DNA of 35,717 bases, taken from positions 1 to 35,717 of the forward strand of contig CANPWK010000001.1 in assembly GCA_947584105.1 (NCBI GenBank), written 5' to 3'. Below, piece after piece: positions 1 to 35,717 of this stretch. Below the pieces are notes generated by a model. It did not search any database and had not been told where the DNA came from. It saw only the letters and a list, made by a program, of their open reading frames with translations. Made by a program: the position numbers and the translations under genes. How positions within the stretch are numbered: the stretch's first letter is position 1; each line of letters opens with the position of its first letter. The DNA comes from an uncultured Bacilli bacterium. GTDB taxonomy: Bacteria; Bacillota_I; Bacilli_A; RF39; UBA660.

Positions 1-107
1 TTATTTGTTACTAACTTTTCATCACACTGTAAGTTGCATTTAACCTTAAAAAGTTGCGTTTACTTTAAAATTTGAGCTTATATACAATTTTTACAATTTA
101 TTGTCAT

Positions 108-647
108 TTATAATATATATAGAAAAGCTATTAATATTAAAATGCAGCCTCCAATTAATGTCGATACTCGACCCAATATTTGATTAATTTTTTTACCTAT
201 ATATAAACCACACAAAGTAAATAAAAAACTAATTAAAGAAAAAGTTAAACTTGCAATAAAAACATTATTAGTTAAGGAATTTAAACCTATTCCTAAAGAA
301 AAACTGTCAATACTAACTGAAAAACCAAATATTAACATTTGAATAAATTTCATTTTGCACATTTTATCAGAATTTCTTAAAGTATCTATAATCATTTCTA
401 GTCCAATAAATACTAATATTATACTGACTAAATAATTATTATTAATAGTAAAAATAGACAATATTTTATTGCCTAAGAAAAAACCAAGTAATGGCATAAA
501 AAAATGATATATACCAACTATTAGTGATAAAGTAAATATTTGTTTTTTATTATTATCAAGTGTCCCATACGCCAGAGCTAAACTAAATGCATCCATACTT
601 AAACTAATTGCAATTATCAATATTAAAAAAAAATTCACACCAATCAC
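108..647 (-). CDS. MntP/YtaF-family (DUF204) integral membrane protein; putative Mn2+ exporter or sporulation membrane protein
   Basis: 179-aa ORF that is hydrophobic throughout. It has the duplicated motif SLSMDAFSLA ... SVSIDSFSLG typical of MntP/YtaF and lies next to spoIIR. Confidence 0.8.
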   Translation of the reverse strand: MIGVNFFLILIIAISLSMDAFSLALAYGTLDNNKKQIFTLSLIVGIYHFFMPLLGFFLGNKILSIFTINNNYLVSIILVFIGLEMIIDTLRNSDKMCKMKFIQMLIFGFSVSIDSFSLGIGLNSLTNNVFIASLTFSLISFLFTLCGLYIGKKINQILGRVSTLIGGCILILIAFLYIL

Positions 648-669
648 CTAGTTCATGGTATGAAACAAA

Positions 670-1191
670 TTAAAAATATTTACTAAATAAATCATTTACT
701 AAAGTAGTATATTCAACATCATCATTGTCACTAGCTTCAATCATGCATATTGGTGGAAATAACACACACCACCAATTATCCCCTTTTCCTTCTCCTAAAG
801 TTACAACTAAAGATTCATAGTAACCATCTTTATATTCTACACCTTTATAAAATTTTTTAGGAAAATAATTATAACCAAAATTAATATCATAACCTAATGA
901 ATAATTTTTTTCTTTTAATAAACTATTTATGTCCTTATTTAAATATTCTAAATTATTTTTGATAGTATCTCTAGCATTATTAACACCTTTAACATTTTTT
1001 AATAATTTATACATATCAGCTGTAACAACATTTTTAACAGACATTTTTATATCTTGATCATAATCACTATTACTATTTGCAATAACTCTTACCCTAATTG
1101 CATCATCAGGAATCATATTATTAGTTTTAAGAGCATTTGTAATTCCTACATATAATAGAAAAATTATTATAAAATATGGTATATATTTCAT
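670..1191 (-). CDS. spoIIR: Stage II sporulation protein R (SpoIIR)
   Basis: N-terminal signal anchor. Motifs IRVRVIANSNSDYDQ and GDNWWCVLFPPICM match the conserved SpoIIR motifs as I recall them (HVIANSDS / NWWCVLFPPLC). Confidence 0.85.
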   Translation of the reverse strand: MKYIPYFIIIFLLYVGITNALKTNNMIPDDAIRVRVIANSNSDYDQDIKMSVKNVVTADMYKLLKNVKGVNNARDTIKNNLEYLNKDINSLLKEKNYSLGYDINFGYNYFPKKFYKGVEYKDGYYESLVVTLGEGKGDNWWCVLFPPICMIEASDNDDVEYTTLVNDLFSKYF

Positions 1192-1263
1192 TTTGCCTCC
1201 TATTTAATATTGTGCAAAAAAGAAATATATATTCAAGTTATACACATTTTTGTGAATAATTTA

Positions 1264-2106
1264 CTATTTTTTAGCTTCAGATAGCGTATTTGCAATCTCT
1301 ATAAACACATTTATAGGGATTTGTTCGGCTCTAAAAGAAATGTTATAATCAAAATTGTGCAAAACTTTGTTTATAATTACTAAATCATATTCCTTTAAAT
1401 TATTTTTTAACGTTTTTCGCTTTTGTTTAAAACTATCTCTTACTAATTTAAAGAATAGATCAATATCATATACAGTCAATAATTTATCTTTTTTTACAAA
1501 CTCTAATACAATACTATCAACATTAGGAATAGGCATAAAAACATTTCTATTAACATCCATTAATTTCCTTATATCAAAATAATAATTTAAATATATTGAT
1601 AATGAATTATAATCTTTACTATTAACATTGGCTTTAAACCTATTTCCTACTTCTTTTTGAACCATAAATACCATTTTATCCACTGGTATTTTATCTTCTA
1701 TAATTTTAGTAATAATAGGTGTCGTTATATAATAAGGTAAATTAGCTACTAAATATAATTTGCTATAGTTATATTTTTTAATATCTTCTTTAACATTAGC
1801 TTGTAAAAAATCTTCATAAATTACTTGTACGTTATTATATTCTTTTATATTATCTTCCAATATAGGTTTAATTTCTTTATCTATTTCATAACATATAACT
1901 TGTTTTGATCGTTTTGCTAAATAATATGTCAATGATCCTGCTCCAGGACCAATCTCAATTACTAAAGTATCTAAATCGATTTGCGACTTATCCACAATTT
2001 TGTTGATAACATTTTCATCAACAATAAAATTTTGACCATATTTCTTCTTAAATTTAAATTTATTATCATTAATTGTCTTTTTTAATTCGTTTGGTGAATA
2101 TTTCAT
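1264..2106 (-). CDS. rsmA: 16S rRNA (adenine1518/1519-N6)-dimethyltransferase RsmA/KsgA
   Basis: 280 aa with YGQNFIVDENVINKIV, the SAM motif EIGPGAGSLT and NLPYYITTPI. Confidence 0.95.
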   Translation of the reverse strand: MKYSPNELKKTINDNKFKFKKKYGQNFIVDENVINKIVDKSQIDLDTLVIEIGPGAGSLTYYLAKRSKQVICYEIDKEIKPILEDNIKEYNNVQVIYEDFLQANVKEDIKKYNYSKLYLVANLPYYITTPIITKIIEDKIPVDKMVFMVQKEVGNRFKANVNSKDYNSLSIYLNYYFDIRKLMDVNRNVFMPIPNVDSIVLEFVKKDKLLTVYDIDLFFKLVRDSFKQKRKTLKNNLKEYDLVIINKVLHNFDYNISFRAEQIPINVFIEIANTLSEAKK

Positions 2107-2152
2107 AAATTATCCTCCATAGTTATGAACATTTTTGTTAATAAAAAAGGGA

Positions 2153-2812
2153 TTACCATCCCCATCTTTGAACTGCAAATGTAGTATTGCTGCTAGTTAC
2201 AGAATATATTTCTGGATCAGATTCAGTCTTAAAAGCTAAATCCATCCATACTTCACCTCTAGCACTAGCATTTTGCATGCTAGCTCCTGTATCTAAAACA
2301 ACTGCATAAAATTCTCCTAATTTATTATGTGTTATTTTAACAACAGTTCCACAAGGAAATTTGGATAAATCTGCTGCTATTATTCTAATAGATCCAAACT
2401 CTGAATCTGAATAATATTCTCCATCGTTTGCTAAACTATACTTATTTCCATTCTTTGTTGGACAAGCAAGATTGCCTAACCCACTACATCCTGCACAATC
2501 AGCACCATATGCAGTAATTTTACCAACATATATAGCTTCATCTTTTAATGGAGCAGTATCAATTTCTTCTTCCTTTGGTTGTTCAACCTCTTTTTTATCC
2601 TCTATTTTTTCTTCTTTTACAGGTTCAACTTTAATTTCCAAATAATTATAAGATGCAACCATATCTTTAGGTTTTATCTTATAATTTAATATCATTGCTA
2701 CTTTTTCCTTTGATTTTTTTGAAATAATTGAAACAGTGTTAATAACTACCATTAAAACTATTAAAAATAATAATCCCGAAGTAACTAAAGCTGACATTTT
2801 TTTTAAATTCAT
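2153..2812 (-). CDS. Membrane-anchored 3D-domain protein (YabE/YocH-like cell-wall protein)
   Basis: N-terminal TM segment, an E/K-rich linker, and a C-terminal domain (GKITAYGADCAGCSG ... VLDTGA) resembling the 3D / double-psi barrel. It occupies the yabE position between tatD and rsmA. Confidence 0.7.
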   Translation of the reverse strand: MNLKKMSALVTSGLLFLIVLMVVINTVSIISKKSKEKVAMILNYKIKPKDMVASYNYLEIKVEPVKEEKIEDKKEVEQPKEEEIDTAPLKDEAIYVGKITAYGADCAGCSGLGNLACPTKNGNKYSLANDGEYYSDSEFGSIRIIAADLSKFPCGTVVKITHNKLGEFYAVVLDTGASMQNASARGEVWMDLAFKTESDPEIYSVTSSNTTFAVQRWGW

Positions 2813-2871
2813 CTTTTCACCTCAGCGTCATCTAATGACAATTGTTATTGTAACACATATATACATATTAG

Positions 2872-3612
2872 TCAAATTAGTGATTTAATTGAAAATAATT
2901 TAATTGATGTTTTATAGATTATATTTGATAATTCATCAATATTAATATTTTTTACTTCAGATAATTTTTTGAGTGTCAAGTAAATATTTTTAGGAACATT
3001 CTCTTTTCCTCTATATGGTTCTGGTGACATATAAGGGCTATCTGTTTCAAGAACAATATCACTAATATCAATGCTATTTACAACATCACGTAACTTATAA
3101 CCATTTTTAAATGTCAAAACCCCTCCAACACCAATTTTATATCCTAATTTAATAAAATTTTTAGCCATTTCAATACTAGAAGAAAAGCAATGAATTACTC
3201 CTTCTAATTTATATTCACTTAATATATTATATGTATCTAAAATAGAATCCCTACTATGAACGACTATTGGTTTATTATATTTTTTAGCTATATCCAATTG
3301 TAATCTAAATAAAGCTTTTTGCTGTTCCTTATTTTCCTTAGTATAATGATAATCTAAACCAATTTCTCCTATCCCAACTATTTTTTTATTATCTAAATTA
3401 TCAATTATAATATTAATATCATAGTTATTATTAGCTTCCTCTGGATGAATTCCTAAAGTACCATATACATTTGGATACTTGTTTACAAGTTCAAGTACTT
3501 TCAAATTAGATTTATTATCATATCCACTTGTAATTATTATCCCATCAAATTCATTTATTGCCTCTTCTATATTATTTAAACTATCTAAATGACAATGTGT
3601 ATCAATAATCAT
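2872..3612 (-). CDS. tatD: TatD-family metal-dependent DNase/hydrolase (YabD)
   Basis: Motifs IDTHCHLD, EIGLDYH, VVHSRD, HCFSS and ETDSPYM. The ORF track starts at GTG 3624, but GGAGG followed by ATG at 3612 (MIIDTHCH) is the more likely start. Confidence 0.92.
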   Translation of the reverse strand: MIIDTHCHLDSLNNIEEAINEFDGIIITSGYDNKSNLKVLELVNKYPNVYGTLGIHPEEANNNYDINIIIDNLDNKKIVGIGEIGLDYHYTKENKEQQKALFRLQLDIAKKYNKPIVVHSRDSILDTYNILSEYKLEGVIHCFSSSIEMAKNFIKLGYKIGVGGVLTFKNGYKLRDVVNSIDISDIVLETDSPYMSPEPYRGKENVPKNIYLTLKKLSEVKNINIDELSNIIYKTSIKLFSIKSLI

Positions 3613-3656
3613 AATTACCTCCACAAAAAAATTATACCATAATATAAGTATAATTT

Positions 3657-3821
3657 TTAGTCTTTTTGTGCTTTAATACATAAAAATATATAAACATATA
3701 ACACAATTAAATAAATAAAATCTACTATATCTAAACTAACAACAAAACTTCCAATTAAACACATGGTAATAGTTGCTACAAGCATTATGAGTAACAACTT
3801 ACCACTATTATCTGTTGTCAT
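3657..3821 (-). CDS. Hypothetical 54-aa two-TM membrane peptide (not in the ORF track)
   Basis: GGAGAG Shine-Dalgarno 5 nt before the ATG. The ORF MTTDNSGKLLLIMLVATITMCLIGSFVVSLDIVDFIYLIVLYVYIFLCIKAQKD is co-directional with metG and tatD and fills an otherwise empty 294-nt gap. No homology recognised. Confidence 0.4.
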   Translation of the reverse strand: MTTDNSGKLLLIMLVATITMCLIGSFVVSLDIVDFIYLIVLYVYIFLCIKAQKD

Positions 3822-3918
3822 ACATTCTCTCCTTATCCTTGTTAACTATATCACAATATTTAACAAAATACAAAGAGATTTTGATTATTTCATTCGACTT
3901 TTTCCTACATTTTACACA

Positions 3919-5454
3919 TTAATTGACACTTTTATCAATTCTTACAAATAATGGTGTTGGATCATTCAATTTAATATCATAATCTAAACCATTAAATTCC
4001 TTGATAGAATCGTAAGAATTATTCTCAGTATTTAACTGTTTTAATATATTCATGGATGTATCTGGTAAAAATGGACTTAATAAAACTGCTCCTATTCTGA
4101 TTGCTTCAAGTAAATTATATATAACGGTTTTTAATCTTTCTATATTACCTTCTTTAGCTAAATTCCAAGGCATAGTTTCATCAATATATTTATTAGATTT
4201 TCTAAATATATCAAATACTGCATCTATTGCACTTGCTATATGATAATCTTCCATATAAGTATCAACTTTATCACGGGCAGATAAAACTAAATCTATCAAT
4301 TCTTCATCTACCTTTTCTTTGGTATTAGGTTCTGGTACTACACCGTTAAAATATTTTTTTGCCATTGATATAGTACGATTTACTAAATTACCTAAAATAT
4401 TAGCTAAATCAGAATTATATCTTTCAGTTATAAGTTCATCTGTAAATATGCCGTCACTAGCAAATGGAATTTCATGTAACATATAATACCTTACTGCATC
4501 AACACCATATTTATTTACTAAATCATCTGCATATGCAATATTTCCTCTAGATTTACTCATTTTTTCTTTTCCCATTAATAACCATGGATGCCCAAAAATT
4601 TTCTTTGGTAATGGTAAATCAAGAGCCATAAGCATAATTGGCCAATAAATAGTATGAAATCTTAAAATATCTTTACCTATTAAATGAATATCAGCTGGCC
4701 AATACTTTTCAAATTTCTCACTACTACCATCAGGATCATATCCTAAAAACGTTATATAATTACTAAGAGCATCAATCCATACATATATAACATGTTTATC
4801 ATCAAATGATACTGGTATTCCCCAATCAAATGAAGAACGGGACACACATAAGTCTTGCAATCCAGGTTTAATAAAATTATTTATCATTTCATTTTTTCGA
4901 CTTTCTGGTTGTATAAATTGTGGATGATCATTTATATATTTAACAAGCCTATCAGAATAATTACTTAATTTGAAAAAGTAAGCTTCTTCACTAGCTTTTT
5001 TTACTTCCCTACCACAATCAGGACATTTGCCATCAACTAATTGTGACTCCGTAAAAAAAGATTCACATGGGGTACAATATAATCCCTCATATTTTCCTTT
5101 ATATATATCCCCTTGATCATATAATTTTTTAAAAATCTTTTGGACTATTATTTTATGATGTGGGTTAGTTGTTCTAACAAATTTATCATAACTAGTATTC
5201 ATAATATCCCATATTTGTTTCACTTCCATTGAAACTTTATCAACATATTCTTGAGGATTTAATGATTGCTCTTTTGCCTTTAATTCTATTTTTTCCCCAT
5301 GTTCATCAGTTCCAGTTTGAAAATATACATCATAACCTAAAAGTCTTTTATATCGTGCTATTGCATCTGCTAAAACTATTTCATAGGTATTTCCTATATG
5401 TGGTTTTGATGATGTATAAGCAATTGCAGTTGATATATAAAATTTTTTCTGCAT
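3919..5454 (-). CDS. metG: Methionyl-tRNA synthetase, short form without the C-terminal tRNA-binding domain
   Basis: HIGN-type motif (KPHIGNTYE), KMSKS, and Zn knuckles CTPCESF ... CPDCGRE. 511 aa. Confidence 0.96.
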   Translation of the reverse strand: MQKKFYISTAIAYTSSKPHIGNTYEIVLADAIARYKRLLGYDVYFQTGTDEHGEKIELKAKEQSLNPQEYVDKVSMEVKQIWDIMNTSYDKFVRTTNPHHKIIVQKIFKKLYDQGDIYKGKYEGLYCTPCESFFTESQLVDGKCPDCGREVKKASEEAYFFKLSNYSDRLVKYINDHPQFIQPESRKNEMINNFIKPGLQDLCVSRSSFDWGIPVSFDDKHVIYVWIDALSNYITFLGYDPDGSSEKFEKYWPADIHLIGKDILRFHTIYWPIMLMALDLPLPKKIFGHPWLLMGKEKMSKSRGNIAYADDLVNKYGVDAVRYYMLHEIPFASDGIFTDELITERYNSDLANILGNLVNRTISMAKKYFNGVVPEPNTKEKVDEELIDLVLSARDKVDTYMEDYHIASAIDAVFDIFRKSNKYIDETMPWNLAKEGNIERLKTVIYNLLEAIRIGAVLLSPFLPDTSMNILKQLNTENNSYDSIKEFNGLDYDIKLNDPTPLFVRIDKSVN

Positions 5455-5549
5455 AATTCCTCCAATTTCAATAAAATAACCACTATAGCGTTATTATTCT
5501 TATATTCCAATATTACGCTCTTTCGCGTTTTATTATAACACACAAATAT

Positions 5550-6080
5550 TTATTCTTCAAGATACTTAGTTATAAAAGATGAGACAATTTCAACTATGTG
5601 CATCTGATCTATATTCAATTTTTCTTCTGTTGAAAAAATTAATATCATTCCAATAGTTTCTCCATCCTTAATTATAGGATTAGTAATATAAGTACAATTA
5701 AATAATTCCTTTTCAGTTACTTTTAATTCTTTTTTAAATCCTTCAAATATTTTTTCTCTTTTTTCTATTTTTGATGCTATTTCTTCGCTTATATTTTTAT
5801 CAAGTAAACTTTTTTTTAATGGACCACTACATGCTATTATTTTATGTAAATCTGTTATTATGATATTATATTTCATAAAACTATACATAGCATCAGTTAA
5901 TTCTTGAGCTAGATCATTAATTCTATTCATTATAGAAAACTTTTTTAATATAATTCTTTCATTTTCTACAAATATTTCTATATTTTCACCAACTCTTAAT
6001 CTTAAAGATTTTCTAATTTCTTTAGGTATTACAATTCTTCCTAGCTCATCTATTCTTCTTATTATTCCAGTTGATTTCAT
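5550..6080 (-). CDS. spoVT: Stage V sporulation protein T (AbrB-type N-domain plus GAF-like C-domain)
   Basis: MKSTGIIRRIDELGRIVIPKEIRKSLRL matches the SpoVT/AbrB swapped-hairpin domain. The 176-aa length fits SpoVT rather than the ~95-aa AbrB. It sits directly downstream of mfd, as in Bacillus. Confidence 0.88.
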   Translation of the reverse strand: MKSTGIIRRIDELGRIVIPKEIRKSLRLRVGENIEIFVENERIILKKFSIMNRINDLAQELTDAMYSFMKYNIIITDLHKIIACSGPLKKSLLDKNISEEIASKIEKREKIFEGFKKELKVTEKELFNCTYITNPIIKDGETIGMILIFSTEEKLNIDQMHIVEIVSSFITKYLEE

Positions 6081-6160
6081 ATTACCTCTCTTTCTAATTA
6101 TATTGTGGAAAAAAAGGTTTTTTTTATTCTAGAAATATGGAATTTTATACTATTTATTAA

Positions 6161-9100
6161 TTACTCTATTTTCTTTTTTTTGATGGATTTTTTTATGATA
6201 TCTATCATATCTATTAAATAGTATATAAAATGCTTATCTAAATTTACTATATCAAGATTTATAATTAATTGTTCATTTTTCATAGAAAATCTAAATTTGC
6301 GTGTTAATTTCATTAAATCTAAGAAAAGAATTTCTCCATCTATTTCTTTCGTTAAAGACTTTGATAAAGTTATTGCAATAAAATTTTTAGTTTGCTGAAC
6401 ATTTTTAATATCTACACTTTTAATGATTTTTTCAAATAATTCTTCATACATATATATCACAATATTATCATCAAGAACACCAAATCTATCTGTTAATTCT
6501 TTTTTAGTTTTTTCTAAAGATTCAATAGAATCAATCTTATTAATCATTTGATGAATTTCTATTTTTAATTCTTCTTCTTTTGCATATTTATCATCGATAG
6601 TTGTTTCCACTTCAATTAAAGGATTTTCATTTATCTCTTTATTTTCAACTTTTAAACCTTTTAATTTGTTAACTTCTTCATTTAACATATTTAAAAATAA
6701 CTCTACACCTACACTATCAATAAATCCTGATTGTTCCTGACCTAATATATCTCCTGCGCCTCTTATTGACAAATCACGCATTGCAATCGAAAAGCCACTA
6801 CCAAGTTCGGTAAATTCTTTTATAACATTAAGTCTTTTTTTAGCAATATCTGATAATATTTTTCCCTTATTATACATTAGATATGCATAAGCAATTTTAG
6901 AACTTCTACCTACTCTACCCCTAATTTGATATAATTGAGATAAACCATATTTATCAGCATCAATAATTATTAATGTATTAACGTTTGGAATATCAATTCC
7001 TGTTTCAATTATAGTTGTACAAAGTAAAACATCATATTCTTTGTTTATAAATTTATACATTATATCTTCTAACTCTTGTTTTTTCATTTTTCCATGGCCA
7101 CATATTATTCGAGCTTCTGGTACAAGATTTTGAAAAGTTACCAATTTATTTGTCATGTCTTCTATATTATTATATAGGATAAATACTTGCCCATTTCTTG
7201 CCAATTCTTTATAAATTGCATCTTTTATAACATTTTGATTTTCTTCTAATACATAAGTTTGTATTGGATATCTATCAATAGGTGGAGTTTCTATTAAAGA
7301 TAAACTTCTAACACCGGCTAAAGACATTTGTAAAGTACGCGGTATTGGAGTTGCACTAAGGGTTAAAACGTCTATATTATTTTTATATTCCTTAATTTTT
7401 TCTTTATGCTTAACTCCAAATCTTTGTTCCTCATCCACAACAAGTAATCCTAATCTTTTACATTTAATATCATTACTTAGTATTCTATGAGTCCCAATTA
7501 ACAAATCTACTTTTCCGTTACTTAAATCATCTATAATTTGTTGTTGTTTCTTTATTGGAACAAATCTATTTAGTAATTCTATTCTAACTGGAAATTCTTT
7601 AAATCTTTCCTGAGCATTTAAATAATGTTGTCGAGAAAGTATTGTTGTTGGACATAAAAACATTACCTGTTTATTAGAAATTATTGCTTTAAATATAGCA
7701 CGAAAAGCAACCTCAGTTTTTCCATATCCAACATCTCCACAAAGCAAACGATCCATTGGTATTTTCTTTTCCATATCTTTTTTTATTTCTTCAGTTACCT
7801 TTAATTGATCTGCTGTTTCTTTATAAGGAAAACTTTTTTCAAATTCTCTTTGCTCTTCTGTATCTTTCGAAAATGCATAACCAATAGCAGTTTCTCTTTC
7901 TGAATACAATTTCAATAAATCTCCTGCAATATTTTCTATTTTTTTCTTTATTCTTAATTTAGTTTTTATCCATTCAGTACCGCCCAATTTATTAATTTTA
8001 GGAATTATACCTTCATTTGATGAATATTTATTTATTAATTCTAATTTTTCCACTGGAATATATAATTTATCAGAATCTTTGTATTCAACAGTAATATAAT
8101 CTTTTTTTAAACCGTTTTTTGTAAGAGTCTTTATACCTTTATAAATACCTATTCCATGGGTATAATGAACTACATAATCTCCAATATTCAATTTATTGAT
8201 GTCTCTAATTTTTGATCCTAGTTTAAAATTCGATTTATATGATGTAATATTTTCTTTCTTATTAAATAATTCTTTTTCAGAAACAACCACAAAATTTTGT
8301 ATTACAAAACCATTATTTATTTTTTTTACTACTAGATTTATTTGATTGTCTATTATATTATCTATATCTGTTATAATTAAATTCATACCATTTAATTCTT
8401 CATAAATCTTATTTAATTTATATCGATCAGATAAACATACGATAATAGTTTTACCATCTTTTATATATTGTTTAAATCTTTTAATAATTTCTTCTTTGCC
8501 ACCTTTAAAATTTTCTAAATCAAATGCTTGGAATTTATTTTTATTTAAATTTATTTTATTATCAAAAGGTACAAATTCTATTTCTTCATAATTATATGAA
8601 GGCAATAATTCAAACATAAAATTAGTTTTTTTATCTATTTCATTTGTTTTTTTATATTCTTCTATTTCATCTATTAATAATTTATAATTATTATAAATAC
8701 TATTCTTATCATCGTATATAATTATTGGACTATTTAAATAATCCAAGATGGAAAAAGGCTTAATATATTTTACTATTTCCCTTTGTTTTGGTTCTATCTC
8801 TAAATTATTTTCTACTATAAATTCAGTTACTGGATCTATTTGCACTTTTTCTATTTGCAATTTAGAAATTTGGGTATCAACATCAAATTCACTGATTCTC
8901 TCAATCTGATCTCCCCAAAACTCTAACCTTATAGGATTAGAATAATTTATAGGAAAGATATCTATAATAAAACCTCTTACGGCTATTTCTCCTGTTTTAT
9001 TTACTAACGATTCTCTTTTATAACCTATTTTATATAATCTTTTCACTATATCGTTCATATTGATATCTTCATCTTTATTTAAAACTAAAGTTGAATTTCT

Positions 9101-9454
9101 ATATTCATTAGGATCTGGTAAATATCTCAAGAACCCCATTAAATTAGATATTACTATTCTTTTCTCTTTTAGTATTTTGCTTAAAGTATCTAATCTAGTA
9201 AATTTAAATTCAGGACTTATTGCAAGTGCTTCGCTTGTTAAAAAATCATCCATTGGAAAAAGAGAAACCTTATTAGTATAATTAAGTATTGTTTGATATA
9301 ATTTATTTGCTTCATATATTGTTGAACTTAATAATAATATACTTTTATTTTCTTTTTTATATTTTTCATATATATAAATTCCTTTTAGTTCTGTAGTTAA
9401 TCCCGATATAATATTATCATTCATATCACCTAATATACTATTTAAAAATTTCAT
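6161..9454 (-). CDS. mfd: Transcription-repair coupling factor Mfd
   Basis: 1097 aa with a CarD-like segment, Walker A GDVGYGKTEVA, DEEQRFGV, and helicase motif VI QLYQIRGRVGRS. Confidence 0.97.
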   Translation of the reverse strand: MKFLNSILGDMNDNIISGLTTELKGIYIYEKYKKENKSILLLSSTIYEANKLYQTILNYTNKVSLFPMDDFLTSEALAISPEFKFTRLDTLSKILKEKRIVISNLMGFLRYLPDPNEYRNSTLVLNKDEDINMNDIVKRLYKIGYKRESLVNKTGEIAVRGFIIDIFPINYSNPIRLEFWGDQIERISEFDVDTQISKLQIEKVQIDPVTEFIVENNLEIEPKQREIVKYIKPFSILDYLNSPIIIYDDKNSIYNNYKLLIDEIEEYKKTNEIDKKTNFMFELLPSYNYEEIEFVPFDNKINLNKNKFQAFDLENFKGGKEEIIKRFKQYIKDGKTIIVCLSDRYKLNKIYEELNGMNLIITDIDNIIDNQINLVVKKINNGFVIQNFVVVSEKELFNKKENITSYKSNFKLGSKIRDINKLNIGDYVVHYTHGIGIYKGIKTLTKNGLKKDYITVEYKDSDKLYIPVEKLELINKYSSNEGIIPKINKLGGTEWIKTKLRIKKKIENIAGDLLKLYSERETAIGYAFSKDTEEQREFEKSFPYKETADQLKVTEEIKKDMEKKIPMDRLLCGDVGYGKTEVAFRAIFKAIISNKQVMFLCPTTILSRQHYLNAQERFKEFPVRIELLNRFVPIKKQQQIIDDLSNGKVDLLIGTHRILSNDIKCKRLGLLVVDEEQRFGVKHKEKIKEYKNNIDVLTLSATPIPRTLQMSLAGVRSLSLIETPPIDRYPIQTYVLEENQNVIKDAIYKELARNGQVFILYNNIEDMTNKLVTFQNLVPEARIICGHGKMKKQELEDIMYKFINKEYDVLLCTTIIETGIDIPNVNTLIIIDADKYGLSQLYQIRGRVGRSSKIAYAYLMYNKGKILSDIAKKRLNVIKEFTELGSGFSIAMRDLSIRGAGDILGQEQSGFIDSVGVELFLNMLNEEVNKLKGLKVENKEINENPLIEVETTIDDKYAKEEELKIEIHQMINKIDSIESLEKTKKELTDRFGVLDDNIVIYMYEELFEKIIKSVDIKNVQQTKNFIAITLSKSLTKEIDGEILFLDLMKLTRKFRFSMKNEQLIINLDIVNLDKHFIYYLIDMIDIIKKSIKKKKIE

Positions 9455-9529
9455 AGATTTCTCCTTTCAAATGTAGTGTTACTTATTTTACATTTAATTT
9501 AGCCAATAAAATGATACTCAAAGGTATCA

Positions 9530-10084
9530 TTAGTTATATTTATTCATTAAATTATCAAATGGCAATGTTAAATAATCTTCTATTATATTTGGTATTTTTT
9601 CTACTACTTGATTAATAAAAAATAATTCATCACTATTAAAATTACCTAATACATAATCTTTTGTATCTTTATTTTTATCATTAGATATTCCTACTTTAAT
9701 TCTTTTATACTCATTTGTTGACAAATTTAATTCTATATTTTTAAGACCATTATGCCCACCACTAGATCCCTTATATTTCAACTTATATTTTCCAAGTTTT
9801 GTATCTAAATCATCACATATAATTAATATATCATTTATATCTATCTTAAAAAATTTAACATAATCTCTTATGACTTCACCGGATAAATTCATATATTTTT
9901 GAGGTTTTAATAATATTATTTTTTCACCATTATACTTAAATTTAGTATACAAACCATTAAATTTATTTGATTCAACTTTTACTTTAAAGTAATCTGCAAT
10001 TTTATTTATGCACATAAATCCAACATTATGCCTTGTATTATTATACTCTTTTCCTGGATTGCCTAATCCCACTATTAGTTTCAT
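9530..10084 (-). CDS. pth: Peptidyl-tRNA hydrolase
   Basis: MKLIVGLGNPGKEYNNTRHNVGF and GGHNGLKNI motifs. 184 aa. Confidence 0.96.
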   Translation of the reverse strand: MKLIVGLGNPGKEYNNTRHNVGFMCINKIADYFKVKVESNKFNGLYTKFKYNGEKIILLKPQKYMNLSGEVIRDYVKFFKIDINDILIICDDLDTKLGKYKLKYKGSSGGHNGLKNIELNLSTNEYKRIKVGISNDKNKDTKDYVLGNFNSDELFFINQVVEKIPNIIEDYLTLPFDNLMNKYN

Positions 10085-10087
10085 AAA

Positions 10088-10933
10088 TCACTTCTTTTCT
10101 TTAATATGATATAAATTATATACTTCACTTTTTTTCATTCCACGTTCCTTTGCAACTATCTTAATTGCATCCATAACACTAATGCCGTCTTTTAAATAAA
10201 AATCAATATGTTCTTTTATATTCAAATTATTATATTTTTGAATATTCTTATTTCCCTCAATTACTATTACAAGCTCTCCTTTATAAGAATTATTTTCTTT
10301 AATTAATTCATCTATTGTTCCTCTATATATTTCCTCAAATTTTTTAGTTATTTCCCGGGAAATAGATATTTGCCTATTTCCCAAAATATTTCCCAAATCT
10401 ATTAATACCTTTTTTATTCTATGTGGTGTTTCATAAATTATTAAAGTTGCCTCTATATTTTTTAACATTTCTAATTCTTTTTTTCTTGCACTATCCTGTG
10501 ATTTTAAAAATCCATAATAATAAAATGGCATTGGACATATCCCAGATGATGTAAGTGCTGGAACCAAAGCGGTTGCTCCAGGAAGACTTATAACATTATA
10601 TCCATTTTCTATTGCAAATTTTGCAAGTACATATCCAGGATCACTTATTATAGGTGTACCTCTATCACTTACAAGTCCTACATTAAAACCTTTTTGAAAA
10701 TATTCTAATAATTTTTGTTTGTTTCTTGATTCATTATATTCATGTGAAGATATTAATTTCTTTTTTATATCATAATATTTAAGTAATTCTCCTGTTACTC
10801 TTGTATCTTCACAAAATATAACATCTACCTTTTTCAATGTATTTATTGCTCTAATAGTTATATCTTCCATGTTACCAATAGGTGTAGGTATCAAATATAA
10901 TGAAGGAGAGTTATCATAACTTTTTTGTGACAT
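10088..10933 (-). CDS. rsmI: 16S rRNA (cytidine1402-2'-O)-methyltransferase RsmI (YabC)
   Basis: Tetrapyrrole-methylase fold motifs LYLIPTPIGN, CEDTR and SDRGTPIISDPG. 281 aa. Confidence 0.93.
   Translation of the reverse strand: MSQKSYDNSPSLYLIPTPIGNMEDITIRAINTLKKVDVIFCEDTRVTGELLKYYDIKKKLISSHEYNESRNKQKLLEYFQKGFNVGLVSDRGTPIISDPGYVLAKFAIENGYNVISLPGATALVPALTSSGICPMPFYYYGFLKSQDSARKKELEMLKNIEATLIIYETPHRIKKVLIDLGNILGNRQISISREITKKFEEIYRGTIDELIKENNSYKGELVIVIEGNKNIQKYNNLNIKEHIDFYLKDGISVMDAIKIVAKERGMKKSEVYNLYHIKEKK
10349..10364. promoter_or_regulatory. Perfect Noc-binding-site (NBS) palindrome TATTTCCCGGGAAATA inside rsmI
   Basis: It contains the full 14-bp B. subtilis NBS consensus ATTTCCCGGGAAAT as I recall it. 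It is flanked by TATTTCCC half-sites at 10249, 10375 and 10387. Confidence 0.7.
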
Positions 10934-10937
10934 TCTA

Positions 10938-11327
10938 TCACCTTTTTAAATCATCACTACTAAATGGATGTGGACATAAAGAGGCAACTGTAAAGGTTTT
11001 TAAATCTCCTTTATTGTTATAACAATTAATTTTTGTATCTAAATCACATAATTCTGATATCATTTGCCTACAAACAAAGCAAGGAGTAGCTATATTTTTA
11101 GATGAGGTCATTATATTTATTTCTTTAATATCTCCTTTCTTATATCCACTTGTTATCATTGAAAAAAGTGCAACTCTTTCTGCACACGAACCGGCATGAT
11201 AACTTGCATCTTCTACATTGACTCCAGAAAATTCTTTATTATCCTTTGTAATAACTATTGCTGCAACAGGAAAATTAGAATATTTTGCATATGCATTTTT
11301 CATTAAATTTAATAATTTTTCTTTCAT
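10938..11327 (-). CDS. cdd: Cytidine deaminase
   Basis: Zn-ligand motifs CAERVA and PCFVCRQ. The ORF track starts at 11354, but AAAGGAG followed by ATG at 11327 (MKEKLLNL) is the more likely start. Confidence 0.88.
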   Translation of the reverse strand: MKEKLLNLMKNAYAKYSNFPVAAIVITKDNKEFSGVNVEDASYHAGSCAERVALFSMITSGYKKGDIKEINIMTSSKNIATPCFVCRQMISELCDLDTKINCYNNKGDLKTFTVASLCPHPFSSDDLKR

Positions 11328-11350
11328 AACTTTCTCCTTTTTATATGAAA

Positions 11351-12070
11351 TCATTCAAAATATTTCTTAATATCTAAAGTATATTCTCCATTTTCTAAAT
11401 GTGAATAAAGAGGAGGTAATATTTTTAATCCTGGTTTTCCATTTTTTACACCTTCAATAAGCATTATATTAGCACCCATATTTTTTTTAGGATAGACAAA
11501 CCTTACCCTCTTCGGTTCTATACTATTTTTTTTCATTAATTCAACTACTTCTACAAATCTTTCTGGTCTATTTACTATAGATATAACTCCATTATTCTTT
11601 AATAATTTTTTAGCAATAATAAATAATTGCTCTAAATTTAGTTTTATCTCATGACGTGCAATAGTTTTAAAATCTGTTTTATTTATATTAGATGTTTCTT
11701 TATATTTAAAAAACGGAGGATTTGATGTTATAACATCAAAAGTATCAGTTTCACATTCTTTATAATAATCATTTATGTCCTGATTGATTATTGTTATTTG
11801 ATTTTCTCGGTTATTAATTTTTATTGATTCTTTAGCTAAATTAAAGACATCTTTCTGAATTTCTACACCTATAATTTTAGCATCTGTTTTAGTCGAAAGT
11901 ATTAAAGGTATGACTCCATTACCACAACCTATATCAAGTATTTTACTTATTTTTTTATTAAGCGTTACAAAATTAGGTAATAATACCGAATCAAGTGAAA
12001 AACAAAACATTTCATTATCTTGATATATTTTAATATTTTTATAATTTAATAAATTATTTAATACTTTCAT
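11351..12070 (-). CDS. SAM-dependent N6-adenine methyltransferase, YabB / tRNA1(Val) m6A37 TrmN6-like
   Basis: SAM motif DIGCGNGVIPL and catalytic NPPFF. It occupies the yabB position between ricT and rsmI. Confidence 0.8.
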   Translation of the reverse strand: MKVLNNLLNYKNIKIYQDNEMFCFSLDSVLLPNFVTLNKKISKILDIGCGNGVIPLILSTKTDAKIIGVEIQKDVFNLAKESIKINNRENQITIINQDINDYYKECETDTFDVITSNPPFFKYKETSNINKTDFKTIARHEIKLNLEQLFIIAKKLLKNNGVISIVNRPERFVEVVELMKKNSIEPKRVRFVYPKKNMGANIMLIEGVKNGKPGLKILPPLYSHLENGEYTLDIKKYFE

Positions 12071-12845
12071 CTAATATACACTCAATAACTCTATTATCTT
12101 CTATTTCTACCCAATATTTTCTTTTTAATATATCAACATTTACTACTTTACCAGTTCCCTCTTCTGTTTTCACTGTTTTTCCTAAAGAAGGCATATTTTT
12201 GCGATATTTTTTATAACAATCATCTTCATACTTTAAACAACATAACAATCTTCCACATATTCCATTAATTTTATTTGGATTTAAAGCAATATTTTGATTT
12301 TTGGCCATATTTATTGATACTGAATTAAAGTCATTTAAAAATCTTTTACAGCATAACTCTTGTCCACATTGACCACATCCACCAATTTCTTTTGCTTTAT
12401 CCCTTACTCCAATTTGTCTTAATTCAATTCTTGTTTTATATATATTAGCCAACTCTTTAGCTAAATTTCTAAAATCAACTCTTTCATCTGAAGTAAATTT
12501 AAATATTAATTGCTTTCTATCAAAAGTATAAATTGAATTAATTAAATTCATGTTTAAATTATATTTTTTTATTAGTTCCCTACATTTTATAAAAGCTTGT
12601 TGGGAAATAATATTATTTTTTTTATGAATTTTTTTATCTTTATCATTTGCAATTCTAATTATTTTGCAAAGATTATTATTTACTTTAGATTTATTATATT
12701 TTTTTATAGCAATTATTTTTGCTAAAAATGTACCAATATTTGTTTCTATAATTAAAGAATCATTCAATTTGACTTTATAATTATTAATTTGAGCATAATA
12801 TTTAGTATCGTATAAATCTAATTTAAGTTCAGCTACTTTTATCAT
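12054..12845 (-). CDS. ricT: PSP1-domain protein RicT (YaaT, stage 0 sporulation/competence regulator)
   Basis: Cys clusters GGCGQCGQELCCKRF and GICGRLLCCLKYE typical of YaaT/PSP1. It lies directly downstream of holB. Confidence 0.9.
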   Translation of the reverse strand: MIKVAELKLDLYDTKYYAQINNYKVKLNDSLIIETNIGTFLAKIIAIKKYNKSKVNNNLCKIIRIANDKDKKIHKKNNIISQQAFIKCRELIKKYNLNMNLINSIYTFDRKQLIFKFTSDERVDFRNLAKELANIYKTRIELRQIGVRDKAKEIGGCGQCGQELCCKRFLNDFNSVSINMAKNQNIALNPNKINGICGRLLCCLKYEDDCYKKYRKNMPSLGKTVKTEEGTGKVVNVDILKRKYWVEIEDNRVIECILDESIK

Positions 12846-12847
12846 AT

Positions 12848-13747
12848 TTACACCTTCTTTAATGATATTATTAATTTATCAGTTAATAAATTAATATTAA
12901 CATTATTCTTTATAATATTTTTTAAATAAATAATTAAATCTATTTTTTTTAATAATTTATTTATATTATTGATATTTATTATCTCTTTAACATAAATATC
13001 ATAATCTCTAAATAAATTTAATTGCTTATATAACATAAAATTTAGAACATCTTTATAATACAATAAAATAATGTTGAATGCAACTTCATAATCTTTACGC
13101 TCATTTAAATAATTATGAAATAAAGTATTTGTATAAAGTATTGTTTCTAATCCATTTTTTTCAAAATAATTTATAAATTTAATACACATTAATAAAATAT
13201 TTTCATCATACATCTCATTTATATTATTATCTAGAAAATCATTTTTTTTATTTAAACTAACAATTTGACATCTAGATAATATAGTGTCAATAATCTTATT
13301 TCTATTTTCTGTAACTAATATTGCAATTATTCCTTCTTCTGGTTCCTCTATAAATTTTAATAAAGTATTTGCAAGGGATTCTTTTATTTTATCAGCATCA
13401 TTGATTATATATATTTTTTTATGGCCAATTATAGGTTTAAATTTAAAAATGTTTTGTAAAGATTCTATTTTTTCTTTTTTTATCCATATTTCATCTGTAT
13501 CAATTATATCAAGTTCTATAAAATTATTATCATCAATAGTTTTACATTGCTTACAATTTCCACATTTACTACTATTAGTATATAAGTTTGGGCACAATAA
13601 AGCCTTTGCAAAAGATATCGCAAAGTTAATTCCATCTTTATTACCATTTGTTTCTATCAAATAAGCATGTGATATTTTGTCATTATTAATAGCATTTTTA
13701 ACAATGCTATATGCTACTTTTTGATTTTCAATATAACTATCTAACAT
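12848..13747 (-). CDS. holB: DNA polymerase III delta' subunit
   Basis: ISHAYLI, Zn module CPNLYTNSSKCGNCKQC, and the SRCQ sensor motif. 299 aa. Confidence 0.88.
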   Translation of the reverse strand: MLDSYIENQKVAYSIVKNAINNDKISHAYLIETNGNKDGINFAISFAKALLCPNLYTNSSKCGNCKQCKTIDDNNFIELDIIDTDEIWIKKEKIESLQNIFKFKPIIGHKKIYIINDADKIKESLANTLLKFIEEPEEGIIAILVTENRNKIIDTILSRCQIVSLNKKNDFLDNNINEMYDENILLMCIKFINYFEKNGLETILYTNTLFHNYLNERKDYEVAFNIILLYYKDVLNFMLYKQLNLFRDYDIYVKEIININNINKLLKKIDLIIYLKNIIKNNVNINLLTDKLIISLKKV

Positions 13748-13763
13748 AATTTAACTATGAATA

Positions 13764-13961
13764 TTAAAATACAATTAAATAAACTAAAATAAAACTCATT
13801 AGTGCTGGAATTCCAAAAATCGTCAAAGCACCTATTGTAATAATATTGATTGGTATCATTAAATTTAAAGGATTAACGATCATATTATATCCATATAACA
13901 AAAAAGAACTGAAAATAATTCTTTTCAACAATACTAGAAATTTTTTTAGCATATATTTCAC
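13764..13961 (-). CDS. bofA: Pro-sigma-K processing inhibitor BofA
   Basis: 65-aa two-TM protein. The C-terminal IPINIITIGALTIFGIPALMSFIL resembles B. subtilis BofA (VPINLVTTAISGILGIPGIAAL). It sits downstream of recR, as in Bacillus. Confidence 0.8.
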   Translation of the reverse strand: MKYMLKKFLVLLKRIIFSSFLLYGYNMIVNPLNLMIPINIITIGALTIFGIPALMSFILVYLIVF

Positions 13962-13999
13962 CTATAAAAAAATATGCTTTTATTTTAAAATAATTACTG

Positions 14000-14599
14000 T
14001 TAATTTATTATTTTTCTATTTTCCATTGCCATTTCTAAGGTCAAAGAATCAACATAATCAATTTCTGCTCCAATAGGTATACCTAATGCTATTCTTGAAA
14101 TAACTAAATCATTCTTTTTTAACAACTTAGATATATATAAAGCAGTAGTTTCTCCTTCAACAGTAGGTTTAATAGCTATTATAACCTCTTTAACATTATT
14201 TCCCATAATAATATTATTTATTCCCTCTATATCAAAACTAGAAGGATCGTATCCATTTGATGGGGAAATTAAATTAGGTAAAACATAATAATATCCATCA
14301 TATATTCGATTTTTTTCTATTTGAATAATATCTTTTGGATTTTCTACAATACATAAAATATTTTTATTTCTATTCTTATCATTACATATTTCACATATAT
14401 CATTTTCTGTGTAATTATTACAAATAGAACATCTTTTTATTTTTGTTTTTATATTTTCTAACGATTCTCTTAGTAAATTAATAACTTCATCATTTAAATT
14501 TAATGTAGCTAATGCCAACCTTTCTGCTGATTTTTCACCTATTGTTGGGAATTTTTTAAAACACTCAATTAAATTTTGGATTGTTTCAGGATATTTCAT
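14000..14599 (-). CDS. recR: Recombination protein RecR
   Basis: HhH N-terminus (FPTIGEKSAERLA), C4 zinc finger CSICNNYTENDICEICND, and a Toprim segment. Confidence 0.96.
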   Translation of the reverse strand: MKYPETIQNLIECFKKFPTIGEKSAERLALATLNLNDEVINLLRESLENIKTKIKRCSICNNYTENDICEICNDKNRNKNILCIVENPKDIIQIEKNRIYDGYYYVLPNLISPSNGYDPSSFDIEGINNIIMGNNVKEVIIAIKPTVEGETTALYISKLLKKNDLVISRIALGIPIGAEIDYVDSLTLEMAMENRKIIN

Positions 14600-14895
14600 T
14601 AAAATAATCCTGGCATACCATTAGTATATGGTCCCATTTTCTCTTCTATAATTTTATCTACTTTATCCATTGCCTCATTGATTGCAATAGTAACCATATC
14701 TCCAAGCATTTCTATATCATCTTTATCCAAATCACTAGATTTTATTGTAACAGATAAAACTTTTTTTGTTCCATCCACTATAACACTAACCAATGAAGAA
14801 TTTCCTTCAAATTTCATATTATTAATTTCATTTTGAGTTTTTTCCATTTCACTTTTTAATTTTTGAGCTTGTTTTAGCATTGCTTGCATATTCAT
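14599..14895 (-). CDS. ybaB: Nucleoid-associated protein YbaB/EbfC (YaaK)
   Basis: MQAMLKQAQKLKSEMEK ... GMPGLF. The ORF track starts at 14916, but AGGAGGAA followed by ATG at 14895 (MNMQAML) is more likely, which removes the overlap with dnaX. Confidence 0.92.
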   Translation of the reverse strand: MNMQAMLKQAQKLKSEMEKTQNEINNMKFEGNSSLVSVIVDGTKKVLSVTIKSSDLDKDDIEMLGDMVTIAINEAMDKVDKIIEEKMGPYTNGMPGLF

Positions 14896-14908
14896 ATATT
14901 CATTCCTC

Positions 14909-16576
14909 CTATTCATATTGTACTATTTCACTAAATAAATTGTCAATATCATTATTCTTTATTTTACTTTCTTCTTTTTTTAAAAATTTCAATAATTCAG
15001 GATTTTCTTCAATAAATTGATATTTATTATTTCCATTTTTTAAGCTTTCATTAAAATCTTTTTTATAAATATTCCATTCGTTATTATCTATTGCAATTAA
15101 CTTAAAATCTTGATGATATTGATTCACAAATAATTTTTCAATTTTTTCTAATTCACTATTAAATATTAAGGACATTTGATTATTTTCATAAACAAAAACC
15201 AAATATTCATTGCCTTTTATTTTTAAACTACCATCAAGAATTAAAGATACATATTTGCTATAATCTGGATTCATCAACAACGAATTAATTGTTTCTAATT
15301 TTGTATTAAATTCATTTAAATCTTTTTTATTAAAATTTGCTAATGCATTATTAACTCTTATTTTTTTTAATTTATCTAATTTCTTTATATCTATATTATT
15401 TATATTATCAACTTTTTCAACATTTTTAGATTTATTTTCTTTAATAAGTAAATCATTATTTTTCTTTTTAATATTATCTAAATTATTATTTTGGGAAATA
15501 TTTTGATTAATATTAAATATTTTTATGATGGCCAATTCTGCTAACAAAAGTTTATTATTTTCATATTTCATATTATTAGAATATTCTAATAATATTTTAA
15601 TATATTCATATATGTTTTTTTCATTAACAAGATTAGCTAAATGTTTATATTCATTTAGCAAATTATCGTCCTTAAAATAATTACTAACATTAATATATAT
15701 TAATAAATCTTTTAAATATTCAATTATATTATTAAATAATATTAATAGATTTTTTCCATCTCTATCAAATTTATCTATTAAATTAAGTGTTATGTCAATT
15801 TTACTTTGAAAAAGAGATTGAATCAATTCATACATTTGTTCGCGTGAAATATTTCCACATATTTCATTAATATCATTTATTGTAATATTATTATTTGAAT
15901 ATGCTGCTACTTGATCTAATAAATTAACAGCATCTCTCATTCCTCCATTAGAATATTTTGAAATCAAATATAATGCCTCATCATTAATGCTTATATTTTC
16001 TTTACTACAAATTTTTTTTAACCCTATAACAATATCATCATTAGATATTTTTTTAAATTCAAATTTCTGACATCTAGATTTAATAGTTTCTGGTACTTTA
16101 TGAATTTCTGTTGTTGCTAAAATAAAAACAACATGTTTAGGTGGTTCCTCTAATGTTTTTAATAAGGCATTAAATGCTGATATAGTTAACATATGTACCT
16201 CATCAATTATATATACCTTGTATTTACTTTCGCTTGGTACTAAATTAACACTATTTTTTAATTCTCTTATTTCTTCTACTCCATTATTAGATGCAGCATC
16301 TATTTCTATAATATCAATATTTTTTTTGTTATTAATATTAATACAACTATTATAATTATCGCAAGGGCAATAATCAACTAACTTTTCACAATTAATAGTC
16401 TTAGCTAAAACTTTAGCAATTGTTGTTTTTCCTGTCCCGCGTGGTCCAGAAAATAAATAAGCATGTGAAATTTGATTGTTTAAAATTGCATTTTTTAAAG
16501 TTGTGACAATAACTTTTTGCCCTACTACTTCATCAAAATTGGATGGTCTATATTTTCTATATAATGCTTGATACAT
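14909..16576 (-). CDS. dnaX: DNA polymerase III tau/gamma subunit DnaX
   Basis: ALYRKYRP, Walker A GPRGTGKTT, DEVHML and SRCQKFEF. The C-terminal half is Asn/Lys-rich and low complexity. Confidence 0.96.
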   Translation of the reverse strand: MYQALYRKYRPSNFDEVVGQKVIVTTLKNAILNNQISHAYLFSGPRGTGKTTIAKVLAKTINCEKLVDYCPCDNYNSCININNKKNIDIIEIDAASNNGVEEIRELKNSVNLVPSESKYKVYIIDEVHMLTISAFNALLKTLEEPPKHVVFILATTEIHKVPETIKSRCQKFEFKKISNDDIVIGLKKICSKENISINDEALYLISKYSNGGMRDAVNLLDQVAAYSNNNITINDINEICGNISREQMYELIQSLFQSKIDITLNLIDKFDRDGKNLLILFNNIIEYLKDLLIYINVSNYFKDDNLLNEYKHLANLVNEKNIYEYIKILLEYSNNMKYENNKLLLAELAIIKIFNINQNISQNNNLDNIKKKNNDLLIKENKSKNVEKVDNINNIDIKKLDKLKKIRVNNALANFNKKDLNEFNTKLETINSLLMNPDYSKYVSLILDGSLKIKGNEYLVFVYENNQMSLIFNSELEKIEKLFVNQYHQDFKLIAIDNNEWNIYKKDFNESLKNGNNKYQFIEENPELLKFLKKEESKIKNNDIDNLFSEIVQYE

Positions 16577-16592
16577 TTTTTACCTCCTAATA

Positions 16593-16608
16593 TGTTTCAC
16601 GTGAAACA
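16593..16608. promoter_or_regulatory. parS: parS site 1 (perfect TGTTTCACGTGAAACA)
   Basis: Exact 16-bp palindrome matching the Firmicute parS consensus TGTTNCACGTGAAACA. It lies 4 nt from the GGAGG of dnaX. Confidence 0.85.
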
Positions 16609-16639
16609 TTATAAATAATATAATATAATTTAATAACAA

Positions 16640-16655
16640 TGTTTCACGTGGAACA
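16640..16655. promoter_or_regulatory. parS: parS site 2 (TGTTTCACGTGGAACA)
   Basis: The reverse complement TGTTCCACGTGAAACA equals the classical B. subtilis spo0J-internal parS as I recall it. Extended flanks are AACAATG...CATTGTT. Confidence 0.85.
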
Positions 16656-16671
16656 TTGTTTTATTTTTTTG

Positions 16672-17118
16672 TTATGATGTTTCACGTGAAACATTTGATT
16701 TTTTTCTTTTTACTTTAAAAAATTTTTTTAACAAATCAACCATTTCATTGTCATAATTACATTTTTCAACTTTTATTTTACTATTAATTAATAAATATGT
16801 ACATCCATAGTTATCATTATTTACTAAATAAATTATTTTTTTTATTCTTGATTGAATTAATGCTCCACAACACATCATGCATGGTTCCATAGTTGTATAT
16901 AAAATACAATTATCTAAATGCCAGGTATGTTTTTTTTTGCAAGCTTTATTAATTGCTATAATTTCTGCATGTAAAATAGCATTATTTTTTTTATTTTTTT
17001 GATTATAAGCTTTTGAAATAATTTTATTATTTTCTACAATTACAGCTCCAACTGGAATATCATTTTTTTTATAAGCTTTTTTAGCTTGCAAAATAGCTTC
17101 TTTCATATAAAAATTCAT
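16672..17118 (-). CDS. tadA: tRNA adenosine(34) deaminase TadA
   Basis: CDA-fold motifs HAEIIAI and EPCMMCCGA. 148 aa. The last 8 codons run through a parS palindrome. Confidence 0.93.
   Translation of the reverse strand: MNFYMKEAILQAKKAYKKNDIPVGAVIVENNKIISKAYNQKNKKNNAILHAEIIAINKACKKKHTWHLDNCILYTTMEPCMMCCGALIQSRIKKIIYLVNNDNYGCTYLLINSKIKVEKCNYDNEMVDLLKKFFKVKRKKSNVSRETS
16678..16693. promoter_or_regulatory. parS: parS site 3 (perfect), inside the last codons of tadA
   Basis: Exact TGTTTCACGTGAAACA. It encodes the ..NVSRETS* tail of the tadA ORF. Confidence 0.85.
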
Positions 17119-17129
17119 TGTACCTCCAA

Positions 17130-17145
17130 TGTTTCACGTGAAACA
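17130..17145. promoter_or_regulatory. parS: parS site 4 (perfect), between the SRP RNA 3' end and the tadA SD
   Basis: Exact TGTTTCACGTGAAACA. Its 18-bp form ends 1 nt from the GGAGG of tadA. Confidence 0.85.
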
Positions 17146-17148
17146 TAT

Positions 17149-17226
17149 AAAAAAAGCACACACATTTAGGGATTCTTAAGGCTGCTATTTTCCAATTCTG
17201 ACCTGATTCAAATATAAATGTTGTGC
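17149..17226 (-). ncRNA. ffs: Small (4.5S-type, ~78 nt) signal recognition particle RNA
   Basis: The minus-strand RNA is GCACAACAUUUAUAUUUGAAUCAGGUCAGAAUUGGAAAAUAGCAGCCUUAAGAAUCCCUAAAUGUGUGUGC followed by U7. The segment UCAGAAUU-GGAA-AAUAGCAGCC aligns with E. coli 4.5S domain IV (UCAGGUCC-GGAA-GGAAGCAGCC), with compensatory CC/GG to UU/AA changes around the GGAA tetraloop. The termini pair (GCACA.../...UGUGC). It lies next to tadA/dnaX, as scr does in Bacillus. Confidence 0.85.
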
Positions 17227-17232
17227 ATTAAT

Positions 17233-17261
17233 AATATACTATAATACTAAATATAATGCAA
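17233..17261 (-). promoter_or_regulatory. Putative sigma-A promoter of the SRP RNA gene
   Basis: On the minus strand, TTGCAT-17 nt-TATATT. The G at 17226 lies 7 nt downstream of the -10. Confidence 0.5.
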
Positions 17262-17266
17262 CTAAA

Positions 17267-17312
17267 TTTTATTTTTATTAATGTTTCACGTGAAACATTA
17301 ATAAAAATAAAA
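17267..17312. repeat. parS: 46-bp perfect palindrome centred on parS site 5 (core 17282..17297); probable gyrA terminator hairpin
   Basis: TTTTATTTTTATTAATGTTTCAC|GTGAAACATTAATAAAAATAAAA. Both 23-nt arms are exactly complementary, checked by hand. Confidence 0.85.
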
Positions 17313-17334
17313 ATCTCAACACATAAAATAACAA

Positions 17335-17350
17335 TGTTTCATGTGGAACA
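17335..17350. promoter_or_regulatory. parS: parS site 6 (variant TGTTTCATGTGGAACA)
   Basis: Differs from site 2 at one position in the 16-bp core and shares its extended flanks (TAACAATG...CATTGTTA). Confidence 0.7.
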
Positions 17351-17375
17351 TTGTTATTAAATTAAATTATATTAT

Positions 17376-19892
17376 TTATAATGTTTCACGTGAAACATTC
17401 TCTTCCTCATTATCTATTTCAGGTTCAATTAATGTAATAGTGCTGACTTTTTGATTATCTTTTAAATTAATTAATTTAACTCCCTGAGCAACTCTACCTG
17501 TTAAAGAAACTTGATTTAATGATAATCTAATAATAATTCCATTATCAGTAATAATCATCAAATCTTCATTACCAATAACACTCTTAAACGAAACTATATT
17601 TCCATTTTTATTTGTTATATTTAATGCTTTAACTCCTTTGCTTCCTCTATGAGTTATTCTATATTCTTCAACATTTGTTTTCTTACCATAACCATTTTCA
17701 GTTACTACTAATATTTTTTTATCTTTATTTGAAATTTCGCAACCTACTACTTTACCTTCGCCAACTTCTATTCCTTTAACACCTGCAGCAGTACGTCCCA
17801 TAACTCTAATTTCTGATTCATTAAACCTTATCATTCTTCCATTACTTGAAGCAATTATAATTTCATTTTTTCCATTAGTTTTTTGAACATCTACTAATTC
17901 ATCATTTTCTTTTAAAGTAATTGCTAATTTACCATTTGTTCTAATATTATTAAATTCACGAACGTTTGTTCTTTTAACTAATCCGTTTGCTGTAGCAAAG
18001 ACTATATAACCATCAGCATCTTCATTTTTTAAATTCAACATAGCTTTTACTTTTTCATCTTTTTCTATAGGAATTAGATTAACTATAGGTAAACCTTTTG
18101 ACTGTCGACTGAATGTAGGAATTTCATAACCCTTTAACCTATATACTTTTCCTTTATTAGTAAATATCATTAAATAATCGTGTGTTGTCATTGAAATAAT
18201 CTTTTCAACAAAATCTTCTTCGTTTGTAGACATTCCTTTAATTCCAACTCCACCTCTATTTTGTGTTTTATAAGTTTCACTTGTAATTCTTTTTATATAA
18301 CCATTATTAGTTAAAGTTATTACTATATCCTCTACTGGAATAAGAGATTCATCCTCTATATAATCTATAGCAGTCATATCTATAGTAGTTTTGCGTTCAT
18401 CTGAATATTTATGTTTTATTTCATTTAATTCTTCTTTTATAATATTTAATATTTTTTGTTCACTAGCTAAAATAGATTTTAATTCATCTATATATTTTAA
18501 TAAAGTATTTAACTCTTCTTCAATTTTATTTCTTTCTAATCCCGTTAATCTTCTTAATTTTAATTCTAGAATACTATTTGATTGAATTTCACTCAAATTG
18601 AAATTTTTCATAAGCGATTCTCTAGCATCTTGATCAGAATCAGATTCTTTTATAATTTTTATAACTCTATCGATATTGTCTAAGGCTATTTTATAACCTT
18701 GAAGAATATGTACTCTATTTTCTGATTTATTTAATTCAAATCTTGTTCTTCTAATAATTACTTCTTTTTGATAATCTATATATTTAGATATGATTGATTT
18801 TAAAGGTAATGTTTTTGGAACTTGACCATCTAACATTAAAAATGTAATTCCATAATTTATTTGAAAAGAAGTATGTTTATATAAATTATTTAAAATAACT
18901 TGAGCATTTGCATCTTTCTTTAAAGTAATAGTTATTTTTACACCATCTTTTAAATCAGTATGATAATCTGATATACCATCAATTACTTTATTATGAACAA
19001 GTTCTGCTACTTTATTTTTTAAATCCATTGTATTGACACCATATGGAACTTCAGTAATTATTATTTGACTATGACCATTATTTTCTTCAATAGAAGCCCT
19101 ACTTCTAATAGTAATTGTCCCTTTTCCTGTTTCATATGCTTGTTTAATTCCTGAATTACCTAAAATAACTCCTCCAGTTGGAAAATCTGGTCCTTTTATA
19201 TATTGCATTAAACCTAAAGTATCTATTTCTGGATTATCTATATAAGCAATACATCCATCAATTACCTCTCCTAAATTATGTGGTGGTATATTTGTAGCCA
19301 TTCCAACGGCAATTCCCATTGATCCATTAACTAAAACATTGGGAAATCTACTTGGTAAAACTATTGGTTCTTTACTAGTAGCATCAAAATTATCTTCCAT
19401 ATCAACAGTATCTTTATTAATATCCCTTAATAATTCTAAAGAAATTTTCGATAATCTAGCTTCTGTATAACGATAAGCAGCTGCTCCATCGCCTTCTATA
19501 TTACCAAAATTACCATGACCATCAATAAGCATATATCTTTGATTAAAATCTTGAGCTAATCGAACCATAGCATCATATATAGAAGCATCTCCATGTGGAT
19601 GGTAATGTCCCATTACATAACCTACAGTTGTTGCTGATTTTTTATGTGGCTTATCTGGAGTATTTCCCTCTTCAAACATAGACCATAAAATTCTTCTATG
19701 TACTGGTTTTAATCCATCTCTTAAATCTGGAATAGCACGTGAAGTAATAACACTCATTGAATAATCAAGAAATGATTTTTGAACTTCCTCTACTATGTTA
19801 TTTTCATATAGACTATCTCTTTCATGAAATTTTTCGCCATATTTATTTTCATCTAAATTATTTTTATCTTTTAATTCATTATTATCTTCCAT
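17376..19892 (-). CDS. gyrA: DNA gyrase subunit A
   Basis: AIPDLRDGLKPVHRRILW, the active-site Tyr region AAAYRYTEARL, and C-terminal beta-pinwheel repeats. 838 aa. Confidence 0.98.
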   Translation of the reverse strand: MEDNNELKDKNNLDENKYGEKFHERDSLYENNIVEEVQKSFLDYSMSVITSRAIPDLRDGLKPVHRRILWSMFEEGNTPDKPHKKSATTVGYVMGHYHPHGDASIYDAMVRLAQDFNQRYMLIDGHGNFGNIEGDGAAAYRYTEARLSKISLELLRDINKDTVDMEDNFDATSKEPIVLPSRFPNVLVNGSMGIAVGMATNIPPHNLGEVIDGCIAYIDNPEIDTLGLMQYIKGPDFPTGGVILGNSGIKQAYETGKGTITIRSRASIEENNGHSQIIITEVPYGVNTMDLKNKVAELVHNKVIDGISDYHTDLKDGVKITITLKKDANAQVILNNLYKHTSFQINYGITFLMLDGQVPKTLPLKSIISKYIDYQKEVIIRRTRFELNKSENRVHILQGYKIALDNIDRVIKIIKESDSDQDARESLMKNFNLSEIQSNSILELKLRRLTGLERNKIEEELNTLLKYIDELKSILASEQKILNIIKEELNEIKHKYSDERKTTIDMTAIDYIEDESLIPVEDIVITLTNNGYIKRITSETYKTQNRGGVGIKGMSTNEEDFVEKIISMTTHDYLMIFTNKGKVYRLKGYEIPTFSRQSKGLPIVNLIPIEKDEKVKAMLNLKNEDADGYIVFATANGLVKRTNVREFNNIRTNGKLAITLKENDELVDVQKTNGKNEIIIASSNGRMIRFNESEIRVMGRTAAGVKGIEVGEGKVVGCEISNKDKKILVVTENGYGKKTNVEEYRITHRGSKGVKALNITNKNGNIVSFKSVIGNEDLMIITDNGIIIRLSLNQVSLTGRVAQGVKLINLKDNQKVSTITLIEPEIDNEEENVSRETL
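17382..17397. promoter_or_regulatory. parS: parS site 7 (perfect), inside the last codons of gyrA
   Basis: Exact TGTTTCACGTGAAACA. It encodes the ..NVSRETL* tail of gyrA. Confidence 0.85.
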
Positions 19893-19905
19893 TAATATTC
19901 ACCTC

Positions 19906-21834
19906 CTATATATCTAGATTTTCAACAAATTTTGCATTTTCTTCAATAAATTTTCTTCTAGGTTCTACTTCTTCACCCATTAATGTTGAAAAAATTTGAT
20001 CTGCCATTACACAATCATCTACAGTAATTCTTCTTAATATTCTTTTTTCAATATCCATTGTAGTTATATTTAATTCATCTGCATCCATTTCTCCTAATCC
20101 TTTCATACGAGTAATTTCCGCTCTCTGTCTAACATTATCTGGCAAAGTGTTTAAATATTCTTCTTTTTCTTCTTCGGTTAATACATATTTTCTTGTCTTT
20201 CCATGCATTATTTTAAATAAAGGTGGTTGAGCAGCATAAACATGTCCTGCTTCAACTATTGGTCTAAAAAATCTATAAAATAATGTCAATAATAAAACTC
20301 TAATATGTGATCCATCAACATCAGCATCTGTCATAATTATTATTTTGTCATACCTTAATTTGCCAAGGTTAAATTCTTCACCAATACCTGTACCAAATGC
20401 AGTTATAATAGACCTTATTTCTTCATTTCCCAAAGCTCTATCTAATCTGTTTTTTTCTACATTTAGAATTTTACCTCGAAGTGGTAATATTGCTTGAGTC
20501 ATAGAATCTCTACCCTTTTTAGCAGAACCACCTGCAGAATCTCCCTCGACAATAAATATTTCAGATACCTTAGGATCTTTACTTTTGCAATCCGATAATT
20601 TACCCCATCCTAAATTTGTAGTAGCTAAATCACTTTTTCTTGTTATTTCTCTAGCCTTTTTTGCTGCGTTACGAGCTCTACAAGCAAGCATTGACTTTTC
20701 AACAATCTGTTTTGCTTCATTTGGATTTTCAAGCAAAAACTTTTCAAAACCTGAAGAAAATACATTATCTGCTAATTTTCTAACTTCCGAATTTCCTAAT
20801 CTACCTTTTGTTTGACCTTCAAATTGGGGATTTGGATGTTTACATGAAACTATCATTGTTAAGCCTTCTTTGACATCTTCTCCGGTCAAAGATTCATCTT
20901 TTTCTTTTAAAATATTGCTTTTTCTTGCATAATTATTTATTAATCTAGTTAAAGCTCTTTTTACACCATCCTCATGTGTACCACCATCATGAGTATTTAT
21001 ATTATTAACAAAAGAATATATATTTTCTTTATAACCCGTATTATATTGTAATGCTACTTCAAAAAATACTCCATCCTCTTCACCTTCTAAATGAATAATA
21101 TCTTTATGAATTGGTGTTTTACCTTGATTAATAAACTTTACATATTCAGAAATACCACCTTCATAAATAAATGTTTCTCCAGTAGTATCTTCTTCATCTC
21201 TATCATCTCTCAATGTTAATCTTAATCCTTTATTTAAAAAAGCTAATTCGCGAATTCTTAACATCAAAATATTATAGTCATATATATCTGTATCAAAAAT
21301 ATTAGGATCTGGTTTAAAAGTTACTACTGTACCAGTACGATTTTCTTCGCAATCACCTATTATTTCTAAATGATTAACTGGATGTCCACCATTTTCAAAT
21401 CTCATAAAATGAATTTTTCCATTTTTATAAACTTTAACTTCTAACCAAGATGATAGTGCATTAACAACACTAGCTCCAACACCATGTAATCCACCGGATA
21501 CTTTATATCCGCCACCACCAAATTTTCCTCCTGCATGAAGAACTGTATATACTGTTTCTACTGTTGAAATTTTTGTTTTTGGATGGATATCTACTGGAAT
21601 TCCTCTCCCATCATCTTTTACAGTTATAGAATTATCTTTATTTATTATAATTTCAATATTATTACAATAACCAGCTAATGCTTCATCTATTGAATTATCA
21701 ACAATTTCCCATACTAAATGATGCAAACCCTTTACATCTGTTGTACCAATATACATACCAGGTCTTTTTCTAACTGCTTCTAATCCCTCCAAAACCTGAA
21801 TATCAGAAGCATCATAATGTGTATTTTCTTTCAT
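19906..21834 (-). CDS. gyrB: DNA gyrase subunit B
   Basis: [17 protein letters not shown], the Toprim motif [20 protein letters not shown] and [12 protein letters not shown]. 642 aa. Confidence 0.98.
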
Positions 21835-22937
21835 TTTATATCACCTCTTTGAATTTTTAATTTTCCATTATTAATATTGAAAATTTTTGCTTTTTTTAAT
21901 ATACTATCATCAATTTCTTGTAATGAAACATTAGTAATAATTACCTGTATACCATTATTTAAATATTTTAACAAATTAATATTTTTTTTATTATCTATTT
22001 CACTAAATATATCATCTAATAATAAGATTGGGAATTCATTCTTATACATCTTAAAAATTTCTATTTCCGATAATTTAAGTGTCAACACAGCTAATTTTTG
22101 TTGTCCTTGCGAACCAAAACATTTTAAATCACTATCATCAAGAAAAAAATCAAAATCATCTTTATGTACTCCATAATATGTAGATCCATTTTTAAATTCA
22201 TAAGTGTATTTTGCCTGAAAAAATTTCAAATAATATTCTTTATCAAAATTATGTTCTTCATAATCTACATTTGGATTATAAACAATTTTAAAATTATTTA
22301 AACCTGTAATATCAAAAAAAATTTTATTACAATATAAGTTTAGCTTTTTAATAAATTTTTTTCTTAATTTATAAATTAAAATATTTTTATCAATTAAATA
22401 ATTTGTCAAAATATCAAAATAATCTTTATTAAATACATTATTTTTTATATAATCATTTCTTAATTTTAATATTTTTTCATATTCATTATAAAGGATATAA
22501 TAATTTCTATATAATTGTGATATCTCTGAATTTAAAAAATTTCTTCTATTTATAGGAGGACCTTTTATAATTGCTAAATCTTCCGGTGTAAATAAAATAA
22601 CATTCAAGTTAGATATATAATCACTTACTTTAGTAATATTATTTGAATCAATTATCATATTTTTTTTATTATTAATATATGTAAATTTAATATTTGTATC
22701 TAATTTATCTTTTTTTAATACCCCCTCAATATTAAAATAATTAAAACCTTTTTTTATTAAATCTTGAATCGAAATACTTCTAAAAGTATCAGTAAATGCA
22801 AGAGTATAAATACTTTCAAGTAAATTAGTTTTGCCTTGTGCATTATTTCCATAAATAATATTTATTCCTTTATTAAAGGAAACAGTTAATTTCGAATAAT
22901 TACGAAAATTACATAATTTTACTTTTTTTAAATACAT
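21831..22937 (-). CDS. recF: DNA replication/repair protein RecF
   Basis: Walker [15 protein letters not shown], the signature FGSQGQQK, and Walker [16 protein letters not shown] overlap with gyrB. Confidence 0.95.
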
Positions 22938-23032
22938 AATATAACCTTCTTTTTTATTTTTTTAGGTTAATTTTAAATTTTTTAAATTATTAATATCCCT
23001 ATACACATTAAATATTATAACACAAAATTAGC

Positions 23033-23069
23033 AATAAAAAAAGAAATTTAGCCTTTATAAATTTCTTTT
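23033..23069 (-). terminator. Intrinsic terminator after comK
   Basis: 12-bp stem AAAAGAAAUUUA / UAAAUUUCUUUU with a 7-nt loop, followed by UUUAUU on the minus strand. It overlaps the comK stop codon. Confidence 0.7.
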
Positions 23070-23520
23070 ATCCTTCTTTGACAATATGATCATATAATTT
23101 TGATTTTAACAAAGAAGCACGACAATATTGATTTTTTAATGAATATACTGAAATAGATGTAGATAACTTTTTACCATTTTTAAATAATATATAAGTTTGA
23201 TTGTTCTCACATATAATATCCTTAATATGATTTAAAGATATCCACATAGATTGTTGATTTCTCGTTGATGAAGTGGGAAAAAAGATTATTCTTCTAGTTT
23301 CTTCTATTATTATTGGAAATTTTGACTTTATTCCAGTTAAACTCTTTGTCCCTTCACATCTTCCAATATATGAACTGCCATAAAAATTACAATTATATTT
23401 AATAATTTTATTGCTGGAATTTGCAACTTCATATTCACAATCTTCTTCATAAATCATACTTTTACTATTATTTATAGGAATAATTGCTTGTGTTGAATCG
23501 TTTATTTCATATTCTTTCAT
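23068..23520 (-). CDS. comK: Competence transcription factor ComK family protein
   Basis: 150 aa. FYGSSYIGRCEGT, IIFFPTSSTRNQQSMWISLNHIK and FKNGKKLSTSISVYSLKNQYCRASLLKSK align with B. subtilis ComK (FFGSSYAGRKAGT / IFLFPTLSSTRPQCGWISHVHVK / FSNGKTMELPISYNSFENQVYRTAWLRTK), from memory. Confidence 0.85.
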   Translation of the reverse strand: MKEYEINDSTQAIIPINNSKSMIYEEDCEYEVANSSNKIIKYNCNFYGSSYIGRCEGTKSLTGIKSKFPIIIEETRRIIFFPTSSTRNQQSMWISLNHIKDIICENNQTYILFKNGKKLSTSISVYSLKNQYCRASLLKSKLYDHIVKEG

Positions 23521-23561
23521 TCTACTTCCCCCTTTCAGTTATCTGTTATAACACTCATATA

Positions 23562-23588
23562 TGTCGAATAATGCCAATTTATGTCGAA
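23562..23588. promoter_or_regulatory. Two Spo0A-box heptamers (TGTCGAA) 20 bp apart upstream of comK
   Basis: TATGTCGAAT occurs at 23560..23569 and 23580..23589, with exact TGTCGAA cores at 23562 and 23582. A likely extended -10 (TGTTATAAC on the minus strand, hexamer 23545..23550) lies just downstream. Confidence 0.6.
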
Positions 23589-23603
23589 TTAATAATTTTT
23601 TTG

Positions 23604-23626
23604 TAAAAAAAAAGCAAAAATGCTTT
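23604..23626 (-). terminator. Weak intrinsic terminator after dnaN
   Basis: Minus-strand AAAGCA-UUUU-UGCUUU followed by a U run, immediately after the dnaN stop codon. Confidence 0.5.
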
Positions 23627-24748
23627 CTAAAATGTTCTAATTGGCAATATTAGTTGAATTAAATGATCATCATTTACATTTTTTACTATAATTGGTTTTA
23701 TTTCTCCATTAAAACATAATTCTATTTCCTGACTATCAAATACTTTAATAGCTTCCATCATAAATTTAGAACTAAAAGAAATATTTAAATTTTTATTTTC
23801 ATTATTTATAATTTTTATATTTTCCTCTACATTACCTATTTCAGGAATATTGGAAGTTATTTTGGCATTATTGCTATCTATAAATAAATTAATTATATTT
23901 TTTTCTTCTTCATTTGTTAATAAAGAGGCCCTATCTATTGCATTATAAAAGTCTAATAGCTTTACTTTAACAGTCAAAGTAAAATCACTTGGTATTAATT
24001 TATCAGTTACTGGATAATTTCCATTTATCAATCTAGACATAATTATAATATTATTGCTTTTGAAAATAATTTTATTTGCAAATATATGCAATTCAAGTTT
24101 TTCATTATCTTCACTTAACATTTTTGTTGTTTCAATTAAATTTTTACTTGGAACAATAATATTAACATCATTATCTGAAGATTTATCTAATTCAATAATT
24201 TTTTTAGATAGACGATATGAATCTGTAGCTGTACATTCTAATAAATTATTACTTATTTTTATATTAATTCCAGTTAATATAGGTCGTGATTCTTGATTAG
24301 ATGTTGAAAATATAATTTGATTAATCATTGTTTTAAATGATGTTTTAGAAAGTAAAATTGGATTTGATACAAATTCTAAATCTAAATTAGGAAACTCCTC
24401 TACTTTATTACAATTAATCTTGAATGATGATGTTGTAGTTGTTATTAAAACTTGTGAATCTATAATTTCTTCTATTGTAATTATTTCATTATTCAATTTT
24501 TTTACTATTTCATATATATAACGTCCAGATATAACAAATTCACCAAGTTCATCAATATTTTCAATTTTCTTACTAGGTATAAATGTTTTTATTGCAAATT
24601 CATTATTAGTACTTAATAAATATAAACCTTCTTCTTTTAAATCAAATTTTATACAATTTAAAATTGGAATTAAATTTTTATTAGATATTCCTCTAATTGC
24701 ATAATTTAAATTTTCCATTAATATATTTTGTTTAATTTTTAATTTCAT
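23627..24748 (-). CDS. dnaN: DNA polymerase III beta sliding clamp
   Basis: 373 aa, directly downstream of dnaA. The length, three-domain size and termini (MKLKI...QLILPIRTF) are typical of DnaN. Confidence 0.93.
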   Translation of the reverse strand: MKLKIKQNILMENLNYAIRGISNKNLIPILNCIKFDLKEEGLYLLSTNNEFAIKTFIPSKKIENIDELGEFVISGRYIYEIVKKLNNEIITIEEIIDSQVLITTTTSSFKINCNKVEEFPNLDLEFVSNPILLSKTSFKTMINQIIFSTSNQESRPILTGINIKISNNLLECTATDSYRLSKKIIELDKSSDNDVNIIVPSKNLIETTKMLSEDNEKLELHIFANKIIFKSNNIIIMSRLINGNYPVTDKLIPSDFTLTVKVKLLDFYNAIDRASLLTNEEEKNIINLFIDSNNAKITSNIPEIGNVEENIKIINNENKNLNISFSSKFMMEAIKVFDSQEIELCFNGEIKPIIVKNVNDDHLIQLILPIRTF

Positions 24749-24872
24749 AAAAACCCTCCTCTTTATATATATTAATATTATTATTATTAATGTTAATAAT
24801 GTGTAAAAGTATATTTTTCCCTTTTATTATAAGCAATTTTATAATGTCAATAAATTGTTTATAAATATTATT
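24749..24872. other. oriC: dnaA-dnaN spacer: candidate oriC unwinding module (incC-like)
   Basis: Two abutting DnaA-box-like 9-mers, TGTTAATAA (24791..24799) and TGTGTAAAA (24800..24808), plus TGTTTATAA (24856..24864). On the minus strand they are followed by (TAA)4-TAT-TAA trinucleotide repeats (24771..24790) and a pure A/T tract. Confidence 0.5.
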
Positions 24873-26228
24873 TTAGCACATTTTTATTTGATTTACCATC
24901 TTTTGGATTTCATTATTTAAATCTTCATTTTTGTTAACTTCTTTTTTTATTTTGTCAACGCCATGCATAACAGTTGTATGATTTCTTCCTCCAAATTCAT
25001 TACCTATTTTTACTAAATTTTCATTTAAATAAATTCTACAAATATACATTGCTATTTGTCTAGGAAGTGTAATTTTACTAATTCTTCTTTTAGATTTTAA
25101 ATCATCAACACTAACATTATAATTACTACTAACTATGTGCATAACTTGTTCGATATTATTTTGTGCAACTATTGTTTTAACAAAATAATCTTTTAGAGCC
25201 TCTGCTGCCAAATTAATATTAATATCAGATCCATTCATAATTGTTGCGAAAGCAAAAACTCTAGTTAATGCACCTTCCAATTTTCTGATATCCCCTACAC
25301 AATTACTTGCTATATATTCTTTTACATCTTCAGGAAAATTAGCACTTAATTCATGATTTTCTATTTTTTTATTAATTATATTCATTCTAAGTTCAAAATC
25401 TGGAGGTTCGATACTAACAGTTAATCCCCAATTGAATCTTGTTTTTAAACGTTCTTCTAATCTTTTTATATCATCAGGCGATCTATCAGAAGAAATAATA
25501 ATCTGTTTTTCATTATTATACAAATCATTAAATGTATTAAAAAATTCTTGTTGTGCAGAAATAGCTCCTACTAAATTATGGATATCATCAATTATTAAAA
25601 CATCAATATCTCTATATTTATTTTTAAACTGTTTGGTAGCTTCAAAATTATTTGAATCACTTGTTTTTCTACAAATTTCTACAAAATCAGAAACAAAATT
25701 GTCGCAAGTTATATATAGAACTCTCTTATTACTGTTTTTTAAAATATAATTACCAATTGCTTGCATTAAATGAGTTTTTCCTAATCCACTTGGACCATAA
25801 ATAAATAAAGGATTATACATTTTACCTGGATGTTCAGCAACCGCTAAAGCACTAGTAGCTGCAAATTTATTACTTTTTCCTATTATATAATTTTCAAAAG
25901 AATATCTATTATCTAAATTAGTGGTAAAATTTTCATTTGTAGGAACTCCGATATCATTTAATGTAATAACATTATTATTAATTTCTTCTTCTAAAAGAAA
26001 TTCAAATTTAAAGTTAGTTCCAGTAATTTCTAAGAAGGTTTCTTCAATTAATTCATTATAATTTTCAGATAAATTTTTTTTATGAATATGATAAGGAACC
26101 AATACTTTAGCAATCCCATTATCAATATTAATTAATTTAGTTTCACTAAACCATGTTTCATAAGATATGTTACTAATCTTTGTTTTTATTTTTTCTAAAA
26201 AATTTATCCACATATTATCTAAGTTCAT
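24873..26228 (-). CDS. dnaA: Chromosomal replication initiator DnaA
   Basis: Walker A GPSGLGKTHLMQAIGN, IIDDIH, and the domain IV signature GGRNHTTVMHGVDKI. 451 aa. Confidence 0.98.
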   Translation of the reverse strand: MNLDNMWINFLEKIKTKISNISYETWFSETKLINIDNGIAKVLVPYHIHKKNLSENYNELIEETFLEITGTNFKFEFLLEEEINNNVITLNDIGVPTNENFTTNLDNRYSFENYIIGKSNKFAATSALAVAEHPGKMYNPLFIYGPSGLGKTHLMQAIGNYILKNSNKRVLYITCDNFVSDFVEICRKTSDSNNFEATKQFKNKYRDIDVLIIDDIHNLVGAISAQQEFFNTFNDLYNNEKQIIISSDRSPDDIKRLEERLKTRFNWGLTVSIEPPDFELRMNIINKKIENHELSANFPEDVKEYIASNCVGDIRKLEGALTRVFAFATIMNGSDININLAAEALKDYFVKTIVAQNNIEQVMHIVSSNYNVSVDDLKSKRRISKITLPRQIAMYICRIYLNENLVKIGNEFGGRNHTTVMHGVDKIKKEVNKNEDLNNEIQKMVNQIKMC

Positions 26229-26573
26229 AAAAACACCTTCTTTAAATTTGATAATAATATTTTACAATAAAATGTTGAAAAATGAAATAAAAAACAAACA
26301 AAAATAGTAAAAAAAACAATTTTCAACATATTTTGTGGAAAAAATATATACATAATAATTTATAAACATATAAAATTAATGTTTATAACTAAAATTTTTG
26401 TTGATAAAAATATTATATATAGATAAATTATAAAAAAAAGATAAAAAAATTATGTTCATAACTTATTTTGTAATTTTATTACAGTATTTATATTATAATG
26501 TTGACAAAATGAAAAAAAATATATATAATTGATAAAGCAAACCAAATTTTTATAAGTAATGGAGGTGGATTTT
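26229..26573. other. oriC: oriC upstream module: cluster of degenerate DnaA boxes between divergent dnaA and rpmH
   Basis: 9-mers related to TGTGGATAA/TTATCCACA: TGTTGAAAA 26273, TTTTCAACA 26320, TGTGGAAAA 26334 (8/9), TTATAAACA 26360, TGTTTATAA 26380, TGTTGATAA 26399 (8/9), TGTTCATAA 26453 and TGTTGACAA 26499. Two pairs are arranged as inverted repeats. Confidence 0.7.
26501..26529 (+). promoter_or_regulatory. Consensus sigma-A promoter of rpmH
   Basis: TTGACA (26501..26506), 17 nt, TATAAT (26524..26529). GGAGGTG SD at 26561. Confidence 0.8.
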
Positions 26574-26696
26574 ATGAAAAGAACATATCAACCAAATAAT
26601 CATAGAAAAAGTAAAAAAATGGGTTTTATGGCCAGAATTAAAACTAATATAATAAAAAGAAGAAGAAAAAAAGGTCGCAAAGTATTATCTAGATAA
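26574..26696 (+). CDS. rpmH: 50S ribosomal protein L34 (not in the ORF track; 40 aa)
   Basis: [40 protein letters not shown]. It aligns with Bacillus L34 (MKRTFQPNNRKRSK..GF..R.......RRRRKGRKVLSA) but is about 4 residues shorter. Confidence 0.95.
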
Positions 26697-26697
26697 T

Positions 26698-26725
26698 AAT
26701 CACTCAAAGCAGTGATTTTTGTTTT
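26698..26725 (+). terminator. Intrinsic terminator/attenuator between rpmH and rnpA
   Basis: 7-bp stem AATCACT / AGTGATT with a 6-nt loop, followed by TTTTGTTTT. Confidence 0.6.
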
Positions 26726-26741
26726 ATGAGGAGGTTCAATT

Positions 26742-27092
26742 ATTAAAAAAATAAATATATTACAAAAAAATATAGATTTTTCAAGAATAATTCATAATAA
26801 TAAAGCTTATATATTTAATGATTTTATTATATATATAGAAAAAAATGAAAATAATATCTATAAATTTGGAATTTCTGTTAGCAAAAAAATTGGAAATGCT
26901 GTAGTAAGAAATAAAATTAAAAGACAAGTAAAAAATATAATTGATAAAAAACACTATCAAAATTCTTTTAATTGTATTATAATAATTAAAAAAGGTTTTT
27001 TAAGAAAAAGTTTTAAAGAAAAAGAAAAAAATATATTTAATGCATTTAATGAATTAAATATAATTAAGGAGGAATACAATGAAAAAGCATAA
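26742..27092 (+). CDS. rnpA: Ribonuclease P protein component, probable ATT start (not in the ORF track)
   Basis: Open frame from the TGA at 26727 to the TAA at 27090 reads (I)KKINILQKNIDFSRIIHNNKAY...FGISVSKKIGNAVVRNKIKRQVKN... The RNR-type motif (AVVRNKIKR) and the position between rpmH and yidC identify RnpA. The frame has no ATG, GTG or TTG. GAGGAGG (26728..26734) is followed by ATT ATT at 26739/26742. Confidence 0.8.
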   Translation: MKKINILQKNIDFSRIIHNNKAYIFNDFIIYIEKNENNIYKFGISVSKKIGNAVVRNKIKRQVKNIIDKKHYQNSFNCIIIIKKGFLRKSFKEKEKNIFNAFNELNIIKEEYNEKA

Positions 27093-28074
27093 ATTATTAT
27101 CGATATTATTAATTTTAGTTTTATTAACAGGATGTACAAAGCAATTAAAAGATGAAGATGGAAAGATTGTAAAAAATAATGAAACAGGTCAAACTTTACC
27201 ATCTAACATATTGTGTAAGCCAACAGATAAAGATATAGTTTCGTTATACAATAAAACAAGAGAAAACAAAATAAAAGATTTAGATAAAAAGCTTAAAAAT
27301 GATGATATAACTAAAAGTGATTATAAAAAGCAAAAAAATAGTCTAATGGATATTTCAAAACTTCCTAGTTGTAATAATTTTAAAGTGACTTCAGGCAAAT
27401 ATGAAGGTATTTGGACAACATTATTTATCAAACCTTTAGCATGGATTATAATTAAATTTGGTGAACTTTTTAAAAATTATGGTGTTGCAGTTATTATAGT
27501 TACATTAATTATCAGATTGATTTTATATCCAATTACTAAAAAGGCAGCAAAACAATCAGAATTATTAAAATTAGCTCAAAAAGATTTAAATAAGATTGAA
27601 AATAAATATAAAAATAAAACAGATAGAGATTCTATGACATTAAAAAGTCAAGAAATGATGATGATATATAAAAAATATGGTATAAATCCTATGTCAGGAT
27701 GTATATTTGGATTTTTACAAATCCCATTATTTCTAGCATTCTATGAATCATTATATAGATTACCAGCTTTATTTGAAGATAAATTTCTAGTATTTAATAT
27801 GGCAACAACTCCAATATCAGGAATGTCACATAATAATTATTTATATTTAATTTTACCTATATTAGTAGGTATTGTAACCTATTTTTCATTTAAATTAAAT
27901 AGTGGAGCCTCATTAGATAATGGTCAAGAAAAACAAATGAAAACTATGACTAATATTATGTTAGTAATAATACTATTTACTTCATTTTCAATGTCCACAG
28001 CAATTATATTATATTGGATTACAAATAGTACTTTTACAATCATTCAAAATTTGTTAGTGAAAAGGAGTAAATAA
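27079..28074 (+). CDS. yidC: Membrane protein insertase YidC/SpoIIIJ (lipoprotein form)
   Basis: Lipobox LLTGC at the N-terminus, YidC/Oxa1 core (ISGKYEGIWTTLFIKPLAWII, QIPLFLAFY), and a basic C-terminus. Confidence 0.93.
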   Translation: MKKHKLLSILLILVLLTGCTKQLKDEDGKIVKNNETGQTLPSNILCKPTDKDIVSLYNKTRENKIKDLDKKLKNDDITKSDYKKQKNSLMDISKLPSCNNFKVTSGKYEGIWTTLFIKPLAWIIIKFGELFKNYGVAVIIVTLIIRLILYPITKKAAKQSELLKLAQKDLNKIENKYKNKTDRDSMTLKSQEMMMIYKKYGINPMSGCIFGFLQIPLFLAFYESLYRLPALFEDKFLVFNMATTPISGMSHNNYLYLILPILVGIVTYFSFKLNSGASLDNGQEKQMKTMTNIMLVIILFTSFSMSTAIILYWITNSTFTIIQNLLVKRSK

Positions 28075-28076
28075 TT

Positions 28077-28673
28077 ATGATAGAAGTATATAATTTTGAA
28101 GGTCAAACAGAAGAAGAATGTAGATTAAATTGTCTAAATACATTAGATATTTATGATAATGAAATAATAAGTAAAGAATATCAAGAAGATAATGTTTATA
28201 AAATGGAAGTTGTAAAAATTGAACAAATAATTCAATTTATTGATAAATATTTAAAAGAACTTTTCTTAAAAATGAATATTAAAGCTAATTATAATATAAA
28301 TGAGGAAGATAAAATATTTACTGTTGAAATTAAAGGAACAGATAATTCTATATTAATAGGTAAAGATGGTAAAAATTTATCTTCATTACAAACTATTATA
28401 AGACAAGTGCTTAGAAATATGATTGATTTTAATATTAGAATTAATTTAGATGTAGCAAATTATAAATTAAGAAAGCAAAAATATTTTGCTCAAGACATTA
28501 AAAAAATTATTAATGAAGTTTTAGCAACTAAAACAAGTACTAAGTTAGATCCAATGAATTCTTTTAATAGAAGAATTGTTCATAATGTTGCCAGTAACTA
28601 CTATAATATAGAAACTATTAGTACTGGTGAAGAACCAAATCGCTGTGTAACAATAAATTATGTAGAAAAATAA
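28077..28673 (+). CDS. jag: Jag/KhpB RNA-binding protein (Jag_N, KH, R3H)
   Basis: KH-like segment LIGKDGKNLSSLQTI and R3H segment MNSFNRRIVHNVAS. Conserved position after yidC. Confidence 0.9.
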   Translation: MIEVYNFEGQTEEECRLNCLNTLDIYDNEIISKEYQEDNVYKMEVVKIEQIIQFIDKYLKELFLKMNIKANYNINEEDKIFTVEIKGTDNSILIGKDGKNLSSLQTIIRQVLRNMIDFNIRINLDVANYKLRKQKYFAQDIKKIINEVLATKTSTKLDPMNSFNRRIVHNVASNYYNIETISTGEEPNRCVTINYVEK

Positions 28674-28696
28674 TACTATGTTAATAGTATTTTTTT
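28672..28696 (+). terminator. Intrinsic terminator after jag
   Basis: 8-bp stem AATACTAT / ATAGTATT with loop GTTA, followed by T6 running into the mnmE SD. Confidence 0.6.
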
Positions 28697-28706
28697 GGAG
28701 GTAAAT

Positions 28707-30056
28707 ATGAATGATACAATAGCTGCAATATCAACATCTTCTGGAATTGGAGCAATATCAATAATAAGAGTAAGTGGTAAGGATAGTATAAAAATTACAA
28801 ATAAAATATTTAAAGGTAAAGATTTATCGCAAGTGCAAGATCATTCTATTAATTATGGATATATTGTAGATAAAGACAATAAAATAGATGAAGTATTGAT
28901 AAGTGTAATGAGAGCGCCTAAAACATTTACTCGTGAAGATGTGGTAGAAATAAATACACATAATGGTATAGCTATTACAAATAAGGTATTAGAGTTATTG
29001 CTTTTAAATGGTTGTCGATTGGCTGAACCAGGCGAATTTACTAAACGAGCATTTTTAAATGGACGAATTGATTTAATAGAAGCAGAAGGTGTAATGGATT
29101 TAATAAATGCTAAAACAGAAAAAGCTAGAAAAATTGCTATGAATGAAGTAAATGGTGAAGTATCTACATTAATTAAAAATTTGCGACAAAAATTAATAGA
29201 AATACTTGCCAATATAGAAGTTAATATAGATTATCCAGAATATGAAGATATAGAAGAAATGACTAATAAAAATATTTTGGAAAATGTAGAAAATATATCA
29301 TTTGAAATTAATAATATATTAAGTAAATCTGAAGATATGAAAATAATAAAAGAAGGAATTAAAACAATTATAATAGGTAGTCCTAATGTAGGAAAAAGTA
29401 GTATTTTAAATAGACTTTTAAATGAAGAAAAAGCAATAGTAACTGATATTGCTGGAACAACACGTGATATAGTTGAAGGTAGTATTCAAATAGATGGAAT
29501 AGTTCTTAATATCTTAGATACAGCAGGTATTAGGAAGACTAATGATATAGTTGAAAGTATAGGAGTAAAAAAAAGTTTAGATTTAATCAATAATGCTGAT
29601 TTAATTCTTTATGTACTTAATAATAATGAAATAATAAGTGAAGAAGAAAAAGAAATTTTGAAAAAAATCCAAAATAAAAATCACATTATTATAGTAAATA
29701 AAGTAGACTTAAAGAAAAAAATAGATTTATCAATACTTGATAATTACATTGAAATGTCTATAAAAAATGATACTGGCATAGAAGATTTAAGAAAAAAAAT
29801 TAAAGAAATATTTAAATTAGAGAAAATTAATACTAGCGATTTTACTTATCTTAGTAGTGCGAGAAGTATATCTTTATTAAAAAAGGCATTAATTTCATTA
29901 GAAGATGTAAAAAAAGGTATAGAAGAAAATATACCTGTTGATATGGTTGAAATAGATTTAAAAAATATATGGAGTACTCTAGGTGAAATAATAGGTGAAA
30001 CATATACAGATGAGCTCATAGATCAATTGTTTAGTCAATTTTGTTTAGGAAAATAA
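28707..30056 (+). CDS. mnmE: tRNA modification GTPase MnmE (TrmE)
   Basis: MNDTIAAIST, G1 motif GSPNVGKSSILN, DTAGIR, NKVD and the C-terminal FCLGK. The ORF track begins at TTG 28695, but GGAGG followed by ATG at 28707 is more likely. Confidence 0.96.
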   Translation: MNDTIAAISTSSGIGAISIIRVSGKDSIKITNKIFKGKDLSQVQDHSINYGYIVDKDNKIDEVLISVMRAPKTFTREDVVEINTHNGIAITNKVLELLLLNGCRLAEPGEFTKRAFLNGRIDLIEAEGVMDLINAKTEKARKIAMNEVNGEVSTLIKNLRQKLIEILANIEVNIDYPEYEDIEEMTNKNILENVENISFEINNILSKSEDMKIIKEGIKTIIIGSPNVGKSSILNRLLNEEKAIVTDIAGTTRDIVEGSIQIDGIVLNILDTAGIRKTNDIVESIGVKKSLDLINNADLILYVLNNNEIISEEEKEILKKIQNKNHIIIVNKVDLKKKIDLSILDNYIEMSIKNDTGIEDLRKKIKEIFKLEKINTSDFTYLSSARSISLLKKALISLEDVKKGIEENIPVDMVEIDLKNIWSTLGEIIGETYTDELIDQLFSQFCLGK

Positions 30057-30078
30057 TATACTATTTGTATATTTTTTT
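30056..30078 (+). terminator. Weak AT-rich terminator after mnmE
   Basis: ATATAC-TATTT-GTATAT followed by T7. Confidence 0.4.
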
Positions 30079-30161
30079 AATAGTTTTTTTAAAGAGTTAT
30101 TAAATAATAAAATATAAAATTATATTGAAAGTTAATTATAAATTTTAAAATAAGCTATTAA

Positions 30162-30671
30162 TTATTTGTTAATAAATATATAATATGGAATAAAAGATGC
30201 CAATGTGTTTTTCAATTTTAACATTTTAGCATTAGGACAATACTTTTTTAATTCATCCTTAGGTCCTGAATATTTAATAAATGCTAATCTACTTTCTGTT
30301 TCTAACATGATGAGCGAAGAGCTTACATGTACTGCTATAACTTCATATCTATTTACAGTTGTTATTAAACGAGATTTAGGAGCAATTGCTAATTCAGAAA
30401 CAATCATTTTATCATTTTCAAAAATTATATTGTCATACAAATTATTAACTAGTTCAAGAATTTCTGGATGATGTTTTATAATAGGCGATAAATTTATATT
30501 AGATATCTCAAAACCATAAATAAATAGAAGCAATTCAACTAAAGTTATTATGCCAAAAAATATTGTTCCTCCAAGTGGTTCTGCTTCAATAATAGAGAAT
30601 AAAGTCATAACCCCAAAAAACAATAATATTGGATAACTAACAAAAATTATGATTAATCCCATAACTTCCAT
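30162..30671 (-). CDS. Hypothetical membrane protein (two N-terminal TM helices plus a ~110-aa soluble domain)
   Basis: 169-aa ORF on the opposite strand between mnmE and mnmG. No family recognised. The frame stays open upstream to an ATT at 30722 that is preceded by AAAGGTGAGGG. Confidence 0.6.
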   Translation of the reverse strand: MEVMGLIIIFVSYPILLFFGVMTLFSIIEAEPLGGTIFFGIITLVELLLFIYGFEISNINLSPIIKHHPEILELVNNLYDNIIFENDKMIVSELAIAPKSRLITTVNRYEVIAVHVSSSLIMLETESRLAFIKYSGPKDELKKYCPNAKMLKLKNTLASFIPYYIFINK

Positions 30672-30910
30672 CTGCTTTTTTAATCGTTTTATTCCATTAT
30701 TACTATTAGAAAAATCTTTAATATGCCCTCACCTTTTTAATAATTATATAAATATTCTTAATATTAAATTTATTTAGAACCCCATTTTATAAATATTACT
30801 ATTCTAGTATAGCATAAATATATAAAAAAAGACAAGTAATATTGATTTAATTTAATTAACAGTAATAATGTATTTATTATACTTTATTAATTTTTTATTT
30901 TAAATATTTA

Positions 30911-30939
30911 TTGTTAAATATAAAAAAAGATAGTATAAT
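30911..30939 (+). promoter_or_regulatory. Putative sigma-A promoter of mnmG-rsmG
   Basis: TTGTTA (30911..30916), 17 nt, TATAAT (30934..30939). Confidence 0.6.
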
Positions 30940-30972
30940 ATCGATTAGTAAAATGTGATTAGAGGTGAAAAA

Positions 30973-32844
30973 ATGTATGAAGTTATTATAGTCGGTGGAG
31001 GGCATGCTGGATGTGAAGCAAGTTTGGCATGTGCTAGAACTAATCATAAAACATTACTTGTAACAGGAAATATAAAAAATATTGCAGATATGCCTTGTAA
31101 TCCATCTATTGGCGGAAGTGCTAAAGGGATAGTTGTAAGAGAAATAGATGCTCTAGGTGGTGAAATGGGGCGAAATGCAGATAAAAGTTTACTTCAAATA
31201 AAGATGTTAAATAGTGCAAAAGGACCTGCAGTTCGTGCTCTTCGTGCTCAAGCAGATAAAGTAACTTATCCTAAAAATATGTTAAATACATTAAAAAATA
31301 CATCTAATCTAGAAATAAAAGAAGCTATAGTAGAAAATTTAATAGTTGAAAATAATACAGTTAAAGGAATAATTCTTGAAGATGGCAGTAAAATTGAAAG
31401 TAAAATAGTTATCCTTACAACAGGGACATACCTAAAATCAGATATATTAATTGGAGATACGAGAACTAGGAAAGGTCCACATGGAGAAAAACCTAGTAAT
31501 CATCTAAGTGATAAATTAAAAGAATATGGCTTTAAAATAATAAGACTTAAAACAGGTACGCCTCAAAGGATAGAAAAAAGTTCAATAGATTTTTCTAAAA
31601 CAAAAGAAGAACAAGGTGATGATAGATATTGGACCTTTAGTTTTGATAATGAAATATATTATAATAAAAATTCTCAAATACCTTGTCATTTAATCTATAC
31701 AACAGAGGAAACTCATAAAATAATTAGAGAAAATCTTAATAAATCGAGCATGTATGGAGGGCTTAATGATATTAAAGGAGTGGGACCACGATATTGTCCA
31801 TCTATAGAAGATAAAATAGTTCGTTTTGCTGATAAAGAAAGACATCAATTATTTTTAGAGCCAGAAAGTATCTATTATGATGATATATATATTCAAGGTT
31901 TTTCAACAAGTATGCCTTATGATATTCAAGAAAAAATGGTACATAGTTTACCTGGATTAGAGCATGCCAAAATAAACAAATATGCTTATGCCATAGAATA
32001 TGATGCCATAGATGCTAGACAATTAAAGCAATCGCTTGAGACTAAAGTAATAAAAAATTTATATACAGCAGGTCAAATCAATGGAACAAGTGGTTACGAA
32101 GAAGCTGCAGGTCAAGGATTAATTGCAGGAATAAACGCATCACTTAAATTGGATGGAAAAGAACCATTAATACTTAAGAGAAATGAGGCATATATTGGAG
32201 TTTTAATAGATGACTTAGTTACAAAAGGAATTATTGATCCATATCGTTTATTGACATCGCGTGCTGAATATAGACTTCTTTTAAGACATGATAATGCGGA
32301 TATGCGTCTTAGAGAGTATGGATATAATGTTGGATTAGTATCTAAAAAAAAGTATGATAAATTTTTAGTCAAGAAAAAAGAAATAAATAATTTAACAGAG
32401 TATTTAAAAAATACTAAATTGACTCCTAGAAAGGAAATAAATGATCAATTAAAAAAATTAGGTTTATCTGAAATTAAAGAAAGTATATCTCTGTATAATT
32501 TAGTAAAAAGACCAGAAGTAAAAATAGAAAAATTACAAATATTCATAGATATACAATATAGTTTAGAAGTAATGGAACAAGTTGAAATAAATATAAAATA
32601 TGAAGGATACATAAAGAAATCTTTAGCAGAAGCTGAAAGGATGATTAATTTAGATAATAAAAAAATACCTGAAGATATAAATTATGATAAAATACATAAT
32701 TTAGCAAGTGAAGCAAAACAGAAGTTAAAACAAATTAGACCAACATCAATAGGACAAGCTTTAAGAATAAGTGGTGTTAACCCAGCTGATATATCATTAA
32801 TTATGATATATATAAAAAAGGAGTATTTCTATGAATCAAGATAA
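30973..32844 (+). CDS. mnmG: tRNA uridine 5-carboxymethylaminomethyl modification enzyme MnmG (GidA)
   Basis: FAD motif YEVIIVGGGHAGCEA, GPRYCPSIEDK and GQINGTSGYEEAA. The ORF track starts at GTG 30955, but AGAGGTGA followed by ATG at 30973 is more likely. Confidence 0.97.
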   Translation: MYEVIIVGGGHAGCEASLACARTNHKTLLVTGNIKNIADMPCNPSIGGSAKGIVVREIDALGGEMGRNADKSLLQIKMLNSAKGPAVRALRAQADKVTYPKNMLNTLKNTSNLEIKEAIVENLIVENNTVKGIILEDGSKIESKIVILTTGTYLKSDILIGDTRTRKGPHGEKPSNHLSDKLKEYGFKIIRLKTGTPQRIEKSSIDFSKTKEEQGDDRYWTFSFDNEIYYNKNSQIPCHLIYTTEETHKIIRENLNKSSMYGGLNDIKGVGPRYCPSIEDKIVRFADKERHQLFLEPESIYYDDIYIQGFSTSMPYDIQEKMVHSLPGLEHAKINKYAYAIEYDAIDARQLKQSLETKVIKNLYTAGQINGTSGYEEAAGQGLIAGINASLKLDGKEPLILKRNEAYIGVLIDDLVTKGIIDPYRLLTSRAEYRLLLRHDNADMRLREYGYNVGLVSKKKYDKFLVKKKEINNLTEYLKNTKLTPRKEINDQLKKLGLSEIKESISLYNLVKRPEVKIEKLQIFIDIQYSLEVMEQVEINIKYEGYIKKSLAEAERMINLDNKKIPEDINYDKIHNLASEAKQKLKQIRPTSIGQALRISGVNPADISLIMIYIKKEYFYESR

Positions 32845-33535
32845 ATTTATAGAAGAGATTAAAAAAATTGGGATAGAAATAACAGAAGATAAATTATTAC
32901 AATTGGAAAAATATTATGAATTATTAATAAAATACAATGAATTTATTAATTTAACGAGTATAACTAATAAAAAGGAAGTATATTTAAAACATTTTTATGA
33001 TTCTATAACAATTAGTAAAATAATTGATTTAAATAAAGAAAAAAGTTTATGTGATTTAGGTAGTGGAGCAGGATTTCCTGGTATTGTTATAAAAATATTT
33101 TTTCCTCATTTAGAAATTACATTAATTGATTCATTAAATAAAAGAGTAAAATTTTTAAATACTGTTATTGAAGAATTAAATTTAAAAGGAATAAAAGCAA
33201 TTCATATAAGAATAGAAGAATATGCCAAATGTAATAAAGAAAAATATGATATAGTTACTGCAAGGGCTGTTGCATCTTTAAATATTTTACTTGAACTGGG
33301 GATTAATTTAGTTAAAGTTGGGAAATATTTTATAGCAATGAAAGGAAATATTAATAATGAATTGCAATATAAAAATATAATAAAAAAATTAAATTGTTCT
33401 ATTGAAAATATTATAGAATTTCAATTACCAATTGAAAATAGTAAAAGAAGTTTAATAAAAATAAAAAAAGAAAAATCTACTCCAAAAATATTTCCCAGAA
33501 AATATAGTGAGGTAAAAAAGAATCCTTTAATATAA
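32831..33535 (+). CDS. rsmG: 16S rRNA (guanine527-N7)-methyltransferase RsmG (GidB)
   Basis: HFYDSI and the SAM motif DLGSGAGFPGIV. 234 aa. Conserved position after mnmG. Confidence 0.95.
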   Translation: MNQDKFIEEIKKIGIEITEDKLLQLEKYYELLIKYNEFINLTSITNKKEVYLKHFYDSITISKIIDLNKEKSLCDLGSGAGFPGIVIKIFFPHLEITLIDSLNKRVKFLNTVIEELNLKGIKAIHIRIEEYAKCNKEKYDIVTARAVASLNILLELGINLVKVGKYFIAMKGNINNELQYKNIIKKLNCSIENIIEFQLPIENSKRSLIKIKKEKSTPKIFPRKYSEVKKNPLI

Positions 33536-33556
33536 AAGTTTAAAGGATTTTTATTT
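33521..33556 (+). terminator. Intrinsic terminator after rsmG
   Basis: 10-bp stem AATCCTTTAA / TTAAAGGATT with a 9-nt loop, followed by TTTTATTT. It overlaps the rsmG stop codon. Confidence 0.7.
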
Positions 33557-33598
33557 CCCAAAATATTTTAATATGCTATTGCATTATTTCCCAAAATA
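33552..33598. promoter_or_regulatory. Two copies of TTATTTCCCAAAATAT (NBS-like half-site motif) in the noc promoter region
   Basis: Exact 16-mers at 33551..33566 and 33584..33599, 33 bp apart. The second fills the 17-nt spacer between TTGCAT (33579..33584) and TAATAT (33602..33607). A related ATATTTCCCAGAAAATAT lies at 33488..33505. Confidence 0.6.
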
Positions 33599-33634
33599 TA
33601 GTAATATAATAATAAGAATAGAAAGGAGTTAAAA

Positions 33635-35266
33635 ATGCAAGATAACAAGGGAATTAATAAAGTAATTGAATTAGAAAATAATGATATCCTACCTAATAGA
33701 TTTCAACCTAGAAAATATTTTGATGAAGAAGAAATATTGCAGTTATCAGAATCGATTAAAGAACATGGTGTACTAAATCCAATAATAGTTAGAAGACTCG
33801 GAGATAAATACGAATTAGTTGCTGGCGAAAGAAGATATAAAGCCAATATTTTAGCAGGAAATGATAAAATTCCAGCTATTGTTATGGATGTAAACGATAA
33901 AGAGAGTTCAGAAATAGCAGTAGTAGAAAATATTCAAAGAAAAGATTTAAATGCAATAGAAGAAGCTATTTCATATAAAAGAATATTAGACATAGGCTAT
34001 ATGACTCAAGAACAGTTAGCACGCAAAATGGGAAAAAGTCAATCATCAATTGCTAATAAAATAAGATTATTAAAATTGTCAGATGAAGTTCAAGATGCTT
34101 TAATGAAAAAACAAATATCAGAAAGACATGCAAGGTCATTACTAAGATTAGAGTCAATAAGCAAGCAAAATGAATTATTAAAAAGAATTATTGATGAAAG
34201 ATTAACTGTAAGAAAAACGGATGAGGAGATAGAAAAAATGAATAATAATATTAATGCCAATATTTTAAATAATGAGTATTCTCAAGATAATAATACAAAT
34301 AACTATATAAATAATAATATAAATGCAAATAATAATATAAATAATAATAATATGGAGAATAATCTAAATAACAATAATATAGATAATATATATTCTCAAA
34401 ATATTAATGGATTTAATCAAAATATGCAAATGAATAACCAAATAAATAGAAATATAACTAATTTTAATTCAGATCAAAATCAACAATCTACTATAACTAA
34501 TTTTAATGATGTAATTTTAACTAAAGATGAAAAAATACCAGAAGTACCAAGTACTAATCCAATAGAAGAAAATATTACACCAATAATGCCTGATAAATCA
34601 GTACCAGAAGTTGATTTATCAACTTTCCAAGAGGAAAATAATACAGATTTAAATACAATTAATAATGACATTTTTAAAAATAATTCTCAAATACCTGTTA
34701 GTGATTTTAATTTAGATAATCAAGTAGTAATGCAAGATAATATAAATTCTAATTTTATTTCTTTAGATGATAGTACCAAAAATCCAGTAAATGATAACGT
34801 AAATATAAACAATGTAAATAATATAAAATTAGATTTAGATTCTAACATAGCAAGTCATAATTTAAATGATAATATTTTTATAAAACCTCAATCTGACATA
34901 GTAGAAAATGATAAAAATAATAATAATAATATTAAAATTAATGAAAATGAATATAATAATAATCAATCCAATATGTTTAAATCGTCGCCAATAATTGATA
35001 CTACAAATAATAATCAAGAAAATCAAAATAATAATTATCAATCAGAAGTGAAACCAGAACCAATTATAGTAAATGATTATAATCAACAATATGATCCTAT
35101 AATGCCAGAAAAAGAAAATATAAATCCAACAATTGATTTTAAATCTATCATAAATTTAATTAGAAAGTGTTCTGCAGCTATAGAAAATAGTGGATATAAA
35201 ATTGAAACAGAAGAATATAATTTAGATAATTTATATCAAGTTATATTTAAAATTGAAAAACAATAA
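33635..35266 (+). CDS. noc: ParB-family nucleoid occlusion protein (Noc-type) with a ~300-aa Asn-rich low-complexity insertion
   Basis: ParB N-domain (LPNRFQPRKYF, VAGERRYKA) and an HTH with Noc-type residues (GKSQSSIANKIRLLKL ... ISERHARSLL, against Spo0J GKSRPHIANHLRLLTL ... SMGHGRTLL). The C-terminal ~45 aa (IINLIRKCSAAIENSGYKIETEEYNLDNLYQVIFKIEKQ) resemble the Noc C-terminus ([35 protein letters not shown]). Conserved position after rsmG. Confidence 0.85.
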   Translation: MQDNKGINKVIELENNDILPNRFQPRKYFDEEEILQLSESIKEHGVLNPIIVRRLGDKYELVAGERRYKANILAGNDKIPAIVMDVNDKESSEIAVVENIQRKDLNAIEEAISYKRILDIGYMTQEQLARKMGKSQSSIANKIRLLKLSDEVQDALMKKQISERHARSLLRLESISKQNELLKRIIDERLTVRKTDEEIEKMNNNINANILNNEYSQDNNTNNYINNNINANNNINNNNMENNLNNNNIDNIYSQNINGFNQNMQMNNQINRNITNFNSDQNQQSTITNFNDVILTKDEKIPEVPSTNPIEENITPIMPDKSVPEVDLSTFQEENNTDLNTINNDIFKNNSQIPVSDFNLDNQVVMQDNINSNFISLDDSTKNPVNDNVNINNVNNIKLDLDSNIASHNLNDNIFIKPQSDIVENDKNNNNNIKINENEYNNNQSNMFKSSPIIDTTNNNQENQNNNYQSEVKPEPIIVNDYNQQYDPIMPEKENINPTIDFKSIINLIRKCSAAIENSGYKIETEEYNLDNLYQVIFKIEKQ

Positions 35267-35301
35267 AATTAGTTAATTATAAATAAAAATTATAATAATT
35301 C

Positions 35302-35334
35302 AAGCCTTATTAATATTAATAAGACTTTTTTTTT
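35302..35334 (+). terminator. Intrinsic terminator after noc
   Basis: AAGCCTTATTAAT / ATTAATAAGACTT stem with one mismatch, followed by T9. Confidence 0.65.
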
Positions 35335-35427
35335 AGTTAATATAATAAAAATTTTTAATTAATATAGTTTTTAGAATTATGTTTTAATTTATTATTTGCA
35401 TATCATAAAGTAGAAAAGGAGGATAAT

Positions 35428-35717
35428 ATGAATAATAATCAAAATAGTTGTGGAAATTTAGTAAAAAAAGCTTGTAAAAAAATAGAACATGATTCTAAAT
35501 ATGCATCCAATTTGTCAATGACAATAGTAGGTCCAACAGGGCCTACCGGTCCAACGGGCCCAACAGGTCCAACGGGTCCAACAGGCCCAACAGGTCCAAT
35601 GGGACCAGCTACCGTTTCAGTAGGTGAAACTACAACAGCAGCTCCAGGGCAAGTAGCTAATGTAATTAATTCTGGGACTAATACTGAAGCAGTATTAGAA
35701 TTTACTATCCCTCAAGG
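35428..35717 (+). CDS. Collagen-like triple-helix-repeat protein (BclA-like exosporium/surface protein), 5' fragment truncated by the window end
   Basis: AAAGGAGG SD then ATG. Translation is [34 protein letters not shown]-(GPT)7[42 protein letters not shown]. The GPT repeat block (35531..35608) is locally GC-rich with mixed synonymous codons. Confidence 0.8.

Follow-up and report, generated by a model that had tools for sequence, protein, structure and literature searches.

The rsmI gene in a 35,717-nucleotide stretch of DNA from an uncultured Bacilli bacterium (the whole of this stretch is termed the window here) contains a perfect 16-bp Noc-binding palindrome (NBS) that, as judged from sequence comparisons, is preserved in spite of codon bias and in other species as well. 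The product of a gene located at 33635-35266 is likely to be its reader. Noc is the textbook nucleoid-occlusion factor of Gram-positive bacteria, and its mechanism is thought to require scattered NBS together with an N-terminal membrane helix. By the same comparisons the window appears to encode a genuine Noc/NBS system, but its protein departs from the textbook form in having no such helix. Overall we consider it probable that the palindrome is a selected NBS that loads the clamp encoded at 33635-35266, that this protein represses its own gene and that it has a role in the origin domain alongside ParB.

The palindrome and half-sites in rsmI

The initial annotation had placed a palindrome at 10349-10364 within rsmI, accompanied by half-sites at 10249, 10375 and 10387. 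The palindrome was recovered at the same coordinates and all three half-sites are present as TATTTCCC (Table 1). On the coding (minus) strand the palindrome is read as (I)ATT (S)TCC (R)CGG (E)GAA (I)ATA, which forms part of the RsmI motif ISREITK, and it contains the only CCCGGG in the window. A distance of 26 bp separates the half-site at 10375 from the palindrome's left arm, and together with that at 10387 this half-site forms a direct repeat of TATTTCCCAAA with a spacing of 12 bp. A search against Rfam gave a sole match, to SRP RNA at 17140-17236, and no RNA family overlaps the motif sites.

Table 1. Positions in the window of the NBS-related sites and of the genes discussed in the text
Feature	Position	Strand	Context
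rsmI (16S rRNA C1402 2'-O-methyltransferase)	10088..10933	-	host gene of the cluster; TIGR00096 260.5 bits, cutoff 167.9
Half-site TATTTCCC	10249..10256	+	EGNK codons; 100 bp from palindrome
Near half-site TATTTCCT, 7/8 bases	10327..10334	+	arm of inverted repeat I2; weak candidate
NBS palindrome TATTTCCCGGGAAATA, perfect 16 bp	10349..10364	.	exact sequence match, inside rsmI
Half-site TATTTCCCAAA	10375..10385	+	coding-strand codons TTG GGA AAT, LGN of ILGN
Half-site TATTTCCCAAA, second tandem copy	10387..10397	+	DLGN codons
Extended half-site TATTTCCCATAATA, one mismatch	14197..14210	+	in recR
Isolated extended half-site TATTTCCCAAAATA	15487..15500	-	variable C-terminal half of dnaX
Half-site GGGAAATA	33320..33327	-	in rsmG, VGKYF codons
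Degenerate NBS TATTTCCCAGAAAATA, 2 mismatches	33489..33504	.	last rsmG codons (IFPRKY); rare CCC codon
Distal half-site TATTTCCCAAAATA	33552..33565	+	33 bp upstream of proximal half-site
Proximal half-site TATTTCCCAAAATATAG	33585..33601	+	fills 17-bp spacer from TTGCAT (33579-33584) to TAATAT (33602-33607), putative noc promoter
Noc-type ParB-family protein, 543 aa	33635..35266	+	ParB N-terminal domain, HTH, insert, Noc-type CTD

The heptamer ATTTCCC/GGGAAAT occurs 18 times in the window, compared with 6.1 ± 2.7 expected from dinucleotide shuffles (none of 100 shuffles reached 18), and ATTTCCC ranks first among 133 heptamers of equal base composition. The over-representation noted initially is therefore real, but the tally of about 16 had overlooked the copies at 12602 and 15493, and an expectation of about 3 was too low. 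The 8-bp half-site TATTTCCC is present 14 times (1.75 ± 1.29 expected) and the extended half-site TATTTCCCAAAATA four times exactly and once with one mismatch (0.30 expected). The enrichment had been described as window-wide; the excess over shuffles stands, but it is uneven, since two clusters, one in rsmI and the other comprising the 3' end of rsmG and the noc promoter, hold nine of the 18 heptamers, and the other nine are scattered through the window at modestly above expectation.

Every site in rsmI is in frame with conserved RsmI residues (REITK, LG), which raises the question of whether the palindrome and half-sites are a by-product of coding, reflecting no more than the codons chosen locally for the peptides ISREI and LGN, or arose by chance. 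Codon and dipeptide usage had been named in the initial annotation as what might account for the motif, and it leaves the motif unexplained. When synonymous codons were shuffled with all proteins and the codon pool of each gene preserved, the 16 coding heptamers of all window genes compared with 5.6 ± 1.9 expected (0 of 2000 shuffles), the five in rsmI with 0.56 (none of 20000 shuffles reached five) and the 11 that remain without rsmI with 5.0 (0 of 1000). The codons themselves are rare: the CGG in the palindrome is the only one among 337 Arg codons in the window, TCC accounts for 3.2% of Ser codons, and the expected use of TCC-CGG-GAA-ATA to write SREI is about 4e-5. A by-product of coding is extremely improbable and, as far as sequence allows, is refuted by the codon shuffles, by the conservation of TCC-CGG described below and by the recurrence of the motif in non-coding DNA upstream of noc.

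The 14-bp NBS core is found at the same ISREI codons in the window and in 25 relatives, whose RsmI proteins are as little as 52% identical to that of the window, and flanking synonymous sites vary; these counts, and those that follow, are drawn from related genomes that are not phylogenetically independent. TCC-CGG is used in 25 of the 38 low-GC loci that encode ISREI at this position (window included), and most of the others have the common codons AGA/AGG or TCA/TCT instead. GGGAAAT at offset -25, corresponding to the site at 10375, occurs in 17 loci including the window, nearly all of which also have the NBS. A counterpart of the half-site at 10387 is found within a few bp of its offset only in the closest relatives, and the half-site at 10249 is less well supported because it is kept in only five loci, window included. 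The conservation of the palindrome and of a neighbouring half-site at synonymous positions in many relatives is consistent with the nucleation cluster that had been proposed in rsmI.

The Noc-type protein

The initial annotation had also predicted a Noc-type protein with NBS-like recognition, and the tests applied to the product of 33635-35266 agree with this. The protein has a ParB-type N-terminal domain (PF02195, 104 bits) in which the CTP-binding and spreading motif GERRxRA takes the form GERRYKA; this motif, like ENIQR, can be aligned with the corresponding boxes of Noc and ParB. The specificity residues Q173, K179, K184 and R201 (Caulobacter ParB numbering) are all present (GKSQSSIANKIRLLKL...ISERHAR). 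These Q/K/K/R residues dictate binding to NBS rather than parS (Jalal et al. 2020, PMC7383237). Alignment with the ParB of the same lineage gives Q/R, K/I, K/R and R/G at the four positions. Among solved structures Noc gives the best match (192 bits), Spo0J follows with 163-168 bits, and the KorB structure 8qa8 is a weak match in the same comparison. The best-scoring family is TIGR04285 (nucleoid_noc), with 276 bits over profile positions 1-255, below the curated cutoff of 315; removal of an N-rich low-complexity insert of ~280 aa, located between the DNA-binding domain and the C-terminal domain, raises the score to 292.7 bits, still below the cutoff. The last 51 residues correspond to TIGR04285 positions 205-255 (E = 3.7e-4), a Noc-type C-terminal dimerisation domain. 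In a neighbour-joining tree of the core region, built from few taxa and without bootstrap, the protein groups with Lysinibacillus Noc (QKKR), apart from the ParB of its own lineage. The exact protein was matched on one 4.5-kb Logan contig only.

The order rsmG-noc is kept in the window and in a group of relatives designated clade A, with no soj-spo0J after noc, whereas clade B has rsmG-noc-soj-spo0J. In clade A, soj-spo0J is located 35-45 kb from noc.

No N-terminal amphipathic helix was found in the window protein, in which only 19 residues (MQDNKGINKVIELENNDIL) precede PNRFQPR. Upstream of the ATG there are at most 10 in-frame codons, the ribosome-binding site among them, and alignment with the 7ol9 Noc chain pairs residue 8 of the protein with residue 28 of that chain. 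The short N-terminus is common to 80 of 80 homologues. In Bacillus subtilis Noc, 46 residues precede the position equivalent to PNRFQPR. The N-terminal helix of Noc (aa 1-15) has been reported to be essential and conserved in all Noc proteins examined (Adams 2015, PMC4331003).

On this basis we propose that a CTP-dependent clamp of the ParB family, encoded 23 kb away across oriC, would load at the rsmI palindrome. A Noc dimer would nucleate on the palindrome, the half-sites of the same orientation at 10375, 10387 and perhaps 10249 may act as lower-affinity arms that raise local occupancy, as half-parS sites do for ParB in Pseudomonas aeruginosa, and the clamp would slide onto flanking DNA after loading.

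The putative noc promoter and the distribution of NBS around oriC

The heptamer is the most conserved element of the noc upstream regions. ATTTCCC lies within 160 bp upstream of noc in all 58 clade A loci, and in 52 of 56 unique upstream regions it is located in the 17-bp promoter spacer, with the architecture TTGnnn-T-ATTTCCC-AAAnTATAg-TATnAT; the site thus overlaps the noc core promoter and is conserved across species. A second upstream site is present in direct orientation 21-23 bp away in 31 of the 56 sequences and inverted, 7-39 bp away, in 13. A promoter and terminator scanner run on 33450-33700 called neither the proposed noc promoter nor an rsmG terminator. The window's promoter was missed because its -35 element matches at only 3 of 6 positions, and the promoter call therefore rests on cross-species conservation. 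One half-site of the second cluster, at the 3' end of rsmG and the noc promoter, is located between the -35 and -10 elements, which suggests that Noc most likely represses its own transcription. Such autoregulation would not be universal, because the promoter motif is absent from a sister clade (rsmG-noc-soj-spo0J, residues Q/K/x/R), in which heptamers are not in excess near noc. General genome-wide enrichment of the heptamer was rejected: the clade A loci (1.02 Mb) contain 391 copies, 162 of them within 500 bp upstream of noc, which accounts for almost all of the relatives' excess above a background of ~1-2 per 10 kb.

At a comparable distance upstream of noc, relatives have one-mismatch NBS, of which TATTTCCCAGGAAATA is an example, presumably at the rsmG codon position occupied by the degenerate NBS in the window. 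The half-site at 33320 recurs in the rsmG of relatives, where it is followed by a perfect NBS at NISREI; the window reads NINNEL at that point and the NBS is lost. Elsewhere, 12 perfect NBS are located in relatives between tblastn matches to dnaX and ybaB (among the matches listed). We infer that this region corresponds to the dnaX C-terminal region of the window, and a function of the isolated site there is presumed likewise.

It is conceivable that two proteins read these sequences, Noc taking the full palindrome only and ATTTCCCAAA(ATA) at the noc promoter, rsmI, dnaX and recR being the operator of another factor. The A-tract of TATTTCCCAAAATA is indeed absent from NBS, direct repeats 21-23 bp apart are atypical for a dimer that binds a palindrome, and in our literature search on Noc we found nothing relevant on its autoregulation, nor any report of half-site binding by Noc. 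Against this, the motif comprises the entire 8-bp NBS arm with both specificity positions, it is located at the promoter of noc itself, it co-occurs with NBS at a fixed offset in rsmI and likewise flanks a perfect NBS in the rsmG of relatives, and half-site binding has a precedent in the ParB family (PMC5961200). We regard a second reader as improbable.

Because the GC-skew switch, dnaA and oriC all lie in the window, the motif might also be a variant DnaA box or another replication-origin signal, and TTTCCCAAA matches TTATCCACA at 6 of 9 bases. However, canonical TTATCCACA boxes exist separately near dnaA (26204, 26334 and 26399), which led us to reject a DnaA-box variant; in no case does the conserved promoter motif correspond to a DnaA box, and the heptamer clusters are 7 and 16 kb from oriC. 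An origin signal of this kind is scarcely credible.

An exact 16-mer scan of genome contigs of other species, which degenerate sites fall outside, returned at least 120 stretches. Among the matches listed, perfect-NBS stretches carried homologues of window genes in 53 of 53 low-GC cases, compared with 10 of 66 at higher GC. The parAB loci (325 kb) were free of NBS with up to one mismatch, and in the noc loci (1 Mb) perfect NBS were limited to rsmG. The initial annotation pictured NBS as depleted near the terminus, which is probably too conservative, because the NBS of relatives, among the matches listed, are confined to the origin rather than scattered, a distribution much narrower than the classical one.

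The window also contains a parS array of seven canonical sites (16593-17397), and in relatives NBS often alternate one-to-one with parS within a single tandem repeat unit; literature searches on tandem NBS/parS arrays and on Noc in Mollicutes-like taxa returned nothing relevant. At the two positions that discriminate it from parS (TGTTNCACGTGAAACA), the palindrome carries A and C, and the window protein correspondingly has Q/R, not R173/G201. Given the separate parS array and the separate ParB (R..G) of relatives, both systems coexist. The lack of soj-spo0J after noc in clade A first suggested NBS as the sole centromere, but replacement of ParB by Noc was rejected in view of the seven parS in the window and of the canonical clade A ParB (R..G, LG(R/K)GL N-terminus) encoded 35-45 kb from noc.

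Could the protein act in classical nucleoid occlusion, as Noc does in Bacillus subtilis and Staphylococcus aureus, where membrane-bound nucleoprotein complexes prevent the Z ring from assembling? The identical NBS, the Q/K/K/R residues, the Noc-type C-terminal domain, the location after rsmG and the grouping with a Bacillales Noc are all compatible with this, and the organism is a walled spore-former with spoIIR and spoVT. We nevertheless consider it unlikely, as the N-terminus is short here and in every homologue, lacking the helix that Adams 2015 (PMC4331003) found to be indispensable and present throughout the Noc proteins studied. The distribution of sites also speaks against it: the perfect-NBS stretches of relatives are in the oriC block (53 of 53 among the matches listed), with no NBS in the 325 kb around parAB and none in the 1 Mb of noc loci save rsmG.

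The absence of the helix, together with the oriC-proximal location of NBS in relatives and their frequent alternation with parS, argues for an origin-domain role, in which Noc without its helix would mark or organise the origin domain with ParB rather than tether the nucleoid to the membrane chromosome-wide. A more specific and more tentative reading is that an anchor-less Noc was repurposed as a second origin-domain clamp, co-loaded with ParB at a few oriC-proximal NBS and acting in origin organisation or timing, not in nucleoid occlusion. Possible roles would include segregation, SMC loading, initiation control or sporulation anchoring. In such a protein the disordered linker might allow the two DNA-binding domains to engage half-sites that lie apart, among them those through which noc would be autoregulated.

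Relation to known systems and significance

The palindrome is the same 16-bp TATTTCCCGGGAAATA as the experimentally defined NBS of Bacillus subtilis and Geobacillus (Wu 2009; PMC4331003; PMC7383237; PMC8429893), and the Noc proteins of these organisms share with the window protein the ParB-type fold, the GERR CTP-binding motif, Q/K/K/R, the Noc-type C-terminal domain and the position of the gene after rsmG. In contrast, the window protein has no membrane helix, carries the ~280-aa insert, scores below the TIGR04285 cutoff and is not followed by soj-spo0J; its sites are few, positionally conserved and oriC-confined in relatives, with half-sites in its own promoter. Staphylococcus aureus Noc recognises the same NBS core, has minor peaks that flank dnaA and has been proposed to act at the origin in the control of replication initiation (Pang 2017, PMC5540599), which provides a precedent for an origin-linked function other than division. 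Unlike in S. aureus, the sites here cluster no more than tens of kb from oriC, and the protein shows no visible membrane motif.

Pseudomonas aeruginosa ParB binds half-parS heptamers at hundreds of genome-wide sites as observed by ChIP-seq (Kawalek 2018, PMC5961200; PMC10419367). The logic is shared, in that an over-represented heptamer corresponds to one arm of the cognate palindrome and occurs beyond full palindromes, but here the protein is a Noc paralogue with few, clustered sites, and binding is predicted from sequence. The parS centromere arrays resemble NBS in being origin-proximal clusters of palindromes that are conserved in position and serve to load a CTP clamp, although the NBS palindrome differs at two specificity positions and its cognate protein has Q/R rather than R/G. 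KorB of plasmid RK2 is a further CTP-binding member of the ParB family, whose sites overlap or adjoin promoters and which acts as a transcriptional repressor, its own operon being among the targets. It uses full palindromic OB operators and the partner protein KorA, whereas in the window a single half-site occupies the promoter spacer and repression is predicted.

An entire lineage has dropped the helix while retaining both the NBS code and the specificity residues, with NBS apparently confined to the origin, a half-site in the noc promoter and, in many genomes, NBS and parS woven into one array. DNA recognition is thereby set apart from membrane tethering in a natural system, which offers a test case for the function of a Noc clamp without its anchor and for two paralogous CTP clamps in one loading region. 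The rsmI palindrome is also a clear example of a protein-binding site kept within a conserved enzyme motif by means of rare codons; codon optimisation easily destroys such sites.

The putative Noc-binding palindrome in rsmI

The initial annotation proposed a Noc-binding palindrome (NBS, 16 bp) and three further half-sites, each an 8-bp arm of the palindrome, within rsmI (10088..10933, - strand; TIGR00096, 260 bits), and we recovered all four at the positions described (see table). The palindrome is read as codons ATT TCC CGG GAA ATA, encoding I-S-R-E-I of the conserved RsmI motif ISREITK, and two of the half-sites, at 10375 and 10387, are direct repeats of TATTTCCCAAA spaced 12 bp apart. Over-representation of the heptamer ATTTCCC/GGGAAAT was upheld, with 18 copies in the window against 6.1 +/- 2.7 expected from dinucleotide shuffles, although the earlier tally of 16 had missed those at 12602 and 15493. 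There are 14 copies of the complete 8-bp arm (1.75 +/- 1.29 expected), and the extended form TATTTCCCAAAATA is present as four exact copies plus one with a single mismatch, where 0.30 are expected.

Noc-binding and parS features of the window
Feature	Position	Strand	Remarks
NBS palindrome, TATTTCCCGGGAAATA	10349-10364		in rsmI; the window's only CCCGGG
Half-sites, TATTTCCC	10249, 10375, 10387		in rsmI
parS array, seven canonical TGTTTCACGTGAAACA	16593-17397		flanks tadA (16672-17118) and the SRP RNA gene, ~9 kb from dnaA
Perfect parS (five)	16593, 16678, 17130, 17282, 17382
Near-perfect parS (two)	16640, 17335
SRP RNA, bacterial small	17140-17236	-	RF00169, 56.6 bits; between tadA and gyrA, parS sites on both sides
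Half-site	33320		second cluster, near noc
Two-mismatch NBS	33489		last codons of rsmG
Half-sites, TATTTCCCAAAATA	33552, 33585		upstream of noc

Codon or dipeptide usage had been named as an observation that would explain the motif away. Across 31 window genes CGG accounts for 1 of 337 Arg codons, that single codon being inside the palindrome, and TCC for 3.2% of Ser codons. When synonymous codons were shuffled within the gene, 0.56 heptamers were expected in rsmI, compared with five observed (0 of 20000 shuffles reached five); all coding sequence contains 16 against 5.6 +/- 1.9 after synonymous-codon shuffling, and 11 against 5.0 when rsmI is left out. Given the rarity of CGG and TCC and the excess over the shuffles, dipeptide or codon usage therefore fails as an explanation. 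As a separate observation, two of the four CCC proline codons of the window lie inside ATTTCCC, in RFPN of GyrA (19341-19347) and IFPR of RsmG (33490-33496).

Comparison of rsmI covered 80 loci from public genomes, and all conservation tallies are raw locus counts, uncorrected for kinship. In the window and in 25 relatives the 14-bp NBS core is found at the same rsmI codons; among these carriers RsmI can be as little as 52% identical to that of the window, and adjacent synonymous sites vary. TCC-CGG is found in 25 of 38 low-GC loci encoding ISREI (window counted), the others using mostly common codons such as TCA-AGA, and the pattern among ISREI loci is bimodal: a locus has either a perfect site or different codons. 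Located 25 nt upstream, a GGGAAAT half-site (LGN, TTG GGA AAT) is shared by 17 loci including the window, nearly all of which possess the NBS, and the 10249 half-site is common to only five loci, window counted.

The Noc-type protein and the noc promoter

The likely reader of the NBS is encoded within the window by a ParB-family gene, noc (33635-35266), whose 543-aa product contains ParB_N and HTH_ParB domains. Its top-scoring family is TIGR04285 nucleoid_noc (276 bits, below the cutoff of 315), and the top solved-structure matches are Noc chains (7ng0, 192 bits; 7ol9, 182 bits), with Spo0J/ParB behind at 163-168 bits. The HTH region, GKSQSSIANKIRLLKL...ISERHAR, provides Q173/K179/K184/R201, the four residues shown to convert ParB, on their own, from parS to NBS specificity (Jalal et al. 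2020, PMC7383237). The lineage's own ParB is 51% identical to the window Noc and has R/I/R/G at these four positions; in a simple neighbour-joining tree, constructed without support values, the window Noc clusters with a Lysinibacillus Noc, separately from this ParB. At the sequence level, the four specificity residues bear out the earlier proposal of a Noc-type protein, and the site is shown to be identical to NBS with the cognate residues present.

The DNA-binding and C-terminal domains are separated by an N/Q-rich, low-complexity insert of ~280 residues (window 34250-35100). A match to the C-terminal part of the Noc profile spans the protein's last 51 residues, and upon removal of the insert (~residues 205-485) the whole profile was aligned at 293 bits. 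Noc homologues range from ~360 to ~730 aa across species, nearly all being about 400-700 aa.

In B. subtilis Noc, 46 residues precede the motif PNRFQPR; in the window protein there are only 19, and its residue 8 corresponds in the alignment to residue 28 of Noc chain 7ol9. The gene can be extended upstream in frame by at most 10 codons, within which the ribosome-binding site lies, and the N-terminus is just as short in all 80 Noc homologues retrieved. The window Noc is not a textbook Noc: it lacks the N-terminal amphipathic helix that Adams et al. (2015, PMC4331003) found to be conserved in every homologue they examined and, from the inactivity of NocNdelta10, essential.

Upstream of noc, the half-site at 33585 occupies the whole 17-bp spacer between TTGCAT and TAATAT of a putative promoter, which a simple promoter scanner did not call in the window. 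Each of 58 related loci without soj-spo0J after noc (clade A) has a + strand ATTTCCC no more than 160 bp upstream of the gene, and TTGnnn-T-ATTTCCC-AAAnTATAg-TATnAT is present in 52 of 56 unique upstream sequences, the heptamer being the most informative block and its flanks carrying no information. A second copy is located 21-23 bp upstream in 31 of these 56 sequences, and another 13 have their nearest second copy in inverted orientation, 7-39 bp away. Clade-A loci amounting to 1.02 Mb contain 391 heptamers, of which 162 are located within 500 bp upstream of noc. Some relatives possess a perfect NBS in rsmG, at N-I-S-R-E-I, that has been lost from the window. The sister clade B has the order rsmG-noc-soj-spo0J and the same Q/K/x/R residues; here the promoter motif is absent, as is any heptamer excess (26 observed, 27 expected).

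At the nucleotide level, the sequences show purifying selection on the site, in rsmI as well as at the noc promoter. That the motif is a by-product of coding is effectively excluded by the codon shuffles, the codon counts and its cross-species occurrence upstream of noc, and a variant DnaA box can be dismissed with similar assurance. An operator within a promoter spacer is a classic repression geometry, from which we infer that noc is autoregulated through its promoter half-site.

Placement of NBS and parS near the origin

The window (G+C content 23.7%) contains a replication origin, with a switch in the sign of GC skew near 26.5 kb. The left arm (- strand) carries mntP, spoIIR, ksgA, tatD, metG, spoVT, mfd, pth, rsmI and cdd, then a TrmN-like methyltransferase, ricT, holB, recR, ybaB, dnaX, tadA and SRP RNA, and finally gyrA, gyrB, recF, a comK-like gene, dnaN and dnaA; on the right arm are yidC, jag/khpB, mnmE, mnmG, rsmG, noc and a collagen-like ORF. 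The ComK-family gene (PF06338, 137 bits; 23068-23520, - strand), between dnaN and recF, has the same position in several relatives. A 169-aa ORF between mnmE and mnmG (30162-30671, - strand) lies opposite to all its right-arm neighbours and has no Pfam match. Directly 3' of noc, an ORF (35428-35717, + strand) whose GPT triplet repeats are collagen-like runs past the window end and resembles BclA-type exosporium proteins. Homologues of spoIIR (670-1191) and spoVT (5550-6080) show the organism to be a spore-forming member of the Bacillota, even though the labels of many related MAG records read Tenericutes, Mycoplasmatota or even Muribaculaceae.

A parS search with a three-mismatch threshold, for which ~0.6 matches are expected in the window, returned the seven sites of the tabulated array. 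Neither parA nor parB is among the window genes. In three clade-A genomes with both loci on one contig (stretches L163/L043, L164/L023 and L174/L031), soj-spo0J lies 35-45 kb from noc and not downstream of it. The idea that Noc has replaced ParB was therefore rejected, given the window's parS sites and the canonical soj-spo0J of clade-A genomes.

An exact 16-mer scan of species-representative genomes located NBS in at least 120 stretches. Among the matches listed, homologues of window genes accompany all 53 low-GC stretches, where the NBS falls in the same oriC block, most often between gyrA and tadA, tadA and dnaX, or the dnaX and ybaB matches, or within trmN and rsmI. They accompany only 10 of the 66 stretches of higher GC (Listeria, Planococcus and others), consistent with a scattered distribution of classical NBS. 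The 325 kb of sequence surrounding parAB in related genomes contains no NBS with one mismatch or fewer. Classical nucleoid occlusion, the role of a textbook Noc, is consequently an unlikely function here, as the membrane helix is missing and the site distribution is narrow.

NBS and parS alternate beside tadA in about 15 genomes, a sizeable minority. One stretch (L257, 2258-2963) contains 5.6 copies of a 126-bp unit and another (L344, 917-1582) 8.1 copies of an 82-bp unit, each unit with one NBS and one parS; composite repeats with a perfect NBS and parS per unit also occur in gyrA-tadA-dnaX intergenic regions of L253, L279, L298, L332 and L242. These repeats are, on their sequence, apparently interleaved Noc and ParB loading sites. 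In contrast, the window's array at this place consists of parS alone, and its NBS is retained in rsmI.

A possible origin-domain role for Noc

We propose that a Noc dimer would nucleate on the rsmI palindrome, that the adjacent arms would serve as auxiliary low-affinity sites, comparable to the half-parS sites used by P. aeruginosa ParB (PMC5961200), and that Noc clamps would spread locally. Reading of the half-sites by a second factor is improbable, rather more so than classical occlusion. With Noc as the reader, the promoter-spacer half-site would impose negative feedback on noc.

Recognition itself appears to follow the known Noc/NBS pair, and the system is accordingly not of a new kind. 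What is new is the combination of a helix-less, insert-bearing Noc architecture, few, positionally conserved and origin-confined NBS, a half-site in the noc promoter and, in relatives, composite NBS/parS arrays, none of which was found in the literature searched. More speculatively, because the membrane helix is absent and the origin-confined sites are often paired with parS, Noc may be an origin-domain factor working alongside ParB; an origin-linked role, in initiation control, has been proposed for S. aureus Noc (PMC5540599).

Follow-up and report, generated by a model that had tools for sequence, protein, structure and literature searches.

In Bacillus subtilis and other Firmicutes the parS sites bound by Spo0J share a 16-bp consensus and are origin-proximal, and some of them lie within coding sequence. 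In B. subtilis, distances of about 5, 13 and 39 kb separate the four strongest sites (PMC5815017). Myxococcus xanthus has a "22-repeat parS stretch" in a 3.12-kb fragment, on which ParB was tested by gel shift, and its sites are part of a parABS locus (PMC3899335). In Caulobacter crescentus several parS sites form a cluster about 8 kb from ori. Additional sites are tolerated only in its vicinity, and clustering has been proposed to concentrate DNA-bound ParB locally (PMC5815017). The F plasmid centromere sopC comprises 12 tandem direct repeats of 43 bp, each with a 16-bp inverted repeat (PMC3177203).

We searched the window (the whole stretch of DNA analysed, a complete 35.7-kb contig of a metagenome-assembled genome, MAG) for TGTTTCACGTGAAACA, allowing up to three mismatches. 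Exactly seven sites were located (Table 1), five of them exact, one with one mismatch and one with two. Dinucleotide shuffling gave a chance expectation of 0.10 matches and seven were reached in none of 100 shuffles. The sites match the 16-bp palindromic parS consensus TGTTNCACGTGAAACA, and the 18-bp palindrome ATGTTTCACGTGAAACAT surrounds all five exact copies. The centre spacings are 47, 38, 452, 152, 53 and 47 bp, giving seven sites in 0.8 kb (8.7 per kb). Outside the cluster the window contains no further parS, even at three mismatches. The search thus reproduced the positions, palindrome and spacings reported in an earlier note on this DNA, together with its statement that no other copy is present; the note had also correctly identified the variant TGTTTCACGTGGAACA as the reverse complement of the B. 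subtilis-type TGTTCCACGTGAAACA.

Table 1 Coordinates of the parS array and associated features in the 35.7-kb window
Feature	Position	Strand	Remarks
NBS (Noc-binding site)	10350..10363		exact ATTTCCCGGGAAAT; inside rsmI; encodes ISREI
dnaX	14909..16576	-	downstream boundary of array
Inverted repeat, left arm	16592..16665		74 nt; contains parS1 and parS2
parS1	16593..16608		exact TGTTTCACGTGAAACA; directly upstream of dnaX Shine-Dalgarno (AGGAGG) and start codon (16576)
parS2	16640..16655		1-mismatch variant TGTTTCACGTGGAACA; within 26-bp palindrome AACAATG...CATTGTT
tadA, tRNA adenosine deaminase	16672..17118	-	inside array
parS3	16678..16693		exact; covers final tadA codons, TadA end ...NVSRETS*
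parS4	17130..17145		exact; conserved core site
scr, small SRP RNA gene	17140..17236	-	RF00169, 56.6 bits, E 5e-10; bracketed by parS4 and parS5
parS5	17282..17297		exact; upstream of SRP RNA gene
Inverted repeat, right arm	17325..17398		74 nt; contains parS6 and parS7
parS6	17335..17350		2-mismatch variant TGTTTCATGTGGAACA in extended palindrome; inverted-repeat partner of parS2
gyrA	17376..19892	-	upstream boundary of array
parS7	17382..17397		exact; within final gyrA codons, GyrA end ...NVSRETL*
Probable oriC	26229..26558		dnaA-rpmH intergenic, at GC-skew switch; DnaA-box-like sites 26204, 26334, 26399
Noc orthologue	33635..35266	+	only ParB-family gene in window; downstream of rsmG

The array resembles that of B. 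subtilis in its consensus, its origin-proximal location and the placement of some sites (here parS3 and parS7) within coding sequence. Inside spo0J, the B. subtilis parS reads ...VPRET... in translation, and the ...NVSRET tails of the GyrA and TadA of the window are comparable. The B. subtilis sites are, however, kilobases apart, and in that organism spo0J and soj adjoin noc, a position that is empty in the clade of the window. The M. xanthus array is likewise chromosomal and origin-proximal, with a comparable density of around 7 sites per kb, but belongs to a different phylum. The sites of the window instead alternate with gyrA, scr, tadA and dnaX and have no par gene linked to them in view. 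The Caulobacter cluster is less dense (five strong sites over 5 kb) and sits in essential or high-fitness-cost genes, whereas the window sites sit in intergenic gaps. sopC lies on a plasmid, differs in motif and binds SopB, a different ParB. No tandem period was found across the window sites, which are dispersed and carry an inverted duplication rather than the head-to-tail repeats of sopC.

The arms of this inverted repeat are 92% complementary and 659 nt apart. The earlier note had divided the sites into two subfamilies on the basis of the flanks AACAATG...CATTGTT common to parS2 and parS6. These flanks are indeed present in both variants, but they are explained by the 74-nt inverted repeat, which the note had missed; the apparent subfamilies stem from a module of two sites that was recently duplicated in inverted orientation.

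The array occupies the intergenic gaps of the gyrA–SRP RNA–tadA–dnaX block and, as previously claimed, both tadA and the SRP RNA gene lie inside it. The distance to dnaA (24873–26228) is 7.5–8.8 kb, in keeping with the earlier estimate of about 9 kb; the GC skew of the window switches at about 26–27 kb and its DnaA boxes span 26204–26407. The array is thus origin-proximal. parS4 directly follows the terminal helix and U7 tract of the SRP RNA; it is 12 nt before the tadA start codon and just 5′ of a GGAGGT Shine–Dalgarno sequence. A minus-strand promoter, TTCACG-17-TAAAAT, is predicted with its −35-like TTCACG hexamer inside parS5. We note that several sites overlap promoter, Shine–Dalgarno or terminal-codon positions, and a regulatory side-role is possible.

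Close relatives were chosen by DnaA identity (72–90%), and in 21 of their loci the sequence extends to the 3′ end of gyrA. A metagenome scan contributed nine wider relatives, whose GyrA or DnaX is 40–72% identical. All 21 close and nine wider loci carry 1–9 parS in the gyrA–dnaX interval, and in the single-site loci (L006 and L007) the sequence ends right after gyrA. Every relative covering the interval has parS there (uncultured Bacilli/Erysipelotrichaceae MAGs, GyrA 60–100% identical), and none was found elsewhere in about 20 kb of those relatives. Across the 544 kb of origin-proximal clade DNA surveyed, 122 parS sites fall into one cluster of no more than 2 kb per locus. The sites are kept exactly at orthologous positions in relatives with DnaX only 40–55% identical. 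The exact consensus is present in 43 of 58 clade sites and the clade logo is the 18-bp palindrome, outside which the information content is close to 0 bits. Exact retention between uninformative flanks indicates that selection acts on the ParB footprint rather than on a longer mobile element. Sites retained amid diverged flanks, even where DnaX identity falls to 40%, are the pattern expected under purifying selection by a sequence-specific binder, and they make a ParB nucleation hub the best reading of the locus.

Individual positions also recur. Each of the 15 close-relative loci containing tadA has a parS ahead of this gene (degenerate, with 1–2 mismatches, in L019 and L025), which starts 27–29 nt before the ATG in loci where tadA is aligned from its first residue. 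The SRP RNA gene is bracketed by parS in L002, L008, L009, L012 and L022 as it is here, and the pair matching parS4 and parS5 (152 bp apart) is separated by 148–155 bp in relatives. Sites equivalent to parS1 are found upstream of dnaX in L009, L010, L012, L014 and L015, the last three of which also have an in-frame parS at the gyrA 3′ end, as parS7. The constant core is the site that directly follows the 3′ end of the SRP RNA gene and precedes the tadA ribosome-binding site by a short distance. Around it the copy number varies, being 2, 3, 4, 6, 7 or at least 9 among the compared loci. Locus L023, with at least nine parS in 338 bp, is a true tandem array (39-bp unit × 9.2), and regular spacing of 36–51 bp in L061, L139 and L106 suggests tandem repeats there too. 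With 38–39 bp as the commonest neighbour spacing, the clade arrays resemble sopC. Copy-number changes through tandem and inverted duplication are the behaviour expected of dosage-type sites. From these comparisons the array is not peculiar to the source genome, but is rather a conserved centromere with variable copy number.

The earlier note had regarded the locus as an unusually concentrated ParB nucleation hub. The hub remains the best reading, since the sites are parS-consensus palindromes, origin-proximal, conserved and not dispersed; the unusual concentration is not supported. Metagenomes scanned for triplets of parS spanning about 130 bp or less gave at least 120 matches at 25–67% GC. 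Among the matches listed, the densest has 15 parS in 984 bp and most show the canonical order of rsmG, three parS, parA and parB. Tight triplets between rsmG and parA–parB thus occur in many unrelated genomes, from which it follows that such arrays are ordinary ParB centromeres. Given these matches, the 22 sites of M. xanthus and the array of L023, dense arrays are common, and that of the window is a real centromere array of an already known kind.

We consider it probable that the seven palindromes constitute a chromosomal centromere that binds ParB. The host is an uncultured, spore-forming Firmicute of the Bacilli/Erysipelotrichaceae type with about 24% GC. A Spo0J-type ParB, presumably encoded outside the contig, would load at each 16–18-bp site as a CTP-dependent clamp. 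By sliding onto flanking DNA the clamps would create a single dense partition complex, located about 9 kb away from oriC. This complex would position and segregate the origin and, by analogy with B. subtilis, would recruit SMC. Having many loading sites in a short stretch would raise the local rate of ParB loading. Within the clade the sites are all confined to the gyrA–scr–tadA–dnaX block, in its short non-coding gaps and in a few terminal codons. Their number changes quickly there, as modules of about 39–74 bp are duplicated locally in tandem or in inverted orientation.

The statement in the earlier note that the window encodes no parS-type parB or parA is literally true yet incomplete, as a ParB-family gene of the Noc type is present. 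Its product has NBS-type residues (GKSQSSIANKIRLLKL, ISERHAR), Q-K-K-R at the specificity positions and an Asn-rich low-complexity insert of about 290 aa; an N-terminal membrane-targeting helix is absent. B. subtilis Noc needs its N-terminal amphipathic helix for membrane binding. This helix is missing from all Noc orthologues examined, and the disordered insert in the Noc-like proteins of the clade measures 250–400 aa. At the four specificity positions all clade orthologues have Q, K, K/N and R. A residue rule distinguishes parS from NBS specificity, and the Q, K, K, R set makes Caulobacter ParB bind NBS only (PMC7383237); the window Noc is not predicted to bind parS. NBS, a related palindrome for this ParB paralogue, differs from parS at positions 2 and 7 of the 16-mer, with A and C in place of G and A (PMC7383237). 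All seven window sites have G and A, and assignment of them as NBS is rejected. The one exact NBS in the window uses the sole CGG among the 334 Arg codons of the window genes, which points to selection at the nucleotide level, and NBS-like sites recur at other clade positions. A Noc-type paralogue with its own selected NBS means that parS and NBS are distinct site classes, implying two proteins. Searches for a Spo0J-type ParB (R173/G201) or a ParA found neither in the window, nor in 17 relatives within 10 kb of dnaA on either side, nor in three further relatives in the 10 kb downstream of noc, the canonical position.

It is conceivable, though we think it unlikely, that the centromere is uncoupled from par genes, soj–spo0J having perhaps been lost altogether, and that the array is read by a non-canonical protein, with the Noc-like paralogue of the clade as candidate. 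If true, this would be a natural case of ParB/Noc functional re-wiring. In a milder version, the invariant parS pair that brackets the heavily transcribed SRP RNA gene may be there to allow ParB clamps to load on both sides of a transcription roadblock. Loss of Spo0J-type ParB from the clade, with the array bound by a dual-specificity or re-purposed Noc-like protein or by another factor, is quite improbable. The absence of soj–spo0J from the canonical post-noc position in every relative examined is consistent with loss, and Noc orthologues that all lack the amphipathic helix may not act as classical nucleoid-occlusion factors. The same orthologues, however, uniformly carry the residues that give an NBS-only Caulobacter ParB (PMC7383237), the exact NBS is under nucleotide-level selection with similar sites recurring in the clade, and the ParB-gene search covered the window and the origin and noc neighbourhoods of relatives.

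The sites could instead be primarily transcriptional operators through which ParB or another regulator tunes scr, tadA and dnaX, a role compatible with that of a centromere. The constant distance from parS to the tadA ATG would fit, as would the site directly 5′ of the dnaX Shine–Dalgarno sequence in several loci and the −35-like hexamer inside parS5. However, this block of essential genes is tightly packed and offers no other non-coding gaps, the site number ranges from 2 to at least 9 with the gene order unchanged, and the same motif marks parAB centromeres elsewhere; a primarily regulatory function is thus very doubtful.

B. subtilis scRNA is matured by RNase III, which cuts a precursor stem. 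In the window, parS5 and parS4 are predicted to pair in a transcript that spans both, forming a stem of about 27 bp around the SRP RNA (−44.6 kcal/mol, z = −4.1), single sites fold at −5.9 to −10.6 kcal/mol, and L024 has another palindrome, an NBS, at the SRP RNA 3′ end. That the palindromes act mainly in RNA, as terminator or stabilising hairpins or as a long-range stem for RNase III-type processing of the SRP RNA precursor, is nevertheless extremely improbable. The exact ParB consensus is kept with no covariation, the 5′ site lies 48–162 nt from the SRP RNA among relatives and is missing in L024, and the sole terminator-like match is on the antisense strand. With the −35 element inside parS5 and the helix/U7 terminator before parS4, both sites probably lie beyond the ends of the transcript; tandem arrays of 5–9 copies would in any case make no sense as a processing stem. 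A dispersed REP- or MITE-like element, the test set by the earlier note, is rejected, there being no copies outside the cluster in the window or in the 544 kb of origin-proximal clade DNA and no conservation of flanks.

The centromere reading requires no new mechanism. It gives the centromere of a poorly known, uncultured lineage of gut and rumen Firmicutes an exact and unusual location, in the gaps of the gyrA–scr–tadA–dnaX block and not beside parAB. The metagenome scan, in showing very dense parS arrays to be common, corrects the textbook impression, based on B. subtilis, of sites spread over tens of kilobases. The ParABS literature has asked what makes parS sites cluster and why their number changes (PMC7333895). 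Tandem and inverted duplication have given this clade arrays of 2 up to at least 9 sites, a clean natural series for addressing these questions.

The window, a complete contig of an NCBI metagenome-assembled genome, covers the origin region of a Firmicute of about 24% GC; it translates without problems under the standard bacterial code, and its GC skew changes sign at 26–27 kb. The gene set at the left end (spoVT, spoIIR and others) therefore marks the organism as a spore former. A ComK-family gene lies between dnaN and recF, and is found at this position in all clade loci with listed gene calls (L002–L006, L008 and L163). At the end of the window, directly after the gene of a ParB-family protein, begins a collagen-like protein that contains (GPT)n repeats and resembles the exosporium protein BclA. 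An exact-sequence look-up returned no match for TadA and, for the ParB-family protein, a 4.5-kb Logan contig only.

Features of the window, with parS sites given by the first position of the match
Feature	Position	Strand	Remark
spoVT, spoIIR, ksgA, tatD, metG, mfd, rsmI	left end		rsmI at 10088-10933 (-)
Noc-binding site (NBS)	10350-10363		exact, within rsmI
dnaX	14909-16576	-	
Inverted repeat, arms	16592-16665 / 17325-17398		74 nt
parS1	16593		tadA-dnaX spacer, adjoins dnaX Shine-Dalgarno sequence
parS2	16640		tadA-dnaX spacer
tadA	16672-17118	-	
parS3	16678		last codons of tadA (16672-16695 region), TadA tail ...NVSRETS*
parS4	17130		between scr terminator and tadA Shine-Dalgarno sequence
Small SRP RNA gene (scr)	17140-17236	-	
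parS5	17282		upstream of scr
parS6	17335		upstream of scr
gyrA	17376-19892	-	
parS7	17382		last codons of gyrA (17376-17398 region), GyrA tail ...NVSRETL*
ComK-family gene	23068-23520	-	
dnaA	24873-26228	-	
dnaN, recF, gyrB, ybaB, recR, holB, ricT		-	
rpmH, yidC, jag, mnmE, mnmG, rsmG		+	
ParB-family protein	33635-35266	+	543 aa
Collagen-like protein, start	35429-35717	+	

A mismatch-tolerant search of the 35,717-bp window with the 16-mer TGTTTCACGTGAAACA located seven ParB-binding-type palindromes (parS), five exact, one with one mismatch and one with two; further copies were absent from the window at up to three mismatches. Dinucleotide-preserving shuffles gave a mean of 0.10 matches, and seven were reached in none of 100. 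Each exact copy is embedded in the 18-bp palindrome ATGTTTCACGTGAAACAT, and the two variants have the extended flanks AACAATG...CATTGTT in common. An earlier note had described the positions and classes of these sites, their palindrome and variant flanks, their centre-to-centre spacings (47, 38, 452, 152, 53 and 47 bp), the lack of other copies in the window and the implausibility of chance recurrence, and our results agree on all of these points.

The sites fill the sole non-coding gaps within the gyrA-scr-tadA-dnaX block and show no tandem period. The arms of the 74-nt inverted repeat, which are 92% complementary and flank both tadA and scr, each carry the outer two parS of their side; the repeat suggests that a two-site module was recently duplicated in inverted orientation. 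Such a repeat could in principle drive inversion of the 659-bp segment. We rejected mobile or invertible cassette ends because no relative departs from this gene order and orientation and each arm is no more than a duplicated parS module. The C-terminal NVSRET(L/S) of GyrA and TadA is an in-frame reading of the palindrome; the GyrA tail of the window is also found in L012, L014 and L015.

GyrA homologues about 80% identical are plentiful in gut and rumen metagenomes. We compared the surroundings of gyrA in four relatives and, for 17 clade members of a species-representative genome collection (DnaA 72–90% identical; titled uncultured Bacilli, Erysipelotrichaceae or Bacillales bacterium, with one mislabelled Muribaculaceae), the 10 kb that flank dnaA on either side. 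The gene order of the origin region is conserved among the clade loci. In every locus covering the interval from the 3′ end of gyrA to the 5′ end of dnaX, parS occurs there and nowhere else. Counts from metagenome-assembled contigs are lower bounds since the repeats probably break short-read assemblies: there are at least nine sites in L023, seven in the window, six each in L008, L012 and L024, four each in L009, L014 and L015, three each in L010 and L022, and two each, 148–151 bp apart, in L002–L005, L017, L020 and L021, with two degenerate copies in L019 and L025 and one variant site in L006 and L007, whose contigs stop right after gyrA. The contigs of L006, L007 and L023 end inside or right at the array. 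The constant core is a site directly after the SRP RNA gene, which starts 27–29 nt before the tadA ATG wherever tadA aligned from its first residue; a second site usually lies 48–162 nt upstream of the SRP RNA gene. Nine contigs of low GC that the metagenome scan yielded, with GyrA or DnaX 40–72% identical, share this arrangement, and some of them have additional sites in dnaX. In more distant relatives the dnaX coding region itself holds two to four sites, 48 bp apart in L057 (4761, 4809) and L095 (1217–1376) and 96 bp apart in L037 (2442, 2538).

The logo of 58 clade sites is an 18-bp palindrome with flanks that carry no information, and 43 of the 58 match the consensus exactly. Neighbouring sites are most commonly 38–39 bp apart, and L023 contains a true tandem array (a 39-bp unit in 9.2 copies) that reaches the contig end. 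Across 544 kb of origin-proximal clade DNA we located 122 sites, and in each locus they form a single cluster no longer than 2 kb. The earlier note had named a dispersed REP-like element as one case against its reading; a REP or MITE element was rejected, as dispersed copies are absent from both the window and the 544 kb and the flanks are uninformative. The motif identity, the proximity to the origin, the conserved position, the confinement to one cluster and the traces of duplication speak for the array being the chromosomal centromere of the clade, which we consider likely and better supported than any other reading.

The kind of interpretation offered by the earlier note stands, but its claim of an unusual concentration does not; it also overlooked the inverted duplication, the gene of the ParB-family protein and the conservation across the lineage. 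In JGI/ENA metagenome contigs, a scan gave at least 120 stretches with three parS in a span of about 130 bp, and the IMG/VR viral catalogue gave 13. The dense loci listed from both sources range from 25 to 67% GC, and the commonest context among the matches listed is rsmG-[three parS]-parA-parB. The densest of these matches, L034, has 15 sites in 984 bp (about 1000–2000) just upstream of dnaA; also listed are L122 (13 in 1 kb) and L144 (nine in 734 bp). L034 is from an unrelated organism of 35% GC, and the start of its array lies some 2 kb upstream of dnaA. Among published arrays, the ‘22-repeat parS stretch’ of M. xanthus lies within a fragment of 3.12 kb (PMC3899335), Caulobacter has five strong sites in 5 kb (PMC5815017), and F plasmid sopC has 12 tandem 43-bp repeats with a 16-bp inverted repeat in each (PMC3177203); separations of 5–39 kb occur only in B. 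subtilis-type genomes (PMC5815017). Seven sites in 0.8 kb are therefore dense, not exceptional. One viral-catalogue contig, L160 (30% GC), holds eight parS in 324 bp (6200–6523), and 12 more from that catalogue carry dense arrays. A Pfam scan of the L160 genes gave no family match and detected no ParB; such arrays could belong to mobile elements using a host ParB, or to misclassified chromosomal fragments.

The ParB-family protein of the window has ParB_N and HTH_ParB domains, and its top NCBIfam match is the nucleoid-occlusion model (276 bits). Among solved structures it is closer to Noc (7ng0, 7nfu, 7ol9; E 2e-56 to 3e-53) than to Spo0J/ParB (E 5e-49 and weaker), so on sequence grounds we assign it as Noc, a ParB paralogue, and not Spo0J. 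The recognition helix (GKSQSSIANKIRLLKL ... ISERHAR) yields Q, K, K and R as the four specificity residues. Introduced into Caulobacter ParB, this set suffices to change its target from parS to NBS (Jalal et al., PMC7383237), while R173 and G201 are invariant in ParB orthologues (PMC7383237). An exact NBS (ATTTCCCGGGAAAT) lies within rsmI, where it codes for the conserved RsmI peptide ISREI, spelt with TCC and CGG. CGG accounts for one of 334 Arg codons in the genes of the window, its sole use being in this site (P ~4e-5 given codon usage), and we therefore rejected a coding artefact. Two other species retain the rsmI site; it is present in L002–L005 and, with one mismatch, in L008, and NBS-like sites occur at other positions too in clade relatives. 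These recognition residues and the selected, recurring NBS therefore argue that Noc and NBS are a functioning pair and that parS is a separate class of site needing a separate protein. That parS is read by a Noc-like protein or another factor, Spo0J having been lost, is accordingly improbable given the QKKR residues and a selected NBS of Noc's own. In L024, the slot immediately at the 3′ end of scr, where other relatives have parS, is taken by an exact NBS (17453–17466), and parS follow 90–280 bp beyond.

The clade orthologues (window, L009, L010, L016, L022 and L161–L163) all have Noc-type DNA-recognition residues. Unlike B. subtilis Noc they lack about 20 N-terminal residues, including the membrane-targeting helix, and in the window stop codons lie directly upstream of the start. 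They also carry a low-complexity insert of 250–400 aa between the HTH and C-terminal domains, Asn-rich in the window and made of Pro/Gln-rich repeats in L161. Many database copies are cut at contig ends or frameshifted inside this insert.

In B. subtilis, soj-spo0J occupies the position directly after noc, which in the window is that of the collagen-like gene. A Spo0J-type ParB or ParA was found neither in the window nor within 10 kb on either side of dnaA in the 17 relatives, and in three further relatives with long contigs the 10 kb downstream of noc are free of par genes. One of these neighbourhoods extends to rpsF-ssb-rpsR, which shows that the usual place of soj-spo0J is vacant. In tblastn searches of all clade loci with B. 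subtilis Spo0J and Soj queries, only Noc matched. Low-GC metagenome loci with rsmG-parS-soj-spo0J are of Clostridia type rather than clade members, and were thus rejected as probes; a literature search for Erysipelotrichaceae with Spo0J/Soj gave nothing relevant. The searches covered the origin and noc regions, and we judge a ParB encoded elsewhere in the genome to be far more likely than none, because exact parS are kept across lineages with DnaX only 40–55% identical and because the sole paralogue nearby carries residues of the NBS type and is matched by a selected NBS.

The constant placement of the sites would also suit operators of primarily regulatory function, acting on the promoter of scr and on the ribosome-binding sites of tadA and dnaX. 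Such a role is compatible with a centromere, but the block offers no other gaps and copy number varies freely, and we think it unlikely as the primary function. A role at the RNA level is more doubtful still: a precursor spanning both scr-flanking sites folds well and is predicted to pair in a stem of about 27 bp, but a predicted −35 element falls within the 5′ site, a helix and U7 terminator precede the 3′ site, the 5′ site is variable in position or missing among relatives, and the parS sequence is invariant without covariation. An RNase III processing stem as the main role of this pair was rejected on these grounds of promoter, terminator and 5′-site position.

If the array is a centromere, a Spo0J-type ParB would load on each parS as a CTP-gated clamp and then slide to adjacent DNA. 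The outcome would be a single partition complex, some 9 kb away from oriC, that serves origin segregation and probably loads SMC. With several sites side by side, ParB may load faster and reach a higher local concentration, as has been argued for clustered sites in Caulobacter (PMC5815017). New sites would arise by local duplication and be tolerated solely beside existing ones. The interest of the array is modest, and lies chiefly in a natural copy-number series, an array detached from par genes, and an atypical Noc.

Follow-up and report, generated by a model that had tools for sequence, protein, structure and literature searches.

Noc is a ParB-family protein known for tying DNA to the membrane and blocking cell division over the chromosome. 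Its binding sites (NBS) reportedly number about 70 in Bacillus subtilis. The NBS is a 16-bp palindrome, TATTTCCCGGGAAATA, with a 14-bp core, ATTTCCCGGGAAAT, and the bases that separate it from parS are adenine 1 and cytosine 6 of the arm (PMC7383237). The known NBS of B. subtilis and Staphylococcus aureus are described as nucleation sites for a membrane-tethered complex and not as operators (PMC7383237; PMC8429893; PMC5540599); in S. aureus there are 41 Noc-bound loci, and NBS are spread over the origin-proximal chromosome (PMC8429893; PMC5540599). Two other members of the ParB family are relevant here. In vivo, ParB of Pseudomonas aeruginosa occupies not only a few full sites near oriC but also half-parS heptamers (PMC5961200, PMC10419367), and KorB of plasmid RK2, a CTP-dependent protein, represses transcription through OB sites located at or near promoters (PMC11790492).

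The locus that we compare with these systems is a noc-type gene and its upstream region in an uncultured Bacilli bacterium, contained in a 35,717-nucleotide stretch of DNA that was analysed as a whole (the window), where the candidate noc promoter carries two copies of a single NBS arm. The likeness to Noc of B. subtilis and S. aureus includes the same half-site (TATTTCCC, with A1 and C6), the same QKKR residues, the ParB_N and HTH domains, the GERR motif, and the presence of perfect 14-bp NBS, found here and in 70 of the 81 family genomes. The differences are that the sites in those species are 16-bp palindromes, whereas here single arms stand in direct repeat in the gene’s own promoter; that perfect NBS are few (between 1 and 5 in most of those 70 genomes); and that the protein lacks the N-terminal membrane helix. 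As in P. aeruginosa, a ParB-family protein, here Noc, would be using single arms of its palindrome, but the half-parS sites of P. aeruginosa are scattered over the genome, have moderate effects on expression, and have not been reported as a conserved pair of operators in the protein’s own promoter. As with KorB, a ParB-family CTP-dependent clamp would act as a transcriptional repressor; however, OB sites are full palindromes, KorB depends on KorA or TrbA as a partner for locking at promoters, and it is plasmid-borne and controls many operons, whereas neither a partner nor a wider regulon for Noc was seen among 13 inspected matches to the operator pattern, TTGNNNTATTTCCC, away from noc. The B. 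subtilis spo0J gene holds a full parS within its coding region that serves as a centromere, and plasmid parAB operons are usually autoregulated via ParA, with ParB as the co-repressor. The noc locus resembles both in that a ParB-family gene has a site for its own protein in cis, and differs from spo0J in that the sites are half-sites in a promoter instead of a full, centromeric site in the coding region.

The window is part of a metagenome-derived assembly (1.04 Mb in 136 contigs, 25% G+C, 90.7% complete), of which it makes up 3.4%, and oriC lies within it. Its leftward strand holds a series of long ORFs, recR, dnaX, and rsmI among them; the leftward ORFs at 17376-26228 are read as gyrA, gyrB, recF, dnaN, and dnaA from their order and length, and the rightward ORFs that precede rsmG and noc are read as mnmE and mnmG. 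The genes confirmed by Pfam are only rsmG, noc, rsmI, recR, dnaX, and a few neighbours. The gene located 3' of noc (35428-35715) encodes a collagen-like protein with a GPT repeat and is not part of a soj-spo0J pair, which sits on a separate contig (C13 of this assembly, G000). There, the spo0J gene beside soj is split into ORFs of 87 and 173 aa (L002, 1242-2127) by a frameshift in a stretch of six A that lies just 5' of the GERR motif, and the spo0J proteins of relatives are intact (294-300 aa). The frameshift is probably an assembly error, although it could be real. This second ParB has the parS-type residues R and G at the two base-reading specificity positions. The close relatives are metagenome-assembled genomes deposited as uncultured Bacilli or Erysipelotrichaceae; judging from their isolate names, they appear to come from samples of rumen, human gut, and rabbit.

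Table 1. Positions of the sites, candidate promoter elements, and genes discussed in the text (numbering of the window).
Feature	Position	Strand	Evidence or remark
Perfect 14-bp NBS and two TATTTCCCAAA half-sites, inside rsmI	10350-10394		NBS at 10350-10363
rsmG (16S rRNA m7G methyltransferase G), upstream of noc	32831-33535	+	Pfam GidB, E 5e-50; stop codon 33533-33535
O3, NBS-like site ATATTTCCCAGAAAATAT in the last codons of rsmG (K-I-F-P-R-K-Y)	33488-33505	+	Core 12/14 to ATTTCCCGGGAAAT
rsmG terminator hairpin, then a T-run reaching into the distal half-site	33518-33552	+	Folding
O2, putative distal operator, TTATTTCCCAAAATAT	33551-33566	+	Core TATTTCCC at 33552-33559, a perfect NBS half-site
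-35 hexamer TTGCAT of the candidate noc promoter	33579-33584	+	TTG invariant in 16 genera
O1, putative proximal operator, TTATTTCCCAAAATAT, filling the -35/-10 spacer	33584-33599	+	Core TATTTCCC at 33585-33592
-10 hexamer TAATAT of the candidate noc promoter	33602-33607	+	TA..AT kept at 17-bp spacing
Shine-Dalgarno sequence AAAGGAG of noc	33622-33628	+	Sequence reading; 6 nt 5' of the ATG
noc-type ParB-family gene, 543 aa	33635-35266	+	ATG at 33635; Pfam ParB_N and HTH_ParB, E 4e-30 and 5e-33

A sequence-only reading of the window had noticed an exact 16-mer that occurs twice, 33 bp apart from start to start, with the second copy filling the spacer of a candidate TTGCAT-17-TAATAT promoter, and both the two copies (O2 and O1) and the hexamers are located where it had placed them (Table 1). 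The direct repeat that holds the 16-mer extends to 24 bp, of which 22 are identical, and includes a second TAATAT. The candidate promoter, with its 17-bp spacer, is weak, matching the sigma-70 consensus at 7 of 12 positions (our own count, using the hexamers of the scan). Consensus scans for promoters and terminators list neither this promoter nor the rsmG terminator, and we therefore relied on conservation for the former and on folding for the latter. The terminator was missed by the scan because its stem is A+T-rich; it folds at -14.9 kcal/mol (z -4.5), and none of 200 shuffled sequences was equally stable. An Rfam search of positions 33300-33800 gave no match at E values up to 1, and a known RNA element was rejected as an explanation on that ground and because the sites also lie upstream of the -10 hexamer.

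O1 and O2 match the left arm of the NBS at 8/8 positions and the right arm at 4/8, or 12/16 overall (our own alignment), and an NBS pattern search allowing up to 3 mismatches lists neither of them. They are therefore not full NBS; we class them as half-sites, and not as near-complete palindromes, because each consists of one perfect arm, TATTTCCC, and a degenerate second arm. O1, O2, and O3 all carry ATTTCCC and so keep A1 and C6, both of the bases that discriminate NBS from parS. The same units are found within rsmI, where two TATTTCCCAAA half-sites (ATTTCCC at 10376 and 10388) and a copy of TATTTCCCAAAATA (at 10375) lie beside the only perfect NBS in the 1.04-Mb assembly. The recurrence in rsmI that the sequence-only reading described is thus real, and its conclusion that the unit is a reused module rather than a local duplication is half right: the unit does recur in rsmI, but the promoter pair itself looks like a local 24-bp duplication.

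The sites are concentrated in the window. All four genomic copies of TATTTCCCAAAATA lie within it, as do 7 of 11 copies of TATTTCCCAA and 18 of the 95 ATTTCCC heptamers of the genome. Matches to the motif with at most 2 mismatches number 11 in the window; shuffled sequences gave a mean of 3.2, and 0 of 100 reached 11. Exact direct repeats of at least 16 bp within 60 bp are also scarce, at only 18 genome-wide. The pattern of sites in the window exceeds chance. Half-sites are also present in coding DNA around oriC and, being in coding regions, cannot be operators there.

The third NBS relative, O3, is where the sequence-only reading had placed it, with 12 of 14 matches to the core. It overlaps the conserved K-[YF]-P-R motif of RsmG, which is written TATCCAAGA, without a site, in most relatives, and equivalents occur at only 3 of 80 noc loci (L004, L010, and L034). 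The proline codon in O3 is CCC, which is the rarest proline codon in use (2.7% of Pro codons). O3 is weak evidence; it largely reflects the coding of the RsmG motif and is suggestive through its use of CCC. The starts of O3, O2, and O1 are 63 and 33 bp apart, near six and three helical turns, such that all three sites (33488-33599) would lie on roughly the same side of the helix.

The noc product has TIGR04285 as its best family (276 bits, under the curated NCBIfam cut-off of 315 bits), with parB_part second (172 bits). Residues Q136, K142, K147, and R164 align with Q158, K164, K169, and R186 of B. subtilis Noc (7OL9), and these four residues (QKKR) suffice to turn ParB from parS to NBS (PMC7383237). 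ParB_N, HTH_ParB, and QKKR, the combination expected of a Noc protein, are all present. It has a roughly 300-residue Asn-rich linker and a GERR motif. The N-terminal amphipathic helix that targets Noc to the membrane is absent; the protein starts with MQDNKGINKVIELENNDILPNRFQPR, about 19 residues ahead of the conserved box. Many Noc proteins of other Bacilli families start with MNIFS.., MGLFDFLG.., or VFNIFS...

We compared the regions upstream of noc at 80 loci from 74 genera, 7 of them from the genus of this genome and 73 from different genera within its family. Of the 80 loci, 29 (in 23 of the 74 genera) have ATTTCCC or GGGAAAT at least once in the 200 bp before noc, and 26 of those 29 have two or more such sites; because related genomes are not independent, such locus counts overstate the number of independent events. 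The half-site density in the 200 bp upstream of noc is 4.2/kb (68 in 16 kb), about 46 times that of this genome as a whole (0.09/kb); in the adjoining 250 bp farther upstream it is 0.8/kb. Within the promoter, the half-sites occupy preferred positions. Counting from the first T of the -35 hexamer to the start of ATTTCCC, a half-site is located at +7, inside the spacer, at 21 loci representing 16 genera, and a second position, from -13 to -16, is occupied at 18 loci, five of which have no +7 site. The upstream copy in the genome described here is at -26, 11 bp (one helical turn) farther out than in relatives, and the start-to-start spacing is accordingly 33 bp instead of 21-23 bp.

Across the 16 genera, TATTTCCC in the spacer is invariant, at 1.4-3.0 bits per column, and the AAA that follows is nearly so. 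Of the hexamers, only the TTG of the -35 and the TA..AT of the -10 are fixed; the other hexamer positions vary, and the flanks carry no information. The pattern TTGnnn-17-TAnnAT is kept at the 21 operator-bearing loci and matched at 39 operator-less loci, whose spacers carry 0-0.7 bits per column. The half-site thus appears to overlap the candidate core promoter at a conserved register, as expected for the operator of an autoregulated gene. Perfect NBS palindromes are present in the rsmG-noc intergenic region of three genera (L048, L063, and L077), and a fourth locus (L040) has a site one base off a perfect NBS in the same region. At L005-L007, an inserted ORF separates rsmG from noc, and the half-sites have remained beside noc. 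An everted palindrome, GGGAAATATTTCCC, in which the NBS arms are swapped, lies 13-25 bp before the noc -35 at four loci (L010, L043, L047, and L052).

The idea that half-sites accompany noc in general was rejected, since none of 30 noc loci from other Bacilli families carries a site in the 200 bp preceding the gene. Within the family, the noc promoter has no site at 51 of the 80 loci, so the family as a whole does not require the circuit. In some operator-less relatives (e.g., L055, L066, L068, and L080), the noc -35 (TTGTAA or TTGAAA) lies on the last rsmG codons, where CCATTGTAA encodes Pro-Leu-stop, and the noc promoter therefore overlaps the end of rsmG with no intervening terminator.

Searching the 81 family genomes with TTGNNNTATTTCCC gave 96 matches, compared to about 58 for a reversed control, and 17 of the 96 are at noc promoters, 50-80 bp upstream of noc. 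All 13 matches inspected away from noc are in coding sequence and none marks a second promoter target, and we rejected a wider regulon on this basis; one of the off-noc matches is a full NBS in dnaX. As far as inspected, the putative operators are restricted to noc promoters. Most of the recurrent TTGTAA class of matches comes from the antisense strand of a tyrS motif: TTGTAATATTTCCCCATTGATC, found there in six genera (L091, L093-L096, and L099), is a coding motif resembling the operator pattern and produces false positives in scans.

Of the family's perfect NBS that were listed, most are no more than about 25 kb from noc. One genome, G055, is exceptional in having twelve perfect 14-bp NBS with a period of ~79 bp (contig C1, 89140-90102), roughly 16 kb from its noc gene, and eight more on two small contigs, an array far denser than in the other family genomes sampled. 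By our own tallies, in which related genomes are not independent, the mean number of perfect NBS per genome is 0.9 with a spacer operator (n=17) and 2.7 without a promoter site (n=51), the latter dropping to 2.4 when G055 is left out.

The explanation that we favour, with a probability of roughly 0.55, is that the half-sites in the noc promoter are operators for negative autoregulation by Noc. We read the sites as those of a repressor because the -35/-10 spacer and the DNA abutting the -35 are repressor positions, and we take the binder to be Noc because the arm is an exact match, because full NBS occur in the same region in relatives, and because the sole recurrent promoter found is that of noc. 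In the proposed mechanism, TTGCAT-17-TAATAT would be the active noc promoter, and Noc would bind the single arms of O1, within the spacer, and O2, which lies upstream of the -35 and faces about the same side of the helix. Bound Noc would hinder RNA polymerase at this promoter, and the hindrance would hold Noc synthesis at a set level. Because their second arm is missing, O1 and O2 should bind Noc less strongly than do the few perfect NBS close to the origin, and they would become occupied only at excess Noc, after the strong sites have been filled. The proposal of the sequence-only reading, that noc carries its own protein’s sites in its promoter for autoregulation or self-nucleation, gains support from the comparison (the register shared by 16 genera, the second preferred position, the perfect NBS in three genera, and QKKR), with the limit that the sites are half-sites.

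In the main rival reading, the same sites would bind Noc only as an origin-proximal cluster for loading or retention (self-nucleation or organisation of the origin domain), their position in a promoter having no effect on transcription. We regard this as possible but rather unlikely. It would account for the clustering of TATTTCCCAA around oriC and noc in both coding and non-coding DNA, which is seen in the window and also in a relative, G007, where 9 of 12 copies are within about 25 kb of noc. The scarcity of perfect NBS in most of the 70 genomes and the closeness of the listed ones to noc also fit, as do the sites of L063 and L077, which lie 36-94 bp upstream of the -35 and thus outside the promoter, and half-parS sites of P. 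aeruginosa have been proposed to retain ParB on the nucleoid (PMC10419367). A cluster of this kind gives no reason for a fixed register relative to the -35, however, yet the +7 position is used at 21 loci and the -13 to -16 position at 18; moreover, the sites follow the promoter when the upstream gene changes, and the density immediately before noc is far above that of the genome. Given the fixed register, a role that is positional alone is disfavoured, though loading or retention and an operator role can coexist.

That a different DNA-binding protein reads TATTTCCCAAA, with its likeness to the NBS arm being coincidental, seems improbable to us. Response regulators and other repeat-binding factors, more typically than ParB-family dimers, use direct repeats spaced by about two helical turns, and the near-invariant AAA after CCC would also be consistent with another binder. 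The rsmG site loosely resembles a CodY box, matching at 11/15 positions in our own alignment to AATTTTCNGAAAATT, which we take to be the consensus, with the promoter copies at about 10/15. A CodY box was rejected, as no CodY gene was found in the 90.7% complete genome and the invariant CCC does not fit. Against any such binder, the 8-mer is an exact NBS arm that includes both bases distinguishing NBS from parS (PMC7383237), perfect NBS and everted arm pairs occur in the same intergenic region in several genera, and the only recurrent promoter found to bear the motif is that of an NBS-reading protein. We give very little credence to the idea that the sites have no function and are either decayed relics of NBS or the outcome of a recent local duplication within intergenic DNA rich in A+T, with the rsmG site a by-product of F-P-R-K-Y coding. 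The extent and identity of the repeat here, including the second TAATAT, are what a duplication would give, and the overlap of O3 with a motif that most relatives write without a site is in keeping with a coding by-product. Relics, though, would not keep an invariant register in 16 genera while the flanks and hexamers drift; two or more sites are present at 26 of the 29 site-bearing loci, and a rare CCC codon was used for the proline of O3. Conserved register, multiplicity, and invariance together disfavour an absence of function.

Negative autoregulation through half-sites is not a new kind of system, since both autoregulation by ParB-family proteins and half-site binding have precedents. Among the papers that our literature search could reach, none deals with autoregulation of Noc, with half an NBS as a target of Noc, or with how the level of Noc is set; this suggests that putative half-site operators in the promoter of noc itself, seen here at the level of sequence, have not been described. 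A bolder proposal, which we consider doubtful, is that Noc in this anchorless family is no longer a nucleoid-occlusion factor but an origin-proximal, KorB-like CTP-dependent clamp and repressor that has shifted from palindromes to single arms. With its long disordered linker, a dimer could then place its pair of DNA-binding domains on direct-repeat arms of its own promoter that are separated by two or three helical turns.

The conserved pair of half-sites offers a cheap, testable hypothesis for how the amount of Noc is set, namely that a CTP-dependent ParB-family clamp may gauge its own free concentration through weak single-arm sites. The noc promoter is a natural test of whether Noc reads half an NBS. 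The Noc of this family, a large one made up of uncultured Bacilli from gut and rumen, lacks the membrane anchor and may be put to a use unlike that of the textbook protein.

Follow-up and report, generated by a model that had tools for sequence, protein, structure and literature searches.

A predicted Noc-type ParB-family protein with a long acidic linker and no N-terminal membrane helix in uncultured Bacilli

In the current model, Noc blocks division by binding DNA and the membrane simultaneously, with the membrane reached through an N-terminal helix. A 10-residue deletion abolishes Noc function, CTP is thought to act by releasing the helix, and the linker of the classical protein is basic. 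An N-terminal amphipathic helix, helix alpha-2, and a spacer are present in all Noc homologues examined by Adams and colleagues and are needed for function; residues K2, F5, R7, F8, and F9 of the Bacillus subtilis helix were mutated in their localization study (Adams 2015). For the DNA target, Q173, K179, K184, and R201 form the residue set that experimentally switches ParB from parS to NBS (Jalal 2020). Noc also phase-separates in a CTP-dependent manner, and membranes promote this condensation via the anchor (Babl et al. 2022, PMC9606368). Another ParB-family CTPase, KorB of plasmid RK2, is a sliding-clamp transcriptional repressor (PMC11790492).

The locus described here lies in a 35.7-kb window (the whole stretch of DNA analyzed, which is an entire contig of 23% GC). 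With Noc of B. subtilis, Geobacillus thermoleovorans, and Staphylococcus aureus (TIGR04285), its protein has in common the CTP-binding domain, a helix-turn-helix (HTH) with Q/K/K/R, the C-terminal domain, a gene position after rsmG near oriC, and perfect NBS sites. It differs from Noc by lacking the amphipathic helix, helix alpha-2, and spacer; by an acidic linker of ~280 aa, where that of Noc is short; by falling below the curated family cutoff; by a noc gene that is not followed by soj-spo0J in relatives; and by abundant NBS half-sites, found also over its own promoter. Spo0J/ParB has the same fold and CTP-binding motifs, and the same clamp is probable; however, the window protein carries Q/R against R173/G201, a C-terminal domain of the Noc model, no ParA-interaction peptide, and no adjacent parA. 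KorB is alike in being a CTP clamp with sites at or near promoters and in the structural matches 8QA8 and 8QA9, but it is only 27–29% identical, the window gene is chromosomal with no evident KorA- or TrbA-like partner, and repression here would be read from site position only. Condensates of the ParB/Noc kind (PMC9606368) could be enhanced by the long low-complexity segment, although the window protein has no anchor, a strongly acidic linker, and no family-wide sticker-like aromatics.

The reading frame is well defined (Table 1). A ribosome-binding site, AAAGGAG, lies 7 nt 5' of the ATG, and both this site and the promoter are kept in relatives, which supports the start codon. The original prediction had excluded an in-frame upstream extension, and the sequence confirms this: stop codons in the same frame lie at 33599 and 33602, and no start codon occurs from there to the ATG, so that the N-terminus cannot extend beyond the stop at 33602. 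The concern was also raised that the real protein is ~280 aa and the insert an assembly or frameshift artefact. The insert region is indeed repetitive and AT-rich, and the contig ends 450 bp 3' of the gene in another repeat. Against this, one unbroken frame links both conserved ends of the protein, and the same architecture occurs in hundreds of independent assemblies (ENA, JGI, Logan, NCBI). All 260 of the closest database representatives that reach the C-terminal domain, ~360–980 aa long, combine a short N-terminus with a linker that is long and variable and with a C-terminal domain of the Noc type; a few of the shortest entries, which stop inside the linker and look incomplete, are outside this count. 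The suggested search of relatives for the same insert thus found it throughout, and because the architecture is common to the whole clade, the insert is not an artefact. The family data effectively refute that reading, which has next to no chance of being right.

Table 1. Positions of the noc-like gene, its parts, and associated DNA sites in the window.
Feature	Position	Strand	Description
noc-like gene, 543 aa	33635..35266	+	ParB-family protein, Noc type (predicted), without N-terminal membrane helix
noc promoter block	33552..33607	+	two direct NBS half-sites TATTTCCCAAAA at 33552 and 33585
ParB N-terminal (CTP-binding) domain	33662..33937	+	residues 10–101; GERRYK 64–69, ENIQRKDL 98–105
HTH DNA-binding domain	33941..34243	+	residues 103–203; recognition region GKSQSSIANKIRLLKL...ERHAR at nt 34031–34135, predicted Noc/NBS-type
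Disordered linker	34271..35104	+	~residues 213–490; Lys/Arg-depleted; short imperfect AAT-rich tandem repeats
Motif SSPIIDTT, distal linker	34982..35005	+	residues 450–457; conserved
Motif PEPIIVNDYNQQYDPIMP just before the C-terminal domain	35054..35107	+	residues 474–491; in 146/235 non-redundant family sequences
Noc-type C-terminal dimerization domain	35132..35257	+	residues 500–541; one helix and two strands, pLDDT ~95 (dimerization predicted)
Perfect 16-bp NBS TATTTCCCGGGAAATA and two half-sites, inside rsmI-like gene	10349..10394		NBS 10349–10364; half-sites 10375 and 10387
Seven parS sites, five perfect TGTTTCACGTGAAACA	16593..17397		flank tadA and SRP RNA, between gyrA and dnaX
NBS-like palindrome TATTTCCCAGAAAATA, 3' end of rsmG	33489..33504		two mismatches; 63 bp 5' of first promoter half-site

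The folded parts of the protein resemble Noc at both ends. Pfam assigns residues 10–101 to ParB_N (PF02195, 3.6e-30) and residues 103–203 to HTH_ParB. Across 140 family representatives, G64, E65, R66, R67, E98, N99, and R102 are invariant; in the GERRxR box of the window protein the third basic residue is Lys, not Arg. The top solved-structure matches are Noc 7NG0, 7NFU, and 7OL9 (182–192 bits; 46–47% identity over 200 aa), with Spo0J/ParB structures lower at 131–168 bits (42–47% identity; TIGR00180, 172 bits). In Foldseek, the DNA-binding domain reaches a TM of 0.90–0.92 to the Noc-NBS complex 6Y93 versus 0.64–0.74 to the ParB-parS domain 6S6H. Pfam, structure ranking, and Foldseek thereby agree on the ParB/Noc CTPase and HTH module that had been proposed for the N-terminus. 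The C-terminal ~48 aa correspond to the end of the TIGR04285 model, the C-terminal 77 aa align to its positions 188–255 (E = 1e-4), and a construct with the linker removed aligns end to end, positions 1–255. Against this model the native protein scores 276 bits and the construct without the linker 287.6 bits, both below the curated 315-bit NCBIfam cutoff. AlphaFold pLDDT exceeds 90 for residues 10–212 and is ~95 for 500–541, ~57 for 470–490, and below 50 over most of 221–470; the earlier assignment of the last ~45 aa to the Noc C-terminal domain holds on both the TIGR04285 match and this confident fold.

The specificity residues point the same way. Residues Q136, K142, K147, and R164 correspond, with exact spacing, to the Q173, K179, K184, and R201 of Jalal and colleagues, a comparison that upholds the predicted Noc-like Q, K, K, R. 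The positions at which R173 and G201 specify parS are occupied by Q136 and R164. These two are near-invariant across the family, and the Q...R pair is present in all pattern-parsable representatives (83/140); most members have Q-K-N-R at the four positions and still retain one permissive Lys. The assignment of the window protein as a Noc-type (NBS-specific) member of the ParB family is supported by these sequence features, and it is not expected to bind the parS sites that lie elsewhere in the window.

Those parS sites form a cluster ~9 kb from dnaA, seven in number against 0.01 expected in the window, and relatives L007 and L008 carry four each at the same locus. No ParA or ParB gene besides noc was found in the 35.7-kb window, in 41.5 kb around oriC on a relative's 240-kb contig, or adjoining noc in the flanks of 8 relatives. 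This pattern would suit the proposal that a sole ParB-family protein is both centromere binder and nucleoid-occlusion factor. The four specificity residues are, however, the exact set that converts ParB from parS to NBS, the N-terminus is too short for a ParA-activating peptide, and perfect NBS sites are conserved just as the parS clusters are. The conservation of parS clusters in three genomes requires some protein that reads parS, and a separate parS-binding ParB is implied; because the window protein has Q/R where ParB has R173/G201, the cluster is assigned to another protein. The two-role proposal is accordingly disfavored and very unlikely. The cluster would instead be served by a further ParB of the Spo0J type whose gene lies away from the origin-proximal region. 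The parS cluster itself flags a compact multi-site centromere in these genomes.

The sharpest departure from Noc is at the N-terminus. Strand 1 begins after only 9 polar residues (MQDNKGINK) and LPNRFQPR after 18, a lead-in 18–20 residues shorter than in Noc crystal constructs. Among the 140 representatives, 13–24 residues precede LPNR and none has a basic-FF motif ([KR][FL]F) at the N-terminus. No amphipathic stretch occurs outside the folded domains of the window protein. With no upstream in-frame extension and 9 residues before strand 1, the 543-aa protein is without a membrane-targeting helix, and the predicted loss of this element is sustained by the upstream stops and the relatives alike. 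Taken jointly, it is likely from the sequence that this is a Noc-type protein specific for NBS, that it has no direct membrane anchor, and that it is not the centromere-binding ParB.

The mode of action of the window Noc probably differs from that of textbook Noc. The protein is best read as an NBS-specific, CTP-binding ParB-family clamp, and its gene as the positional counterpart of noc, with rsmG immediately before it as in the B. subtilis chromosome. The protein would load at NBS and NBS half-sites, and the CTP clamp would then close as in Noc and ParB. Because insertion of an N-terminal helix into the membrane is impossible, any effect on division or chromosome organization must arise elsewhere, and here the proposed mechanism has its weakest step. 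One candidate is that bulky polyanionic tails form a steric or electrostatic coat, or a condensate, on NBS-marked DNA. Another is that partners may be recruited through short motifs beside the C-terminal domain (SPIID; PEPIIVxDYxxQYDPIMP).

A rival account retains a classical-Noc-like function and relocates tethering to the membrane or divisome, either to an internal hydrophobic linker motif or to a membrane-anchored partner docking on the conserved motifs near the C-terminal domain. Linkers of 76 of the 140 representatives contain G[KR]FF[NSTG] with two hydrophobic residues after it, which resembles the basic-FF core found in the Noc helix of B. subtilis (Adams 2015), and 63 of the 140 contain NPGFMD..KIE; SPIID and PEPIIVxDYxxQYDPIMP are strongly conserved in the subfamily of the window protein. 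However, neither the window protein nor the relatives closest to it have G[KR]FF or PGFMD. Where G[KR]FF is found, it is embedded in poly-Glu/Asp tracts, which makes it unfavorable for binding an anionic membrane. No partner is identifiable, and no neighboring gene is conserved at the loci of relatives. Relocated tethering is rather unlikely. The stretch INSNFISLDD of the window protein was considered as a remnant of G[KR]FF, but homology was not accepted, as the MAFFT alignment of the linkers is unreliable.

Whichever way the protein acts, the clade is a natural experiment, having kept the NBS-reading head, CTP motifs, dimerization domain, and NBS sites, yet no anchor helix. Either occlusion can do without a direct tether to the membrane, or proteins of the Noc type have a different ancestral role, for example in chromosome organization or regulation. 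The linker motifs, promoter half-sites, and acidic Arg-free tether supply features that can be tested.

The long Asn-rich disordered insert that was originally described is real: ~280–290 aa with 30% Asn, 12% Ile, and a net charge of −27, mostly at the low pLDDT given above. In the clade, a disordered segment of ~130–530 aa that is hypervariable, acidic, and poor in Arg and Lys would have taken the place of the short basic linker of Noc. The Asn content of the window linker is the family maximum, against a median of 11%, and across the family it tracks genome AT content. AT drift alone is insufficient to explain Asn in the window linker, because intergenic DNA has AAA > AAT whereas the linker has AAT:AAA of 81:12. 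All 127 family linkers carry a net negative charge, with Arg at 0.5%. Lys makes up 4% of the window linker versus 10.5% in other genes, despite a composition that favors AAA. Asn-richness is largely a local effect, and the conserved properties are disorder, net negative charge, and Arg/Lys depletion. In an AlphaFold model of the last 111 residues, the PEPIIVNDYNQQYDPIMP motif (PEPIIV...QYDPIMP) has pLDDT 73–80 and no regular secondary structure, an outcome compatible either with a motif that binds a partner or with an extended dimer interface. A sticker-and-spacer arrangement of evenly spaced aromatics was rejected as a family property; the window gives a borderline value (p = 0.049), and the family-wide median z is 0.

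The same data bear on the view of the linker as low-complexity sequence that expanded largely neutrally and is tolerated between the two domains of a simple DNA-bound clamp or autoregulator, whose occlusion role was lost or never present. Linker sequence is hypervariable, near-identical strains vary in ~31-aa steps (444, 475, 506, and 537 aa), and several copies of a ~53-aa repeat are found in relative L003. The dependence of Asn on genome AT, with the window at the extreme, and the uneven spacing of aromatics family-wide also agree with neutrality, and half-sites over its own promoter suit a regulator. A short linker is nevertheless found in none of the 260 closest representatives reaching the C-terminal domain, and the uniform negative charge, the near absence of Arg, the Lys depletion against codon composition, and the short conserved motifs that persist within the linker all speak against it. 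Neutral expansion is unlikely on balance.

At the noc promoter, the second half-site (33585) fills the 17-nt spacer between TTGCAT (33579–33584) and TAATAT (33602–33607). These are weak candidate hexamers, read by eye from the conserved block, and a consensus promoter scan does not list them. Six aligned loci show no variation in the core block, and three relatives further away again have the half-sites as a pair; promoter half-sites are present in all loci examined, including members ~40% identical. From the position of these sites, the protein may repress, or at least occupy, its own promoter.

The window has one perfect NBS, TATTTCCCGGGAAATA, which encodes I-S-R-E-I in the rsmI-like gene, and its CGG is the sole one among 259 Arg codons counted. 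The L007 orthologue has the identical site over the same codons, and L007, L009, and L010 contain additional NBS sites. At the position equivalent to TATTTCCCAGAAAATA, L009 has an NBS with one mismatch and L010 a perfect one. Perfect NBS sites are, as judged from these sequences, kept under DNA-level selection.

The half-site TATTTCCC is abundant, with 14 copies in the window versus 1.75 expected, and ranks second among 6,714 comparable 8-mers (189 kb, nine loci). Copies of TTGGGAAAT outnumber TTAGGAAAT (36 against 13), whereas TTA-GGx prevails by at least 5:1 in control contexts. Dispersed half-sites are 80% leading-strand (36:9), a bias not predicted for a symmetric binder, so another system or constraints on coding may account for some of the signal. 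Near the origin, the density of TATTTCCC is ~1 per 3 kb, and at the noc promoter the copies are phased direct repeats. One speculative and quite improbable proposal is that the two DNA-binding domains, held on long acidic tethers, bind TATTTCCC half-sites independently. Strict palindrome recognition and direct tethering would then have been abandoned, and CTP-clamped molecules would coat origin-proximal DNA as a polyanionic brush or condensate that organizes the chromosome or excludes the division machinery. If true, such a half-site coat would be unlike any studied nucleoid-occlusion system.

The proteins form a large clade in Erysipelotrichaceae-like uncultured Bacilli. Its sequence clusters number in the hundreds, and most come from metagenome assemblies, rumen and human-gut samples among them. 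In the window and 8 relatives, rsmG lies directly 5' of noc. Because the window is the whole contig and stops 450 bp after the gene, it does not by itself show that soj-spo0J is missing; on longer contigs, all 8 relatives have uvrB or other genes after noc and none has soj-spo0J there, in agreement with the original prediction that soj-spo0J is not adjacent. The collagen-like gene described downstream corresponds to a partial GPT-repeat ORF at 35428–35717, 3' of the noc-like gene. The window organism also has spoIIR, spoVT, and comK.

The noc-like gene of the window encodes the folded parts of a Noc separated by a long disordered segment. A ribosome-binding site, AAAGGAG, lies 7 nt upstream of its ATG, and since in-frame stops occur at 33599 and 33602 with zero start codons between them and the ATG, an N-terminal extension is impossible, as had been claimed. 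Pfam places ParB_N at residues 10–101 and HTH_ParB at residues 103–203 of the 543-aa protein. The top NCBIfam model is TIGR04285 (Noc), at 276 bits with a curated cutoff of 315. In silico deletion of residues 213–487 gives a match over positions 1–255 of 255 (287.6 bits), and the last 77 aa match the C-terminal end of the model on their own. Among solved structures, Noc 7NG0, 7NFU, and 7OL9 rank top (182–192 bits) and Spo0J/ParB below (131–168 bits), the same order that Foldseek returns with the predicted model; the DNA-binding domain has a TM score of 0.90–0.92 versus the Noc-NBS complex 6Y93 and 0.64–0.74 versus the ParB-parS domain 6S6H. The AlphaFold model, made from a 140-sequence alignment, has a pLDDT >90 at residues 10–212, <50 over most of 221–470, ~57 at 470–490, and ~95 at 500–541, which form a helix and two strands. 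The original observation on this ORF is confirmed, and its interpretation is partly supported.

The DNA-specificity residues are those of Noc. At four positions Noc has Q173, K179, K184, and R201 where ParB has R, T, A, and G, and these four substitutions suffice to turn ParB from parS, the Spo0J/ParB site, to the Noc binding site, NBS (Jalal et al. 2020, PMC7383237). The window protein, in GKSQSSIANKIRLLKL...ERHAR, carries the equivalents Q136, K142, K147, and R164 with exact spacing, matching the Noc-like Q, K, K, and R first read from the sequence. Every relative parsable at these positions has the Q and the R, and the commonest pattern is Q-K-N-R, in which one permissive Lys is kept.

Cognate sites are found in the window and in loci of relatives. 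A perfect 16-bp NBS, TATTTCCCGGGAAATA, at 10349 lies inside an rsmI-like gene, where it encodes I-S-R-E-I and holds the sole CGG, the rarest Arg codon, among 259 Arg codons counted. The identical 16-mer occupies the same codons of the rsmI-like orthologue in relative locus L007, whose Noc is only ~50% identical and which also has a 1-mismatch NBS in dnaX. Directly upstream of noc, a 1-mismatch NBS is present in L009 and a perfect one in L010; the counterpart in the window, at 33489, deviates by 2 mismatches. Because of the head, the cognate sites, and the site conservation, the comparisons argue that the window protein is probably a working NBS-reading Noc-type clamp. Half-sites adjoin the perfect NBS (window 10349–10394; L007 15753–15789).

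The half-site TATTTCCC has 14 copies in the window versus 1.75 expected. When nine loci are pooled (189 kb), GGGAAATA/TATTTCCC ranks 2nd of 6,714 8-mers with three G/C and 1st of 192 with CCC or GGG (62 copies; mean 6.5, sd 7). There are 36 copies of TTGGGAAAT and 13 of TTAGGAAAT despite control contexts that favor TTA-GGx over TTG-GGx by 12:0, 11:1, and 5:1, which indicates selection on the DNA itself. Of 45 half-sites outside the promoter, 36 (80%; p = 7e-5) read GGGAAATA along the leading strand, mostly in the frame xxG GGA AAT A. This strand bias could come from coding constraints, as the leading-strand orientation uses common codons, or it may mark a polar motif belonging to a different system, for example a Chi-like sequence coinciding with an NBS half; the over-represented 8-mer may also represent dispersed Noc half-sites on which coding constraints have acted. 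Two direct TATTTCCCAAAA copies, 21–33 bp apart, precede noc in every locus examined, with one copy filling the spacer between putative promoter hexamers TTGCAT and TAATAT. Half-sites over the noc promoter suggest autoregulation, which would be reminiscent of KorB, a clamp of the ParB family that works as a repressor (PMC11790492).

The membrane anchor is missing. The extreme N-terminus of Noc (about aa 1–15) is highly conserved, an N-terminal amphipathic helix is predicted in all homologues examined, and loss of 10 N-terminal residues ends both peripheral foci and function (Adams et al. 2015, PMC4331003). Ahead of the Noc core domain come this amphipathic helix, another helix, and a loop of 8 aa (Jalal et al. 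2021, PMC8429893). In the AlphaFold model of the window protein, only nine polar residues, MQDNKGINK, lie upstream of strand 1, and the N-terminus is 18–20 residues shorter than in the Noc crystal constructs. The strongest amphipathic windows of the protein all coincide with helices that are part of the folded DNA-binding or C-terminal domain. Among 140 family representatives, LPNR is preceded by 13–24 residues and an N-terminal basic-FF motif occurs in none. The predicted absence of the membrane-targeting element thus stands, and therefore the classical mechanism, CTP-released helix insertion, cannot apply to the window protein. A mechanistically different Noc, as first proposed, is plausible.

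The other half of that proposal, a sole ParB-family protein with two roles, is disfavored by a conserved parS cluster. Seven matches to parS, TGTTTCACGTGAAACA, five of them perfect, fall within an 805-bp stretch that takes in tadA and the SRP RNA, where 0.01 are expected, and each perfect 16-mer is inside a longer A-ATGTTTCACGTGAAACAT-T palindrome. L007 and L008 have four perfect sites each at the same locus, and the 240-kb contig of L007 also encodes a 596-aa Noc. The cluster looks compact and centromere-like. Because it is present, a different ParB with R173 and G201 is very probably encoded elsewhere in these genomes; its gene was not located in the window or in the origin regions and noc flanks of relatives.

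The window, which spans its entire contig, is an origin region with a GC-skew switch near 26 kb. Along it, the genes are metG, spoVT, mfd, pth, rsmI ... recR, ybaB, dnaX, tadA, SRP RNA, gyrA, gyrB, recF, comK, dnaN, dnaA, oriC, yidC, jag, mnmE, mnmG, rsmG, noc. The ancestral ORI cluster of Firmicutes is inferred to hold parA, parB, and noc (PMC8136486), and from the order ending mnmG, rsmG, noc, the gene has kept its ancestral place. In eight relatives on longer contigs, some only ~40% identical, the genes after noc are uvrB, lgt, and ung, with rpsF-ssb-rpsR further on, or else unrelated ones, and in none are they soj-spo0J, which bears out its reported absence next to noc in the window. A collagen-like ORF stands there instead, where relatives have uvrB. 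Its (GPT)n repeat has a period of 9 and ~8 copies; the ORF has no Pfam match over the available 96 aa and continues past the contig end, the assembly having probably broken at the repeat.

Features of the window and motifs of its Noc-type protein
Feature	Position	Strand	Remark
parS cluster, 7 sites	16593-17397		between gyrA and dnaX, bracketing tadA and SRP RNA
tadA	16672-17118	-	
bacterial small SRP RNA	17140-17236	-	between parS sites; Rfam RF00169, 56.6 bits
comK homologue	23068-23520	-	between dnaN and recF
169-aa ORF	30162-30671	-	opposite strand between mnmE and mnmG; no Pfam match
noc-like gene, 543 aa	33635..35266	+	directly after rsmG
(P/T)xPIID motif	residues 450-457		SSPIIDTT
PEPIIVxDYNKQYDP(I/V)MP motif	residues 474-491		
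collagen-like ORF	35428-35717	+	

The long linker is a property of the clade. The architecture is common to the 120 best matches in a 5.8-billion-protein collection and to the 150 best 50%-identity cluster representatives, a few contig-end fragments excepted; these proteins are about 360–980 aa, with a short N-terminus and a Noc-type C-terminus like the window protein. An assembly or frameshift artefact is ruled out by the same architecture across the clade in several assembly sources (ENA, JGI, Logan, and NCBI). A literature search found no paper describing a long-linker Noc clade.

As predicted, the window linker is a long Asn/Ile-rich disordered insert, with 290 aa, 30% Asn, 12% Ile, and a net charge of -27. 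Across 127 family linkers of 129–531 aa, net charge is negative in all 127 (median -0.13 per residue), Arg is 0.5%, and Pro, Glu, and Asn are about 11–12% each. The window protein is the family maximum for Asn, so its Asn-richness mostly reflects the local 19% GC of this segment. Unlike Asn-richness, the depletion of Lys and Arg is not a local effect of low GC; the linker has 81 AAT versus 12 AAA codons, Lys is 10.5% in other genes, and AAA exceeds AAT in intergenic DNA. Linker length changes in steps of about 31 aa between near-identical strains (444, 475, 506, and 537 aa; proteins P0049–P0062), and in L003 (10001-12013) a ~53-aa repeat occurs several times in the linker, which suggests that repeats are rapidly gained and lost. 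Short imperfect AAT-rich repeats are present in the window linker. Even spacing of aromatic residues is marginal in the window and null family-wide.

Both distal-linker motifs in the table are strongly conserved in the window's subfamily (146/235 non-redundant sequences), and a separate AlphaFold run gave the second of them a pLDDT of 73–80 with no regular structure. Looser motifs, LNPI[NE]E..TPI and [F]D[IV]F[GN], recur upstream of this pair. More distant members have NPGFMD[IV]xKIE (63/140 representatives) and, amid poly-acidic tracts, G[KR]FF[NSTG] plus two hydrophobic residues (76/140), a motif similar to the basic-FF core found in the helix of classical Noc and in membrane-targeting helices; neither motif is present in the window protein. 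In members such as P0187, P0228, and P0256, NPGFMD[IV]xKIE..A is followed about 50–70 aa on by L[KR]PG[KR]FFN plus two hydrophobic residues in poly-Glu/Asp.

Given its length, disorder, negative charge, Arg/Lys avoidance, and conserved short motifs, the acidic linker may act as a polyanionic tether that would enlarge the clamp while not sticking to DNA. Such a long tether might let two heads bind separated half-sites. The linker could also form a steric or electrostatic coat, or present docking motifs. Classical Noc phase-separates with CTP (PMC9606368).

Hosts named in three genome records are uncultured Erysipelotrichaceae, Bacilli, and Bacillales, and GC is about 23–27% across window and relatives. 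The carriage of comK, spoVT, spoIIR, and bofA among them suggests a spore-forming lineage. The comK homologue holds the same spot in L007 and L008 and adjoins dnaN in L006. Between mnmE and mnmG, relatives have other small unannotated ORFs (L004 5750-6694). In the window, the spoIIR-mntP pair (108-1191) is found on that side of the origin which carries dnaA and gyrA, and in L006 (16265-17354) and L009 (20915-21689) on the noc side, a placement difference that suggests a rearrangement across the origin.
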